Below, piece by piece: positions 1 through 64,000 of a stretch of 64,000 bases of DNA. Each line of letters opens with the position of its first letter. Positions within the stretch are counted from its first letter, which is position 1. This DNA is from Octopus vulgaris (Eukaryota), in NCBI GenBank assembly GCA_951406725.2, contig OX597834.1, positions 8,556,001 to 8,620,000 of the forward strand, given 5' to 3'. Below the pieces are notes generated by a model. That model saw nothing but the letters and a program-made list of their open reading frames with translations, was not told where the DNA came from and searched no databases. A program made the position numbers and the translations under genes.

Positions 1-1075
1 TTACGAAAATCGTATATGTAAGTAAGACATGGTCTAAATCAAGAAATATTATCTGGTATAATGCACCGTTTTTATCGTACGTAGCTTCTAATATATCTAG
101 GAAATTCTTTGTTGTACTACATAAATGTCTCACCCTTTCAGCTAAACACGCGAAAGTTTTAATCACCATAGAGCAAATGCTTCTTATTCAACCACCAGAA
201 AATTGGCTTAAATTATAGTACCAAACAGGAAAAGTAAAATTAAATAATATCTCGACTGAAGATTAGTAAACACAGGTAGAACCAATATTTACATACAACT
301 CCCACTCACGCAGACACACATGGGATCCGTAAAGAGGAAAGGTGATATAACTACATTCAGCTTCTCACATTCATCGTTATCATATTGAAAAGACCTAATG
401 CAGCAAATAGTCTACAACGCGTCACAATTAAAACCAGTGGGAATTCACGGTTAATATATTGTTGATGGTGATAAATTAATTAATGCCAGGTACTGTTCTC
501 TACCCTTATTTCAATATGACCATAATATCAGTCATAACTACATAAAAGAATGTCTCAGAAGATGCTAGTAAGATAATGATATATAGAGACAAGGTGATAA
601 CCAGAAAGAGGAAGGTCAGGTTGACTTACCATATTATGGTTATCAAATAAAAGGGACCTTAAATGGAAAATAAAGGAGATCATATTCTGATCTAAGCGTG
701 GAAATATTAAAAATACGGGGAAAATGTGCATCTAAACTTAGCAAAATTTATCTTATAGAGACAAGGTGATAACCAGAAAGAGGAAGGTCAGGTTGACTTA
801 CCATATTATGGTTATCAAATAAAAGGGACCTTAAATGGAAAATAAAGGAGATCATATTCTGATCTAAGCGTGGAAATATTAAAAATACGGGGAAAATGTG
901 CATCTAAACTTAGCAAAATTTATCTATTAAAATATTAAAATTAGAAAATATTAAAATCTAGAAGAATGATAGATAAAACAATGTAAGTCAAAAGAGTGAG
1001 TTACTTTTATATAAACAGAAATCTCATAATGCTCATTTCTTGCATAATGTTAAGGTAGCCATGATAAAACTATTC
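1..1075 (+). mobile_element. Decayed Penelope-like retroelement (PLE), post-RT linker and probable GIY-YIG C-terminus
   Basis: From 42 the sequence reads RNIIWYNAPFLSYVASNISRKFFVVLHKCL, then after a frameshift FNHHRANASYSTTRKLA*II. This matches the recalled PLE motif RNIIWFNPPYS..V.TNIG.KFL.L..KHF...KIFNRNTVKVSYSC..N...II. Downstream DLKWKI and VSQKSELL resemble the end of the endonuclease. Stops and frameshifts are present. Confidence 0.7.
582..925 (+). repeat. Exact 172-bp tandem duplication (582-753 / 754-925)
   Basis: tatagagacaaggtgataacc...gcaaaatttatct is repeated head to tail with no mismatch visible by eye. Confidence 0.95.
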
Positions 1076-1234
1076 GAATATGAATCTATTAAAAAAATTC
1101 AGACATCATCCGAGTAAGGGTATACATTTTCAGTTGAATCAAAACATATATATTATAGTGATGGTTATTGACGATTTGTCTACTTTCGGCATATTTGGCA
1201 TTAGAATTTTTTCTTTTGCCCTTGTTTATAAGTT

Positions 1235-1259
1235 GTATATATACATATATATGTATATA

Positions 1260-1334
<75 letters not shown>

Positions 1335-1337
1335 CTC

Positions 1338-1374
<37 letters not shown>

Positions 1375-1582
1375 TGTGTACATCACCTGGATTCGCCACT
1401 ATTGCTTTGCAGATGTATCTGCGTTTCTATTAAGAAAAATTTCACTTCGTTTCCATCTCAGAACGAGCGTTCGACCGTTTCGCAACACTTTCGGGTTTAT
1501 ATATACATACATACATACACACACATACACGCATACACATACACACACGCGCACACTACACACACGCACACACACACACACG

Positions 1583-1612
<30 letters not shown>
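1235..1612. repeat. Compound (TA)n/(TG)n/(CA)n microsatellites
   Basis: Dinucleotide runs are directly visible and explain the [12 protein letters not shown] ORFs. Confidence 0.95.
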
Positions 1613-1613
<1 letters not shown>

Positions 1614-2066
1614 TCGAGCTTGTTTTTCTCAACATGGTCGGAATAAGTAAAACTAGAGGAATGGCTTTCGGAGAAAATTCATTTTACCTTCTCCTGCTTT
1701 GTGCGTCGATGATCTCAGCAATGGATGGCAAAGTCTGTCTTAATGTGATGCGCCAGCAATTCGCATTGAAAGTAGTTAAGAATATGAAAACAGTAAAAAC
1801 AAGACATTAAAATCATAACAACAGCTACGACAACAGCAGCAATTGTAGTAACAGCAGCATGAAATGTAACAACTGCGATAAGGACAGTAATAAAATAATC
1901 AGCAGTAACAATAACGGTAGCTTTAACGCTGCTAACACCAACCGTAAAATAAATAATGTAAAGAAGCCGCTGCCATCATTATGACAACGAGAACAACGGA
2001 GACAACGGAGACAACGGCGAAGTCAGTAACTACATAATCTACAAGGACTGCAACACCAGCAGGTAG

Positions 2067-2215
2067 TGGAGGCGCAATTGCCTAGTGGTTAGAGCAGTTT
2101 CGATTCCCAGACCGGGCATTGTGAGTGTTTATTGAGCAAAAACACCTAAGCTCAACGAGCCTCCGGCCGGGGTGGTTATGAAGCCCGCAGTACTCTTTCA
2201 CCACAACTGTTCTTC
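2067..2215 (+). mobile_element. SINE family C, 5' part (tRNA-derived head)
   Basis: gtggaggcgcaattgcctagtggttagagcag...ttcgattcccagaccgggcattgtgagtgtttattgagc aligns with the full copy at 58770. Confidence 0.85.
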
Positions 2216-2507
2216 CTGCTTCTGCCACAAAGCAGAGGAACCATGGTGTAACCCACTATGGTGTGGTAAACTTTCAGACCCTAGTCTAGATTGCGAATGC
2301 TCTGTACCCGAGGATGGTTCAGCTCTCCACCCGTTAAAATCCACCGTTTACTGTATGAGGATAACAACGTAGCTTTCGAGTATGTGCACCCGTCAGTCTA
2401 TCGCGTGCGGTGGGTGGATCTTAAAGTTGCCACACACATTCTTAGTAGCTTAGAGTAGGCTCGAATTAGAGATTATTCTTTGTGGCTAATGGCGTGAGTC
2501 CTGATTG

Positions 2508-2645
2508 GAAGAAGAAGAAGAAGAATGAGGAGGAGGAGGAGGAGGAGAAGAAGAAGAAAAAGAAGAAGAAGGAGATTAAGGAGAAGAAGAAGAAGAAGAA
2601 GGAGGAGGAGGAGGAGGAGGAGATGAAGAAGATGAAGAAGGAGAT

Positions 2646-2676
<31 letters not shown>

Positions 2677-2732
2677 AAGAAGAAGAAGAAGAAGAAGAAG
2701 AAGAAGAAGAAGAAGAAGAAGAAGAAGAAGAA
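2508..2732 (+). repeat. (GAA)n/(GAG)n polypurine trinucleotide tract
   Basis: About 225 nt of GAA/GAG repeats; source of the poly-K/E/F/L ORFs. Confidence 0.95.
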
Positions 2733-3429
2733 ACAACCTTTATGAACGATATACTTCAGGGGATTTCTCATTCTCTAGACGGTAAAGTAGACGCTTTTAA
2801 AATGTCTAAAAATCACTTTGTTGGACTGGACTCATGTCAGTATCAGAAGAGAAAATGTTTAGCACACACACACACACACAATTTGTACATGGACACGCCA
2901 TGCAAAAAATTACGTATAGTAAATTTTGGGGGCTGATACTATTGCCAGCTTTATTGGAAATCATCAACCATATAATTGGTTTTTGTTTACGTCTTTAGAT
3001 GTCTGGTATTATGAGGTATCAAAACATGAGGTATGACAAAGAGAGCAATGTCCCTCCCAGCTAACACTTAATTGGCTCGAATTGTGCAACCAAGTATAGC
3101 AACTTCAAATGAGGGCGTTAGTTGATTAAATCTACCCCAGAGCTCAAATGAACTTTATTCAATTAATGGAAATCAATGTCGACATCGGCGCGATTTGAAC
3201 TAAGAACATAAAGATGGACAAAATACCGCTAAACCTTTCAGCTGGAGTGCTTATGATTCTACCAGGAACCCACCTTTGTGGACATTTAATTGAGCAATTA
3301 TTTAGAGATTGTTACTTAGTAGCACAAACTCATTTCCAGCTCCTATCTCCATTAGAGTATTGGATATGAATGCATTGTACATACATACATACATACATAC
3401 ACACATATATACGTGTGTGTGTGCATATT

Positions 3430-3745
3430 AGCGCAGGAGTGGCAGTGTAGTGAGAAGCTTGCTTACCAACCACATGTGTCTGGGTTCAGTCCCACTGCGT
3501 GGCACGTTGCGCAAGTATCATCCACTATGGCCTTAAGATGACCAAATCATTGTGAGTGGATTTGCTAGAGGGGAAACTGAAAGACCGTCGTATATATATA
3601 CATACATATATATACATACGTGTGTGTGTGTGTATGTGTGTCTGTATATGTGTGTGTGTGTGTTTGTGTGTGTCTGTGTCTGTGTATGTGTGCGTATTTG
3701 TGTGTCTGTGTTTATCCCACCACCATCATTTGTCAACCGATGTTG
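3430..3745 (+). mobile_element. SINE family A, 3'-truncated
   Basis: gcgcaggagtggc..gtggt..gggttcagtcccactgcgtggcac head, ggaaactgaaag, internal (TA)(TG) tract. Confidence 0.9.
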
Positions 3746-3780
3746 TAAGTTGGAAGTCAAAGTATAAAAGAACATATTTG

Positions 3781-3837
<57 letters not shown>

Positions 3838-3914
3838 AAGGTGTCCAATCCAACGTAATCGGTGATTGTGCACCATCGCCTCAATACTCAAGATATCAGT
3901 GTTTCTCAGGAAAG

Positions 3915-4250
3915 AAGGATAGCAGGATCTCTAAACAGATGCTATATGGAGAACTTGTTTGTGGAAAGCGGCCCCGGCAGAAACCAACGCTGCGATTTAA
4001 GGGCTGTGTCAAGTCTTCGTTAAAGGCCTGCGATATGCAGGAAACCGACTGGGAGAGCAATGCCTGTCATCGTCACAGTTGGAGAAAGCAGGTTAAGGAG
4101 GGATTCGACACCTTTGAGAGAGCACATATTCTGCATGATGATTTTAAGCGTGCCCCTAAAAGCGCAATGCTAGTGTAGTGAATGGGTAAATCTTGGTTTG
4201 CAGTGTGTGCAGTCGTATATGCTTGTCAAGGGCATAGCTCATTAGCAACC
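3915..4250 (+). mobile_element. RTE-clade LINE, ORF C-terminal fragment
   Basis: DSRISKQMLYGELVCGKRPRQKPTLRFKGCVKSSLKACDMQETDWESNACHRHSWRKQVKEGFDTFE, then in another frame VCSVCSRICLSRA*LISNH. This is a typical RTE ORF end (PKQLLYGEL..GKR..GRP..R.KD..K..LK...W...A.DR..WR, plus a CxxC finger). Confidence 0.85.
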
Positions 4251-4425
4251 ATCTATCTATCTATCCGCTCAGTCGAAGTCGACTCTCGGTCACTCGTTGG
4301 ATCAGTGTCCTCCAGTCAGTTCTATCCTGGGCCACTTCTTTCAGATTGGCTATGTCCATTCCTGTATCACTCTTGGTGGTGTCAAGCCAGTGGGTTCTTA
4401 GTCGGCCTCTTCTTCTGTTGCCAAC
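4251..4425 (-). mobile_element. RTE/BovB-like LINE 3' end with (TAGA)n tail
   Basis: The minus strand reads VGNRRRGRLRTHWLDTTKSDTGMDIANLKEVAQDRTDWRTLIQRVTESRLRLSG*, followed by GATA repeats. It matches the BovB-type terminus GRRRRGRQRMRWLD...L.E...DR..WR..V..V..SR.RLS. Confidence 0.85.
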
Positions 4426-6831
4426 AGAGCCGCAAATGCTAAATATATGTTAGTCCTAGAGTGCATATATATCACCACTGTATATATACAAGAGCTGATT
4501 CTTTCCAGTGATACAATTCGATATAATATTTGAAGATGTTCTACGCAGTCTCTCAGGAAATATACTTTGGTGTAATAGCAACTTGTTGCAAGATATCATG
4601 TTTCAAAGAGACGTATCCACTAAAACTCAAATCTTTCGGGAGTAGAATATAATCTATGAGAGCGGATACGACAACCATATTACAACGCTGTATAATTATA
4701 AGCGTATATAGAACTAATAAATATATCGAAATTCTATTCTATGTATTCTATGTATTCTAAAACGAATAAAAAAAATCAGTTGAAGGCATATTTTAAACTG
4801 CCATATGCAAAAATCGAAGTGCTGCACGACATCCTTTGTTGAAAACTGTGGATTTTTTCTTTCTCTTACAAAAGTCGATTCACGTACTGCTAAGGGAAGA
4901 GAGAAAATGATTCTTCAACGAAATGGTAACGGTTTCTAAAAGGCCATTTTTGATAAAGGGAGAGAAAGACAGAAACAGACATACAGACAACTATACAAAA
5001 AGCGAGTGTAAAAATCTCAGCGACTTGAAAATCAGCATGGTTTCTACTTCATTGTATTGTTAAAAACCCATTGATTTTGGTATGATGGCTGACTGAGTAA
5101 CAACAGGGAATGAATGTTACACTGTGATGTATGAGAATGCGGATATTCATTCGTTTTTTTATAGCTAAGGTGCTAGGTAGCAGTCGCAAAACCATTACAA
5201 TCTCAAGATACGAAGAGAACCCGACAAATATGTATACTGACGCAAAATTATCGTCTTCGATACATCTAATATAAAACACACTAATTCACTATACACTTTA
5301 CGCTCTTTTCTTAAAGCTTAAATACACCCCAAATATTTTCCAAACTCTTTCTCTGGCCTATCGTCCTTGTATATCAGAACAGCCTTCTCCGTTTAATTAA
5401 TTAGGTTCATACTCCCTACCTCTGCCTGACTATGTGTGAACTCCTTTTTTGTTATGAAATATCAATCTACCATTCATTGAAACACTCCTTTTTCAGTTCG
5501 AATACTTTAAATATACCTACAACACAAGTTTTAAGTATTCGTTCACTTTACGTACTGTAACAATGAAAATATGTTTCCTATTTGAACACAACCTGATAGC
5601 TCGAATTTAATACTTCATAAATTTTCCTGCACAAAAACGTAGTTTAAAAGAACGCAAGCACATGTACAGGTGTTGAAGAAGAAAGTTGTGATCAATAATA
5701 TCAAGAAGTTAGCCATCGCTATATTTCACTTATGACATACACTAGATAGACTTATTCGTATAGAAAAGGTTTTGAAAAATATGTGGAAGTTGTATACACA
5801 CACAGGCACACAAATACGCATAAACATATACATAGACGGATATACACGCAAATATCGGGAATGGTATCTTGTATTCAACAATACAAAGTTATTCTTGTCT
5901 TTGAAATCAAATGAAGATATGCGTTTGATATAAATCTGGCATTGCATCGGAAATTCTTTGAAGTGTAATCGAACACCTTTCCAAGAACAAAAGTGACGTT
6001 ATTTTGGAAATGTGACCCTTTAGATATCACAATGTCCGTTTGAAAATTCCTCACGGATTAAAATTGATTAGTTGCATTGTAGATGTGAGGGTAAAGATTG
6101 ACGTCTTAATAATTGAACTTCTCAAAGAGAAAGATGAAGTTGGTAAGTACAATAGATTTAAATAAACGAAAGAAACGTTTTCAAAATGTCGAACAGAATT
6201 TAGGCGCTAGTTTTCAAGCTGGTTCCTACATTCACTGACGAATATATTATTGTCGGAAGAAAATATATATTTTCTTTTCTTACGGTAAAGGTTGAAATAT
6301 TCATTTATATTCAACACTGTTTAATTCTCTTATGTTTAAAGGTGAAGCTTTTACAATGAATAGAATGAAACCGATGATTCCCAGGCGTGCCGTCTACATG
6401 AATATTATTTACTCAAACGCAAGTTAACATACTAAGTGCAATGACAACACAACCAAATTTTGCCAATACAAATTATGGCCATAGCGAATAGCAAAATTCT
6501 GTAGTATTCATTAACTAAAATTTAACAAATGATCTTTGTTAATTATGTGACAAAATCGAGATAAGGTTTTGGTGTTTTAGGGAATTTTCATAAACATTTA
6601 GTCTAATGGATGTACCAGTCTACATGTCTATTTTCCGAGTAGAAGACAAAATGATGCAGTGATCATAATATTCCCCTGTTTTTTTTCCCATTTGACCCTG
6701 GCCATGCTTGAGCATAGCCTTATAATTGTAAATATACACTCACCTACATAAACACACCTAAAAACCTACCTACCTACATACATACATACATATATACATA
6801 CATTCATACATATATATATATATATACAGGC

Positions 6832-6832
<1 letters not shown>

Positions 6833-6877
<45 letters not shown>

Positions 6878-6878
6878 T

Positions 6879-6970
<92 letters not shown>

Positions 6971-6999
6971 TATAGATAGATATATAGATAGATAGATAG
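6833..6999 (+). repeat. (GATA)n tetranucleotide microsatellite
   Basis: About 40 GATA units, preceded by (TACA)n/(TA)n. Confidence 0.95.
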
Positions 7000-8954
7000 T
7001 TCCTGAACGTTATATGTCGTCGTAGTAGGAGTAGATAATAAAGTAGTGAAATTAGACAATGAAGAAGATAATATGAGTGGGTCGTATATGGTTTCGTACA
7101 ATATACGGTTGGAATATTCTGTGGAATATTATGCGAATGTCATCTTTGAGTGAACAAGTGAAATGAAAAAGGTTGACATGGGAATTTTACATTTTCAAAA
7201 GTTCTATGGTGTTCCAAAAGTTCCATATGGAACTTTTCCTTTAAAGCGGTTGTCATTAAAATAAGAAGCAAGATTGGAAAATTTGGTGTTCCAGAATTAC
7301 TCTAAAGTAGTAGCATTCATATTGCACAACATATAAAGAATTTGTTTAACAATTTATATATATAAATTCTCATTTAATTTATCACAAAATCATAAACATT
7401 CACAGTTATGAAGAGATAAAAAAACAAATCTTATTAATTTTAATACGACATCTACGAAGTCAGTATTTTAATTCCACTTTCAACTCAAATGAATAAAATC
7501 TATAGCTTCTACTTTGTGAAGATTGACGTCAATATTTGTGAGAAAACCACAAAGTTCTAAGATGGTGACAAATAAAAATCCATATAATTTTAAATTTAAT
7601 GAAAATGAAATGAATAAATGTAAAGCAAGAGACACAACTGTTTTTTTTTTTTCTGAAATAATTTTATTCTACCATTACAAACTTACATAAAATATTTATG
7701 TAAAGATGTTTTCGATATGATTTATACGTTTAAAACTTCATAGGTAATTTATAATCGAAGAGTGAGTTCCTATTGTAAATATTCTCATGGTTGAATTTCA
7801 TTATACGACGATAGACTCGGATGTGTGTGATTTTCTTAACATAATGTCTACTAATGATTGCTATAGAACTACGCGGGGAAGAAATTTCATTTTAATAAAT
7901 TTTGAAAGCATAAAATTTGCCATAAATTTTAAGAGAATTATTGATGCAAAATATCTCAGGCGCTTTTTAAAATTCGATTAACAAAATTGGTTTTCTTATT
8001 AGTATTATCATTTAAAATCATTATACATGAAATATTTGGGGAATAAGCATTCATTTTGTAGCAGTGTAAGTTATCAACAGTAATAGTGTATGTGTTTTAC
8101 TAACTGTTACTTTGAGAAAAAAAAAAACACAAACGTAGATGCTTATATTGAATAAAAACAAAATCAGGAATATAAATTTAAACAGAAATGATTATATGAA
8201 TGCATTAATACGGATTAAAAACCTGTGAATCAGAGATTAAAATAATACTAATATGAATAAAATGAAAATATGCCATGGGCTTGTAAAATGTTAGAACATA
8301 AGGAGATGAATATACAACTTGCATTTCTGAATATACATTTATTTGATTCATTATTATTCCCTATCATAAATGTATGTAAATTACATATAGTTTCGTATAT
8401 ATATTTGAAAGATACAGAAAGTTTGATGTTATGAAAATAATAATTGTTTAAAAAATAAAAGCGAAAGATATTAAGGAAAACAAAAATAAGTTTTTACTTC
8501 AAGCATGTGTGTATATTATTTGACAAAGGCTGATAGATTACGAAAGCAGCATAAAAATGAAACAAATAACGTTAACGAATCCTAATATACTAAATTAAAA
8601 GAGACTGTGCAAATGTGAAGACATGGAAAAAGAGACTGGAATATAAATTCTTCAATGGTAAATGATGAAATATTAATTTAAATCGGCAATATAAAATCAC
8701 AGAAAGAGAAATTGCAAATATAATTAGTTTGCAATTTGAATGCAAGAGCTATACTCGATTTTATAATATGTAATGGTTAGTACGTAAAAGAATAATTAAT
8801 TAGTAGAATTACTGTTGGTTGCAATTTTAAAAATAAAACATGTTGAGTACAATTAAATCGATGAAATTTAATAGATTAATTCATACGAGATTACAGTCTA
8901 ACAAGTGAATAATTATCATTAATAGATTAATATATATATTTATATATATGGTTG

Positions 8955-8956
8955 TG

Positions 8957-9008
<52 letters not shown>

Positions 9009-9208
9009 TGTGTTTGTTCTCCCAACACCGTTTGACAACCGATGCTGGTGTGCTTACGTCCCCGTAACCTAGTGGTTCGGCAAAAGAGACTGAGAGAATA
9101 AGTACTAGGCTTACAAAGAATAAGTCCTGGGGTCGATATATTCGATTAAAATCGGCGATCCAGCATGGCCGGAGTCAAATGACAGAAACAAGTAAAAGAG
9201 TAAAGAGT
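8955..9208 (+). mobile_element. SINE family A, 3' half
   Basis: (TG)n, then gtttgttctcccaacacc..gacaaccgatgctggtgtg..aagtactaggcttacaaagaataagtcctggggtcgat..gtaaaagagtaaagag tail. Confidence 0.9.
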
Positions 9209-10132
9209 ATACACACACACACACACGCATATATATATATATATATAAGCAAAAGAGAGATCGCAAAGGAATAAGTGATTTTTCATTTCATTTCATTTCA
9301 TTTGGGTTTGAGTCCATGCTCAGGCCAAGTCGAAGACTCCACCCTCAGAGTCTGGTGTGGTTGCCAGGTTGTATTCTCTGCTTAAATTTGACATGTGTAG
9401 GAGCGAGTTTGAGTCAGTTTGTGCTCGTTGTGTATATCCTGATTATATTATGAATTTCATCAACTTACAACTGTTTCCGCTATAGGATGCAGGGCACTCA
9501 AATTTGAGAACCTGCATAAGACCTTATGGTTTCCAGGACCCTCGAATATGAAGTGCAATTTATTTCACCAAAAATGATATTTTTGCCTATATAGGAAATG
9601 ACATAAGCGATGAGAAGATCAGTACAGGTGTATATAAGAAACTTGTATGACTAAAATGTAATTAGATGTGTTGGTGGAAATATATCTGTTTATGCGTACG
9701 CACTCACACAGACACACCGAGACGTACTAATATATGCGCATGTACCTGAACAATTGTACATTCAAACATATACACACACAAATATGTGAAATCAGCTGTG
9801 TAAAAAAGGAGATAGATTGGGGATTTCACACTTATATGACGGTAAACATTTTGTCAGTAACCAAAGTACTCAAACCCACACCCCTTCAGATCCTGGGCCG
9901 TTGACAACAATCACTGATCAATTAGATACTAAATATTATAGCTGACTGACAATGTTTCCCGACTTATAAAGTTAAAATACCCTATCTTTCTACTGTTTCC
10001 ACGCCTATACGCCGGGCGAAATGCGTAGCCGTATCTAAGGTAGGGGGATGTAAACACGCCAACATCGATTGTCAAATTATGATGAAGGGACACATACAGT
10101 CGGGCATACATTTACATATATGTATATGTATA

Positions 10133-10227
<95 letters not shown>

Positions 10228-10971
10228 CCGACGTGTATATACTGCATCACCGCCTGTTATTTCACTGACCCGCTTGCGTTTTGCATTCAGGTCTTTCTGC
10301 ATTTTTTAAACTTCATTAGGGACTTTCAATGTTGGCGAAAGTTTTGTATCAACAGTTGAAACTATCTCTAACAGCGATCACAGACATTAGATTTCCTAGT
10401 AAAATTTTCACGGAGGAATCCGTGGAGAATTGTTCTCACGAGAGAGAACAAAGTCTGCAACAGTCTAACCGCTGCCGTTTAAAAACGTTTAGGTACTCTC
10501 CTAGATTTCTAGTAGCACCAAGATCAGAAAAGTTTGTGACATGTAAATAAACTCTGTCAATGTGTCCGACAAGTCAAAATATACTTTATCCACATTTAAA
10601 ATTTTGCACTACTAAGCTTTATAAAATAGCCCTTCACTGGGCTGAAGATATGTTGTTGCTTGTGAATGTGTTTTCTCCTTCCCGGAATGTGATCAGCCTT
10701 TGACTGACAAGACGTGAAAGGATATCTCGAAAGCCATATTGTGTAGTCAGCGATGAAAATGTGGAATAGTCCAATCCGTGCTTTGAATGCTGACTAATTG
10801 GGGCGGCTGCTTAGCCACGTCCAAAGGTGGATATTTGGTTAAAATGATCTGAGAAAATTGTAAGATTCTGGTTATACGTACTATTCCTGAGCGCGCGCGC
10901 ACACAAACACACACACATATACATACACGCACACATGCACACACTCAGATATACACAAATGGATATATTTA

Positions 10972-11132
10972 ATTCTTTACTGCCCACAAGGGGCTAAACA
11001 CAGAGGGGACAAACAAGGACAGACAAAGGGGTTAAGTCGATTGACTGGTACTTAATTTATCGATCCCGAAAGGATGAAAGGCAAAATCGACCTCGGCGGA
11101 ATTCGAACTCAGAACGTAACGGCAGACGAAAT
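10972..11132 (-). mobile_element. SINE family B, 5'-truncated, with a TSD of about 17 bp
   Basis: cccacaaggggctaaacacagagg..cgaaaggatgaaaggc..aactcagaacgtaac, flanked by acacaaatggatatatt / acacaaatgcatatatt. Confidence 0.9.
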
Positions 11133-11649
11133 AACACAAATGCATATATTATGAAGCTGATGACCTGTAAATGCTACACTGTTCCGCTGTCAGCTATGGT
11201 TTACAAAATTTAGTACAGCCCATGAGAGATTGATTCAATTCTAAAATTCAGAATTTACAAGCCCATTACTAGTTACATACTGTAGATATACAATGAATAT
11301 GGAGATTTATATTACATGCTATGCATCTTCAACAAATCTGTAAGGCTCAGTGTATATGTGTCGACGTATTTAATACCAGAACGCTAGGGTATAAGAAAAC
11401 ATGAAAGCAATAGAAGAAATCGTGAAAAAGTTTGATGTCAAAAGTGGAATTAAAAGAATGAAAAGTGAAAGAAGAAAGGTATTTCTCCCTTTTGGCTGTA
11501 AAAGTCATAATGAATCTAGCTGCTACACAATTTGAAAGAGAGGAGGCCAAAATCTGTGAAATAGCCACTCACTAAAGAGTAAGTCATGTCAACCATTTCG
11601 AAACACACGTACTTACATATACACATACATACATACATACATACATACA

Positions 11650-11730
<81 letters not shown>

Positions 11731-11735
<5 letters not shown>

Positions 11736-11980
11736 GTTAAATTAGAGATAAAACCACTATTAGGCAAATCAAACAATGAAAAGCTTAAACCAATACAGAA
11801 AATTAATTAATTTATATTATTTTAAATATATATCAAAATATATGTTCATTGTTTGATTTGCCTAATTGTGGTTCTATCTCTAATTTAATATAATATAATA
11901 TTTTACTATAAAATTGGATTCAATCCTAAATCTGATTTTTCCCTGTAAGTTTGGTTTTATTCCCTAATATTTTATTATAT
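11731..11980. mobile_element. Fold-back element inside (TA)n (50-bp arms 11731-11780 / 11845-11894), probable PLE terminal repeat
   Basis: attatgttaaattagagataaaaccactattaggcaaatcaaacaatgaa and its reverse complement differ at 3 positions. An unpaired tail follows, with (TA)n on both sides. Confidence 0.7.
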
Positions 11981-12201
11981 ATATATATATATACATACAT
12001 ACATCCACACACATGTACACGCACACATACACACACATACATATAGGGAGAGACCGATAGTAGATAGATAGATAAGTTTATACCTTGTACAGTAATTTGT
12101 GAATCTGTGATTATGTTATATGAATATTTATATACATATATACATCTGGTACGTATAAGTATCTATCTATCTATCTATCTATCTATATATACATATACAT
12201 A

Positions 12202-12247
<46 letters not shown>

Positions 12248-12469
12248 TACGCACACACAAACACACACGCATATCACACGAATATAGCTGCAAGAAACTG
12301 GACGATATGTAAATGAATATACATATGTATAAATATATAGAATATTTTTGAAGGAGAGGCGATTACAATTTACTTGCTCCTAGAATATTCAATTCATATA
12401 TGTGTGTGTGTGCGTGTGTTTGGGTGTATGAGCTCGAGTGTTTTTATATGTGTGGGTGTATGAGCGCGA

Positions 12470-12565
<96 letters not shown>

Positions 12566-12641
12566 CATACACTCATATATATGTATATATATATATATTT
12601 ATATGTATATATATATACATATACATACACTCATATCTATA

Positions 12642-12691
<50 letters not shown>

Positions 12692-13387
12692 TGCGTGTCT
12701 GTATGGGTATATATGTATGCATATCAATTTCAATAGCCTAATTGCTGTCATTTGTATGAATAGCTTTAATTAGTAACACATACTTCATTGCCATTTGATA
12801 AACTAATAATTATTCAATTCTGAACCCGTGCGTAAGCACTTGGAAGACAAATCTGGCCTCGGGTTTTCTTATATATTCATATTTTTAATTTGCTTTTCTA
12901 ATTTTGACATCATTATTTTTTTCCTTCCTGTATTATATATTTAGTTTTCCTCTTACCCTATTTTCCCTCTATCTGATTGAAGGTGTGAGGAGAACCACGC
13001 GAGCAACTAGCGTAAATTGATTGACTGTTTTGTTGCTATTTCGAACAGGTCATCTTATATCAATCTAGCGACATATAGATCTTATCGTTGTTGTAGTTAG
13101 AATTGCATGTAATATCGCATTGAATATTGTTAATTTCACACTTTCATATTTTGATATTACAAACAGTTACAATGATTGGTAAGCTTTCGAATCATTTACT
13201 TCGATGTAATGAATCTGCATTTATACATGCAACTGATTTTAATGTTAAATCTAAAAGCACCAAAATGTATCACATTCTCTTTTCTCGTTTTCTTTCTTGT
13301 TACTTTCTTTCTTACTCTCTCGCTCTCCCTAAAAGTGTGTATATGTCTCTCTCTCTCACTCAATATGTGCAAGTACACATATAAGTA

Positions 13388-13429
<42 letters not shown>

Positions 13430-13433
<4 letters not shown>

Positions 13434-13449
13434 CAAAACAAGCAACAAA

Positions 13450-13493
<44 letters not shown>

Positions 13494-13611
13494 AAACAAG
13501 CAACATAAGATATCGTTACTTATTTTGATTGTAATCACCCCATTTTGAATTATATGGATAATACCATACTAAATTCTGGTGCTTTTAACTTAAGTACCAT
13601 ATTCAACTGAA

Positions 13612-13615
<4 letters not shown>
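13430..13615 (+). mobile_element. Collapsed copy of the 36335-36744 fold-back family between (TA)n tracts
   Basis: gttacttattttgattgtaatcaccccattttgaattatatggataataccatactaaattc is the reverse complement of 36335-36437. It is preceded by the inverted piece tcaaaacaagcaac. Confidence 0.8.
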
Positions 13616-13699
<84 letters not shown>

Positions 13700-14263
13700 A
13701 GTATCAATGAACATTGCCTATAATTGATTTACTTCACACAAAATTCAAATTAAAAAACATGTACAGTAATAACGTTTGCATCATGAGTATCTTGGGTGGA
13801 AGATCGTCCGGGCACCGTGGACGGATGTAATAACACCAGATGTAATGCACAGTGCAAAAGAGCCTAAACATGTGATGTAAGATGCTTCACATGTTCCCAT
13901 ATTTACATTTTATTTTCGCTTCAAGTCATATGCTGGCACTGTGGTTCTAGCAGTCCAGACACATTTGATAAAGCCAAATATGTGCGAACTGCTAAAATTA
14001 TAGGTTAGCAGGGTGGTGAAAGTATGTTATACATTCTCATTATACTGGAATTTATTAGTATATATGTGTGTGTCGTCACAGCAATATTAATTTCCGTATT
14101 AATGTCTGACATTAGTAATCGACCCACTCTGGGAGGTATTTGTCGGAAATTTAATTTTTAAATATCTATTTTGTGGAAGCTATGACGAAATTAAATCGAT
14201 GTATGTATATATAAGTTGCTTTACGCACGAGCCTATACACTCGTATAAACACACACACACTTA

Positions 14264-14326
<63 letters not shown>

Positions 14327-14922
14327 TAAGAAAGTGGAGATAAAATTGATAATTGATAAGCCTCAATTATTATTTATGGATTCAGAAAAGACAATATCAC
14401 ATCTAACAGCTGTTTCTGTTAGCGCTTAATTCGGTTTAATTATTAAAATAACTCTAATTGTTACGTTTAATAATTATAACAACTTAAATAGTGGAACTTC
14501 CTCAAAGCAGAAAAAATATAAAAAAAAGAAAGAGAAAATAAGGATATACCAATTGACGCTATATGCTATCCCTCTGAAAGCTTTCGAGCCATTGAAAACT
14601 TTAGTCATACAATTAGAATAGTTATAATATTTAGGGGTTTTTGCCTCTCTACGGGGGGAAAGGCTACTACAGGCGTTCGTTCAATACACACCAACATGAA
14701 AGACTTCTACATTGTAGCTTGAACTGATAGAAATGGCGCCCTAATTCCCCTCAATTCTAAGTAACTGATTGACGTTCCCTGCAACATACTTCAAGTATGG
14801 ACCCAAACGAATTTATTCTCTCATGACATTCAGAGACTTGGACATATTTTGATAAAAGTTTCTACAAATAACCTTCAGGTTGTTTAGATTTGGATTACAT
14901 CGAAATTTGAAATACATATATA

Positions 14923-15088
14923 GGCGTAGGAGTCGCCGTGTGGTAAGTAGATTGCTTACGAACCACATTGTTCTGGGTTCAGTCCCACTGCGTGGCACCT
15001 TGAGCAGGTGTCTTCTACTATAGCAGACCAAAGCCTTGTGAATGTATTTGGTAGACGGAAACTGAAAGAAGCCCGTCGCATATATATC

Positions 15089-15130
<42 letters not shown>

Positions 15131-15176
15131 TGTATGTATGTATGTATATATATATATATATGTATATGTGTGTATG

Positions 15177-15216
<40 letters not shown>

Positions 15217-15490
15217 CATGTATGTATGTATGTATGTATATATATATATATATGTATATGTGTGTATGTATATATATATATATGTGCGTGTGTGTGTGTG
15301 TGTGTGTCTGTGTTTGTACCGCCAACATCGCTTAACTTAGTGGTACGGTAAATGTGACCGATAGAGCAAGTACTAGGTTTACAAAGAAATAAGTCCTCGG
15401 GTCGATTTGTTCGACTAAAGTCTGTGTTTCAGCATGGCCACAGTAAAATGACTGAAACACGTAAGAGAGAGAAAAGAGAAAAAGAGAGTA
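14923..15490 (+). mobile_element. SINE family A, full length with expanded internal microsatellite
   Basis: Head ggcgtaggagtcgccgtgtggtaag, internal (TA)/(TG)/(TGTA) tract of about 230 nt, tail gaaaagagaaaagagag. Confidence 0.92.
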
Positions 15491-15692
15491 TTTATGTGTG
15501 ATATTCCACCACTGTGTATTTCCATATAAAACTATGACTTAATCGTAACCTACATACGATGAAAACTATTTGTCAAGAGCTTCATTTCTTAAAATTACTC
15601 ATTTTCCGAAGGTTATGAGGAAAAAACCTGATCGTGTGAACGTTCTGAAATTTCCTTCCTAAATTTCCTGGAAATCGTTGTTTCAAATCATA

Positions 15693-16088
15693 TCTTTATA
15701 TATAAAAGTGAAGTTGTGTGTCTGTCTCCTACGATTTAGATTCCTAACTTCTCCCACATTTTGCGGTGCAGTTTAACCAAAACCGGGTATCTTATAGTCG
15801 TGATTCATATCGAGCCCTTCTGGGTATTAGCGCGCGTCTACGATGAGTCTACGATTAAAAAAAAAATTACTATCGTTATTTTCCATTTTAATGCATTTTT
15901 CGCTATTATATAAGGGAAGTAACTCTCTAAAAATGTCTACGATGAGTCAACGATTTAAGAAAAAATTTACCATTATTTGTTTTCCATTTTTATTGCATTT
16001 TTTGGCTATTTTTTGGCTATAACTCTCTAAAAATGCTTATAGAGTTATTTCCCTTACAAACCCGAGCAACGCCGGGCGATACTGCTAG
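15693..16088 (+). mobile_element. Complete non-autonomous Helitron (396 bp)
   Basis: 5' end a|TCTTTATATATAAAAGTG; GC hairpin cccgagcaacgccggg at 16061-16076; 3' end CTAG|t. It sits between A and T with no TSD and contains an internal duplication of the ctacgatgagtc block. Confidence 0.9.
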
Positions 16089-16504
16089 TTTAGATAAAAT
16101 CGAAATGTACATCATCTGGAGCATATTAGTGAAAAATACACTTACAAATTTCCATTTTTGTAGAGATTATGAAGGAATTAAATCGGTGGGATCTATTGGT
16201 ATGTATATTTTCATTGCTTTAAGAAAATTTATACTACCATTGCATTACTCCGCTTCAATTTCACGTATTGTGTAACAGTATTGCAGTATATAACTGCATG
16301 CTATATATAAACAAAGAATATAGTTATTTCGTTTAATTCGCCGCAAATGGGTGACAATAATGTGAATAAGATGGGCTCAATATTCGGCAATACGTAAGTG
16401 TAAAAAGGTGAAATGGAATTACGATGATACTATGCTTAGTGACAAATTATAACTTAAATCAAAAGTGCAACGTAGAATGTGTTCTTCTGTGTATATATAT
16501 ATAT

Positions 16505-16919
16505 ACTCTTACTCTTTTACTCTTTTACTTGCTTCAGTCATTTGATTGCGGCCATGCTGGAGCACCACCTTCAGTCGAACAATTCGACCCCGGGACTTAT
16601 TCTTTGTAAGCCCAGTACTTATTCTATCGGTTTATTTTGCCGAACCGCTAAGTGACGGGGACGTAAACACACCAGCATCGGTTGTCAAGCAATGCTAGGG
16701 GGACAAACACAGACACACAAACACACGCACACACATATATATATATACATATATACGACAGGTTTCTTTCAGTTTCCGTCTACCAAATCCACTCACAAGA
16801 TATTGGTCAGCACGGGGTTATAGCAGAAGACACTTGCCCAAGATGCCACGCAGTGGGACTGAACCCGCAACCATGTAGTTGGTTAGAAAGCTACTTACCA
16901 CACAGCCACTCCTGCGCCT
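16505..16919 (-). mobile_element. SINE family A, full length, inserted in (TA)n
   Basis: actcttactcttttactc...cacagccactcctgcgcc is the reverse complement of the family A consensus seen elsewhere in the window. Confidence 0.95.
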
Positions 16920-16966
16920 ATATGTATATATATGTATATATATATATAGCTTTTTTCCGATTGCCG

Positions 16967-17027
16967 GATAACTGAAGAGATGGCGGTGTGGATTTCCACC
17001 CCGAAATTAGAAACTCGGAGTTTTATC
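16967..17027 (+). ncRNA. Type I hammerhead-ribozyme-like motif in a fragment flanked by (TA)n
   Basis: gataa-CTGAAGA-[31 nt with internal hairpin]-GAAA-ctcggag-TT-ttatc. Stem I is gataa/ttatc and stem III is actc/gagt; the closing pair of stem II is imperfect. Confidence 0.6.
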
Positions 17028-17136
17028 ATGGCTAACGAATGATTGTCACATATTACATTTACAGATACATTACATTATATCGAGGTATCTTTCTTTGTTT
17101 TGTTGTCTTACCATTTTTATCAATATATATATATGT

Positions 17137-17204
<68 letters not shown>

Positions 17205-17519
17205 TTATACATATATGTAACTGTGTGTGTGTGTGTGTGCGTCTGTGTGTGTGTGTGATTATTAAAATCCATCGGCAATATCTATGTAGTTAATATTTCA
17301 TTGCTTATAAATGCACGTTATTTTAGCATAATTATCTCTCAGCTCATAGCTGTGTTTTAAATTCCCCATCATTGTTGGCAGGACACCATTCATGTTGCAT
17401 CTATTTCCAGCATACTTTCCATATGCACACTATGTATATACTTATGCATGCACACTATAGGTATATAATCCAATGTTAAATATGCTATCTTTTAGATGGC
17501 TTGTTCACACTAACGTATG

Positions 17520-17543
17520 GGTTTGTGTCTGTGTGTCTGTGTG

Positions 17544-17576
<33 letters not shown>

Positions 17577-17800
17577 CTTTGTAGTTGAGGTTGTCACCAC
17601 CACTTCTTGAACCGCAGTGTTGAATTATTTACGTCCCTCTAACCTAGCAGTTCGGCAAAATTGCTGATAGAATAAGTACCAGGATTACACAGAAGAGACA
17701 AAAAAACTGGTGTTCGAATCATTGAACTATAAGTTTCGTGAAGGTGGATACCTCAACATGGCCGCAATCCAACGACTAAAACAGAAAGCAGGGAAAAGAA
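17520..17800 (+). mobile_element. SINE family A, diverged 3' half
   Basis: (TG)n..acgtccctctaacctagcagttcggcaaaa..gatagaataagtacc..catggccgcaatc. Confidence 0.75.
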
Positions 17801-18183
17801 AAAGGAAATGGTAACCTTGTGACAATGTATTCCTAAATATTCTAAATAGTTTGTACTTGAATACAGTCTGTCCTACAGTGTAAACAACTATGTCCCATAA
17901 AGAACTTCTGTGACATGACAAATTTCAGGGTGTTAAACCACCGCAAGAATACAAGAATATAAACTTGGCCATATTATTTTTAAAGAAACATTTTCCATTC
18001 GCACACATTTTAATGCAAATCATATGTATTTTTAACAGACAATATTTTTATTTTCATACCTCGTCTTTATATAAAATCTATTCCTATTTTTACTATTCCA
18101 GATGCATCTATTTTTACTGGAATATTTCTTTATTTTCTTATCAACTTCTAAATTTTATTTCTATTTCGTTTGTAGTCATATAC

Positions 18184-18220
<37 letters not shown>

Positions 18221-18250
18221 TACCGTTCTTTTGTTCAGTTTATGTATCCC

Positions 18251-18333
<83 letters not shown>

Positions 18334-18899
18334 CATATAGATATCTGTGTATGGTGTATAGCGATATATATAAATGTAGACATACATATAGGAATGATAT
18401 TCTCCTCTACTGTTGCTTATATACTTCGCACTATTCGCTGTGATTCCATTATGTATTAAATAATATTTTGAGTTTAATGGTTCTGTTATAACAAATGACT
18501 AAAAAAAGATCAAAAACAGCAGTCTTTATTTGTCTGTCAGTGAGAACTGGCATGTTCTAAGCAATGTCATATTAATATAACACTTTTTTATATATCTACC
18601 TAATATATGAGTTGTGTCTAGTCGTGCTATTTTCTCTAAGCTGGTAATTTAAATCTTGGCCTTTTTGTTATATCTTCATATTCATCTTTTTTTTCTTTCT
18701 ATTATTATTTCCAAGGCACTTAATATTCTAGAGATTCTGTCTGTTTCAAATCTCAGAATTCGGTTATGAATGCTCTCGATACTTTATTTTTTATAGCTTC
18801 TTCATTCCGTTTCAAGATATATTGTCGTTCCATTGAAGTTGAAGCATTGATTTGGAAACCTGTCCCATCCTGACCGTTTTCCACTATACTATCTAGACG

Positions 18900-19600
18900 A
18901 TATATCTTAATCTTCTACGCTAGGGTACTTGTTATTATTGGAATTGTTTCTCTTTCCTATTCTTGCCTAGTAGTTATCACTCTTTCCAGATCTTTACTTT
19001 TATATATATTTTCTAAGTTTTTCAGAAATATATTGTTATACTTTGAATCTAAAACATCGATTACGTGATTTCCCATCTTGGTGTTTTCTAACAATTATAT
19101 CGATGAGCTTCTTTTTTTTTTTTTTTCTAATATCTCTATATTAAATGGTATGTTACCGAGAATGATCTCTGAAACCTTGTCTGCTGTATGATTGTTCTGT
19201 CTCCTCTCCGTAGTTATTTAATAATGCCTACAGTTATAAAATATGTGTTGGACTATCTTGTACTGCCAGTATCTTATATAACATCTAATTTTTGGCTCTA
19301 TGCATTCCTATGCATTTGATTCTATTTTACGAATTAATCGAACGCACGTGTAATTTTCTTCCCTTATATATTCTTTCGTTTCTTTGTGAAGAGTGTGTAC
19401 AAACTAGTTTATTAATTCATATGTGGTAGCGTGTCTCTGTTGCGTCTGAACATCTTATCTTTGTTTCGTTATCTAATATGATGTTAATGTATTAATGTAT
19501 TTAATTAAATTTCCTGTCTTCATGGTTGCCTTGGTGCAGTTTTCCGCGCCAGACATTACATCAATTCTTTGTTTTCTGGGAAAGCAGGATATCACTTGTT
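18900..19600 (-). mobile_element. Decayed non-LTR retrotransposon with restriction-like endonuclease (R4/Dong-like) C-terminus
   Basis: The minus strand gives IRCSDATETRYHI (remnant of the CCHC region), then DIIVRKHQDGKS / VIDVLDSKYNNIFLKNLENIYKSKDLERVITTRQE*ERETIPIITSTLA. This matches RPDIVV.D..EK.C.LIDV..P.D.N...KE.EK..KY.DL..E..R.W...T.TIPI.VGALG. Confidence 0.7.
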
Positions 19601-20388
19601 AATTATCTGCAACGCATAACTTCTATCCAAAACTACTCTTCGTTAGAAAATTAGTTAAATGTGTCGACGGCAAGTATATAAGAAATAATTAGAAAGTGAG
19701 CGTCCTTGAAATACTCTTCTTGGAAAAAGTATGGGAATTTTTTCTTAAAATTCTGTAGAAATATATTCTACGTTTTTATTATGTTTCCTATAACGGCGCA
19801 ATGTTGGGTTCACATTTTGGCTAAGGCCAGCGATTCCGTGGGAGACAATAAGCCGATTAAGCGCTCAATGAGTACTCATGAACATCTAGAATTTGAATGG
19901 AGTAAGGCCGTAGACCTTAGCATCCAAAACAGAAAATGATGTTGACATACACATTGAAGTAAAGTTCATTCATTGATTTACACCAGAGAAGGCTTAAGTA
20001 ATAGAAACGTTAAACGCTGCAATAAATGTCAGAATCTGAGGGTCCAAATGCGTTGCGTATAAAAAAAGTGTCTGTCACTCGTAAGAGAGATGGAAGATGA
20101 TATACAATGCTTAAGTAATCGCTTATGACACCTGTGTTACGTGAGCAGTCACACGCTTGATGATCCTCTTTACATGAATGTGTTTATCCTAATTTTTTAT
20201 ATCTTATGGAATTAGAAATAAATCTTAAAATTCCCCAAGTTTAATATTGAATTACGAATTTTACGCGCTCTTCTACATTCGAATCGTTTGTTTCATTAGA
20301 GATCTTTTTTAAGTTCACTACGAAGAATATATTATATTTATATCTAAACTGTTGAGCGCCTATGCGGCATGAAAGAAATAAAAATATA

Positions 20389-20840
20389 GGCGCAGGAGTG
20401 GCTGTGTGGTAAGTAGTTTGTTTACCAACCACATTGTTCCGAGTTCAGTCACACTGCGTGTCACCTTGGGCAAGTTTCTTCTACTATAGCTTCGTGAGTG
20501 GATTTGGTAGACGGAAACTGAAGGAAGCCCGTCGTATGTATGTATATATATAAATATATGTGTGTGTGTGGGGGTGGGTGTGTGTGTGGGTGGGTGTGTG
20601 TGTGGGTGGGTGTGTGTGCGTAAATGTTTGTGTATCTGTGTTTGTCCCCCCAACATCGTTTGACAACCGATGCTGGTGTGTTTACGTCCCCATAACTTAG
20701 CGGTTCGGCAAAAGAGACCGATAGAATGAGTACTAGGCTTACAAAGAATAAGTCCTGGGGTCGATTTGCTCGACTAAAGGCGGTGCTCCAGCATGGCTGC
20801 AGTCAAATAACTGAAACGAGTAAAAGAGTAAAAGAGAGTA
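20389..20840 (+). mobile_element. SINE family A, followed by diverged family B copies (20853-21145)
   Basis: ggcgcaggagtggctgtgtggtaag...gtaaaagagtaaaagagag, then ggtggcgaagtggcagaatcgctagcacgccgg. Confidence 0.92.
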
Positions 20841-21174
20841 TTGTTATACAGGGTGGCGAAGTGGCAGAATCGCTAGCACGCCGGACAAAATGCTTAGTAG
20901 CAATTCATCTGTCTCTACGTTCTAAGTTCCGAACCCGCCGAGATCGACTTCGACTTTCATCGTTTTCTGGTCGATAAAATAAATACCAGTTGAACACTAG
21001 GATTGATGTCATCTACTTAACACCTTCTCCGAAATTACTGGCCTTGTGCCAATATTTGAAATCGTAATTAATATTATTATCAAGGCAGACAACTGACGGG
21101 ATCGTTAGTACTCCGGACGAAATGCTTAGCGGCATTTCATCCGTAATTTACAAAATATGACTTGCTCAGAAGAA

Positions 21175-21830
21175 ACAGCAATGGATGTGCAAATTGCGTC
21201 AATAGGATGCATGTGCGAAGTGCTGTGATAAACATGGCCGTGCACTCTGAAGCAGAATGGACTTTGTCCTTGTGGGTCATCTATGATGTGAGTACCAGTA
21301 GATGCGAAAGATAGAGCAGAGTTATATGACCTTATATTTTCCTTGAAGTTAGCATAATGTGGATGTTGAAGATCTGACCACAGAGATCGTAAGTATCATT
21401 CTTAGATATTCTTTCCTCTTTGCTATTTGCTTTTCTGCTTCATCTTGTCGCCTTTGTGATGCTCTCTTTCTCAGATCTCTCCTCTCTGCTCCTTGCTCTT
21501 CCGTTTCATCTCGTCGCCTTTGTGATGCTCCCATTCTTAGATCTGTTCTCCTCTCTGCTGAATGCTCTTCCGTTTCATCTCGTCGCCTTTATGATGCTCC
21601 TATTCTTAGATCTTCTCTCCTCTCTACTGTTTACTGTTCCATTTCACCTTGGTACTTTTGTGCTACACTCTATCTTTCGATATCTGTCCTTGTGTAATGA
21701 GGTTCTCCTTTTCATTTTCACATCTTCGAGCCTGTCGTCGTGCATCATGTGATCTTCTCTCTTGTCTCATTTCTTGTGATTGACTTTAAATTTTCTTCTA
21801 TTTTTTAATCTTCGCGCGTTCATTTCATTC
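21175..21830 (-). mobile_element. Helitron Rep/helicase N-terminal coding remnant
   Basis: The minus strand from 21353 reads ANFKENIRSYNSALSFASTGTHIIDDPQGQSPFCFRVHGHVYHSTSHMHP, matching the Helitron motif NF..NIR.YNSA.AFAS.G......G.GPY.FRIHGQ.YH..G.L.P. Upstream are charged 66/69-bp repeats (RRDETEEQ...). Confidence 0.85.
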
Positions 21831-22030
21831 TGAGTGACACTGGCTGTTCCTCGCCTTTGTCTATGTCTGGCCAACAGCCGCCTTCAGTCTATTCCATTTT
21901 CCATACCAGAAGAAAGAGTATCAGTGAATGGAAAACAAACACTATACACCGTAAATAAGTTATTAGAGTACGGATGACTAAAAACTGTAAATTGATAACA
22001 CAGAGAAGTAAAGAATACGCACACCTGGTG

Positions 22031-22124
22031 TTTAGGGTTAGGGTTAAGGCTAGGATTTAGGGTTAGATTTAGCGTTTAGGTTTAGGATTAGGGATAGGGT
22101 TTACGGTTAGGAATATGGTTGGGG
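22031..22124 (+). repeat. Degenerate interstitial (TTAGGG)n-like tract
   Basis: tttagggttagggttaaggctaggatttagggttagatttagcgtttaggtttaggattagggatagggtttacggttagg. Confidence 0.85.
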
Positions 22125-22202
22125 TAACGCCGAATATGGATGGTGTGCATATTATTTACCTCCACCAACGAATACAGTATACAGTAAATAAGTTATAGGA
22201 TT

Positions 22203-22258
22203 ACTGATAACTAAAGTTATCAGTGAACTGATAACTAAAGTTATCAGTGAACTGATAA
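22203..22258. repeat. 24-bp tandem repeat of a hairpin (2.3 units)
   Basis: actgataact-aa-agttatcagt-ga twice, plus actgataa. Confidence 0.9.
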
Positions 22259-22526
22259 AAAATATTATATACTGTAGATATACACATAAACATTGAAACC
22301 AATATACTAGAGAAAGTGGTCTTCGTAAAATGCAAACAAAATATTTCCGCTCTGAAAGGAGAGGCCTTTGCAGGCGACGCTCTCTCCGCCACTTCCTCTC
22401 TTTCTCTCATTTCTATTATTTTCTCTCACCCCCTCTCAGTCATGTCCTTCACTAAACTACTATTTTCTCTTCACTCCCTTCACTTATACTACTCTTCAAC
22501 TTCCTCTAACCAACACAGTGAATTTG

Positions 22527-22610
<84 letters not shown>

Positions 22611-22827
22611 CCGGAGTAAACACATGAATGTGAAACAAGGTGGTAAGAAGAGTACTGAAATACCAGTGGTAGAGTAAATATGCTTTATTTCAAGCAGCAG
22701 AAAATTCAACAAAACCTGTTACTCTGAGTTTCCATATCGGTTCCATTCTAGCAAAAACTGTCCGACGAACGAAAACGGGAACCTCAGAGTAACAGGTTTT
22801 ATTGAATTTTCTGCTGCTTTAAATAAA

Positions 22828-22830
<3 letters not shown>
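22611..22830. mobile_element. Fold-back element inside (TA)n with a degenerate hammerhead motif (22758-22795), probable PLE terminal repeat
   Basis: Arms at about 22678-22733 and 22778-22832 are reverse complements. The motif reads ctgt-CCGACGA-acgaaaacgg-GAAc-ctcagag-TA-acag, with stem I ctgt/acag. Confidence 0.75.
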
Positions 22831-22889
<59 letters not shown>

Positions 22890-23055
22890 ATATATAAAAA
22901 CACAACGCTTATATTATATTAGGAGATTCATTGTATTTATATGTATCTCTATCTATCTTACTGGGTATCGGTCTATATACCTATCTATCCACCTCCCTCC
23001 CTTACATATATATGTATATATGTGTATATATGTAGATATATGAATGCGTGTATGC

Positions 23056-23111
<56 letters not shown>

Positions 23112-23269
23112 GTGTATGTATGTGACTATATATATATATATATATATGTGTCTCTGTGTGTTTGTATTTGTTCAAGTATACATATATATGCATATATGTT
23201 TGTTATATTCAAACTCATTTGTGTTCTTTTCACATAATATTGTGTATTATTTAATATATATATATATAA

Positions 23270-23327
<58 letters not shown>

Positions 23328-23384
23328 ATATATATATATATAGTCGTTGGTTTTATGTGCATATACGAATATATGTATTCTTTT

Positions 23385-24170
23385 GTTCTATTTTTTCAGA
23401 TGATTGACTGCTGCCATGCTGATGCACCACCTTTCGTCTTCAAATCAACCTTATCGGTGTCGTTTGCCGAATCCCTAAGTTATGGGGACGCATACACACT
23501 AACAGCGGTTGTCAAGTGATGGGGACGGGACAAACACAGACACAAAGACATTCAAGCATATATGTATATACGACGGGCTTCTTTTAGTTTCCGTCTAACA
23601 AATCCAATCACAATTCTTTAGGTAGCCCGTGTTTATAATAGTAGACACTTGCCCAAGACATCACGCAGAGGTACTGAACCTGAAACCATGATGTTAGTAA
23701 GCGAGCTTCTTACCGCACAGCCACACCTGCAACTATATATGTGTGTGTGTATGTCTGTTTGTATGTATATGTATGTGAGTGGCTGTGTGGTAAGTAGCTT
23801 GCTAACCAGCCACATGGTTCCGGGTTCAGTCCCACTACGTGGCATCTTGGGAAAGTGTCTTCTGCTATAGCCCCGGGCCGACCAATGCCTTGTGAGTGGA
23901 TTTGGTAGACGGAAACTGAAAGAAGCCTGTCGTATATATGTATATATATGTATATGTATGTTTGTTTGTGTGTCTGTGTTTGTCCCCCTGGCATTGCTTG
24001 ACAACTGATGCTGGTGTGTTTATGTCCCCGTCACTTAGCGGTTCGGCAAAAGACACCGATAGAATAAGTACTGGGCTTACAAAGAATAAGTCCCGGGCTC
24101 GATTTGTTCGACTAAAGGTGGTGCTCCAGCATGGCCGCAGTCAAATGACTGAAACAAGTAAAAGATAGAA
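23385..24170. mobile_element. Divergently oriented pair of family A SINEs (23385-23730 minus, 23777-24170 plus)
   Basis: Both align to the family A consensus and are separated by a short (TG)/(TATG) tract. Confidence 0.88.
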
Positions 24171-24555
24171 AGATATATAAATATGTATATATACATATAT
24201 TTGCATGTGTCTGTATGTATATGTATATAGACACGTGTGCATGTATAAAGTCTCTGTCCTAAAAGTGTGGCGTACTTCAATCTGAAGTGAAGTAAAGACA
24301 TTTGCACGAATGGGCCATCATATCTGATTTGAATTGATAGCCATTATTCCGACCGGTTAGTAATGGCGTAATTTCTAATGAAATATTTAATCAATCATAT
24401 AAAAAGCCGTTGCATCCACAACTACACACTCACGCTAGCATGTATAAAATAGATAGACACACGGCTACATATACATCCACCATATGTAAATACATGTATG
24501 GGTTTATATATATATACATATATGTATAGGTCCATACATACATACGTATATTTAA

Positions 24556-24681
<126 letters not shown>

Positions 24682-26289
24682 ATGTATATATATATAACTG
24701 TGTATGTTTCTATGTGTTTGTATAACTGCATGTATATAGATTTAGGTGTACTTGTGGAATAGTCTTAATTGCTTTAATGCGCTAATTACTTTATCGCTGA
24801 CATCGTTCAGAACGAAGAGATATGATTTTATCGCGATGACTTCGTACCCACCATATACTCATTAGCTTGCTCTATGAATTAATAATCACCGCATAATCAT
24901 AAATATTTCCTGGTCGTATCGAAGAAAGGATAGCAAAACAATATCGAAGCTTTGTATCTTTGATAACAGCACTTCAATGTTGAAACACATATGTCATGTT
25001 GATTTTGATATTTTTGATATCATTGATGTCATTCACATTTTATCATTGGGCTTAATAATGTATAATACCCTGATGCTATATCACCTCTATATTTTCACTT
25101 CCTTTTTGTTTCGTTTTTATCTTAATTCAATTAATGTCTTTATCCTTGTTGTTTTCAGGTAAATTTTGAAACAAATATATCTTCTTGAGTTCGATTCAAC
25201 TTGATGTCCTTGAGGTCATTACTATATATATCCTGGTGCTTATAACTAAGAAACACGACGTTACTTGAACATTCCCTTTCGATTTCCTTTTTGTTGTTTT
25301 TTCTAATTCAATTTCTACCTTTATCCTTGTATTTTCATCTCAACACAATACAAACTTCAAACTAAAGCATTAAAATCACAAACAACATTATCAATATATC
25401 ACAAAGGCGTCGTTATTTTTTAGACCGAGATCCATCTAGTTCAACGTGACCTATAACACAAATACTTGTCGCTATGAATTTTCCTTCTTTTTTCTGATTG
25501 TATAATACATCCAATATAACATTATTTAATATGTCCTTCCATTTTCAAAACGATAGAATGAGATTTGATGGAGAATTCACAATACATTCTTACAACTCAA
25601 TCTCCACGAATCGGCCCTCATGTTGGGTCGTTAGAATTCTATTGAACAACGCGGTTATAGGAATCAATAAAATATACCGTGGATTGCATGACTGTGTCAC
25701 GATGAATGGCATAGATGTCACAGTCAGCGCCGATTTCATTGTCGTTCCACTGAAATTTCAGCTGGTGAATTTCTGTCTTCGTTTCGTATATACTACGACA
25801 GAACAGACTTTCTAAATATATTTCTCCTATTCTATTTCTCATTCTGTCGGAATTGCTATGAATCAGCTTTGATTGCTCTTGTTAGTTGCATAGCTTAATA
25901 TCCTGTTGTGGTTTCCTTTGATTACAAATACAAGCACGGTGAACTCCTCACAAACTCACACACATTAGACACACTGTCGGAAACAAAAGCAAAAGCACGC
26001 ACACACACAGAGACGTAGCTGTGTTGGAACGAAGCTTGTTTCCAAAACAGATGGTTTCTGGTGTAGTTCAATGCGTGGAAACACGGGCAAGTGTCATCTT
26101 ATACAGTATCAGGCAAACTAGACCAGTTTGAGTGGATATCATAGATAGAAACTGAAACAAGCCGGTCTTATATATAAGACGGATTTGTTTCATTGATACG
26201 TCACCACATTGATACCACAAAACCTCAAAGCATCTCTATTTTCCAGTGTAGTTTTGTCTTAATGACACAGATTCAATATGTGCTAGAAT

Positions 26290-28480
26290 GGAATAGTGGT
26301 GATGTCTAAATCTCAATAATGCATGCAAACATTTACTAATTAGGTCACGATCGTGTCTATAACGTTCATTGAGAGATATGACCCGATGTTTTGCTGCACA
26401 ATCAAATAAAATGCGTACTTTGTCCGGGTTTTTCTTTTATCAGAGATGTCAATGATGAAGAAGATACAATATAGGTTCAGCACTATGAATTTTCCCTGTA
26501 GGGAACAACCTCAGCATATCAATTGCTAACTAACTTGTTCATTTCTAAATCGTATCTTTGAACAAGATCTTGCCTTTCATGTTTCCTTAATTAACTACTA
26601 CATAATTATTTGGCAATGTTTCATCCCTATCTTTCTTGGGAATTAGTAACTTATAATGACCATCCACTTTCAAACATTCCCTATCCCATAATTCAATTAC
26701 TGAATGATTATCTTGCAATCAACCAACTTCATGAATTCGTTCGTTTTTCCAATTTCCATCATACATGTATGTTATTTGCAACTACACAGGGTGACATAGT
26801 AACAAATGTAGATATGACTTGACGACTAAATGTTTTAACCGATGTCTGTCCATTGCTACACCAACCGAAGATTTTTCTAATTGCAAAGGGTTCACCTTTC
26901 TTACCCTTACGTACTTCTAATGGTATAGAGACTTCCGCATGGTCTTGACCTAGTAACAGGTATACTTGGCATTCACTATCAAAATATTGCAACCTAGTAA
27001 CAACAGGTGTTCATGTTTGCTCAAATTTATCTGTGCTGTTTTTGCTGAGATTTCATCAACCACTTATACACCAGATATCTCTAAACTATTATCATATTCA
27101 GTACACAAACATACACTGACCGTTTCTGACTCAGCAGATGATTGGGTCATTCACATCTGAAGAAGGTTTAGCAGCGAACTCTACCAGAAAATTGAATTTG
27201 CGATAAACTCCCTTGGAACATTTATATTCAAGAGCACGTTTCTTCCATTTAATTTTTAAATAAGGTTGTAAACGGCTAACGATGTTCAAAATGTTAGAAT
27301 TGTAAATTCACACCTTGGGTCAGGTTTAGCATTATGAAAATCATCTTAGAATTTTGCAGATTGTCCCCTAGTTTCTGCGACACATGTGGCGCTTTCAGTG
27401 GTTAATTGTTTCAGAAAATTGAGGAATAACTCGGCTACGAAGTGGGAATTGCTAAAAACTATTTTTTTCAAGAATAGCGAGTGCTTGTTGATATCCTACC
27501 ACACCACTGATTAAGAGACAGCCCCTAATAGCCTCTCTCGCAGAACCTTGTGTATAATGAATTAAACGAGTTACATTGAAATTATTTTCTGCACAAATCG
27601 AATCAACTTTGAGTTGAAACGATTTAATAAATTTGTGATACATGAGCGAATCGCAATTGAAAGTTTGCAACCCTACTTTTGGCATTTATGAGCTTGTAAG
27701 TACTTATTTTATCGGTCTCTTTTGCCGAACCGCTAAGTAACGGGGACATAAACACGCCAGCACTGGTTGTCAAGCAATGCTAGGGGGACAAACACAGACA
27801 CACAAACACATACACATACATATATACATATATACGACGGGCTTCTTTTCAGTTTCCGTCTTCCAAATCCACTCACAAGGCTTTGGTCGGCCCGAGGCTA
27901 TAGTAGAAGACACTTGCCCAAGTTGCCACGCAGTGGGACTGAACCCGGAACCATGTGGTTGGTAAGCAAGCCACTTACCACACAGCCACTCCTGCGCCTA
28001 TATAAATCATTTATTTCAACATAAGGTTCTTCAACCACACGTTCTAAAATGTTGGGCTTTATATCTTTGAATGCATATTTTATCGTTTATAAAATATTCA
28101 TATAGTCGCTCTCCACACTGAAGAAATACGTTTCACTTTCCTCAACCCCATTTTCATCTTGTATTTCATGAAAAGCGTTATGAGCCTCGGAATCTTTTCA
28201 ACGAGTATTTTATTTTTTTCCTTTATCTTCAAGAACAACTAAAGTGTCTTCCCCAATGCATTGTTTTACATAATTTGCTCCAAGTGTCATGGCTGTCTAA
28301 GTCAATGTCCTTTCTGTTTCGAAATTGCCATTATAAGCCTTATGACATTCTGAAGAATCACTGGAATAAATTCACTTTTCAACTTCTTTTCAACAACTGG
28401 AATTCCTCTTCAAAGTGTTTGTGTTCTGTTGTTGCTGCTTCCTGTAGAAATCTAGGCGAGCGGGGCCACAATCACCACTG
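26290..28480 (-). mobile_element. Decayed BEL/Pao LTR retrotransposon (gag, protease region, start of RT)
   Basis: Gag-like MPKVGLQTFNCDSLMYHKFIKSF...RLIHYTQGSAREAIRGC....GYQQALAIL at 27452-27685. VYLLLGQDHAEVSIPLEVRKGKKGEPFAIRKIFGW at 26759-26992. KNPDKVRILFDCAAKHRVISLNE..HDRDLISKCLHALLRFR at about 26305-26433, equivalent to KPGKVRVVFDCAA...SLN..L..GPDL...L..VLLRFR. The domains are colinear. Confidence 0.9.
27693..27999 (-). mobile_element. SINE family A (3'-truncated) inserted in the BEL/Pao gag
   Basis: agtacttattttatcggtctc...cacagccactcctgcgcc lies immediately upstream of the gag fragment. Confidence 0.92.
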
Positions 28481-28881
28481 TGATAGCAAAGACGAACAAT
28501 GGCTAAATCTTTGGAGCGCTTTATTTTCTACTCATACGATACAATAGGCACGTGTACCGTGTGTACATACATGTGTACGGCAAGTGTACGGCAGGTGTAC
28601 GTAGAAAAACTTTGTCGGCTCATCATTATAGAAGTAGCACAAAATTTCTCAGGTTAACAAAAAGATGCAAAATATATATATATAAATAAATCAAAGATGA
28701 CAGCGTGTTTTTGAGATATAGGTGGACACAAAAGTCATCCGGAAAACAAAACAACTTCGATCACAGATAGGCACAGTAAGTGACACACTTCGGACAAGTT
28801 GTAAAACTAAGACTAAATGATAAAACTAGTGAACACACACACACACACACAGAGACTCACATACACACACACACAAAGACT

Positions 28882-28955
<74 letters not shown>

Positions 28956-29440
28956 GAGTGCATAGAAAGAAATTTTCATCGTCTATATGCTGAGAAATAG
29001 ACAGTAAACCGTCTCACCACTAAAGAAGTCACAAACACATTTGTTGAATTCGAGGGAAGAAGCCAACGCAAATTATTTTTTAAAAATAGATAGCAATGGA
29101 TTTGTTAATTTCTGGATTCACCCAGTGGCATGATGCTTCTTATTCAACAATTGTGGCTTCTAAGGTGGTAAGACGATTTAGCGTTTTTTCTCAACAAAGA
29201 GGCTATGAAATTTTCGTTTTAAGTCCTCATTATAATTATACATATAATTTCACTTTAATTGCTCTAACGTTTTAAAAAGAATTTGTCATTTGTTATATCT
29301 ATACAGGCGAAGATGTGTAGTAAAACTCTTTTTCTTTCCAAACATAAGGCCTGGCGTACAGTCCCAGCTTGGATAAATGTCTTTTACTACATGTTCAGGC
29401 CGAACAAAATTTTCTAAATGACGGAAACTGAAAATGCCTG

Positions 29441-29498
<58 letters not shown>

Positions 29499-29764
29499 AT
29501 ATGAGTGTATGTGTGTACATCTCTCTCTCTATCTTTATGTATATATATGTATACATATGTGAGTGTGTGTATGGGTGTATACATACATATATCTATTCAT
29601 TTAATTGATTCTGTCATTTGACTGCGGCAATACAAGAGAACCGCCTTCAAGCGTTTTTTAATTGAAGAAATGGACCTTAGGACTTCTTCTTTGTAATCCT
29701 GGTATTTATTTTACAGGTCTCTTTCGCCAAAATGATAAGATACGTTGACATAAACACAACATCA

Positions 29765-29980
29765 TTAGCGAGCCGGTAGAATGGCTCGCACTATAGGGAA
29801 AATGCTTTGCGGCATTTCGTCCGTCTTCACGTTTTGAGTTCAAATTTCGCCAAGGTCGACTTTGCCTTTCGTCCTTCCAAGTTTGATGAAATAAGAAGTA
29901 GTTGAGCGATAAGTTCGATTTATTCGACTTGGCCCCTTCCCCAAACCTGCTGGCATTGTGCAAAAATTTGAAACCAATAT
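29765..29980 (+). mobile_element. SINE family B, old-tail variant
   Basis: gcgagccggtagaatggctcgcac..gagttcaaatttcgccaaggtcgactttgcctttc..ggcattgtgcaaaaatttgaaaccaata. Confidence 0.8.
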
Positions 29981-30284
29981 GTAATGAAATATCTGGGTTC
30001 TGCCATAACTTGTTTGAATAAATATTATTTCAAAATTTTGAGGAAGAATTTAATGAAATTAATATCCTCTTAACTCCACCGTGATCAGCATCACTTGAAC
30101 TGCGAAACGTCGACAACAACACTTAGTATATTAATATAAGAGTCCTCTGAACTCACTATAAGAAAATGTGCCACTTTCATATTCTCAATGCTTTATATAT
30201 ATATAGAGAGGGAGATTAAATATGATTTACATAAAAATAATTGTAATTTCTGAGTCCTCAATCAGCATCAGAATAAGTTATTTA

Positions 30285-30512
30285 TTTACTCTTTACTCTT
30301 TTTACTCTTTTATTTGTTTCAGTCATTTGATCGTGGCCATGCTGGAGCACCGCCTTTAGTCGAGCAAATCGACCCCAGGACTTATTCTTTGTAAGCCTAG
30401 TACTTATTCTATCGGTCTCTTTTGCCGAACCGCTAAGTGTCGGGGACGTAAACACACCAGCATCGGTTGTCAAGCGATGTTGGGGGGAGAAACACACACA
30501 CACAAACATATG

Positions 30513-30582
<70 letters not shown>

Positions 30583-30742
30583 TACGACGGGCTTCTTTCA
30601 GTTTCCGTCTACCAAATCCACTCACAAGGCTTTGGTCGGCCCCAGGCTATAGTAGAAGACACTTGCCCAAGATGCCACGCATTGGGATTGAATCCGGAAC
30701 CATGTGGTTCGTAAGCAAGCTACTTACCACACAGCCACTCCT
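30285..30742 (-). mobile_element. SINE family A, near full length
   Basis: Reverse complement of the consensus, with an internal (CA)n(TA)n tract. Confidence 0.95.
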
Positions 30743-31209
30743 ATTCGTTTATTTTTATTATTTTTCTGGACGTGTGTATTCTTTTATCTGTCCTGGAAAG
30801 TACAGAATTCAAAGTCGATCATAAATTCTGATCTTACAATATAAAGAAAGCAAAAACAAATAACCGAAGAGATTCGGTCTCCATTCTATCAATACTAATA
30901 AATTGGAAGATTTTTAGAATTTAATTCATTAAAAATATACCCAAACATATGTAGATCGACATACGTCAAGTGATGTTGCATTGGTCTAGTTGCATACAAT
31001 GAATAGGATGGGAGAAAGTTCTTTATCCTGGATGAAGCGTCGTAAATGGTATCGAAATGCGGTCTTTTTATATCTCTATATTCTGGAATAACTTTTTTTT
31101 ATTAGAATTATTTCTGAGTGAGTTCAATTAGTTAAAGTGCAGCTGAAGTAAATAAAATATAACATAGAAACGCTCATTTTATCAAAAGAAATATATCGAT
31201 AATCTAGTT

Positions 31210-31460
<251 letters not shown>

Positions 31461-32929
31461 TATACACGCACACTCTCTCACACACACACACACGTATATA
31501 TGTGTGTATTATCTTGTATTCTATCATATGGCTTTAAAACATATTTTCTAATGTAGTCTGAGATACGACGTTTGCTTAAGCGGAGTCTCGTAGAGTTCAT
31601 ATAAAAGTCAATAAATAAAGAGCTGTATGAATTAAAATTCTCCTATGTTATAATAAGTAAAAATTCGTTAGTCTTATACACACGCTTCGACACAGGCTTT
31701 TATGTGCATAAGTACAAACAAATATACACACATACGCACACTGATACACATAGTACAATGACCGCGCTGAGGTACACTGATATTAAAGTCAGATGTTTCT
31801 TAAGCGATTGAATTCTAATAAATCACCATCCAATAAAATTCCCGTTATTTACTTATGATAAGTAAACATCTCAACAAGTCTATCCAGACATATACTCATT
31901 CAAACATATATACCCACCCGTACACACCAACGCACATATCTATTTTCTTACCGAAAACAGATATGTGTATCTAAGCGTGCGTGTGTGAGCGTGTCTGTGC
32001 GGATTCTTCGTTTTTTTGTGTATCGGTGTGAAAGTGAGTGTGTCTATAACTATAAAGTGAGTGCTTAAAGACAGTCGGACACCAAGAACGTTAAATATAC
32101 AAAACAAATATATACGAAATTAAAACCAACTTCGCCATCTGACTTTTCAATATCCAAGCTTGAATACAATCAATTAAACTAAAGTACAGTGTATATATTA
32201 GTCTGAACACGTAACATGATTTACATCCTCATGTCTCCGCTATACGTTATGTTTATTTTATTCATTCTAGTTGTTGTTATAGTTCTAGATTAATCATAAA
32301 CCAACTGCTTCATATCTGTAATTCAAATACCGTATCTTCTCAAGTCAAATAAATTTGGTAAAGAAAGCAAATTTATGAAATTTAAGAAAACTTGTCTGGT
32401 TCTGTGAGTTAACAAGTATTAATGAATAACTCGGAGGAAATGAAATGTGTTCATTTTGATAAGAAGTTTATAGTTTAATTACACATTTACTAACTCAATT
32501 CATCCCCCATTCGTTCTTCTCTTATTTACTTTTTTGTGGGTTTGGATTAAGTCGATCTTTATTGTATATAATTCCAAATTTTCTATTCCTTTTATCATTT
32601 AAATAGTTTAATTCATTCGAGTGAAATTATTTTGGTGCAGAAACCTCAAGGATTTAGATATATATATTGTATAAATTAGTTCTCCATGTGAGCTTCTTAA
32701 GGCACCTATCTAGCGGACTCATTAGCACGTCTGAGCTAGCTTCCGATTTTTACTTTTGATTTACGTTCTGAGTTTAAATTTCAGCGGGATTAATTATGTT
32801 CTTCTTTTTAGGGGTCAACAACATAAGTATCACATGGTTGCTAGGTAATTTTGGGGGTATTGTTCATCAGAAAGTGAAACAAGATGATATTTGCGGGAGG
32901 TTATGTATTCTGAGATACTGCTAATATGA

Positions 32930-33371
32930 TGGATCTGTGAGTCATCAGTAACGAGATAGATGTCTCACCTTTCTCACAGGACTTTAAACTCTATGTTGTT
33001 TACTACACACAGGTGTTATAGAACGATGTGAGGGACTTTAGAGGCGGAGTATGCAACGGAAGGCCAGACACCTTGCAAGACGTCTGTACCGTTACACAAG
33101 GTAATAAAAGCAAAAGTTTGATGAATGTCAATCTCCATGATTTTATTATCCCAGAACCATGGACTTCTGGCTGACCATACCTCAATCTACTGGACAATTA
33201 CGTATTGGGAGTAGACGCGAGAAAGATCAATCAGCAACCTATAACACCATACAATCTCTGAAGTCCGCAATAACGAACACTATATCGAAAAATCGACTGA
33301 TTCGGGAATATCAACGCTTTGAAACCCGGACTAAAGCAGACATCGATACTAACGGTGGATTCCTCAATTAG
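32930..33371 (+). mobile_element. Tc1/mariner-superfamily transposase C-terminal remnant (maT/DD37D-like)
   Basis: VCNGRPDTLQD...NLHDFIIPEPWTSG*PYLNLLDNYVL / GVDARKINQQPYNTIQSLKSAIT..LIREYQRFETRTKADIDTNGGFLN*. This matches GRPYVFQQD..WPPSSPDLNPLDYYVWGV.ERK.N..PHNTI.SLK.AI...RF..R..A.I...GGFIE. Confidence 0.75.
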
Positions 33372-34665
33372 ATGTGAAAAAGCGATTCTCAAGTTTATAT
33401 GTTCCTATTTGCTGCAGCTTTTCTTTGATAATCTATGCCTCTTTAAATTCATGCAAATGACATCAAAAGGCACACCTTGGCAATATGATGAGGTTTTGTT
33501 TTCAGTTTCCGCCCAACGAATCCACTCACATGGCTTTGATAGAAAATGTTGAAGACCTTTTCTTTGAGCCACGTAAAGAAACCGAACCAGAGACCAAATC
33601 GTTGTATAGCAATCACATTATCACACGGCCATGACTATGTGTATATTAATGTTCCTATGAACCCACAACACCTTTTAAAGAATGTTCCAGTGCTAAGTTA
33701 TACCTATTTTCTGGAGAAATTGCAATGTAGATGTTATTGGAAAGTGACCAAATAAAGTACAGATCGAACTGTTGACCATGAGTTCAAATATTCCCTCAGC
33801 ACTTATGCAATTAACATAGTTGCCGAATTAGCGATGGCGGCGGTTGTAGTTTTGGTTGGTGCAGGTTGTAGTATGGTGAAACCCATGATTCATTTTATAA
33901 CACTGTTTTCCCGTCATCGCATAATTACTTCTAGTTAGCATATATAATGCCGAGATCATTAAATATGATAATACTAAGTTAAGTATTGATTTTTCTCCGA
34001 GCGGATAACTTCTCTGAATTATTAACTTCCTAATCATTTTTTTTTACATTTACGCAAATAAAATCTTGAATATTTACTTCGTAGTTCTTTCAAAACTTTT
34101 TTCAGTAGGTGAGCGATGAAGTTATCTAATTTTTTTTCTCTAGCTTGAATAAGGCAAAACATGTCTGGAGTTATCTTCCGTTCTTAGAATAATATTAAAT
34201 GGATATACAAGAAAAAGAATTGCTTTGATATAATGCAATTTCTGGCGGATTAATCTTTTATAGACAATGTTTTTTATTGGTTCGCGAATTAAATACGCTG
34301 AAACTAAATTTAATAGGTTTTTAAAATGACTCAGAGGCAAAAAGAGCTTTTCAAGACAATTCTATTAAGTTAATGCCTGTATGTTTAATTTAATTCTCAT
34401 ACGAATACGAAATGCAAATAATTGTGTTGCATGGAAGTGAAGGTATTCAGTAAATGACTAACAGTATTTTTATGTTCCAGTAACAACTGGAATCAGTTGA
34501 ATTGATGTTTAGGTTTCATAAGGCATCCTCGTCGAAAGAAATACTCATTATATACAGCATTATAGTTGGAAGCATAAGGAACAGGAGTTTGTATAGTGAA
34601 CCAAAACGGGATTATAACAGTAACATGATTCACAAATGTTACATTCAGACAAGTGATTTATATAC

Positions 34666-34696
<31 letters not shown>

Positions 34697-34900
34697 TGAA
34701 GGGAAAGTTTAAGAAAATAAACAAAAAACGAAGGCAAGTGGTGTGCAAACAAACAGATGTATTAGTATAGCGCTCAGGAATAGAAAAAGTATTTTACGTT
34801 TCGAGCCTAGGCTCTTCTACAGAAAGGGACACAAAAAAATCAAGGAGAGAAACAAGGAGAGAAAAAATGTCTGTAGTGGCTAATGATCTATCATGGTGAT
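34697..34900 (-). mobile_element. Short element adjacent to (TA)n with a minimal hammerhead-like motif (34790-34827)
   Basis: Minus strand: cttt-CTGTAGA-agagc-ctag-gctc-GAAA-cg-TA-aaa. Same family as 48390-48555. Confidence 0.7.
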
Positions 34901-34929
34901 ATATATCCACAAGGACAACATAATTTTAA

Positions 34930-35084
34930 CATATGGAGTCGCTTACGAACCACATGGTTCCGGGTTCAGTCCCACTGCGTGGAAGCTTGGACAAGTGCCT
35001 CCTTCTATTGCCACGGGCCGACCAAATCCTTGTAAGTGGATTTGGTAGACGGAAATTGACAGAAGCCTGTCGTATATATATATG

Positions 35085-35125
<41 letters not shown>

Positions 35126-35315
35126 ATGCGGGTGTGTATATATTTCTGTATCTGTGTGTGTACCCCCAACATCGCTTGACAACCGGTTCGTCAAAAGACA
35201 CCGATAGAGTACGTACTAGGCTTACAAAGAAGTCCTGGGGTCGATTTGCTGGACTAAAGGCGGTGCTCCAGCATAGCCAAAGTCAACTGACTGAAACAAT
35301 TAAAATAGTAAAATA
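34930..35315 (+). mobile_element. SINE family A with internal deletions
   Basis: aaccacatggttccgggttcagtcccactgcgtgg...ggcggtgctccagcat. Confidence 0.9.
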
Positions 35316-36334
35316 GTACAATTGCAAATAGTTAACCTAATTACTGTTTGCTAATTGTTTGCCATTATAAGTACAACGTGTGCTTTGAAAGAGACCGATG
35401 CTATATTAAGTTGCATTGTGGAAATTTGATGCCAGAATGGTTAAACGTTACACACTGTAGGTCTTTTACGATAGGTATGCGGCTTTTTTTCTTTTTTTTT
35501 TTGCTTTAAGTGTAGAGAATGTGGTTTTTCCAAGAGCAATAACCATAGTAAATAAAATTATTTATATTCAACCAAAGCATGAAGAGAATCTTTCAAGTGT
35601 CAGCTGACATTTCGTTTTCGTTCTACCATACAATAGACCACATCAAAACTGTTTGTTTAATTTTAGGGAACTGACAATATGCTTCATGCGAGTAAAAATC
35701 GATTGATTCTAGGTTTTATTTCTCCCATTGGAACAAAGCCAATGCAAAACATTCATACGTTCCCAAAGAAGTTAATTAGCATCATAAGTGATGTTAATTG
35801 GAATCAAGCAGGAATCGAAACAGTGCTGTGATATAAAGTGTAAAATAAAATAAAAAAATTAAAATCACGAAATTCAATAGATTTTCCCTTAACACTACAA
35901 GCCTCGTCCCACTATTAGTAATATTGATTTCTTATCTGGTACCTACTTTTTCGATATCATAATTACGAGAACAACAAGAGGGCGAATCAGACTTTTATAC
36001 TGGAAATGTAAAGAGAAGTGAGTAAGATTTTTTGAACAATTTACTCCGGTGATCCAACATTTGAGCAAAAACAACTAACATTTGATAATGAATGCATCTA
36101 GCTTTGACTGACGCACGTATATGATCGAGTATAACAGACATAGTATATACACATAGTGCATATACATACATACTTATATAAGCATACAAATGTATGTCCG
36201 TGTGTGTGTGTTTGTGTATGTATGTGTGTGTATCTGTGTGTGCATACATACACATATGTATATGTACTCTTACATATAAATGTAAATATATATGTATACA
36301 CACCAACCCACATACACACATATATATATAGTGA

Positions 36335-36744
36335 GAGAGTTTCAGATGAATATTGTACTTAAGTCAAAGGCATTAGAATTTGGTGTGGTATTATCCATAT
36401 AAATCAAATGGGGTGATTATAATCAAAATAAGCAACAAGGATATCCACATTAGAGTAGTACAATTGTTTCATGCTACTTCATTTTATCAAACACTGTAAG
36501 TATTACATCAGTTTTAAAATGTCGAGCAATCTTCAGCCACTTATACAATTTTCCAATCAGACGGACAATGCACATTCTTATCCCTATTTCATTTGCCAAC
36601 ATTATAACGAGAGTAGATATATATCTACCCTCCGTTTGATTGGAAAATTCTATAAGTGACTGAAGATTGTTCGACATTTTAAAACTGATGTTTTAAACAA
36701 GTGTACTACTCCACCTTGGATATACTCGTTGCTTATTTTGATTA
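36335..36744. mobile_element. Fold-back element with inverted hammerhead-bearing arms (36418-36565 / 36631-36744), probable PLE terminal repeat
   Basis: The arms are reverse complements; the right arm lacks about 35 nt. The unpaired tail 36335-36417 is shared with the 13430 copy, and the flanks are TA-rich. Confidence 0.85.
36454..36541 (-). ncRNA. Type I hammerhead ribozyme motif with intact core and large loop II
   Basis: Minus strand: agtgg-CTGAAGA-ttgct..(about 50 nt)..agcat-GAAA-caattg-TA-ctact. Stem I is agtgg/ctact, stem II is tgct/agca, stem III is the palindrome ACAATTGT, and the cleavage triplet is GUA. Confidence 0.75.
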
Positions 36745-36811
36745 TATATATATCTAAATAGTTATCGCCAAGCTAATATGGCAGTCCATAAAATATAGGA
36801 CGAAAGTTGCC

Positions 36812-36851
<40 letters not shown>

Positions 36852-37249
36852 TACTCTTTTACTCTTTTACTTGTTTCAGTCATTTGACTGCGGCCATGCT
36901 GGAGCACCGCCTATAGTCGACCAAATCGACCCCGGGACTTATTCTTTGTAAGCCCAGTACTTATTCTATCGGTCTCTTTGCCGAACCGCTAAGTGACGGG
37001 GACGTAAACACACCAGCATCGGTTGTCAAGCAATGCTAGGGGGACAAACACAGACACGCAAACACACATATACATATATATATACATATATACGACGGGC
37101 TTCTTTCAGTTTCCGTCTACCAAATCCACTCACAAGGCATTGGTCGGCCCGGGGCTATAGTAGAAGACACTTGCCCAAGGTGCCACGCAGTGTGACTGAA
37201 CCCGGAACCATATGGTTGGTTAGCAAGCTACTTACCACACAGCCACTCC
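36852..37249 (-). mobile_element. SINE family A, young copy between (TA)n tracts
   Basis: Near-consensus reverse complement with (TA)n on both sides. Confidence 0.95.
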
Positions 37250-37455
37250 ATATATATATATATATATTTAGGTATAAAAATTATATATAAAGAAACAAGA
37301 ACGGGAAATACACAAAGGGACGAACACAGAAAACAGACGGGTCATTCGAAGCCTTTAATCTTCAGTCAGAAACCGGATCATCATAGCAAAGTTCGGCTGA
37401 CACACAAGCAGGACACACAGTTAGATACAAAAGACTTCACGTATCTATACATATA

Positions 37456-38133
37456 CGAGGTCTGACCAATAAGTCGCCGGACAGTTGTCAGAATAACAGA
37501 TCTAAAACACTAAGAGTGAAGTCGCTTGGCAAAGATTGACCTTTGAAGCTGCTGCGCATGCGCACTAAGTTTTACGTACAGGCTCACTTCCGCTGTTTAC
37601 ATCAATGCTTGGAAGGAAAGTTGTAGCGTGCGATCGTCGCATTGACCATGGCAGAGAACGTTGCCATGGCGATACCTGCTCGGATGCCTACGTAATGTTG
37701 GAGAACGTGTAGGGAGGGGAGTGTATGAGCGCACACTGAAAAATACATCGCAGGTGTCCTTGCAGCTGTGAAGGGAAATCGTCGAATTACCATCTGTGAC
37801 TTATCAGAGGATGTACAGATTAGATACGATTCTGTTTAGTCCATTATCACTGAAGATAGGCGTATGAGACGCGTGTCTGCCCAGTTTGTGCTAAAACTAC
37901 TTTCAGCTGACCAAAGGGATACTCAGGTTTCGAGAACGAGGAAAACTTTTAGGAAAATTGCGTTCGCTTGTGAGCAGGTATCGCTATGATTTTTGAAAAA
38001 TTTGATGCATATTTTCTTATCAACTTTCTCTGCCATGGTCAATGTACGATCACATACGCTACAAACGTTGGTTTCAAGCACTGCTATAAATTGTGGAAGT
38101 AAGCTAAAATGTTAAAACTCAGTGCGTATGCAC
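37456..38133 (+). mobile_element. Mariner-derived non-autonomous element with long subterminal inverted arms
   Basis: TA|cgaggtctgaccaataagt looks like a TIR start. The interior reads KYIAGVLAAVKGNRRITICDLSEDVQIRYDSV*SIITEDRRMRRVSAQFVLKLLSADQR (mariner HTH plus the linker equivalent to WVPHEL). 38021-38133 is the reverse complement of about 37553-37664. Confidence 0.8.
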
Positions 38134-38905
38134 TGTTGTTGTTTTTAAGCAAAGTCATTATGCCAAAATTATTAACACATGCTCCGGTTCAATTTCTCTC
38201 CTCTCTTCTTAGTCAATTGGTTAAAGATGCAACTAAATAATCGATTATCGATTATTAGTTTAACTTATGTAAAAAAGGTCGTTCACATTTATCTGTTTTT
38301 CTTTCTATTTCTGAAACCAATCAAGGTTCTTTCTTGCTAATTGCAATCTCTTCAGTGACTTTTATTCCGTTACGGAGGCCGAGTTTGTTTTTCCTTGAGA
38401 ATTTGTTGCGTGCCACTGAGTGTGTGCCAATGTGCGCATGCGCTTGCATTTTTGTGTATGTATGTATGTATTTATGTATGCTTCTGCATGTGTGTACTCC
38501 CTTGTGCTTGTGTCTGTATGTGTGTGTATTTCTGGCTTTGTGGACGGGTATGCTTGCGTGAGTTTGTGAGTGTGAGTTTATATGCGTGTGTGCAAGTGCG
38601 CCTGTTGTGCATGCATGTGTGTATAACTGTCTGCATATGCTAGGTATGTGTATGCCCTGTATGTATATATGTGTGCGTGTGTTCGCGTGCATGTATGTGT
38701 GTGCCCGTGTGTGCCCGTGTGCGTAGTGTTTCTGTGTGTTTAACTGCATGTCTACCTATTTAATAATCTATCTATCTACATACCTACCTAACAACCTAGT
38801 TATATATGTATAAATTTTCGTGGGATCGATAAGAGTATCCAACACAGGGATTTGTGATGTGTCTCATCGATCTCGTTTGTGTAGTGATATGTGTGATGTC
38901 GCAAG

Positions 38906-39345
38906 GGGGCTAGCTGGTAGAAACGTTAGCATGCCGGGCAAAATGCTTAGCAGTATTTCGTCTACCTTTACGTTCTGAGTTCAAATTCCGCCGAGGTCGA
39001 CTTAGCCTTTCATCGAAAGATACTCCAGGAATGAGAACCCGGGTTCTCAGAGAAGTCGATTAATAGATCTCATTTTTGATACACGTCGCAAGTGGGTGAG
39101 CTGGGAGAAACCTTAGCACGCCGAGAGAAATGCTTAGCAGTATTTCGTCTACCTTTACGTTCTGAGTTCAAATTCCGCCGAGGTCGACTTAGCCTTTCAT
39201 CGAAAAATACCTCAGGAATGAGAACAAAGGTTCGCAATTTCCCCGAGACACCTGATGATTGGTGGAGGGTAAATCAGCCGAACGGTTGTGTTAATAGCAA
39301 ACAAGATGAGGACAAGCATCCGTCAAATGTAAATAATGTAAATGC
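38906..39345 (+). mobile_element. Two tandem chimeras: family B tRNA head fused to a hammerhead-bearing module
   Basis: The B head runs to gcctttcatc and then switches to gaaa(g/a)atac..caggaatgagaac in both copies. The second copy continues gacac-CTGATGA-..cagcc-GAA-cgg-TT-gtgtt and ends aatgtaaataatgtaaat. Confidence 0.8.
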
Positions 39346-39836
39346 AGTATCTGTGAATCAAATTTTACGATTTTAAAAAAGAAAACTCAGTAAAACTGAA
39401 AGATGACGGTAATTAAGCAATGTTTACTTATTTATTTTATTTTTTTATTTCATCTAGTTTCAGCTCACGAGCTGTGGCCATGCTGGGGCACCGCCATTTG
39501 GCGTTGCTACATGATTTTACTTCACGAATACTTTTTAGCAATTGCCATTTGGTGCATGAGAGAGTTCGATGTACCTCCTGCCGTGAAGTTGGTTCATCTG
39601 GGACACCTGACAGGAGGAGATCCAGTTTTATGTAAAATATAGGTGAAGAAGTAATGTCTTGCTAGGCACATTAGAATACTCTCAAATAGAATACTCTCAA
39701 ATGGTTTCAGAGAAGTCCATTAATAGATCTCATTTTTAATACAAACTGCAGATTGTGGAAATTGTAAAGATAATTTATGAATACATCGTATAATAGTTTC
39801 CATAATAAATTGTTTATTTTTTCCTTCATTTCTCAG

Positions 39837-39899
39837 GACGAAATGTTTATCATAATAATTGCTTCTTCAGGCACAGGTTTCATTTAATCAAGAGGTACC
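39837..39899 (+). CDS. Candidate isolated 63-nt internal exon (unknown gene)
   Basis: Acceptor ttttttccttcatttctcag|, donor |gtaagt, symmetric phase 1, open frame xRNVYHNNCFFRHRFHLIKRY. No homology recognised. Confidence 0.3.
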
Positions 39900-40414
39900 G
39901 TAAGTAACGAGGAAAAAATTAAATACATGAACACAGAAAATATTAAGCAAAGAGATGCCTATAAAAGTTATCACAGTTAATTAATCATTGCGCCAAATAA
40001 ATATATACCTTAATTAATTTATTTCGCGATAGGGAACTTAGAGCATATTAATTCCTGTATTCCCTTTACAACAATGTGTTCGTTGAAATCTATTGTTTCT
40101 CATCATACGTAATTTGTTATAATTTCTTTCGTGTTTCTCGAATTTTTTTTATGCATCTCATTATTTCCTTCTCTATCTCACCTTCTACACACAAAGTTGC
40201 ACACACAAGCATAAATGATATTGAAACATTCACAGCAGTATTGTCTCTCTGGAACCCCGTGATATACATGTCTTCATGTATATAGGTCCGTATGTATGTA
40301 TATATAAATGTACGTATGCATCTTTATACACACACATTCGCACAAACATATTTATACAAATATGAATGTATATATTTATATATATATATATATGTGTGTT
40401 TATACATATACTCA

Positions 40415-40800
40415 TGTACTAGTTTCAGTCATTTGACTGTGGCCATGCTGGAGCACCGCCTTTAGTCGAGCAAATCGACCCCAGGACTTATTCTTTCTAA
40501 GCCTAGTACTTATTCTATCGGTCTCTTTGCCGAACCACCAAGTTACGGGGACGTAAATACACCAACATCGGTTGTCAAGGGATGTTGGGTGGGGGGACAA
40601 AAACAGAAACACAAACACGCATATATATACATATATATACATATATACGACGGGCTTCTTTCAGTTTCCGTCTACGAAATCCACTCACGAGGGTTTGGTC
40701 GGCACGAGGCTATAATAGAAGACACTTGCCCAAGGTGCCATGCGGTGGGACTGAACCCGGAACCATGTAGTTGGTAAGCAAGCTACTTCCCACACAGGCA
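40415..40800 (-). mobile_element. SINE family A
   Basis: Reverse complement of the consensus. Confidence 0.93.
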
Positions 40801-40890
40801 CACACACACAATATATACACATATGTGTATATATACAGACACATATATATATATACATATATGCATATATACATATGTATGTGTGTGTGT

Positions 40891-40922
<32 letters not shown>

Positions 40923-41528
40923 CTGTGTCTGTGTGTGTGTGTCTGTTTTAAAAGTAAATCACGTAGATTCCAAACAGACTACAACAGTGAGAAATATTGT
41001 CTGCTGAGTCTAATTAACAAAAACTTCCTTAACCGAATTGAAGATCTCTAGATTAAATTAGCGGTGAATATTTCAGTAATAAACAACCGAAAGTAATTAA
41101 GATGACACACAGGAGGACGATGTGGTTTTAATTATGAGTAAAATAATAACAAGTCTTCTCCTATATAAATACTAACTTCTAACGGGTAATATTAACATCG
41201 TATGAGAATTCCTATGATGTATGTCAGAGCTGCTGCAACTGTCTTAGCTAGGTGGTCGTCGTTTGAGCTGCTAAAAATAGCAGCTGCATATCCCCTCGAA
41301 AATGAAGGAATGGCTACTAAATGTGTGTTTGTGTGTATGTGTGTGTGAGTGGATGTGTGTGTATATGTGTAAATGTGTGTGTGTCTGTGTGTGGGTGCGC
41401 TCGTGTGCGTAGGGGTGCCTGTTGGATAATGTCTTTAATGTACACGCTATCTACAAAAAGACAAAGAAAGATGAAGAATGTTTTTCGGATTAAAAATCAA
41501 AAGCGAATGCGGCTGTCAACGCTGCAGT

Positions 41529-41573
<45 letters not shown>

Positions 41574-41637
41574 CACTACTACCACCAACACCACTAACAC
41601 CACCAACACCACCACCATCATCACCACCACCACCAAC

Positions 41638-41701
<64 letters not shown>

Positions 41702-41726
41702 CTACTACTACTACTACTACTACTAC

Positions 41727-41760
<34 letters not shown>

Positions 41761-41768
41761 ACTACTAC

Positions 41769-41823
<55 letters not shown>

Positions 41824-41828
41824 ACTAT

Positions 41829-41872
<44 letters not shown>

Positions 41873-41873
41873 T
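41529..41873. repeat. Compound trinucleotide microsatellite (CTA)n(CCA)n(CAA)n(CTA)n(TAA)n(CTA)n(TAA)n(CTA)n
   Basis: Directly visible; explains the poly-L/P/Q/I/V ORFs. Confidence 0.95.
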
Positions 41874-42269
41874 ATTTTGTAAATCATACTTTCTTAAGTT
41901 GAGACTTTCAAACAGGAGGTATAAGGATATAGCAATGCGAAGAACTAGCAGAATCGTTAGCGTGTCGTGGAAAATGCTTAGCGGCATTTTGTCCTTCTTT
42001 ATGCTCTGAGTTCAATTCCTGCCAATGTCGATTTTTCTTTCATCCCCTCTGAATAGATGAAACAAGTACCAATTGATACCTGGGGGTTCATATAATCAAC
42101 TAACCCCCGCCTCGAAATTCCTAACCTTACGCCAAAATTTGAAGCCAATATCAAGAGACAGCGGAGATATAATTTTTGATGCAGAGGGAAGGAAAGCAGG
42201 GTAAATTATTGCTGAGTTTTAACAAGATAAGAAACAAAAAAATATTATTAAATATCGTTCGACTCTTAA

Positions 42270-42480
42270 TAGCAATTCTTCCATGTTTACCTGAATATAC
42301 TTCTGGCAGTATTCACTATCGACAAGATGGCCAAGTTCAATTGATTCTATTCACAGCAGGTGTCTCCTGCTTAGGATCGCTTTTGTTCAAAAGAATTCTC
42401 ATTGTGACATAGGCAGTTTGTTCGCAACATTTTCAATGTCTCTTTCACAAAGACGTGGAGAATGCTAAAAATGATTTAAT
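42270..42480 (-). mobile_element. Possible hAT transposase dimerisation-domain remnant
   Basis: Minus strand ENSFEQKRS*...NQLNLAILSIVNTARSIF resembles ERSFSKLK....QERLN.LAILSIE.E.AR.I.F. Confidence 0.4.
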
Positions 42481-43034
42481 GTTATATCTTACTCTATGAT
42501 GAAAATCCTACAAGTTCAATCAGCTATAGTATTTTCGATATAAAAGAATTTAAAAAATTATCTGCGCTCAATAGATATGCACGAGAACGACTGTGTTGTC
42601 ATTTATAGCTCTAAAGTTACACATCTATTCTAAAAGCACATCAGTTTTCTCATACTTCTTACGTTACACGGGCAAAGGTGAGATTTTTTGGGGGAAAGTA
42701 TTTAAAATTCTCTTAAACTACCAAGGCTAAAGACTATATATGCTACTCTATCCCTATACAACCCAAAGAATCTATTTTCTGAACGTCTGGAAAATATAAA
42801 ATAATCATCACAGCGTGTAGTTTGCATTTGAAATATATATGTATATATAGGAGTTCGACTCCCGGCAGTGACCTGAATAGTAATAACAACAACAAACAAC
42901 GACAACGACGACGACGACGAAAAATACCTCAGAAATGCGGTAATGACAAACAAATAAGGCAAGTGATTAGGCAAATGAGGTAAGGACAAATAAATTAGGC
43001 ACGTGATATACAAAAACTAATAAATTCATTTAAT

Positions 43035-43430
43035 AGGCGAAAGGAGTGGCTGTGTGGTAAGTGGCTTGCTAATCAACCACATGGTTGCGGGTTCAGTACC
43101 ACTGCGTGGCATTTAGGCTATAGCCCCGGGCCGACCAATGCCTTGTGAGTGGATTTGGTAGACAGGAAATTGAAAGAAGCCCGTCGTATATGTGTATATA
43201 TATAATATATAAGTGTGTGTGTGTATATGTTTGTGTGTCTGTGTTTGTCCCCCTAGCATTGTTTGACAACCGATGCTGGTGTGTTTACGTTCCCAGTCAC
43301 CTAGCGGTTCGGCAAAAGAGACCGATAGAATAAGTACTGTGCTTACAAAAGAATAAGTCCCGGGGTCGATTTGCTCGATTAAAGGCGGTGCTCCAAAAAA
43401 TGACTGAAACAAGTAAAAGAGTAAAAGAGA
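43035..43430 (+). mobile_element. SINE family A
   Basis: ggcgaaaggagtggctgtgtggtaag...gtaaaagagtaaaagag. Confidence 0.93.
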
Positions 43431-43559
43431 AATGGATACATATAAAAAGTTGCGACTTACATAGAATAGAAACGGTATGAGGTATTAAAGGCGTTACACA
43501 AAAGTTATACTAGTCCAACATTAGTGTTCCAAACTAGTGATTGTGATTTGATTCCATCA

Positions 43560-43993
43560 TCGGATAATACCAGCTCTTATCTTAAGGGAAGAATTTTACA
43601 TTTGCGCTGTTGACAGAATGGAGATTAAAGACGGAATTCCATGTTACAGAACTTGCAGATGTTGTATCCGCTTGGCTTGGAAGGTTTACATCTTCCTTTC
43701 ATATACACCAAACCTTGGTCCATCCGATTTCTACCTGTTTCGGTCTCAGTAAATTTCATCGAATAGACAATCTTTTAGCTCTATAGATGATGTAAAAATT
43801 CAGCTGGAAGTATTTTTCACCGGTGGAGACAGGAAATTCTGTAAGCAAGAAGTAATGTATAAGGTACAAGATTGCAGAAGATACGGAAAATAATCACAAT
43901 TGTGTTTCATTGAATAAATAGTTTCCTTTTTAAAACATGTGTCTTATTGTTCCATAATAATAATAAAAAAGAACTAATGTTTTGGCAACCCAG
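43560..43993 (+). mobile_element. Mariner transposase 3' remnant with right TIR
   Basis: SYTPNLGPSDFYLFRSQ*ISSNRQSFSSIDDVKIQLEVFFTGGDRKF corresponds to PYSPDLAPSDYHLFRSLQN.L....F.S.D.VK..L..FF..KD.KF. It ends ttttggcaaccca. Confidence 0.8.
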
Positions 43994-44132
43994 TTCATGC
44001 GGGCATACAAGGTTGGGTAAATTAGGAACGTCACATACTCATATGCCTCTATTTAGGAAAGGAATATACATATTCAAACTTGCATACAATTCTTATTTAC
44101 ATACACTGGCGGGCACTCATTTGGGTTAAGAA

Positions 44133-44389
44133 CACTCTTTTACTCTTTTAATTGTTTCAGTCATGTGACTGTGGCCATGCTGGAGCACCGCCTTCAGTGA
44201 GCAAATCGACCTCAGGACTTACTCTTTGTAAGCCTAGTACTTATTCTATCGGTCTCTTTAACCGTATCGTTACTAGGTGACGGGGACTAAAAACACCAGC
44301 ATCTGTTATATCAAGCGATGTTTTTTTTTTATATATTTTGTCGGGGGGGGGGTGGAAACAAACGAAACACAAACATACACGTACACACG

Positions 44390-44444
<55 letters not shown>

Positions 44445-44708
44445 TATATAGTATATATCCAAACAAGAGAACACAAAAAAAACACAAAAACGTGAGGACG
44501 TGGAACAAATAATATAGTATTATTGGACACTATATACATATATACGACTGGCTTGTTTCAGTTTCCGTATACCAAATCCACTCACAAGGCTTTGGCCGAC
44601 CCGAGGCTATAGTAGAAGAAACTTGCCCAAGGTATCACGCAGTAGGACTGAACCCGGAACCATGTGGTTTGTAAGCAAGCTACTTACCACACAGTCACTT
44701 CTACGCCT
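44133..44708 (-). mobile_element. SINE family A with a foreign 70-bp insert in its internal (TA)n
   Basis: Consensus halves flank 44459-44530 (gaggacgtggaacaaataatatagtattattggac), which matches 52893-52925. Confidence 0.9.
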
Positions 44709-45089
44709 ACACTGTGCAACTATTCAGAGTTTATTTGAAGCTTTAGTAGCCTAAGTAATGTTGGCTGTCATTAAATTACTTTATGCGATTTAATTATTAG
44801 GGGTTTGTAAGAATGCTAGAAAGGCGCCGAATGCAACAATCCTTAGAAATTTACTTGAAAATATAGTCACTAAAAGATCGATTGCACTGGAATAGTTGAC
44901 CATTGAAATAACCAGGTATAGCATTTCTTTATATTACATAAGAATTTCCGCACAATAAGTTTTCAGACATAACAAATCTAATCAAGAAACCAGCCTTTAC
45001 CAATATCTTCACATATAACAAATACCCGTATGTAACATCAGCTATTAACTTTTATAAAAAAATATTCTGATAACTCGCGTTTAGACACA

Positions 45090-46275
45090 TAGACCCCAGT
45101 GAACAAATAGTGTTATTTTATCGACGTTGAAAAGATGAAAGGCAACGTCGACACCGGCGGGATATGATCTCAGAACGTAAAGACAACTAGTTTTCTACTT
45201 TTCAAGAATATTGATTTCAAATTTTAGCACAATGCCAGCAATTTCGGGCGCGAGAGAATCAGTTGATTACAGGGGCTCCAGTATTCAATTACTATTTATT
45301 TAATCGACCTTGCAAAGAAGAAAGACAAAGTCGGCTCCGGATGTTGTTCGAATTGAGTAGGTAAAGACAGGCGAAATACCCATTTTTTTACTACCCACAA
45401 GGAGCTAAACACAGAGAGGACAAATAAGGACAGACAAACGGATTAAGTCGATTATATCGACCCCAGTGCGTAACTGGTACTTATTTAATCGACCCCGAAA
45501 GGATGAAAGGCAAAGTTGACCTCGGCGCATGAAAGACTAAGTCGACCTCGGCGGAATTTGAACTCAGAACGTAGCGGCAGACGAAATAACTATTTCTTTA
45601 CTACCCACAAGTGGCTAAACACAGAGAGGACAAGCAAGGACAGACAAACGGATTAAGTCGATTACATCGACCTAAGTGCGTAACTGGTATTTATTTAATC
45701 GATCCCGAAAGGATTAAAGGCAAAGTTGACCTCAGCGGAATTTGAACTCAGAACGTAGCGGCAGACGTAATACCGCTAAGCATTTCGCCCGGCGTGCTAA
45801 CATTTCTGCCAGCTCGCCACTGGACGAAATACATTTAAGCATTTTCCTCGGCATGCTAAAAACTCTGAGCAATCACTGCCCTGCCTTTAAAATAATACTG
45901 ATTTCAAATTTTAGCAACAATGCAGCAACTTCGGGGTGGAGCGATTTGGTAGATTTTATCAAACCAATACACAGCTGGTATTTATTTGATAGAAGGCGGT
46001 GAGCTGGCAGAAACGTTAGCACGCCGGGCGAAATGCTTAGTGGTATTTCGCCCCTCGTTACGTTGTGAGTTCAAATTCCGCCGAGGTCGACTTTGCCTTT
46101 TATCCTTTCGGGGTCGATAAATTACGTACCAGTTACGGACTGGGGTCGATGTAATCGACTTAATACCTATGTCTGTCCTTGTTTGTACCCTCTGTGTTTA
46201 GCCCCTTGTGGGTAATAAAGAAATAGGTATTTATTTGATTGGACCTGCAAAGATGAAAGACAAAGAGAACCACGG
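45090..46275. mobile_element. Nested cluster of family B SINEs (young dimer 45381-45820 minus and young copy 45995-46225 plus, inside older copies)
   Basis: Repeated cgaccccgaaaggatgaaaggcaaagt blocks. TSD ggtatttatttgat at 45977-45990 / 46226-46239. Confidence 0.92.
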
Positions 46276-46774
46276 TCAGCTTCAATACAGTTTCAGCCAA
46301 TCGAAATAATCTAGTTACGAAATATGGCTGAAAACTATGCTATTGCAACGATAGCTACGAATGAAAAGTCATGAGGTGAAATCGAACTTCTATCATTTTC
46401 CAAATAAGAGAACTTCTTATCCAATAGGACAAGCTTCACGAACATAAAATAATGACGACAATATCTCCTGCGTATAGAAAGAGCGTTATATATTTGCATC
46501 TTTATTGAGGGACTAAAAATAGGAAAAGCTTCAACAAATGTTTTTTTGTGTATGAAGTTGCTTTGTGTTTAATGTTCAATATGGTCTACGCTGATATCCT
46601 CCTATCGCTCTACACACAGCTTTATTATATTCATAGAGGAACACACTTGGATAAACTTTAGTTAGTAAGCGAAAAGAAATACCAAGAAAGAGAAACAAGT
46701 AAACATAAAATGGCATCTCTATCTATTGAATTACCCATATATAATAATTAAATGTACTACAATGTATTGTGACA

Positions 46775-47345
46775 GAACATATATATATATATACATATGC
46801 ATATGCATATATATATATAGGTATATATGTATATAAATATATACATATCCATATATATATATATATATACATATCCATATATATATATATATACACATAT
46901 GTATGTATATGCATGTGTATATATATATATATATATATGCATATATATATATATATATATATGTGTGTATGTAATTGTATATGTATATATATATATACAT
47001 ATATATACCCACGTATATATAAATATATACGTGTGTGTGTGTATGTATGTGTATATATATATTTATGCATATACATATATACATATATATATACCCCCCC
47101 ACACACACACATATATATATATAATGCGTATGTAGATATACACAAATTCACACCTATATATTATACTTACATAGATACATATGTATGTACATATGTATGT
47201 GCAAATATATATATATATATATGTGTGTGTGTATGTATACATATATGTATATATGTGTGTATATATATATGTGTGTGTGTACATATATATATATATATGT
47301 GTGTGTGTGTGTATGTATATATACACACGCACATACCTACCTAGA
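46775..47345. repeat. Extended degenerate (TA)/(CA)/(TG) low-complexity tract
   Basis: Directly visible. Similar tracts lie at 12400-12720, 23000-23340, 24500-24700, 52540-52850, 53330-53610, 54000-54640 and 61470-61745. Confidence 0.9.
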
Positions 47346-48321
47346 TATATACATACTCGTAGTTCATGTTGGGTGTCCATTGATTTCTGGTCAGCGTTTG
47401 ACGATGTAGTCTCCACATATATGTGTTCTCATTTTCCCTTCCCCCCCCACCTTCCGCGATTGCTATCGATATTCTTTTAAATACGTTTTGAATACAGACG
47501 AGAAAACAATGATTTTTTTGGGTTTTTTTTTTTGCTAGACATGGATATACTACGCTTACACCGACACACATACATACAGACCAAGAACACACAAGTAACC
47601 AATACCAACCGATACAGACATAAACCAATATAAACCTACATATAGACACGCATAAATACATATATATATATATATATATGTATGTGTGTATGTGTGCATG
47701 TATGTATGTAAATATGTATGTATGTATAAAGATGTATAGTTATATATATACACTCTGTATTTGTACAAGTATTCTCATTCAGATATATTTATTTCCTCGT
47801 TTATATTGATATTGCATAAATTTTAATGTGCCTAGAAAATAATCTGTCCGTTTGAAAGACGTATCAGAGCGATAGTTGCGTCTCCTTACTGCCAAATATA
47901 TGATCCATTATTTGGCAAATGTTTCATAGTACTGCTATAAATGTATGCATCGTTTATTTTTTAATTGTCAAAGTAGTTTATAAATGAAGTTGGAATGCTA
48001 GCCAAATGGATAAATTGTCGGACAAAATGGCGAACGTTTCACATTTATTTCCCAATCATTTTCCTACATGAAAGCGATTCTCCAAAATGGCTCTCGTTGT
48101 GATTTGCTAAAACGATCTAAAGAGCATACTGAGAAATTAATTATCAGCGTGTATAGTTTTGTCTTTGTGGTCGTTATTGACTACTGGTAAATCATCTTTG
48201 GTTGTAGAAATATACAACAGAAAAAAAGGCGTTTCTAAGATCATCCAGTCGTTCGTTCGAGCATTGTTTATGCATGACTACATCAGTTAACAAACTCCAC
48301 AGGTTTGGAGTGATTGTTCAA

Positions 48322-48367
<46 letters not shown>

Positions 48368-48389
48368 ATACGCATATGTATATATATAT

Positions 48390-48555
48390 AACGGGAAGCT
48401 TTATGATAATAAACAAAAGACGAAGGCAGGTAGAATACAAACAAACAATTGTATTAGTATGGCGCTCAGGAATATAAATAAAACAAGTCTTTTACGTTTC
48501 GAGCCTACGCTCTGCAACAGAAAGATACACAGAAAAAAAACACGGAGAGAAACAA
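48390..48555 (-). mobile_element. Short element flanked by (TA)n with a minimal hammerhead-like motif (48488-48525)
   Basis: Minus strand: tcttt-CTGTTGC-agagc-gtag-gctc-GAAA-cg-TA-aaaga, with stem I tcttt/aaaga. The core deviates at two positions. Confidence 0.7.
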
Positions 48556-48939
48556 TATATACACATACATATATGTATCAAATGAAATAAAAAACAGAAC
48601 ACAAAGGCTGTCGCGGTACACATGTTTCGAGCTTTATGAAACAACTTATTCTTACATCAATGTATAATCAATGTAATAGATAGTTTAAAGCCCTCTTCAG
48701 CCGCATGCAATTGCTACACCAAAGACTTGTATCACATGAAAAGTCTGAAAAAGAACATTTGGTATTATTTATAATGGTAGGTAAACTGAGTATCACTGAG
48801 AAAGTATGTTTGTAAATCTTCATAATCAAATAGGTGTACAGGGTATTATTGGACTCCAATACATATATCCTCTCACCTCTGCTACTAGTTGGCATTAACA
48901 GGTGCTTATAATTATCAAGTATTCACCCTGAATTTATTG

Positions 48940-48996
<57 letters not shown>

Positions 48997-49036
48997 ATAT
49001 GTATATATGTATGTATATATGTATGTATATATGTAT

Positions 49037-49194
49037 GGATGTGGCTATGTGGTAAGTAGCTTGCTTAGCAACCTCATGGTTCCGGGTTCAGTCCCGCTAA
49101 ATGTCACCTTGCGCAAGTGCCTTCTACTATAGCCTCGGGCCGACCTAAGCCTTGTGAGTGGATTTGGCAGACGGAAACTGAAAAAACTCCGTCG

Positions 49195-49234
<40 letters not shown>

Positions 49235-49445
49235 CGCGTTTGTGTGTCTGTGTTTGTCCCCCAACATCGCTTGACAACCGATGCTGGTGTGTTCATGTCC
49301 CTGTAACTTAGCGGTTCGGTAAAGAGACCGATAAAATAAGTACTAGGCTTAATAAGTATAAATCCTGGGGTGGAGTTGCTAGATAAAAGACAGTGCTCTA
49401 GCATGGCCACAGTGAAATGACTGAAACAATTAAAAGAGTAAAAGA
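49037..49445 (+). mobile_element. SINE family A
   Basis: gtggctatgtggtaagtagcttgc...taaaagagtaaaag. Confidence 0.92.
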
Positions 49446-49552
49446 ATATATATATATATATATATATAGATATAATGAAATAGGGTTATAATAAATTATT
49501 ATTACCAGTGGCCTAGCACAAAAAACGAATTAGTCATTAGACTATATGAGAA

Positions 49553-49625
<73 letters not shown>

Positions 49626-50273
49626 TGTGTGTGTGTGTGTGTCTGTGTGTGTGTGTGTGTGTTTATAATTAAACAGCATGGTTTGAGAAACGGTGTAGCC
49701 CATTGACAAATGCGGTCCTATATCTACGATTCTCAAAAGACTTACTGCATGGTCTAGTTTAGAAATGCATTTGATATTTGTACAATAATGAATGATTTAC
49801 AGCATGTCGATAACGAACACAAAGACGGCAGAAGTAGACATGCTGATAACGAATGTATCCTTTACTCGATTGGAGACCAAGCATAATCATTTGTGGTTGT
49901 CATGTCAAAAGTTCTGGTGTGTAAAGCGGCTGGTGATTTACCATTTTTTTTCTACGGCAACGGCACAAAACCGTAACAGCAGGTAATACATTTTCCGCTG
50001 CCATGTGCTTGCCTTTAAAAAGAACAAAACTACTTTACAAAGTTTCTTTAATATAGCTTTGTATAACTTTGATTTTATTAAACGTAGATCGATTTAGTTA
50101 AGCATTCTAAACGAGTGGATATTTCAATCCATTTACAGTCGATTGTAATGAAATAGGCAAAACCCACATGGCACTTTGAGATTGACCATTACTTCGTAGA
50201 ATGATACTAGTTCTACTACTATTTCGAACACGTATTTTCGAATATGAATTAAGGTTTCGTTAAAAGTCATACC

Positions 50274-50688
50274 TATTTCTTTGATTACCCAAAAGGGGCT
50301 AAACACAGAGGGGACAAACAAGGACAGACATAGGTATTAAGTCGATTACATCGACCTCAGTGCGTAACTGGTACTTAATTTATCGACCCCGAAAGGATGA
50401 ACGGCAAAGTCGACCTCGGCGGATTTTGAACTCACAACATAACGGTAGACGAAATACCTATTTCTTTATTACTCACAAGGGGCTAAACACAGAGGGGACA
50501 AACAAGGACAGACATAGGTATTAAGTCGATTACATCGACCCCAGTGCGTAACTGGTACTTAATTTATCGACCCCGAAAGGATGAAAGGCAAAGTCGAACT
50601 CGGCGGATTTTGAACTCACAACGTAACGCAGACGAAATACCGCTAAGCATTTCGCCCGGCGTGCTAACGTTTCTGCCAGCTCGCCGCC
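50274..50688 (-). mobile_element. Family B SINE head-to-tail dimer with 19-bp TSD
   Basis: tttcgttaaaagt(c/g)atacc at 50255-50273 and 50689-50707. At the internal junction (about 50458) the tail joins gtatttcgtc. Confidence 0.93.
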
Positions 50689-50982
50689 TTTCGTTAAAAG
50701 TGATACCAGTAACAGGTTTTGCTGCTAAAGTAAAGTCGAGGCTTTTGAAATGATAGTAAGGTTTTGAAAACTTGTAAACAAGACTGTGAATTTAAGAGTG
50801 TCCCTATTTTGAAAGGCTTTTTCATCGACCTACGTAGTGACAGTACTACAGATGGTATTTCAGCATATTTTGTTTGAAGAAGAAGTATCAATATTTGATA
50901 TATTTGTATACTTCAATATTTACCTGCTATCAAAATTATCAAACTATCGTTTGGCTGAATGAAATTTGTATTTGATACACGT

Positions 50983-51145
50983 AGGCGCATGAGTGGCAGT
51001 GTGGTAAGTAGCTTGCTTGCCAACCACATGATTCCGGGTTCAGTCCCACTGCGTGGCATCTTGGGCAAGTGTCTTCTGCTATAGCCCCGGGCCGACCAAT
51101 GCCTTATGAGTGGATTTGGTAGACGGAAATTGAAAGAAGCCTGTC

Positions 51146-51205
<60 letters not shown>

Positions 51206-51443
51206 CTGTGTGTATATGTTTGTGTCTGTGTTTGTCCCCCCTAGCTTTGCTTGACAACCGACGCTGGTGTGTTTACGTCCCCGTCACTTAGCGCTCCGGC
51301 AAAAGAGACCGATAGAATAAGTACTGGGCGCTTACAAAGAATAAGTCCCGGAGTCGATTTTTTCGATTAAAAGGCGGTGCTCCAGCATGGCCGCAGTCAA
51401 ATGACTGAAACAAGTAGAAAGAATAAAAGAGAGTAAAAAGAGT
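50983..51443 (+). mobile_element. SINE family A, full length
   Basis: aggcgcatgagtggcagtgtggtaag...gagtaaaaagag. Confidence 0.94.
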
Positions 51444-51985
51444 ATTTAAATGCATACGGAAGATCAGTAAATTTAACTGCAGAGGAAGAGGATCGCTTTA
51501 TTGAATCTATTTCATATTCTCCTTCACAATTTACCTGTATCGGTGTCACTTACTCAATTTTGGTTTTCTATAAATGTCCAATACGCACAAAAATATTTCT
51601 GAGGAAGGATTTTCTGCATACATGGTATTGGACCCAAATCGTCGTAGAAGAATCATATCTAAAGCATATGTGAGAGAATGAAGTCGTTGGCCAATAAAGC
51701 TGACTTCAAAGAGGTCTCTACAAATATGAAGCGGTATCACTCATGTCCTTGACTTTTCTTTCATCTCTTTCTACAATGATTGTATTGTAAAAGATAAAGG
51801 CATTTTCTGCTGACTACAGAAGCAGTAGATTATCACAATGATCTAATCAAGTTAAAGTACTGTAGGGTTAAGCAGACATTTTCTTCTTAATATAACATGG
51901 GCCGCAGTGAATCACTGACGTTGGGTGTATTCTACGTGGATATATAACACTAAGTAAGGTAACACGGTACAGTATATCTTCCAGA

Positions 51986-52208
51986 AGCTGGCAGAAACGT
52001 TAGCACGCCGTGCGAAATGCTTAGCGGTATTTCGTCTGCGTTACGTTGTGAGTTCAAATTCCGCAGAGGTCGACTTTGCCTTTCATGCTTTCGGGGTCGA
52101 TCAATTAAGTACCAGTTACGCACTGGGGTCGATGTAATCGACTTAATACCTATGTCTGTCCTTGTTTGTCCCCTCTGTGTTTAGCCCCTTGTGGGTAATA
52201 AGGAAATA
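51986..52208 (+). mobile_element. SINE family B with 18-bp TSD
   Basis: ggtacagtatatcttcca (51966-51983) / gataccgtatatcttcca (52209-52226). Confidence 0.93.
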
Positions 52209-52543
52209 GATACCGTATATCTTCCATGATTGTGCTATATCAGCAAGAGGCAATAGGAAGTCAGTTGCTCTTTGGATAGTGTATGTCTATTGTTATATTG
52301 CAGTTGGTCTTATTTTGCTAATTAAACACATGCACAATATCCGTAGTCTTCATTTCAGTTTTAATATCATTATTTTAGTTACTTTCTCAAAGAATTTTCG
52401 TCTCCACATGACGACTTCGAGGAGAAGAATAAAGGAATAAGGAGATGAAAGAAGAGAAGAAAAAACAAGCATAAATGTTCACAGTTCAACTTAACGATCG
52501 CGTAGAAGTTAGTCAGTAGGTCCTTCCGAACAACCCTGCATGT

Positions 52544-52600
<57 letters not shown>

Positions 52601-52722
52601 CATGTATGTATGTATGTATGTATGCATATCTATAGATATATATATATATACATATATATAAATAAATATGTATATGTATATATATATATATGTATGTATG
52701 CATGCATGTATGTATGTATTTC

Positions 52723-52788
<66 letters not shown>

Positions 52789-52859
52789 TAATGAAGGGTT
52801 AAATGTATATCTATATATATACATATATGTATAAATATATATATATATATGTGTGTGGT

Positions 52860-53056
52860 TAATACAAGCATGAAGATACAAAGAGAAAACAGAGAGGACG
52901 TGGAATAAATATAGTATTATTGGACGCTCAGGAAGGAAGGGAAGAAGGAGGGTTTAACGTTTCGAGCGGAGCTCTTCGTCAGAAATACATGAAAAGAAAG
53001 ATCCAGAGAAGGAAAGACGGAGGAAAACAATCGCCAAGGGTGCACACGCGCACACA

Positions 53057-53060
<4 letters not shown>
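52860..53060 (-). mobile_element. Short element flanked by microsatellites with a canonical minimal hammerhead core (52952-52986)
   Basis: Minus strand: ttt-CTGACGA-agagc-tcc-gctc-GAAA-cg-TT-aaa. The core CUGANGA...GAAA is intact, stem II is gagc/gctc, and AACGTT is palindromic. Confidence 0.75.
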
Positions 53061-53112
<52 letters not shown>

Positions 53113-53340
53113 AGATACATATATAAATAAATAGATATTTATAGATGCTTATGACATCATTTTTCTCTGGTGTTATAATAAGCAAGATTGTTACATTGAA
53201 CTGAAGTAATGAGGGTAAAGTTGGCAATCACTACGAACTTTGGACCAGTCCGATGCTGGTTAAATTGGCCACAAATTCAACGTCACTAAGTTACTACGAA
53301 AACTGTTCTTGTTAAAGATATTTAACACATGTATATATAC

Positions 53341-53388
<48 letters not shown>

Positions 53389-53425
53389 TTATATACATAT
53401 ACATAATATATATATATACATATGC

Positions 53426-53471
<46 letters not shown>

Positions 53472-53503
53472 TACATATAAATATACATATACATATACAT
53501 ATT

Positions 53504-53585
<82 letters not shown>

Positions 53586-54104
53586 TACACATATTAATAT
53601 GTATATATACCACATGTAAAATGGCATTTCTGAAGTGAAGATAGGATAGTGCTTTTGTGAAAGAATTCCGAAAATTAAATTAAATACATGAAACTGGTGA
53701 ATCCAAATCCTGTCAGTTTATGAAATATTGAATAATAGCAAAAATAATTAAACTTAATCTGTTAACTAAGGACCATAATTTAATTTTTGTGAAATGCAAT
53801 GGTAATATATGAATATAAATTTGTATAGCTTCATAAAAAAGTAAACGTTCCGTTCAAATAATATAATCTAATTAACAGTTTGTTAATTTTGTGTGTGGTT
53901 GTGTATGGTTTTGTTTTATTGGTGAATGAAATTTTTAATAAAAATGTATTTATTGATTCTTGTCTTAACCTGTATATGAACGAAACGTGTATACATGCAT
54001 CCGTATATATATATGTGTGTGTGTGTGTGTGTTTGTGTAGTGTGTGTGTGTGTGTGTGTTTGTGTATGTGTACATGTTCATGCATGTATATATACATGTC
54101 TACG

Positions 54105-54145
<41 letters not shown>

Positions 54146-54315
54146 ATATGTGCATGTATGCATGTAGGCGTATAAACATTATAACATACATACTCATACG
54201 TTATATTCTATTAAAATTTTAGCAAATATATGTTTGTGTATGTACTCATATATGCATGTATGCATAATAGTATATATATTTATATAAGTATATGATATAT
54301 ATATATTATATATGT

Positions 54316-54352
<37 letters not shown>

Positions 54353-54380
54353 CACATACGTATATATATATATGTATATA

Positions 54381-54446
<66 letters not shown>

Positions 54447-55109
54447 CGGATGTGTACATAAATATGTCCATGGTAAGAGTGAAACATTTCTATGAATATT
54501 TATCTTTCTCAAGAGTATAAGAATATCCGCACACACATGAATATGCATATGTATATATATATATGTGTGTGTGTGTGTGCGTGCGTGTGTGTGTGTGTGT
54601 GTTTGTGTATGTGTGTGTGTATTTATGTGTTTGTATGTATTTCTGTATGAATGTCTTGACACTGGCAATACATAAAACATATTTGTGTGATAAATGTTTA
54701 CCTAGGCAGCTCTATGTCAGCACTTTATATGGCATAATGATGACAGTGTCTTTTTTTATGGCCTGCAAAAATGTCTTTCTTAAAATAATGCAATTTGGTA
54801 TGTTTTAACCCATTTGAGTGGAAAAAAATACTGCTAATAGCTCATTCATGTGTGATACTGCCTGGCTGTCTGTCGATTGTCTATCTGTCTGTCTGTCTGT
54901 CTCTCTCACTTCCTCGCTCTTTCGATCTCTCTCTTCTTTCTAATGCCCGTGCTGCCGAATAAATCAACACAAATATATTTTCCAAGAATTATTATCAAGC
55001 ATGAGAATATTGGCTATTTAACACTTGTTTAAGAATAGAATAACTTTTTTTTGTGTGTTTTAGTATAACTATAAATGCCAAGAGATCTTTATTCACATTC
55101 ATTATGAAC

Positions 55110-56235
55110 AATATCATGCGTAGACCGAGAAAGATTTCTTGGTGCGTGGGAGATCGGCAAGCCTCCACAGTCCTCTGCCAGTCGGTAGAATTTCCACATT
55201 GGAAGGCTATAACGGATTCGTGTCGGGGAAACTCTGGGCGTCTGGAGAGATCAGTTAGTTGGTATTTATATAGACGCGGCGAGCTGGCAGAAATGTTATT
55301 ACGCCAGGCAAAATGCGTAGCCGTATTTTGTCTGCCGCTACGTTCTGAGTTCAAATTCCGCCGAGGTCGACTTTGCCTTTCATCCTTTCGGGGTTGATAA
55401 ATTAAGTACCAGTTACGCACTGGGGTCGATATAATCGATTTAATCCGTGTGTCTGTCCTTGTCTGTCCCCTCTGTGTTTAACCCCTTGTGGGTAGTGAAG
55501 AAATAGGTATTACACTGTGGACTTCCGCGTTGGAGCCTATGCACAAATTCCAGAAATCCCTGGCCTTTCAGTACTACCGGGAGAGCTCACCCAGTTCGAG
55601 GCAAACTCTACAGGCATGGAACAGATGTCGAACAGACCTGATGGAGATGTGAGCAATCGATTAAACCTTTCTTTATACACTTACCCAGTGTCCAGGCATT
55701 GCTGACTAGAGTAAATTTGTCGAGCAGTCGTTGTCAAATTCATGGCGGAACCGCTTAACGGCCGAATTCATCTTTTGACGGGAAGGCAGCTTTCTCCTGT
55801 CATGTGGTCAAGTTGAATAATGCAAAGTAATATCCGTGGTTGGAACAACTGGTGACAGATAATTTCCTGTTCGGCGAAGCCATCATCGACTTGTTGAAGT
55901 TTCACTTGAAAAGAGTGATGGATTTTGAAAGGTGAGTGAACGTGACGAAGATGGCCCGTGTGATTGGACCTACGATGACCACAAGCCTGAATACCGGAAG
56001 GCTTGAAAAGAAGACAGACAGCTGCCAGAGTTGCCTGAGAATATTTGTCGTTCTAAGGTGCTCTGGGATGGAAATTTTCCGCTTCTGGTGGAACTGTATT
56101 CTTTAAATGATATTTATAATTGCTACTCTTTTTATTGTATTCAGGTATTTTTGTGCTAAACCCCTATTAATCCCTTGTTTTGTTTACAGTCGTTTTGTGT
56201 TATAAGTCCCGCCCTTGTACCCAATGAAGAAAAGA
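55110..56235 (+). mobile_element. L1/Tx1-like LINE ORF2 3' remnant interrupted by a family B SINE (55276-55505)
   Basis: PMHKFQKSLAFQYYRE / PVRGKLYRHGTDVEQT*WRCEQS / TFLYTLTQCPGIAD*SKFVEQSL is a decayed form of the LPVR..L.R.G.....CPRC...ET..H.L..CP zinc knuckle, followed by a T-rich 3' UTR. Confidence 0.65.
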
Positions 56236-56254
56236 TTGTCGATATGTCTTTTTA

Positions 56255-56490
56255 TACTCTAGGCACAAAGACAGAAATTTTGGGTAGGGGGCCAGACGAT
56301 TAGATTGGCCCCAGTACGCAACTGGTGTTTAATTTATCGACCTCGAAAGGACGAAGAGCAAAGTCGCTCTCGGCGGAATTTTTGCTCTGAACGTAAAGAC
56401 AGAAGTAATCCCTATTTCTTTACTACCCACAAAGGGTTAAACACAGAGGGAACAAACAAGGACAGACAAACGGATTAAGTCGATTATAGG
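56255..56490 (-). mobile_element. Family B SINE pieces: young tail joined to the body of another copy
   Basis: The minus-strand junction taaagaaatagggattacttctgtctttacgttcagagc has the same register as the other dimers. Confidence 0.8.
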
Positions 56491-57470
56491 CAAAGTCGAC
56501 CTATATTTGTTTGTGATGTAGTCTCTGCGTGGTGAAGAGCGCGCGTGCGTATCTCTGAAGGTGTGTGTGTACATGTGTGCGTGTGTGTGTTTACATATAT
56601 GAATTTTGTTTGTGTGTGTTTGTGTCTGAGTGTGTGCGTTTTTTTTGTTTGTGTATGTAAGCACGTGTGTACGTATTTGTGTGCGTCAAATACACGCTGA
56701 CGCACATACATGCGCACAGTGAGAGTAAATGAACAGAGCTCCGATAACGGACAGAATCAACATCCATTGACAAGGATGCAAAAGCTACAAAAAGTTTGGA
56801 AAAAATATATATAAATAATAAATAAGTGGAAATTGAAGTTGTGACTGCGTTAGATAGTAATTCTGTATAACTCCTCAGACACAACAATTTTTTTCTCAAA
56901 ACATTTAGAAATATCCCTCCATAATATACAATTTGAACACATAAATATGGTAACTACCGCATACATTTGTTGTCTAAGATGAAATACTATCATATCTAAA
57001 TTAAATGTTAATTGCCATTTGTTTTTAATTAAGTTTTCCCACTTCTCTATTTATAGTGGTAACAAGAAGTTATCCATTATAATTTTCTATATCTCTTTCT
57101 TTATATTTCCATTTTCCATTTTATTTTTAATTTGTTTTGCTTTGATTTTATTTTTTGCTTTTCTTTTGTTTTATCTACTTGTGTAATTTGCTCTAACGAT
57201 TATCCTCAAGAATTATATCTTAACCTTACTAGTGCAGTTGTAGCAGTGATATCTTAGTTCTGTCATTTAGGATTATAGTGAAGACTTAGCTTTATAGTTA
57301 TTTCTCCTGTAATAGTTTATTTATACTCTTTGTTTACTAGTTTCAAATAATACTGTCCACTGTTTGTACTTATATGATTTTATGGAAACTAAATAGATTT
57401 TGATACATCAGGATTAAAATAATTAGTATACGATGTCGGCGATTTCGCTTTTATATTTGCAAACACTACC

Positions 57471-57700
57471 TATTTCTTTATTACCCACAAGGGGCTAAAC
57501 ACAGAGGGGACAAACAAGGACAGACATAGGTATTCAGTCGATTACATCGAACCCAGTGCGTAACTGGTACTTAATTTATCGACCCCGAAAGGATGAAAGG
57601 CAAAGTCGACCTCGGCGGAATTTGAACTCACAACGTAAGGCAGACGAAATACCGCTAAGCATTTCGCCCGACGAGCTAACGTTACTGCCAGCTCGCCGCC
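57471..57700 (-). mobile_element. SINE family B, full length
   Basis: tatttctttattacccacaagggg...ctgccagctcgccgcc. Confidence 0.95.
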
Positions 57701-58001
57701 CTTGCATGCCCGCTACTGTTTTGTCGCACGTTGGGATGCCTTCTACTCAACCCTGCTCTCTACTCTACTACTACTCAACTCTCCTAGCTACTCTCTCACC
57801 GCTACTATTCTGCTCTTATCTGACGTTTAGACTTCTCTCTCTATATCTACGCATTGGGCTAGTCTACTACGTTGTCTGGGGGCGTCCACACAACAGCCAC
57901 AAACCGTAAGGAGGCTGTAGGATAAAATTTTCTTTACTGGTGAAGAATTAAGATATTTCTTTGTATGTCCTACGTATACGTTTTGTTGTATTAAATGGAA
58001 T

Positions 58002-58040
<39 letters not shown>

Positions 58041-58334
58041 GAGAGATAGAGAGAGAGGTATATATATAAATTGCATGACGACCCTTAAATAGCTATGGCT
58101 GTTCATATGCATACTTCAATGATGGGTAGGATATGGCCCCCAGTGGGTAATAAAGAAATTGATAGGCAGGGTACGTAAATTAGAAATCCCATTGTATATA
58201 TGACTGACAATTGAAATTCAGAAATATAAAGACAAACAAAGAAAAAACTAACGAACCAATGGGCACAGATGGAAGGTAAAAACCTCTTAATTATAGAGAC
58301 AGAGAGAGAAAAAGCAAACAGAGACGCGGTGTAT

Positions 58335-58662
58335 ATTTTTGTGTGAGTATAGTATTCCACTTCTTCCGAACTCTATTCACTATTTACCTAACTCTTAAGA
58401 ACTTGAAGTAATTGATTTAGTAAAGGTGAAGGTTTTAATTAGTAAAGGTTTAGCAATGGGAGTTTAATCATCTCTGGCAGCAAATTGTTGGAATTTAATG
58501 TTTAACTTATTGGGAAGGTCTTTAATCTACTTAATTACAGCTTCTGAATTTTTCAATAAGTTGGATTGGGAGGCTATCTCCTTAAATTTAGATAATATCT
58601 TATCTAGTATTTGTTCGCTAATTATTCTGTATCAGATTTAGTACATGTTATTAGTCGAAAAG
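58335..58662 (-). mobile_element. Penelope-like reverse transcriptase N-terminal remnant
   Basis: FRLITCTKSD / ISEQILDKILSKFKEIASQSNLLKNSEAVIK*IKDLPNKLNIKFQQFAARDD*TPIAKPLLIKTFTFTKSIT matches the recalled PLE RT CRLINPAKS.IG.ISKQILDKI......LNQWKN..AVI.WFK.IPNK...KF.QFDI.DFYPSI...LL.KAL.FAK. Confidence 0.75.
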
Positions 58663-58769
58663 ATAGATCGTTGGTAAAATTACTTTGCAGCCTGATGAAT
58701 ATATCATGATCGTTCAGGTGTAAGAAAATGTGTAATGGTGCGTTCTCCACTGTTTATATCATTGAGGAT

Positions 58770-59154
58770 GTGGAGGCGCAATGGCCCAGTGGTTAGGGCA
58801 GCAGACTCGCGGTCATAGGATCGCGGTTTCCATTCCCAGACCGGGCGTTGTGAGTGTTTATTGAGCGAAAACACCTAAAAGCTCCACGAGGCTCCGGCAG
58901 GGGATGGTGGTGATCCCTGCTGTACTCTTTCGCCACAATTTTCTCTCACTCTTACTTCCTGTTTCTGTTGTACCTGTATTTCAAAGGGCCGGCCTTGTCA
59001 CTCCCTGTGTCACGCTGAATATCCCGAGAACTACGTTAAGGGTACACGTGTCTGTGGAGTGCTCATCCACTTACACTTTAGTTTCACGAGCAGGCTGTTC
59101 CGTTGATTCGGATCAACCGGAACCCTCGTCGTCGTAACCGACGGAGTGCTTCCA
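58770..59154 (+). mobile_element. SINE family C, full length (tRNA-Arg-like head), with 67-bp flanking duplication
   Basis: A box tggcccagtggtt, anticodon-arm-like gac-TCG-cggtc, B-box-like ggtttccattccc, 3' end gtaaccgacggagtgcttcca. The flanks 58701-58767 and 59155-59221 are copies of each other. Confidence 0.93.
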
Positions 59155-59751
59155 ATATCATGAATGTTCAGGTGTAAGAAAATGTGTAATGGTGCATTCT
59201 CCATCGTTTATATCGTTGAGGGTAGCCAGTTTGGTTTACATAGAATCGTTTGATAGACTTTAATATAACATAATGACATAATAGCATATGTGCTTAATAT
59301 ATGTTCTCTCTCATCTGAATGCACTTAGTTATGTTGGGAAATTCAAATATTCTCTTTCGAATTGATCTTAGATTTTGGCACAGCGTCAGTAATTCCGGTT
59401 GATGGTTTAAGTCGATTATATCAACCCCAGTGCTGAACTGGTACTTGTTTTATCAACACCGAATGGCGGAATTGCGAAGTGGCCCTCAATGGAATGCGAA
59501 ATCAGAACCTAAAGAGGGCCGAAATACGGCTAAGCATTTTCCTCGGCGTGCTTAAGGATTCTGCCAGCTCAAATTACTATTAGAAATAAAGTCTAAGGCG
59601 GTGACCTGGCAGAATCGCTACGACGCTGGAAAAATTGCTTGGCATTTTTTCTGACTTGCGTCTTCCTTGCCGCTGGATTCTATTTTGCGTTTCGTTCTTT
59701 GGAGTCGATGAAATAAGGGTAACCGACTTGTCCCTTCCCTCAAAGATGGTG

Positions 59752-59803
<52 letters not shown>

Positions 59804-60095
59804 TGCACAGAGAGAGAGAAAGAGAAAATAAGAAATGGAACAATAAGTAACAATGAGAAGTGGTTCATTGGTGTTTTAAAGTCATTATTTAATTAAAATA
59901 AGAGTATGTTTACAGCTGTTTCTGTTTATCAATATCCACTTCTCATTGTTAATTCCGATTTTCTTTTGCCATAATATTAGATGCACAATTCTACACCTTT
60001 CATAAACTGAAGGTGTTCTCGTTACGTTAAGTGAAATCATTTCCGCTGGAATTGATTGCTTTGTGCATAGTGAATGGCTTCAGAGTTTTATTTTG

Positions 60096-60203
<108 letters not shown>

Positions 60204-60319
60204 AGCTCTTTCGAGGTCCATAAATTAAGTACCAGTTGCGTACTGGGACGATCTAATCGCCTGGTCCCTCCCCAAAATTTCTGGCTTTGTGCCATGAGTA
60301 GAATAGGATAAAGCGACAA

Positions 60320-60361
<42 letters not shown>

Positions 60362-61495
60362 AGCATGCATGATATATATACTCGTACAAAAATGTTTTAC
60401 TGAGCGTACGCGTTGTCGTTTGTCGTGAGAATTTCCATCGTTTTCGTGAGAATTTCGTGTATTTTCTTCTTGTATGAAACGAGAATCTAAAGAAAAATGA
60501 AAAATTACTACTATTGCCGCTTTTGCTACTTGTTGAATATTATTATTTGAAATTATCGATTCGCTCTTGAACTTTGATATTTTCCAGTTCTCATCAACTC
60601 TAAAAGGACCTTAATTTAAAAACCTTTGAAAATTCATCATTTCCTCGTGAATTCCCTTTCATGTTTTCGCTTTTTTTTCTTCTGTACGTTATATCCGACA
60701 TATCACAAGTTAAAATTCTAAACAGAAGCGCATTTCCCCTAAATGCAACGAGCAGAGCACGTTTGGCGGAAATATTGCTTCCTGCATATATCACTTATGT
60801 ATTGTAATAATAACATCCAACACCGTTCTGCATTCTTAATTTTCCCTCTTTTTTTTTAATTTTCTGTTGAGGTGGATTTCAGTTAATATCATGGCGTACA
60901 ATATTCTCGACATATAGTTAATACTCAAACAGAGAGCCAATGAGCCAATTTATAATTTGGCTGTAAGAACGATAGCAATTACTCAGAAACATCTTCTGCA
61001 TGAATTTCTAAATGCTAAGTTCCTTGCTAACATTATGAATGTTGTGAACCGAGAAATTTTATAAAGTGAATATAATTTCGTAGTCAGGAATATATAATCG
61101 TTCTATTAATTATCAAAGCTGGTGAAAAGAGATGGGAGATTGGGGCAACCTGAATTCCTAATTGATTAAAAAAAATCGATTGAGATAGAATGCGGAAAAA
61201 AGCAATGGCGCTTGAGCCTATTTCCGATATTTATACTACAGTGCTAATTTCAGAAATGCTGGAGTCTTTTGAGATTTGAACAAAGTTAAGGTTTTAAAGA
61301 AAACATCTCCGAAATTCAGGGATTCAGTTATCTGTATAGAGGTATAATGATTATATAATGATTACACTTTCCTTACAACGACAATAATATCAGATAATTA
61401 AATTTCTTGATGCTCAACGCATCAGGAATGTAAGCTTAATTTGGACTAACTCTCTTTCCTACGCGTATATATTATATACATGAATGCATATATGA

Positions 61496-61545
<50 letters not shown>

Positions 61546-61620
61546 GTATATGTATATGTATATATATATATATATTTATATATATATGTATATATATATA
61601 CACATATATATGTAAATATG

Positions 61621-61669
<49 letters not shown>

Positions 61670-62078
61670 ATGTGTGTATGAGTGTGTGGATGTATGATCA
61701 TTTGTGTGTTAGTAGGTATGCACACATATATATATATATGTGTGTCTAAGTATTGTGGGAGATTTGGGAGTGAGTGTACGCAATTACTTGTGTGAGAAGT
61801 TGAAATAAGCCTTTGTTGAGAATTTATCTTTAAGCTAATTGTTCCTTGCTCTCGTCACGGGTGTAATTTTAGTTAATTATGACTTCTTAATTCACTCTAA
61901 GTATAATAGGACCGATGGATTAGATTTTACTGCTGTTAGGCTATAACTACCACAATAATTATTAGGAAACGAGTAAGGATTACTAGCTAAACGTTATCGT
62001 GTACTGAGTTTAACACAAAGCATATTATAACAATACTCATTAACTATTAATACTACTTTAGCTTCATTTTTGGATTCG

Positions 62079-62411
62079 GTTTGCAAGAGTCTTGTGTGTT
62101 GAAGCATATTCTATTGCCTGGGGAGAGTCATTTTCTTTTTGTGCCTTATGATGTAACACACGCACCGGTAAAATTTCCAATTATTTTTTACTTTTATTTT
62201 CTAAAAATTTTCTTTGCGTCGTGCAAACTTTTCAATAGTCTTGAAAAGGTTGCAAAACGCAACAAAAAATTTAAGAAAATAAAAGTAAAAAATAAGGGGA
62301 AATTTTACCGGTGAGTGTGTTACATCATAAGGCACAAAAAGAAAATGACTCTCCCCAGACACAACAGAATATTTTAGGTGTTTAAAGCAATTGTGGAAGA
62401 CAGTTACAAAC
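62079..62411. mobile_element. Fold-back MITE (near-perfect palindromic core 62118-62358)
   Basis: ctggggagagtcattttctttttgtgccttatgatgtaacacac... and its reverse complement pair almost to the centre (ttttcaa-tagtc-ttgaaaa). Weaker pairing extends outward. Confidence 0.9.
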
Positions 62412-62809
62412 ATATTTTAGTGGAACTAAGACCGAAAAATTGGTATTAGTATAAAGTATTTTAAACTCGTTTTCGTGGAAAAAGTGTTGGGATAAATGAT
62501 CATTTTTATAATGTGAGTGTTATCAGCTCACCTGTTCTCACCTGTTCTTTAATTATACTATGAGTGTAATCACACTGCTATGGCTATGTACTTTGTTCTC
62601 GTTGTTCACTAGTAGATTAGTCACGGTCATTTCTGGTGAGAAGCATCCGAAACATATCCACTCTCTCATGTTAAGGCTTCATTGAACACACTTGAAAGGT
62701 AATACAATTAGAACTTTGGCATTGCTTGTAGTGGTAGAGCACCTATTCTTTGTTTCTGACTAAAAGTAGACTTTTATTTCATTCTGGTTTCCCTTTATTC
62801 ATATTTGAA

Positions 62810-63404
62810 ATGGATAACCAAAAATTTCACATTAGCATTGTAATGCTTTTCGTATTTTAAAAATGGAGAAAATGCTGCAAGGATTTCCGAAATGTAATGC
62901 TTTTTTTTGTGTGTGATGATGCTGTATGGGAAACAACTTTTCGAAGGTGGTTTGCAGAATTTTAAACTTGACTGTTTAGCTTGGAAGATGACAGCTGCAG
63001 TGGAAGACCTCCAAAATTGGATGATGTCTTGAAGGCAAAAATCGAAGAAAACTCAAATATCACGACTAGAGAACGTGTAGGGTAGTTGGAAGCTTTTAAA
63101 AGTACGGCTCATAAATACCTAATGAAGCTAGGATAGATTCCTCACTATAATGTACAGGTCCTTCACAATGACTCAGAAAAGCATTGCTTGGACCGGTATT
63201 CTGTTTGCGATATGCTTTTGAAACTGTATGAAATCATACCCTTTTTTTAAAACAACTTGTGACTGAAGATGAAAAATGGATTGTGTACGAAATCGTAGTG
63301 TGTAAAAGATCCGGGATTCTCACAAAATAGCAACCAAAGACGAATACCCATGCCAAAAATGTTGTGCTTTGTGTTTGGCGGGATCAAAAAGGCATTATTT
63401 ATTA
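62810..63404 (+). pseudogene. Mariner transposase pseudogene, N-terminal half
   Basis: MDNQKFHI...TFRRWFAEF..FSLEDDSCSGRPPKLDDVLKAKIEENSNITTRE...KQLVTEDEKWIVY...VVLCVWRDQKGIIY contains the mariner HTH domains, the first catalytic motif TGDEKW and the LCVWWD.KG motif. Many stops and frameshifts. Confidence 0.9.
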
Positions 63405-63828
63405 AGCCTTAATACTTGTCGTCGTCGATTATTTCCTCTGTATGTCCAACCTGTCGTTGGTCGTTCGTTGGAAGCTCTAACTCTCCAGAATTTTTTCTAT
63501 TTTCAAAATTTCTGGCTGCTGCTATTTTATGAAGGTTTCCTATTTGGCTGTCGAAATCTGGAAATAGGGAGAAATTAAGTCGACAACTGAGGAGAGGTTA
63601 GACTTCTTTTGGCATGTTGTCCCGTACTTGTCGCGCGTTATGTGCTTAAGTATTTTTTCACTCGTCGATGATGACCTGTACTCGATGTATTATATATGAG
63701 TGTGTGTGTGTATCAGTGCGCATATGTAAATAAACATATAATTACACACACATATATATGAATGTGTGTATCAGTCCCTATATATAAATAAATATATAAT
63801 TACACGTATACATATATGTGTATAGAAA

Positions 63829-64000
63829 TGGAAGTACTCCGTCGGTTACGACGATGAGGGTTCCGGTTGATCCGAATCAACGGAACAGCCTGCTCATGAA
63901 ATTAACGTGTAAGTGGCTGAGCACTCCACAGAGACGTGCACCCTTAACGTAGTTCTCGGCGATATTCAGCGTGACACAGAGAGTGACAAGGCCGGCCCTT
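63829..64000 (-). mobile_element. SINE family C 3' portion (runs off the window)
   Basis: tggaagtactccgtcggttacgacgatgagggttccgg... is the reverse complement of about 58985-59154. Confidence 0.92.

Follow-up and report, generated by a model that had tools for sequence, protein, structure and literature searches.

The SINE heads, the junction and the hammerhead at the locus

Two copies of the head of a SINE, referred to as family B, lie on the forward strand of the window (the 64,000-nt stretch of Octopus vulgaris DNA analysed here). Each stops at GCCTTTCATC (39005–39014 and 39192–39201) and enters a different module directly, as had been described in the first-pass annotation (Table 1). The majority continuation of the 71 aligned family-B heads, CTTTCGGGG, is absent from copy 1. 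Around the CATC overlap other module copies read ...ACATCGAAAA, and family B reads ...TTCATCCTTT. The body that follows the head in family B, presumably resembling a Deu/Nin SINE domain, was not found between 36,000 and 44,000 except for a 24-nt match on the minus strand.

Table 1. Coordinates of the features at the locus, numbered from the first nucleotide of the window
Feature	Position	Strand	Remark
Upstream duplicate of the ~660-bp unit 39085–39743, with internal deletion of ~470 bp	38898–39085	+	89% and 93% alignments
Family-B SINE head, copy 1, SINE body missing	38903–39014	+	71 distinct family-B heads aligned
Copy-1 boxes	A-box-like 38915–38925; B-box-like 38979–38989	+	Read from sequence
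First ~30 nt of the module, ending before the hammerhead	39011–39046	+	
Family-B SINE head, copy 2, SINE body missing	39090–39201	+	
Copy-2 boxes	A box, decayed, 39102–39112; B-box-like 39166–39176	+	Read from sequence
Junction, 4-nt overlap CATC, found at the end of the SINE head as well as in the sequence that normally precedes the module	39198–39201	+	
Module, 5'-truncated pseudo-LTR of a Penelope/Poseidon-type element	39200–39343	+	
ORF of the element, first ~42 codons, read through the hammerhead	39218–39343	+	ATG at 39218; family ORF opens here
Minimal type I hammerhead, predicted dead here	39247–39292	+	Family cut site between 39287 and 39288
Stem I, second copy	GACAC 39247–39251; GTGTT 39288–39292	+	
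Core, second copy	CTGATGA 39252–39258; GAAC 39280–39283	+	
Stem II, second copy	39260–39264; 39275–39279	+	3/5 pairs kept
3' end of the duplicated unit	39703–39743	+	Second occurrence at 39042–39083

Family-B heads are dense across the window, where they occur at about 18 places. A second decayed pseudo-LTR fragment is found at 42851–42945. It retains the B-box half of the tRNA-like head described below, then an AAT/AAC/GAC tract, and ends ~20 nt into the module. The stretch at 37780–37920 resembles, by eye, a decayed mariner-type transposase fragment. Rfam and ARAGORN reported neither a hammerhead nor a tRNA in the window, the weak Rfam matches being microsatellite noise, and the output of a generic repeat finder was dominated by microsatellites.

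The junction 20-mer, searched with at most one mismatch, has two matches in the 2.8-Gb assembly, both inside the window, and the reversed control has none. The count of independent junction loci called for at the outset is thus one, an outcome at odds with the self-cleaving Pol III retroelement that had been proposed for this junction. Positions 38899–39049 match 39086–39236 at 89%, and 39042–39083 match 39703–39743 at 93%, from which it follows that a unit of ~660 bp was duplicated and that ~470 bp were then lost inside the upstream copy. Both heads also share rare variants, one of which is present in 1 of 69 other family-B heads. Read in this way, the two junction copies are a single event plus one old local duplication, as the first-pass annotation had itself suspected. 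Its statement that the junction occurs twice holds for the two genome matches but not for the hammerhead, which the ~30 nt of module in the first copy do not include; similarly, of the flank gtcgcaag said to be common to both copies, only gtcgc is true flank, aag being part of the family-B consensus. The flanks of the locus recur with few differences on contigs of runs X15 and X17, and hence the locus is not an assembly artefact. A raw RNA run, of which ~6% was read and whose 150-nt reads behave as unstranded, form no piles at start sites and mix paralogues, contains 2,834 and 2,365 reads that leave the family-B head at the two junction points into the normal SINE body, and its depth immediately past the second junction is ~1 per mate orientation.

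That family-B head and hammerhead together constitute a propagating self-cleaving Pol III retroelement, as originally read, finds some encouragement in the presence of two junctions and in the head-then-hammerhead order, which resembles SM-alpha, but this is scarcely credible. Both matches share one locus and one flank, so the literal reading is refuted for this assembly at up to one mismatch in the 20-mer, and essentially no RNA reads cross the junction. Furthermore, a sample of 200 module copies was drawn with anchors lying 3' of the hammerhead, taking the first 100 matches listed for each of two 23-mers (all on contig C1, and including a few cases of two arms from one insertion); in none of them does the 30-nt neighbourhood of the module 5' end contain the end of a family-B head. 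In the window, the good A box of copy 1 is coupled to no more than the short piece of module, the hammerhead of copy 2 is broken, and neither copy combines an intact A box with an intact hammerhead. The window chimera is best read as dead debris, and the flagged junction itself carries little weight.

The hammerhead parts originally pointed out, stem I gacac/gtgtt and CTGATGA, are present in the second copy. To call its GAAA and stem II slightly decayed was too mild: in the core, A15.1 is replaced by C and C15.2 by G, and two stem II pairs are lost, so that the core is no longer intact. With the fold imposed, the window copy reaches −2.7 kcal/mol versus −11.2 kcal/mol for the family majority, and the stretch folds no better than its shuffles (z −1.41). 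In the family, all 11 core nucleotides are kept in 78 of 176 copies, and the intact-core pattern has 3,084 exact matches in the genome and none in the control. The consensus that the first-pass annotation had suggested building does carry GAAA; this family-majority hammerhead has an intact core, helices I and II and a palindromic helix III whose self-duplex is worth −5.7 kcal/mol. Rfam returned no hammerhead or tRNA match on the better family copies.

The retroelement to which the module belongs

The module is, on the strength of its sequence, the pseudo-LTR plus ORF start of a Penelope/Poseidon-type retrotransposon, the clade label being a provisional one based on architecture and motifs. The window module is 89% identical to a typical copy and terminates at the shorter of the two 3' ends of the family. 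In the 29 best other module copies the upstream partner is an (AAT/AAC)n tract, often together with a tRNA-like head that is not that of family B. Upstream from this head lie a GIY-YIG-type C-terminus and then a PLE-type RT; of the 30 endonuclease copies that ranked best, the head comes next in 28 and is joined by the module in 22, and in copies retrieved via the 5' part of the ORF (L384, L389, L404, L409 and others) the module passes directly into the ORF. The unit begins with the RT and GIY-YIG ORF and its stop; after a spacer of ~45 nt come the tRNA-like head, (AAT)n, the module, which contains ATG and hammerhead, and the next ORF, the pseudo-LTR repeating the ORF start in partial tandems.

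The majority over copies gives a single frame of 835 codons, from the module ATG through the hammerhead to the stop ~45 nt before the head, with a PLE-type RT and, at the C-terminus, a GIY-YIG domain. An apparent frameshift at codon 189 was traced to a deletion in the backbone copy and discarded. Comparison with P0003, an independent database protein, gives 56% identity over 829 positions; the N-terminus coded by the hammerhead is common to both, in support of the ORF start at 39218 in the window. Two further proteins, P0001 and P0002, are 75% and 66% identical. RVT_1 matches the parent ORF at E 2.7e-6, below the Pfam cut-off; homologues carry PF00078 and some also PF01541. The Pfam GIY-YIG model does not match the endonuclease of the parent family, whose YSIPCSCG..Y.GET motif is taken to mark it as GIY-YIG. 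A genome search with that model recovered other PLE families, with the module repeat in 0 of 20 loci. One of these families is young (L099, L104, L410, L411), with a 781-aa open frame in 16 of 148 GIY-YIG matches. Its 3' region carries CCAAT/TGACGT repeats in tandem and about as many TTTT runs as expected, and a simple pattern finds no canonical hammerhead there. A presumed sister family with a different head was dismissed, all 30 loci from the search with a 61%-identical relative being the same family.

Two variants of a module 23-mer have 6,198 and 2,211 exact matches, i.e. at least 8,409 arms, and from divergence the total would amount to tens of thousands. Copies have an inverted 5'-truncated arm and an optional tail of 30–40 bp. 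In the 200-copy sample an inverted 5' arm is present in 118 and the tail motif in 71, the 3' ends fall into two discrete clusters ~33 nt apart (105 and 74 copies), and a single copy continues into the ORF; of 101 joints between arms examined for the family, 50 show overlaps of at least 2 nt. Inverted 5' arms and a two-cluster tail are footprints described for PLEs (excerpts of PMC8557442). The suggestion that PLE machinery moves the module was therefore well placed, since the module belongs to a Penelope-like element and moves by it.

It was also considered that RNAs cut by the hammerhead serve as templates. Five sense ends fall at module positions 86–92 against 2.4 expected (P 0.10), and a second set contributed a single sense end, at 86, with nothing at 88–92; the excess was weak and not replicated, and the idea was dropped. 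A GTTAAC palindrome is located in the same region.

The tRNA-like head, the 5' ends and the promoter question

The search for the usual upstream partner of the module was fruitful. As judged by sequence comparison, that partner is a tRNA-derived head, different from that of family B, which opens the pseudo-LTR. Of 10 genomic tRNAs set against it, Arg-TCT comes nearest (50/76 columns, z 8.0), followed by Arg-TCG (z 7.5). Judged against the A/B box consensus, its A box TGGCGTAGTGG and B box GTTCGATTCC are canonical and have tRNA spacing; the (AAT)n tract follows. A head 25-mer has 1,467 exact matches in the genome, and the module lies downstream in 24 of 30 head-anchored loci. ARAGORN and Rfam do not recognise the cloverleaf, although boxes and spacing are kept. 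Thus the earlier idea of a Pol III-type ribozyme element fails as a family-B fusion but survives in the sense that the module is normally preceded by another tRNA-derived A/B-box head.

Two side observations concern the same sequences. At L178:138–2854, seven tRNA-Cys-like genes lie within 3 kb, two of them with altered anticodons. At L036, L044, L046, L238 and other loci, other retroelements sit inside the (AAT)n tract and the gap between head and module is 0.3–0.9 kb; the C-terminus of the LINE pieces found there is presumably Dong/R4-like.

The short unit of head (head C) and module, with its tRNA-derived A/B-box head at the 5' end, invites the question of whether the head-(AAT)n-hammerhead copies are an SM-alpha-like SINE lineage of their own, with independent masters and mobilised in trans by the PLE. 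Short copies do outnumber ORF-linked ones and 59 of 91 stop at the head; in addition, three sites differed at P<0.01 in a first scan, and one head site still differs between short and ORF-linked copies when 30 pattern-selected loci are dropped (P 0.017). No site is fixed and diagnostic, however, and the difference disappears in the unbiased 100 copies (P 1.0, with only 7 long copies). Short and ORF-linked copies share identical haplotypes, so that the two are not shown to be separate lineages. Since every part of the short unit is also present in the end repeat of the PLE, such a lineage is improbable; what had been taken for a separate SINE-like unit, head plus hammerhead, is better seen as the terminal repeat of the autonomous element.

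The 5' ends of the 200 sampled copies fall in the module in 47, in or behind the microsatellite in 34 and inside the head in 28 cases, and 91 copies reach head position +12. The 59 that stop do so at −8 to +12, at 0.040 per nt versus 0.002–0.004 elsewhere (10–17-fold), and this pile was replicated in two sets (28/41 and 31/50). The boundary lies where a Pol III start is expected, 4–7 nt before the tRNA-equivalent +1. Of nine ends scored at −9 to −30, seven represent snap-back palindromes with TGCCC-NN-GGGCA at their centre. In the sampled copies the interval between −8 and −25, into which the TCACT motif falls, is free of genuine ends; TATAA and TCACT stand directly upstream of the 5' boundary of the parent element.

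These ends may also be read with the head as a passenger, the history of the locus being the same: a SINE or pseudogene of tRNA origin, tailed by (AAT)n, would have inserted into the 3' UTR of an ordinary Pol II PLE, RT stalling and snap-back at the hairpin would produce the 5' pile, and the lack of TTTT described below would reflect composition or chance. It is a serious rival, judged possible rather than probable. Head plus (AAT)n does resemble a minimal SINE insertion, 12 of the 13 ends at −7 have the snap-back A at −8, and 5' palindromes and TATA/Inr motifs are known traits of PLE pseudo-LTRs (excerpts of PMC3846280). The head-start hairpin, at −2.1 kcal/mol, is more stable than an internal control hairpin (−0.3 kcal/mol), at which 15 of 172 copies stop, so that the hairpin alone could still cause the pile. 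Against a passenger stand the agreement of the boundary with the expected Pol III start, the emptiness of −8 to −25, where the TCACT motif is located, and the retention of boxes and tRNA spacing in a head whose cloverleaf is unrecognised by ARAGORN or Rfam.

The TTTT content bears on the same choice. The 2,629-nt majority sense strand of the parent contains no TTTT run and so no internal terminator of this kind, where a codon shuffle predicts 2.9 (P 0.026), a codon-position shuffle 4.0 (P 0.015) and a null with Phe codon choice freed 4.6 (P 0.004). As controls, ten PLE ORF stretches comparable in T content were taken from the same genome (those of 14 fetched with an ORF of at least 250 aa); they have 1–9 runs, at or near expectation, and eight distant relatives on metagenome contigs have 2–12 runs and no B box; none of these 18 stretches has a TTTT P below 0.086, so that same-clade PLEs lacking the head are not TTTT-depleted, which tells against a passenger. 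In favour of a passenger, P is only ~0.03 and three LINE-like fragments are TTTT-poor as well (0 vs 2.2, 1 vs 1.7 and 0 vs 0.7 expected). The test sets a majority sequence against natural copies, and with the most conservative null its outcome is a modest one; in one natural, decayed copy of the parent family there are three TTTT runs.

In the raw RNA run, 456 reads have an inverted loose end at the head start. The run says nothing on Pol III, because its reads are unstranded and its paralogues mixed. At L013:1440–2450 (run X24), many transcribed copies have inverted arms, as seen from opposite-strand joints that include these 456 reads; insertions of this type would form double-stranded RNA in host transcripts. 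RNA editing and paralogue differences are inseparable in the X24 data.

The reading preferred over a passenger, and held to be rather probable as a whole, is that of a one-off local junction whose ribozyme half is the end repeat of a PLE with its own tRNA-type promoter, putatively read by Pol III. From the sequence features, the parent element may be transcribed by Pol III. A more far-reaching version is put forward tentatively: an autonomous protein-coding PLE would be transcribed by Pol III from a captured tRNA-Arg promoter, would have had TTTT purged from its 2.6-kb sense strand, and would have spawned tens of thousands of SM-alpha-like promoter–hammerhead copies from its own 5' end. Speaking against the promoter reading are the modest TTTT result, the unusual translation route that an uncapped Pol III RNA would need, and the position of the hammerhead cut site inside the ORF.

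In the proposed mechanism, the head would act as the Pol III promoter, with RNA starting 4–7 nt before the tRNA-equivalent +1. The RT of the element would start internally at either tail site, as for anole Poseidon in vitro, and run to the RNA 5' end. Starts in the upstream repeat would yield many solo repeats and starts in the downstream repeat the ORF-bearing copies (by extension from excerpts of PMC11167929). The palindromes suggest that the cDNA end then folds back on the TGCCC-NN-GGGCA hairpin to give the inverted arm. In the window, a cDNA would have halted at the (AAT)n tract or module edge and was likely linked via CATC to a family-B SINE already in place, the body of which was lost; insertion, later deletion and template switch would look alike and cannot be told apart.

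Comparison with known systems

Ohshima and Okada reportedly described, in 1994, the abundant octopus tRNA-derived SINEs OK, OR1 and OR2, any of which may be family B or the short head–module unit, presumably from the same animal group. Octopus OR2 is listed as a CORE SINE (excerpts of PMC4758252). Searches of full-text literature found no account of a PLE whose pseudo-LTR includes a piece derived from a tRNA; the family may already be described in Repbase, Dfam, the 1994 report, Ferbeyre 1998 or supplements. The available portion of a 2026 octopus repeat annotation (PMC13282606) does not contain the word 'ribozyme', and that of a 2026 retrozyme preprint contains neither 'tRNA' nor 'octopus'.

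The minimal type I hammerheads of PLEs (excerpts of PMC4209133) served as the architecture reference for the ribozyme of the module. Common to both are the 5-bp helix I, the extra nucleotide between A9 and G10.1, the G10.1-C11.1 pair, the palindromic helix III and an occurrence mostly as solo copies or opposite-strand pairs. In those excerpts there is no essential difference from this type, of which the window copy is a decayed member.

The parent element closely resembles Poseidon of Anolis carolinensis (excerpts of PMC11167929) and Pen2/Pen2a of Adineta (excerpts of PMC3846280). They share a single ORF of ~835 aa with RT and C-terminal GIY-YIG, a pseudo-LTR that includes the ORF start, a hammerhead over that start, an optional ~33-nt tail, an inverted 5'-truncated arm and a palindrome at the 5' end of the pseudo-LTR. 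The ORF of anole Poseidon begins inside the hammerhead, and its RT initiates internally in vitro, at two sites bounding the tail (excerpts of PMC11167929). Rotifer PLEs have sharp pseudo-LTR boundaries, 5' palindromes and TATA/TCACT motifs, for which TATA/Inr promoters were proposed; the excerpted text does not mention tRNA or Pol III (PMC3846280). Unlike these PLEs, as far as the excerpts describe them, the octopus element opens its pseudo-LTR with a tRNA-Arg-like A/B-box segment and (AAT)n, and its sense strand is free of TTTT.

A PLE that combines a tRNA promoter with a 5' boundary where the start is expected and an ORF free of terminators offers a sharp test for Pol III as the driver of an autonomous retroelement. 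PLE promoters are thought to be of the Pol II type. This is one reason why the parent family matters; the other is that, according to excerpts of PMC10886601, the autonomous partners of tRNA- or 5S-bearing TRIMp3 elements must use Pol II. TRIMp3 (Cassandra, Helenus, Ajax) likewise has a small-RNA-derived Pol III promoter in its terminal repeat, possibly from a SINE insertion, but comprises non-autonomous LTR elements, whereas the repeat described here belongs to a protein-coding PLE (same excerpts).

With SM-alpha and Sj-alpha of Schistosoma (excerpts of the review PMC6765202) the octopus repeat has in common a short, abundant unit in which a hammerhead comes after a promoter of the Pol III type. 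In that review SM-alpha is called non-coding and often tandem, whereas the octopus unit is the terminal repeat plus ORF start of an autonomous element and occurs as solo copies or head-to-head pairs. The parent PLE is a possible model for the origin of promoter-plus-hammerhead repeats such as SM-alpha, and would, if the proposal is true, mark a direct path from a PLE to a ribozyme SINE.
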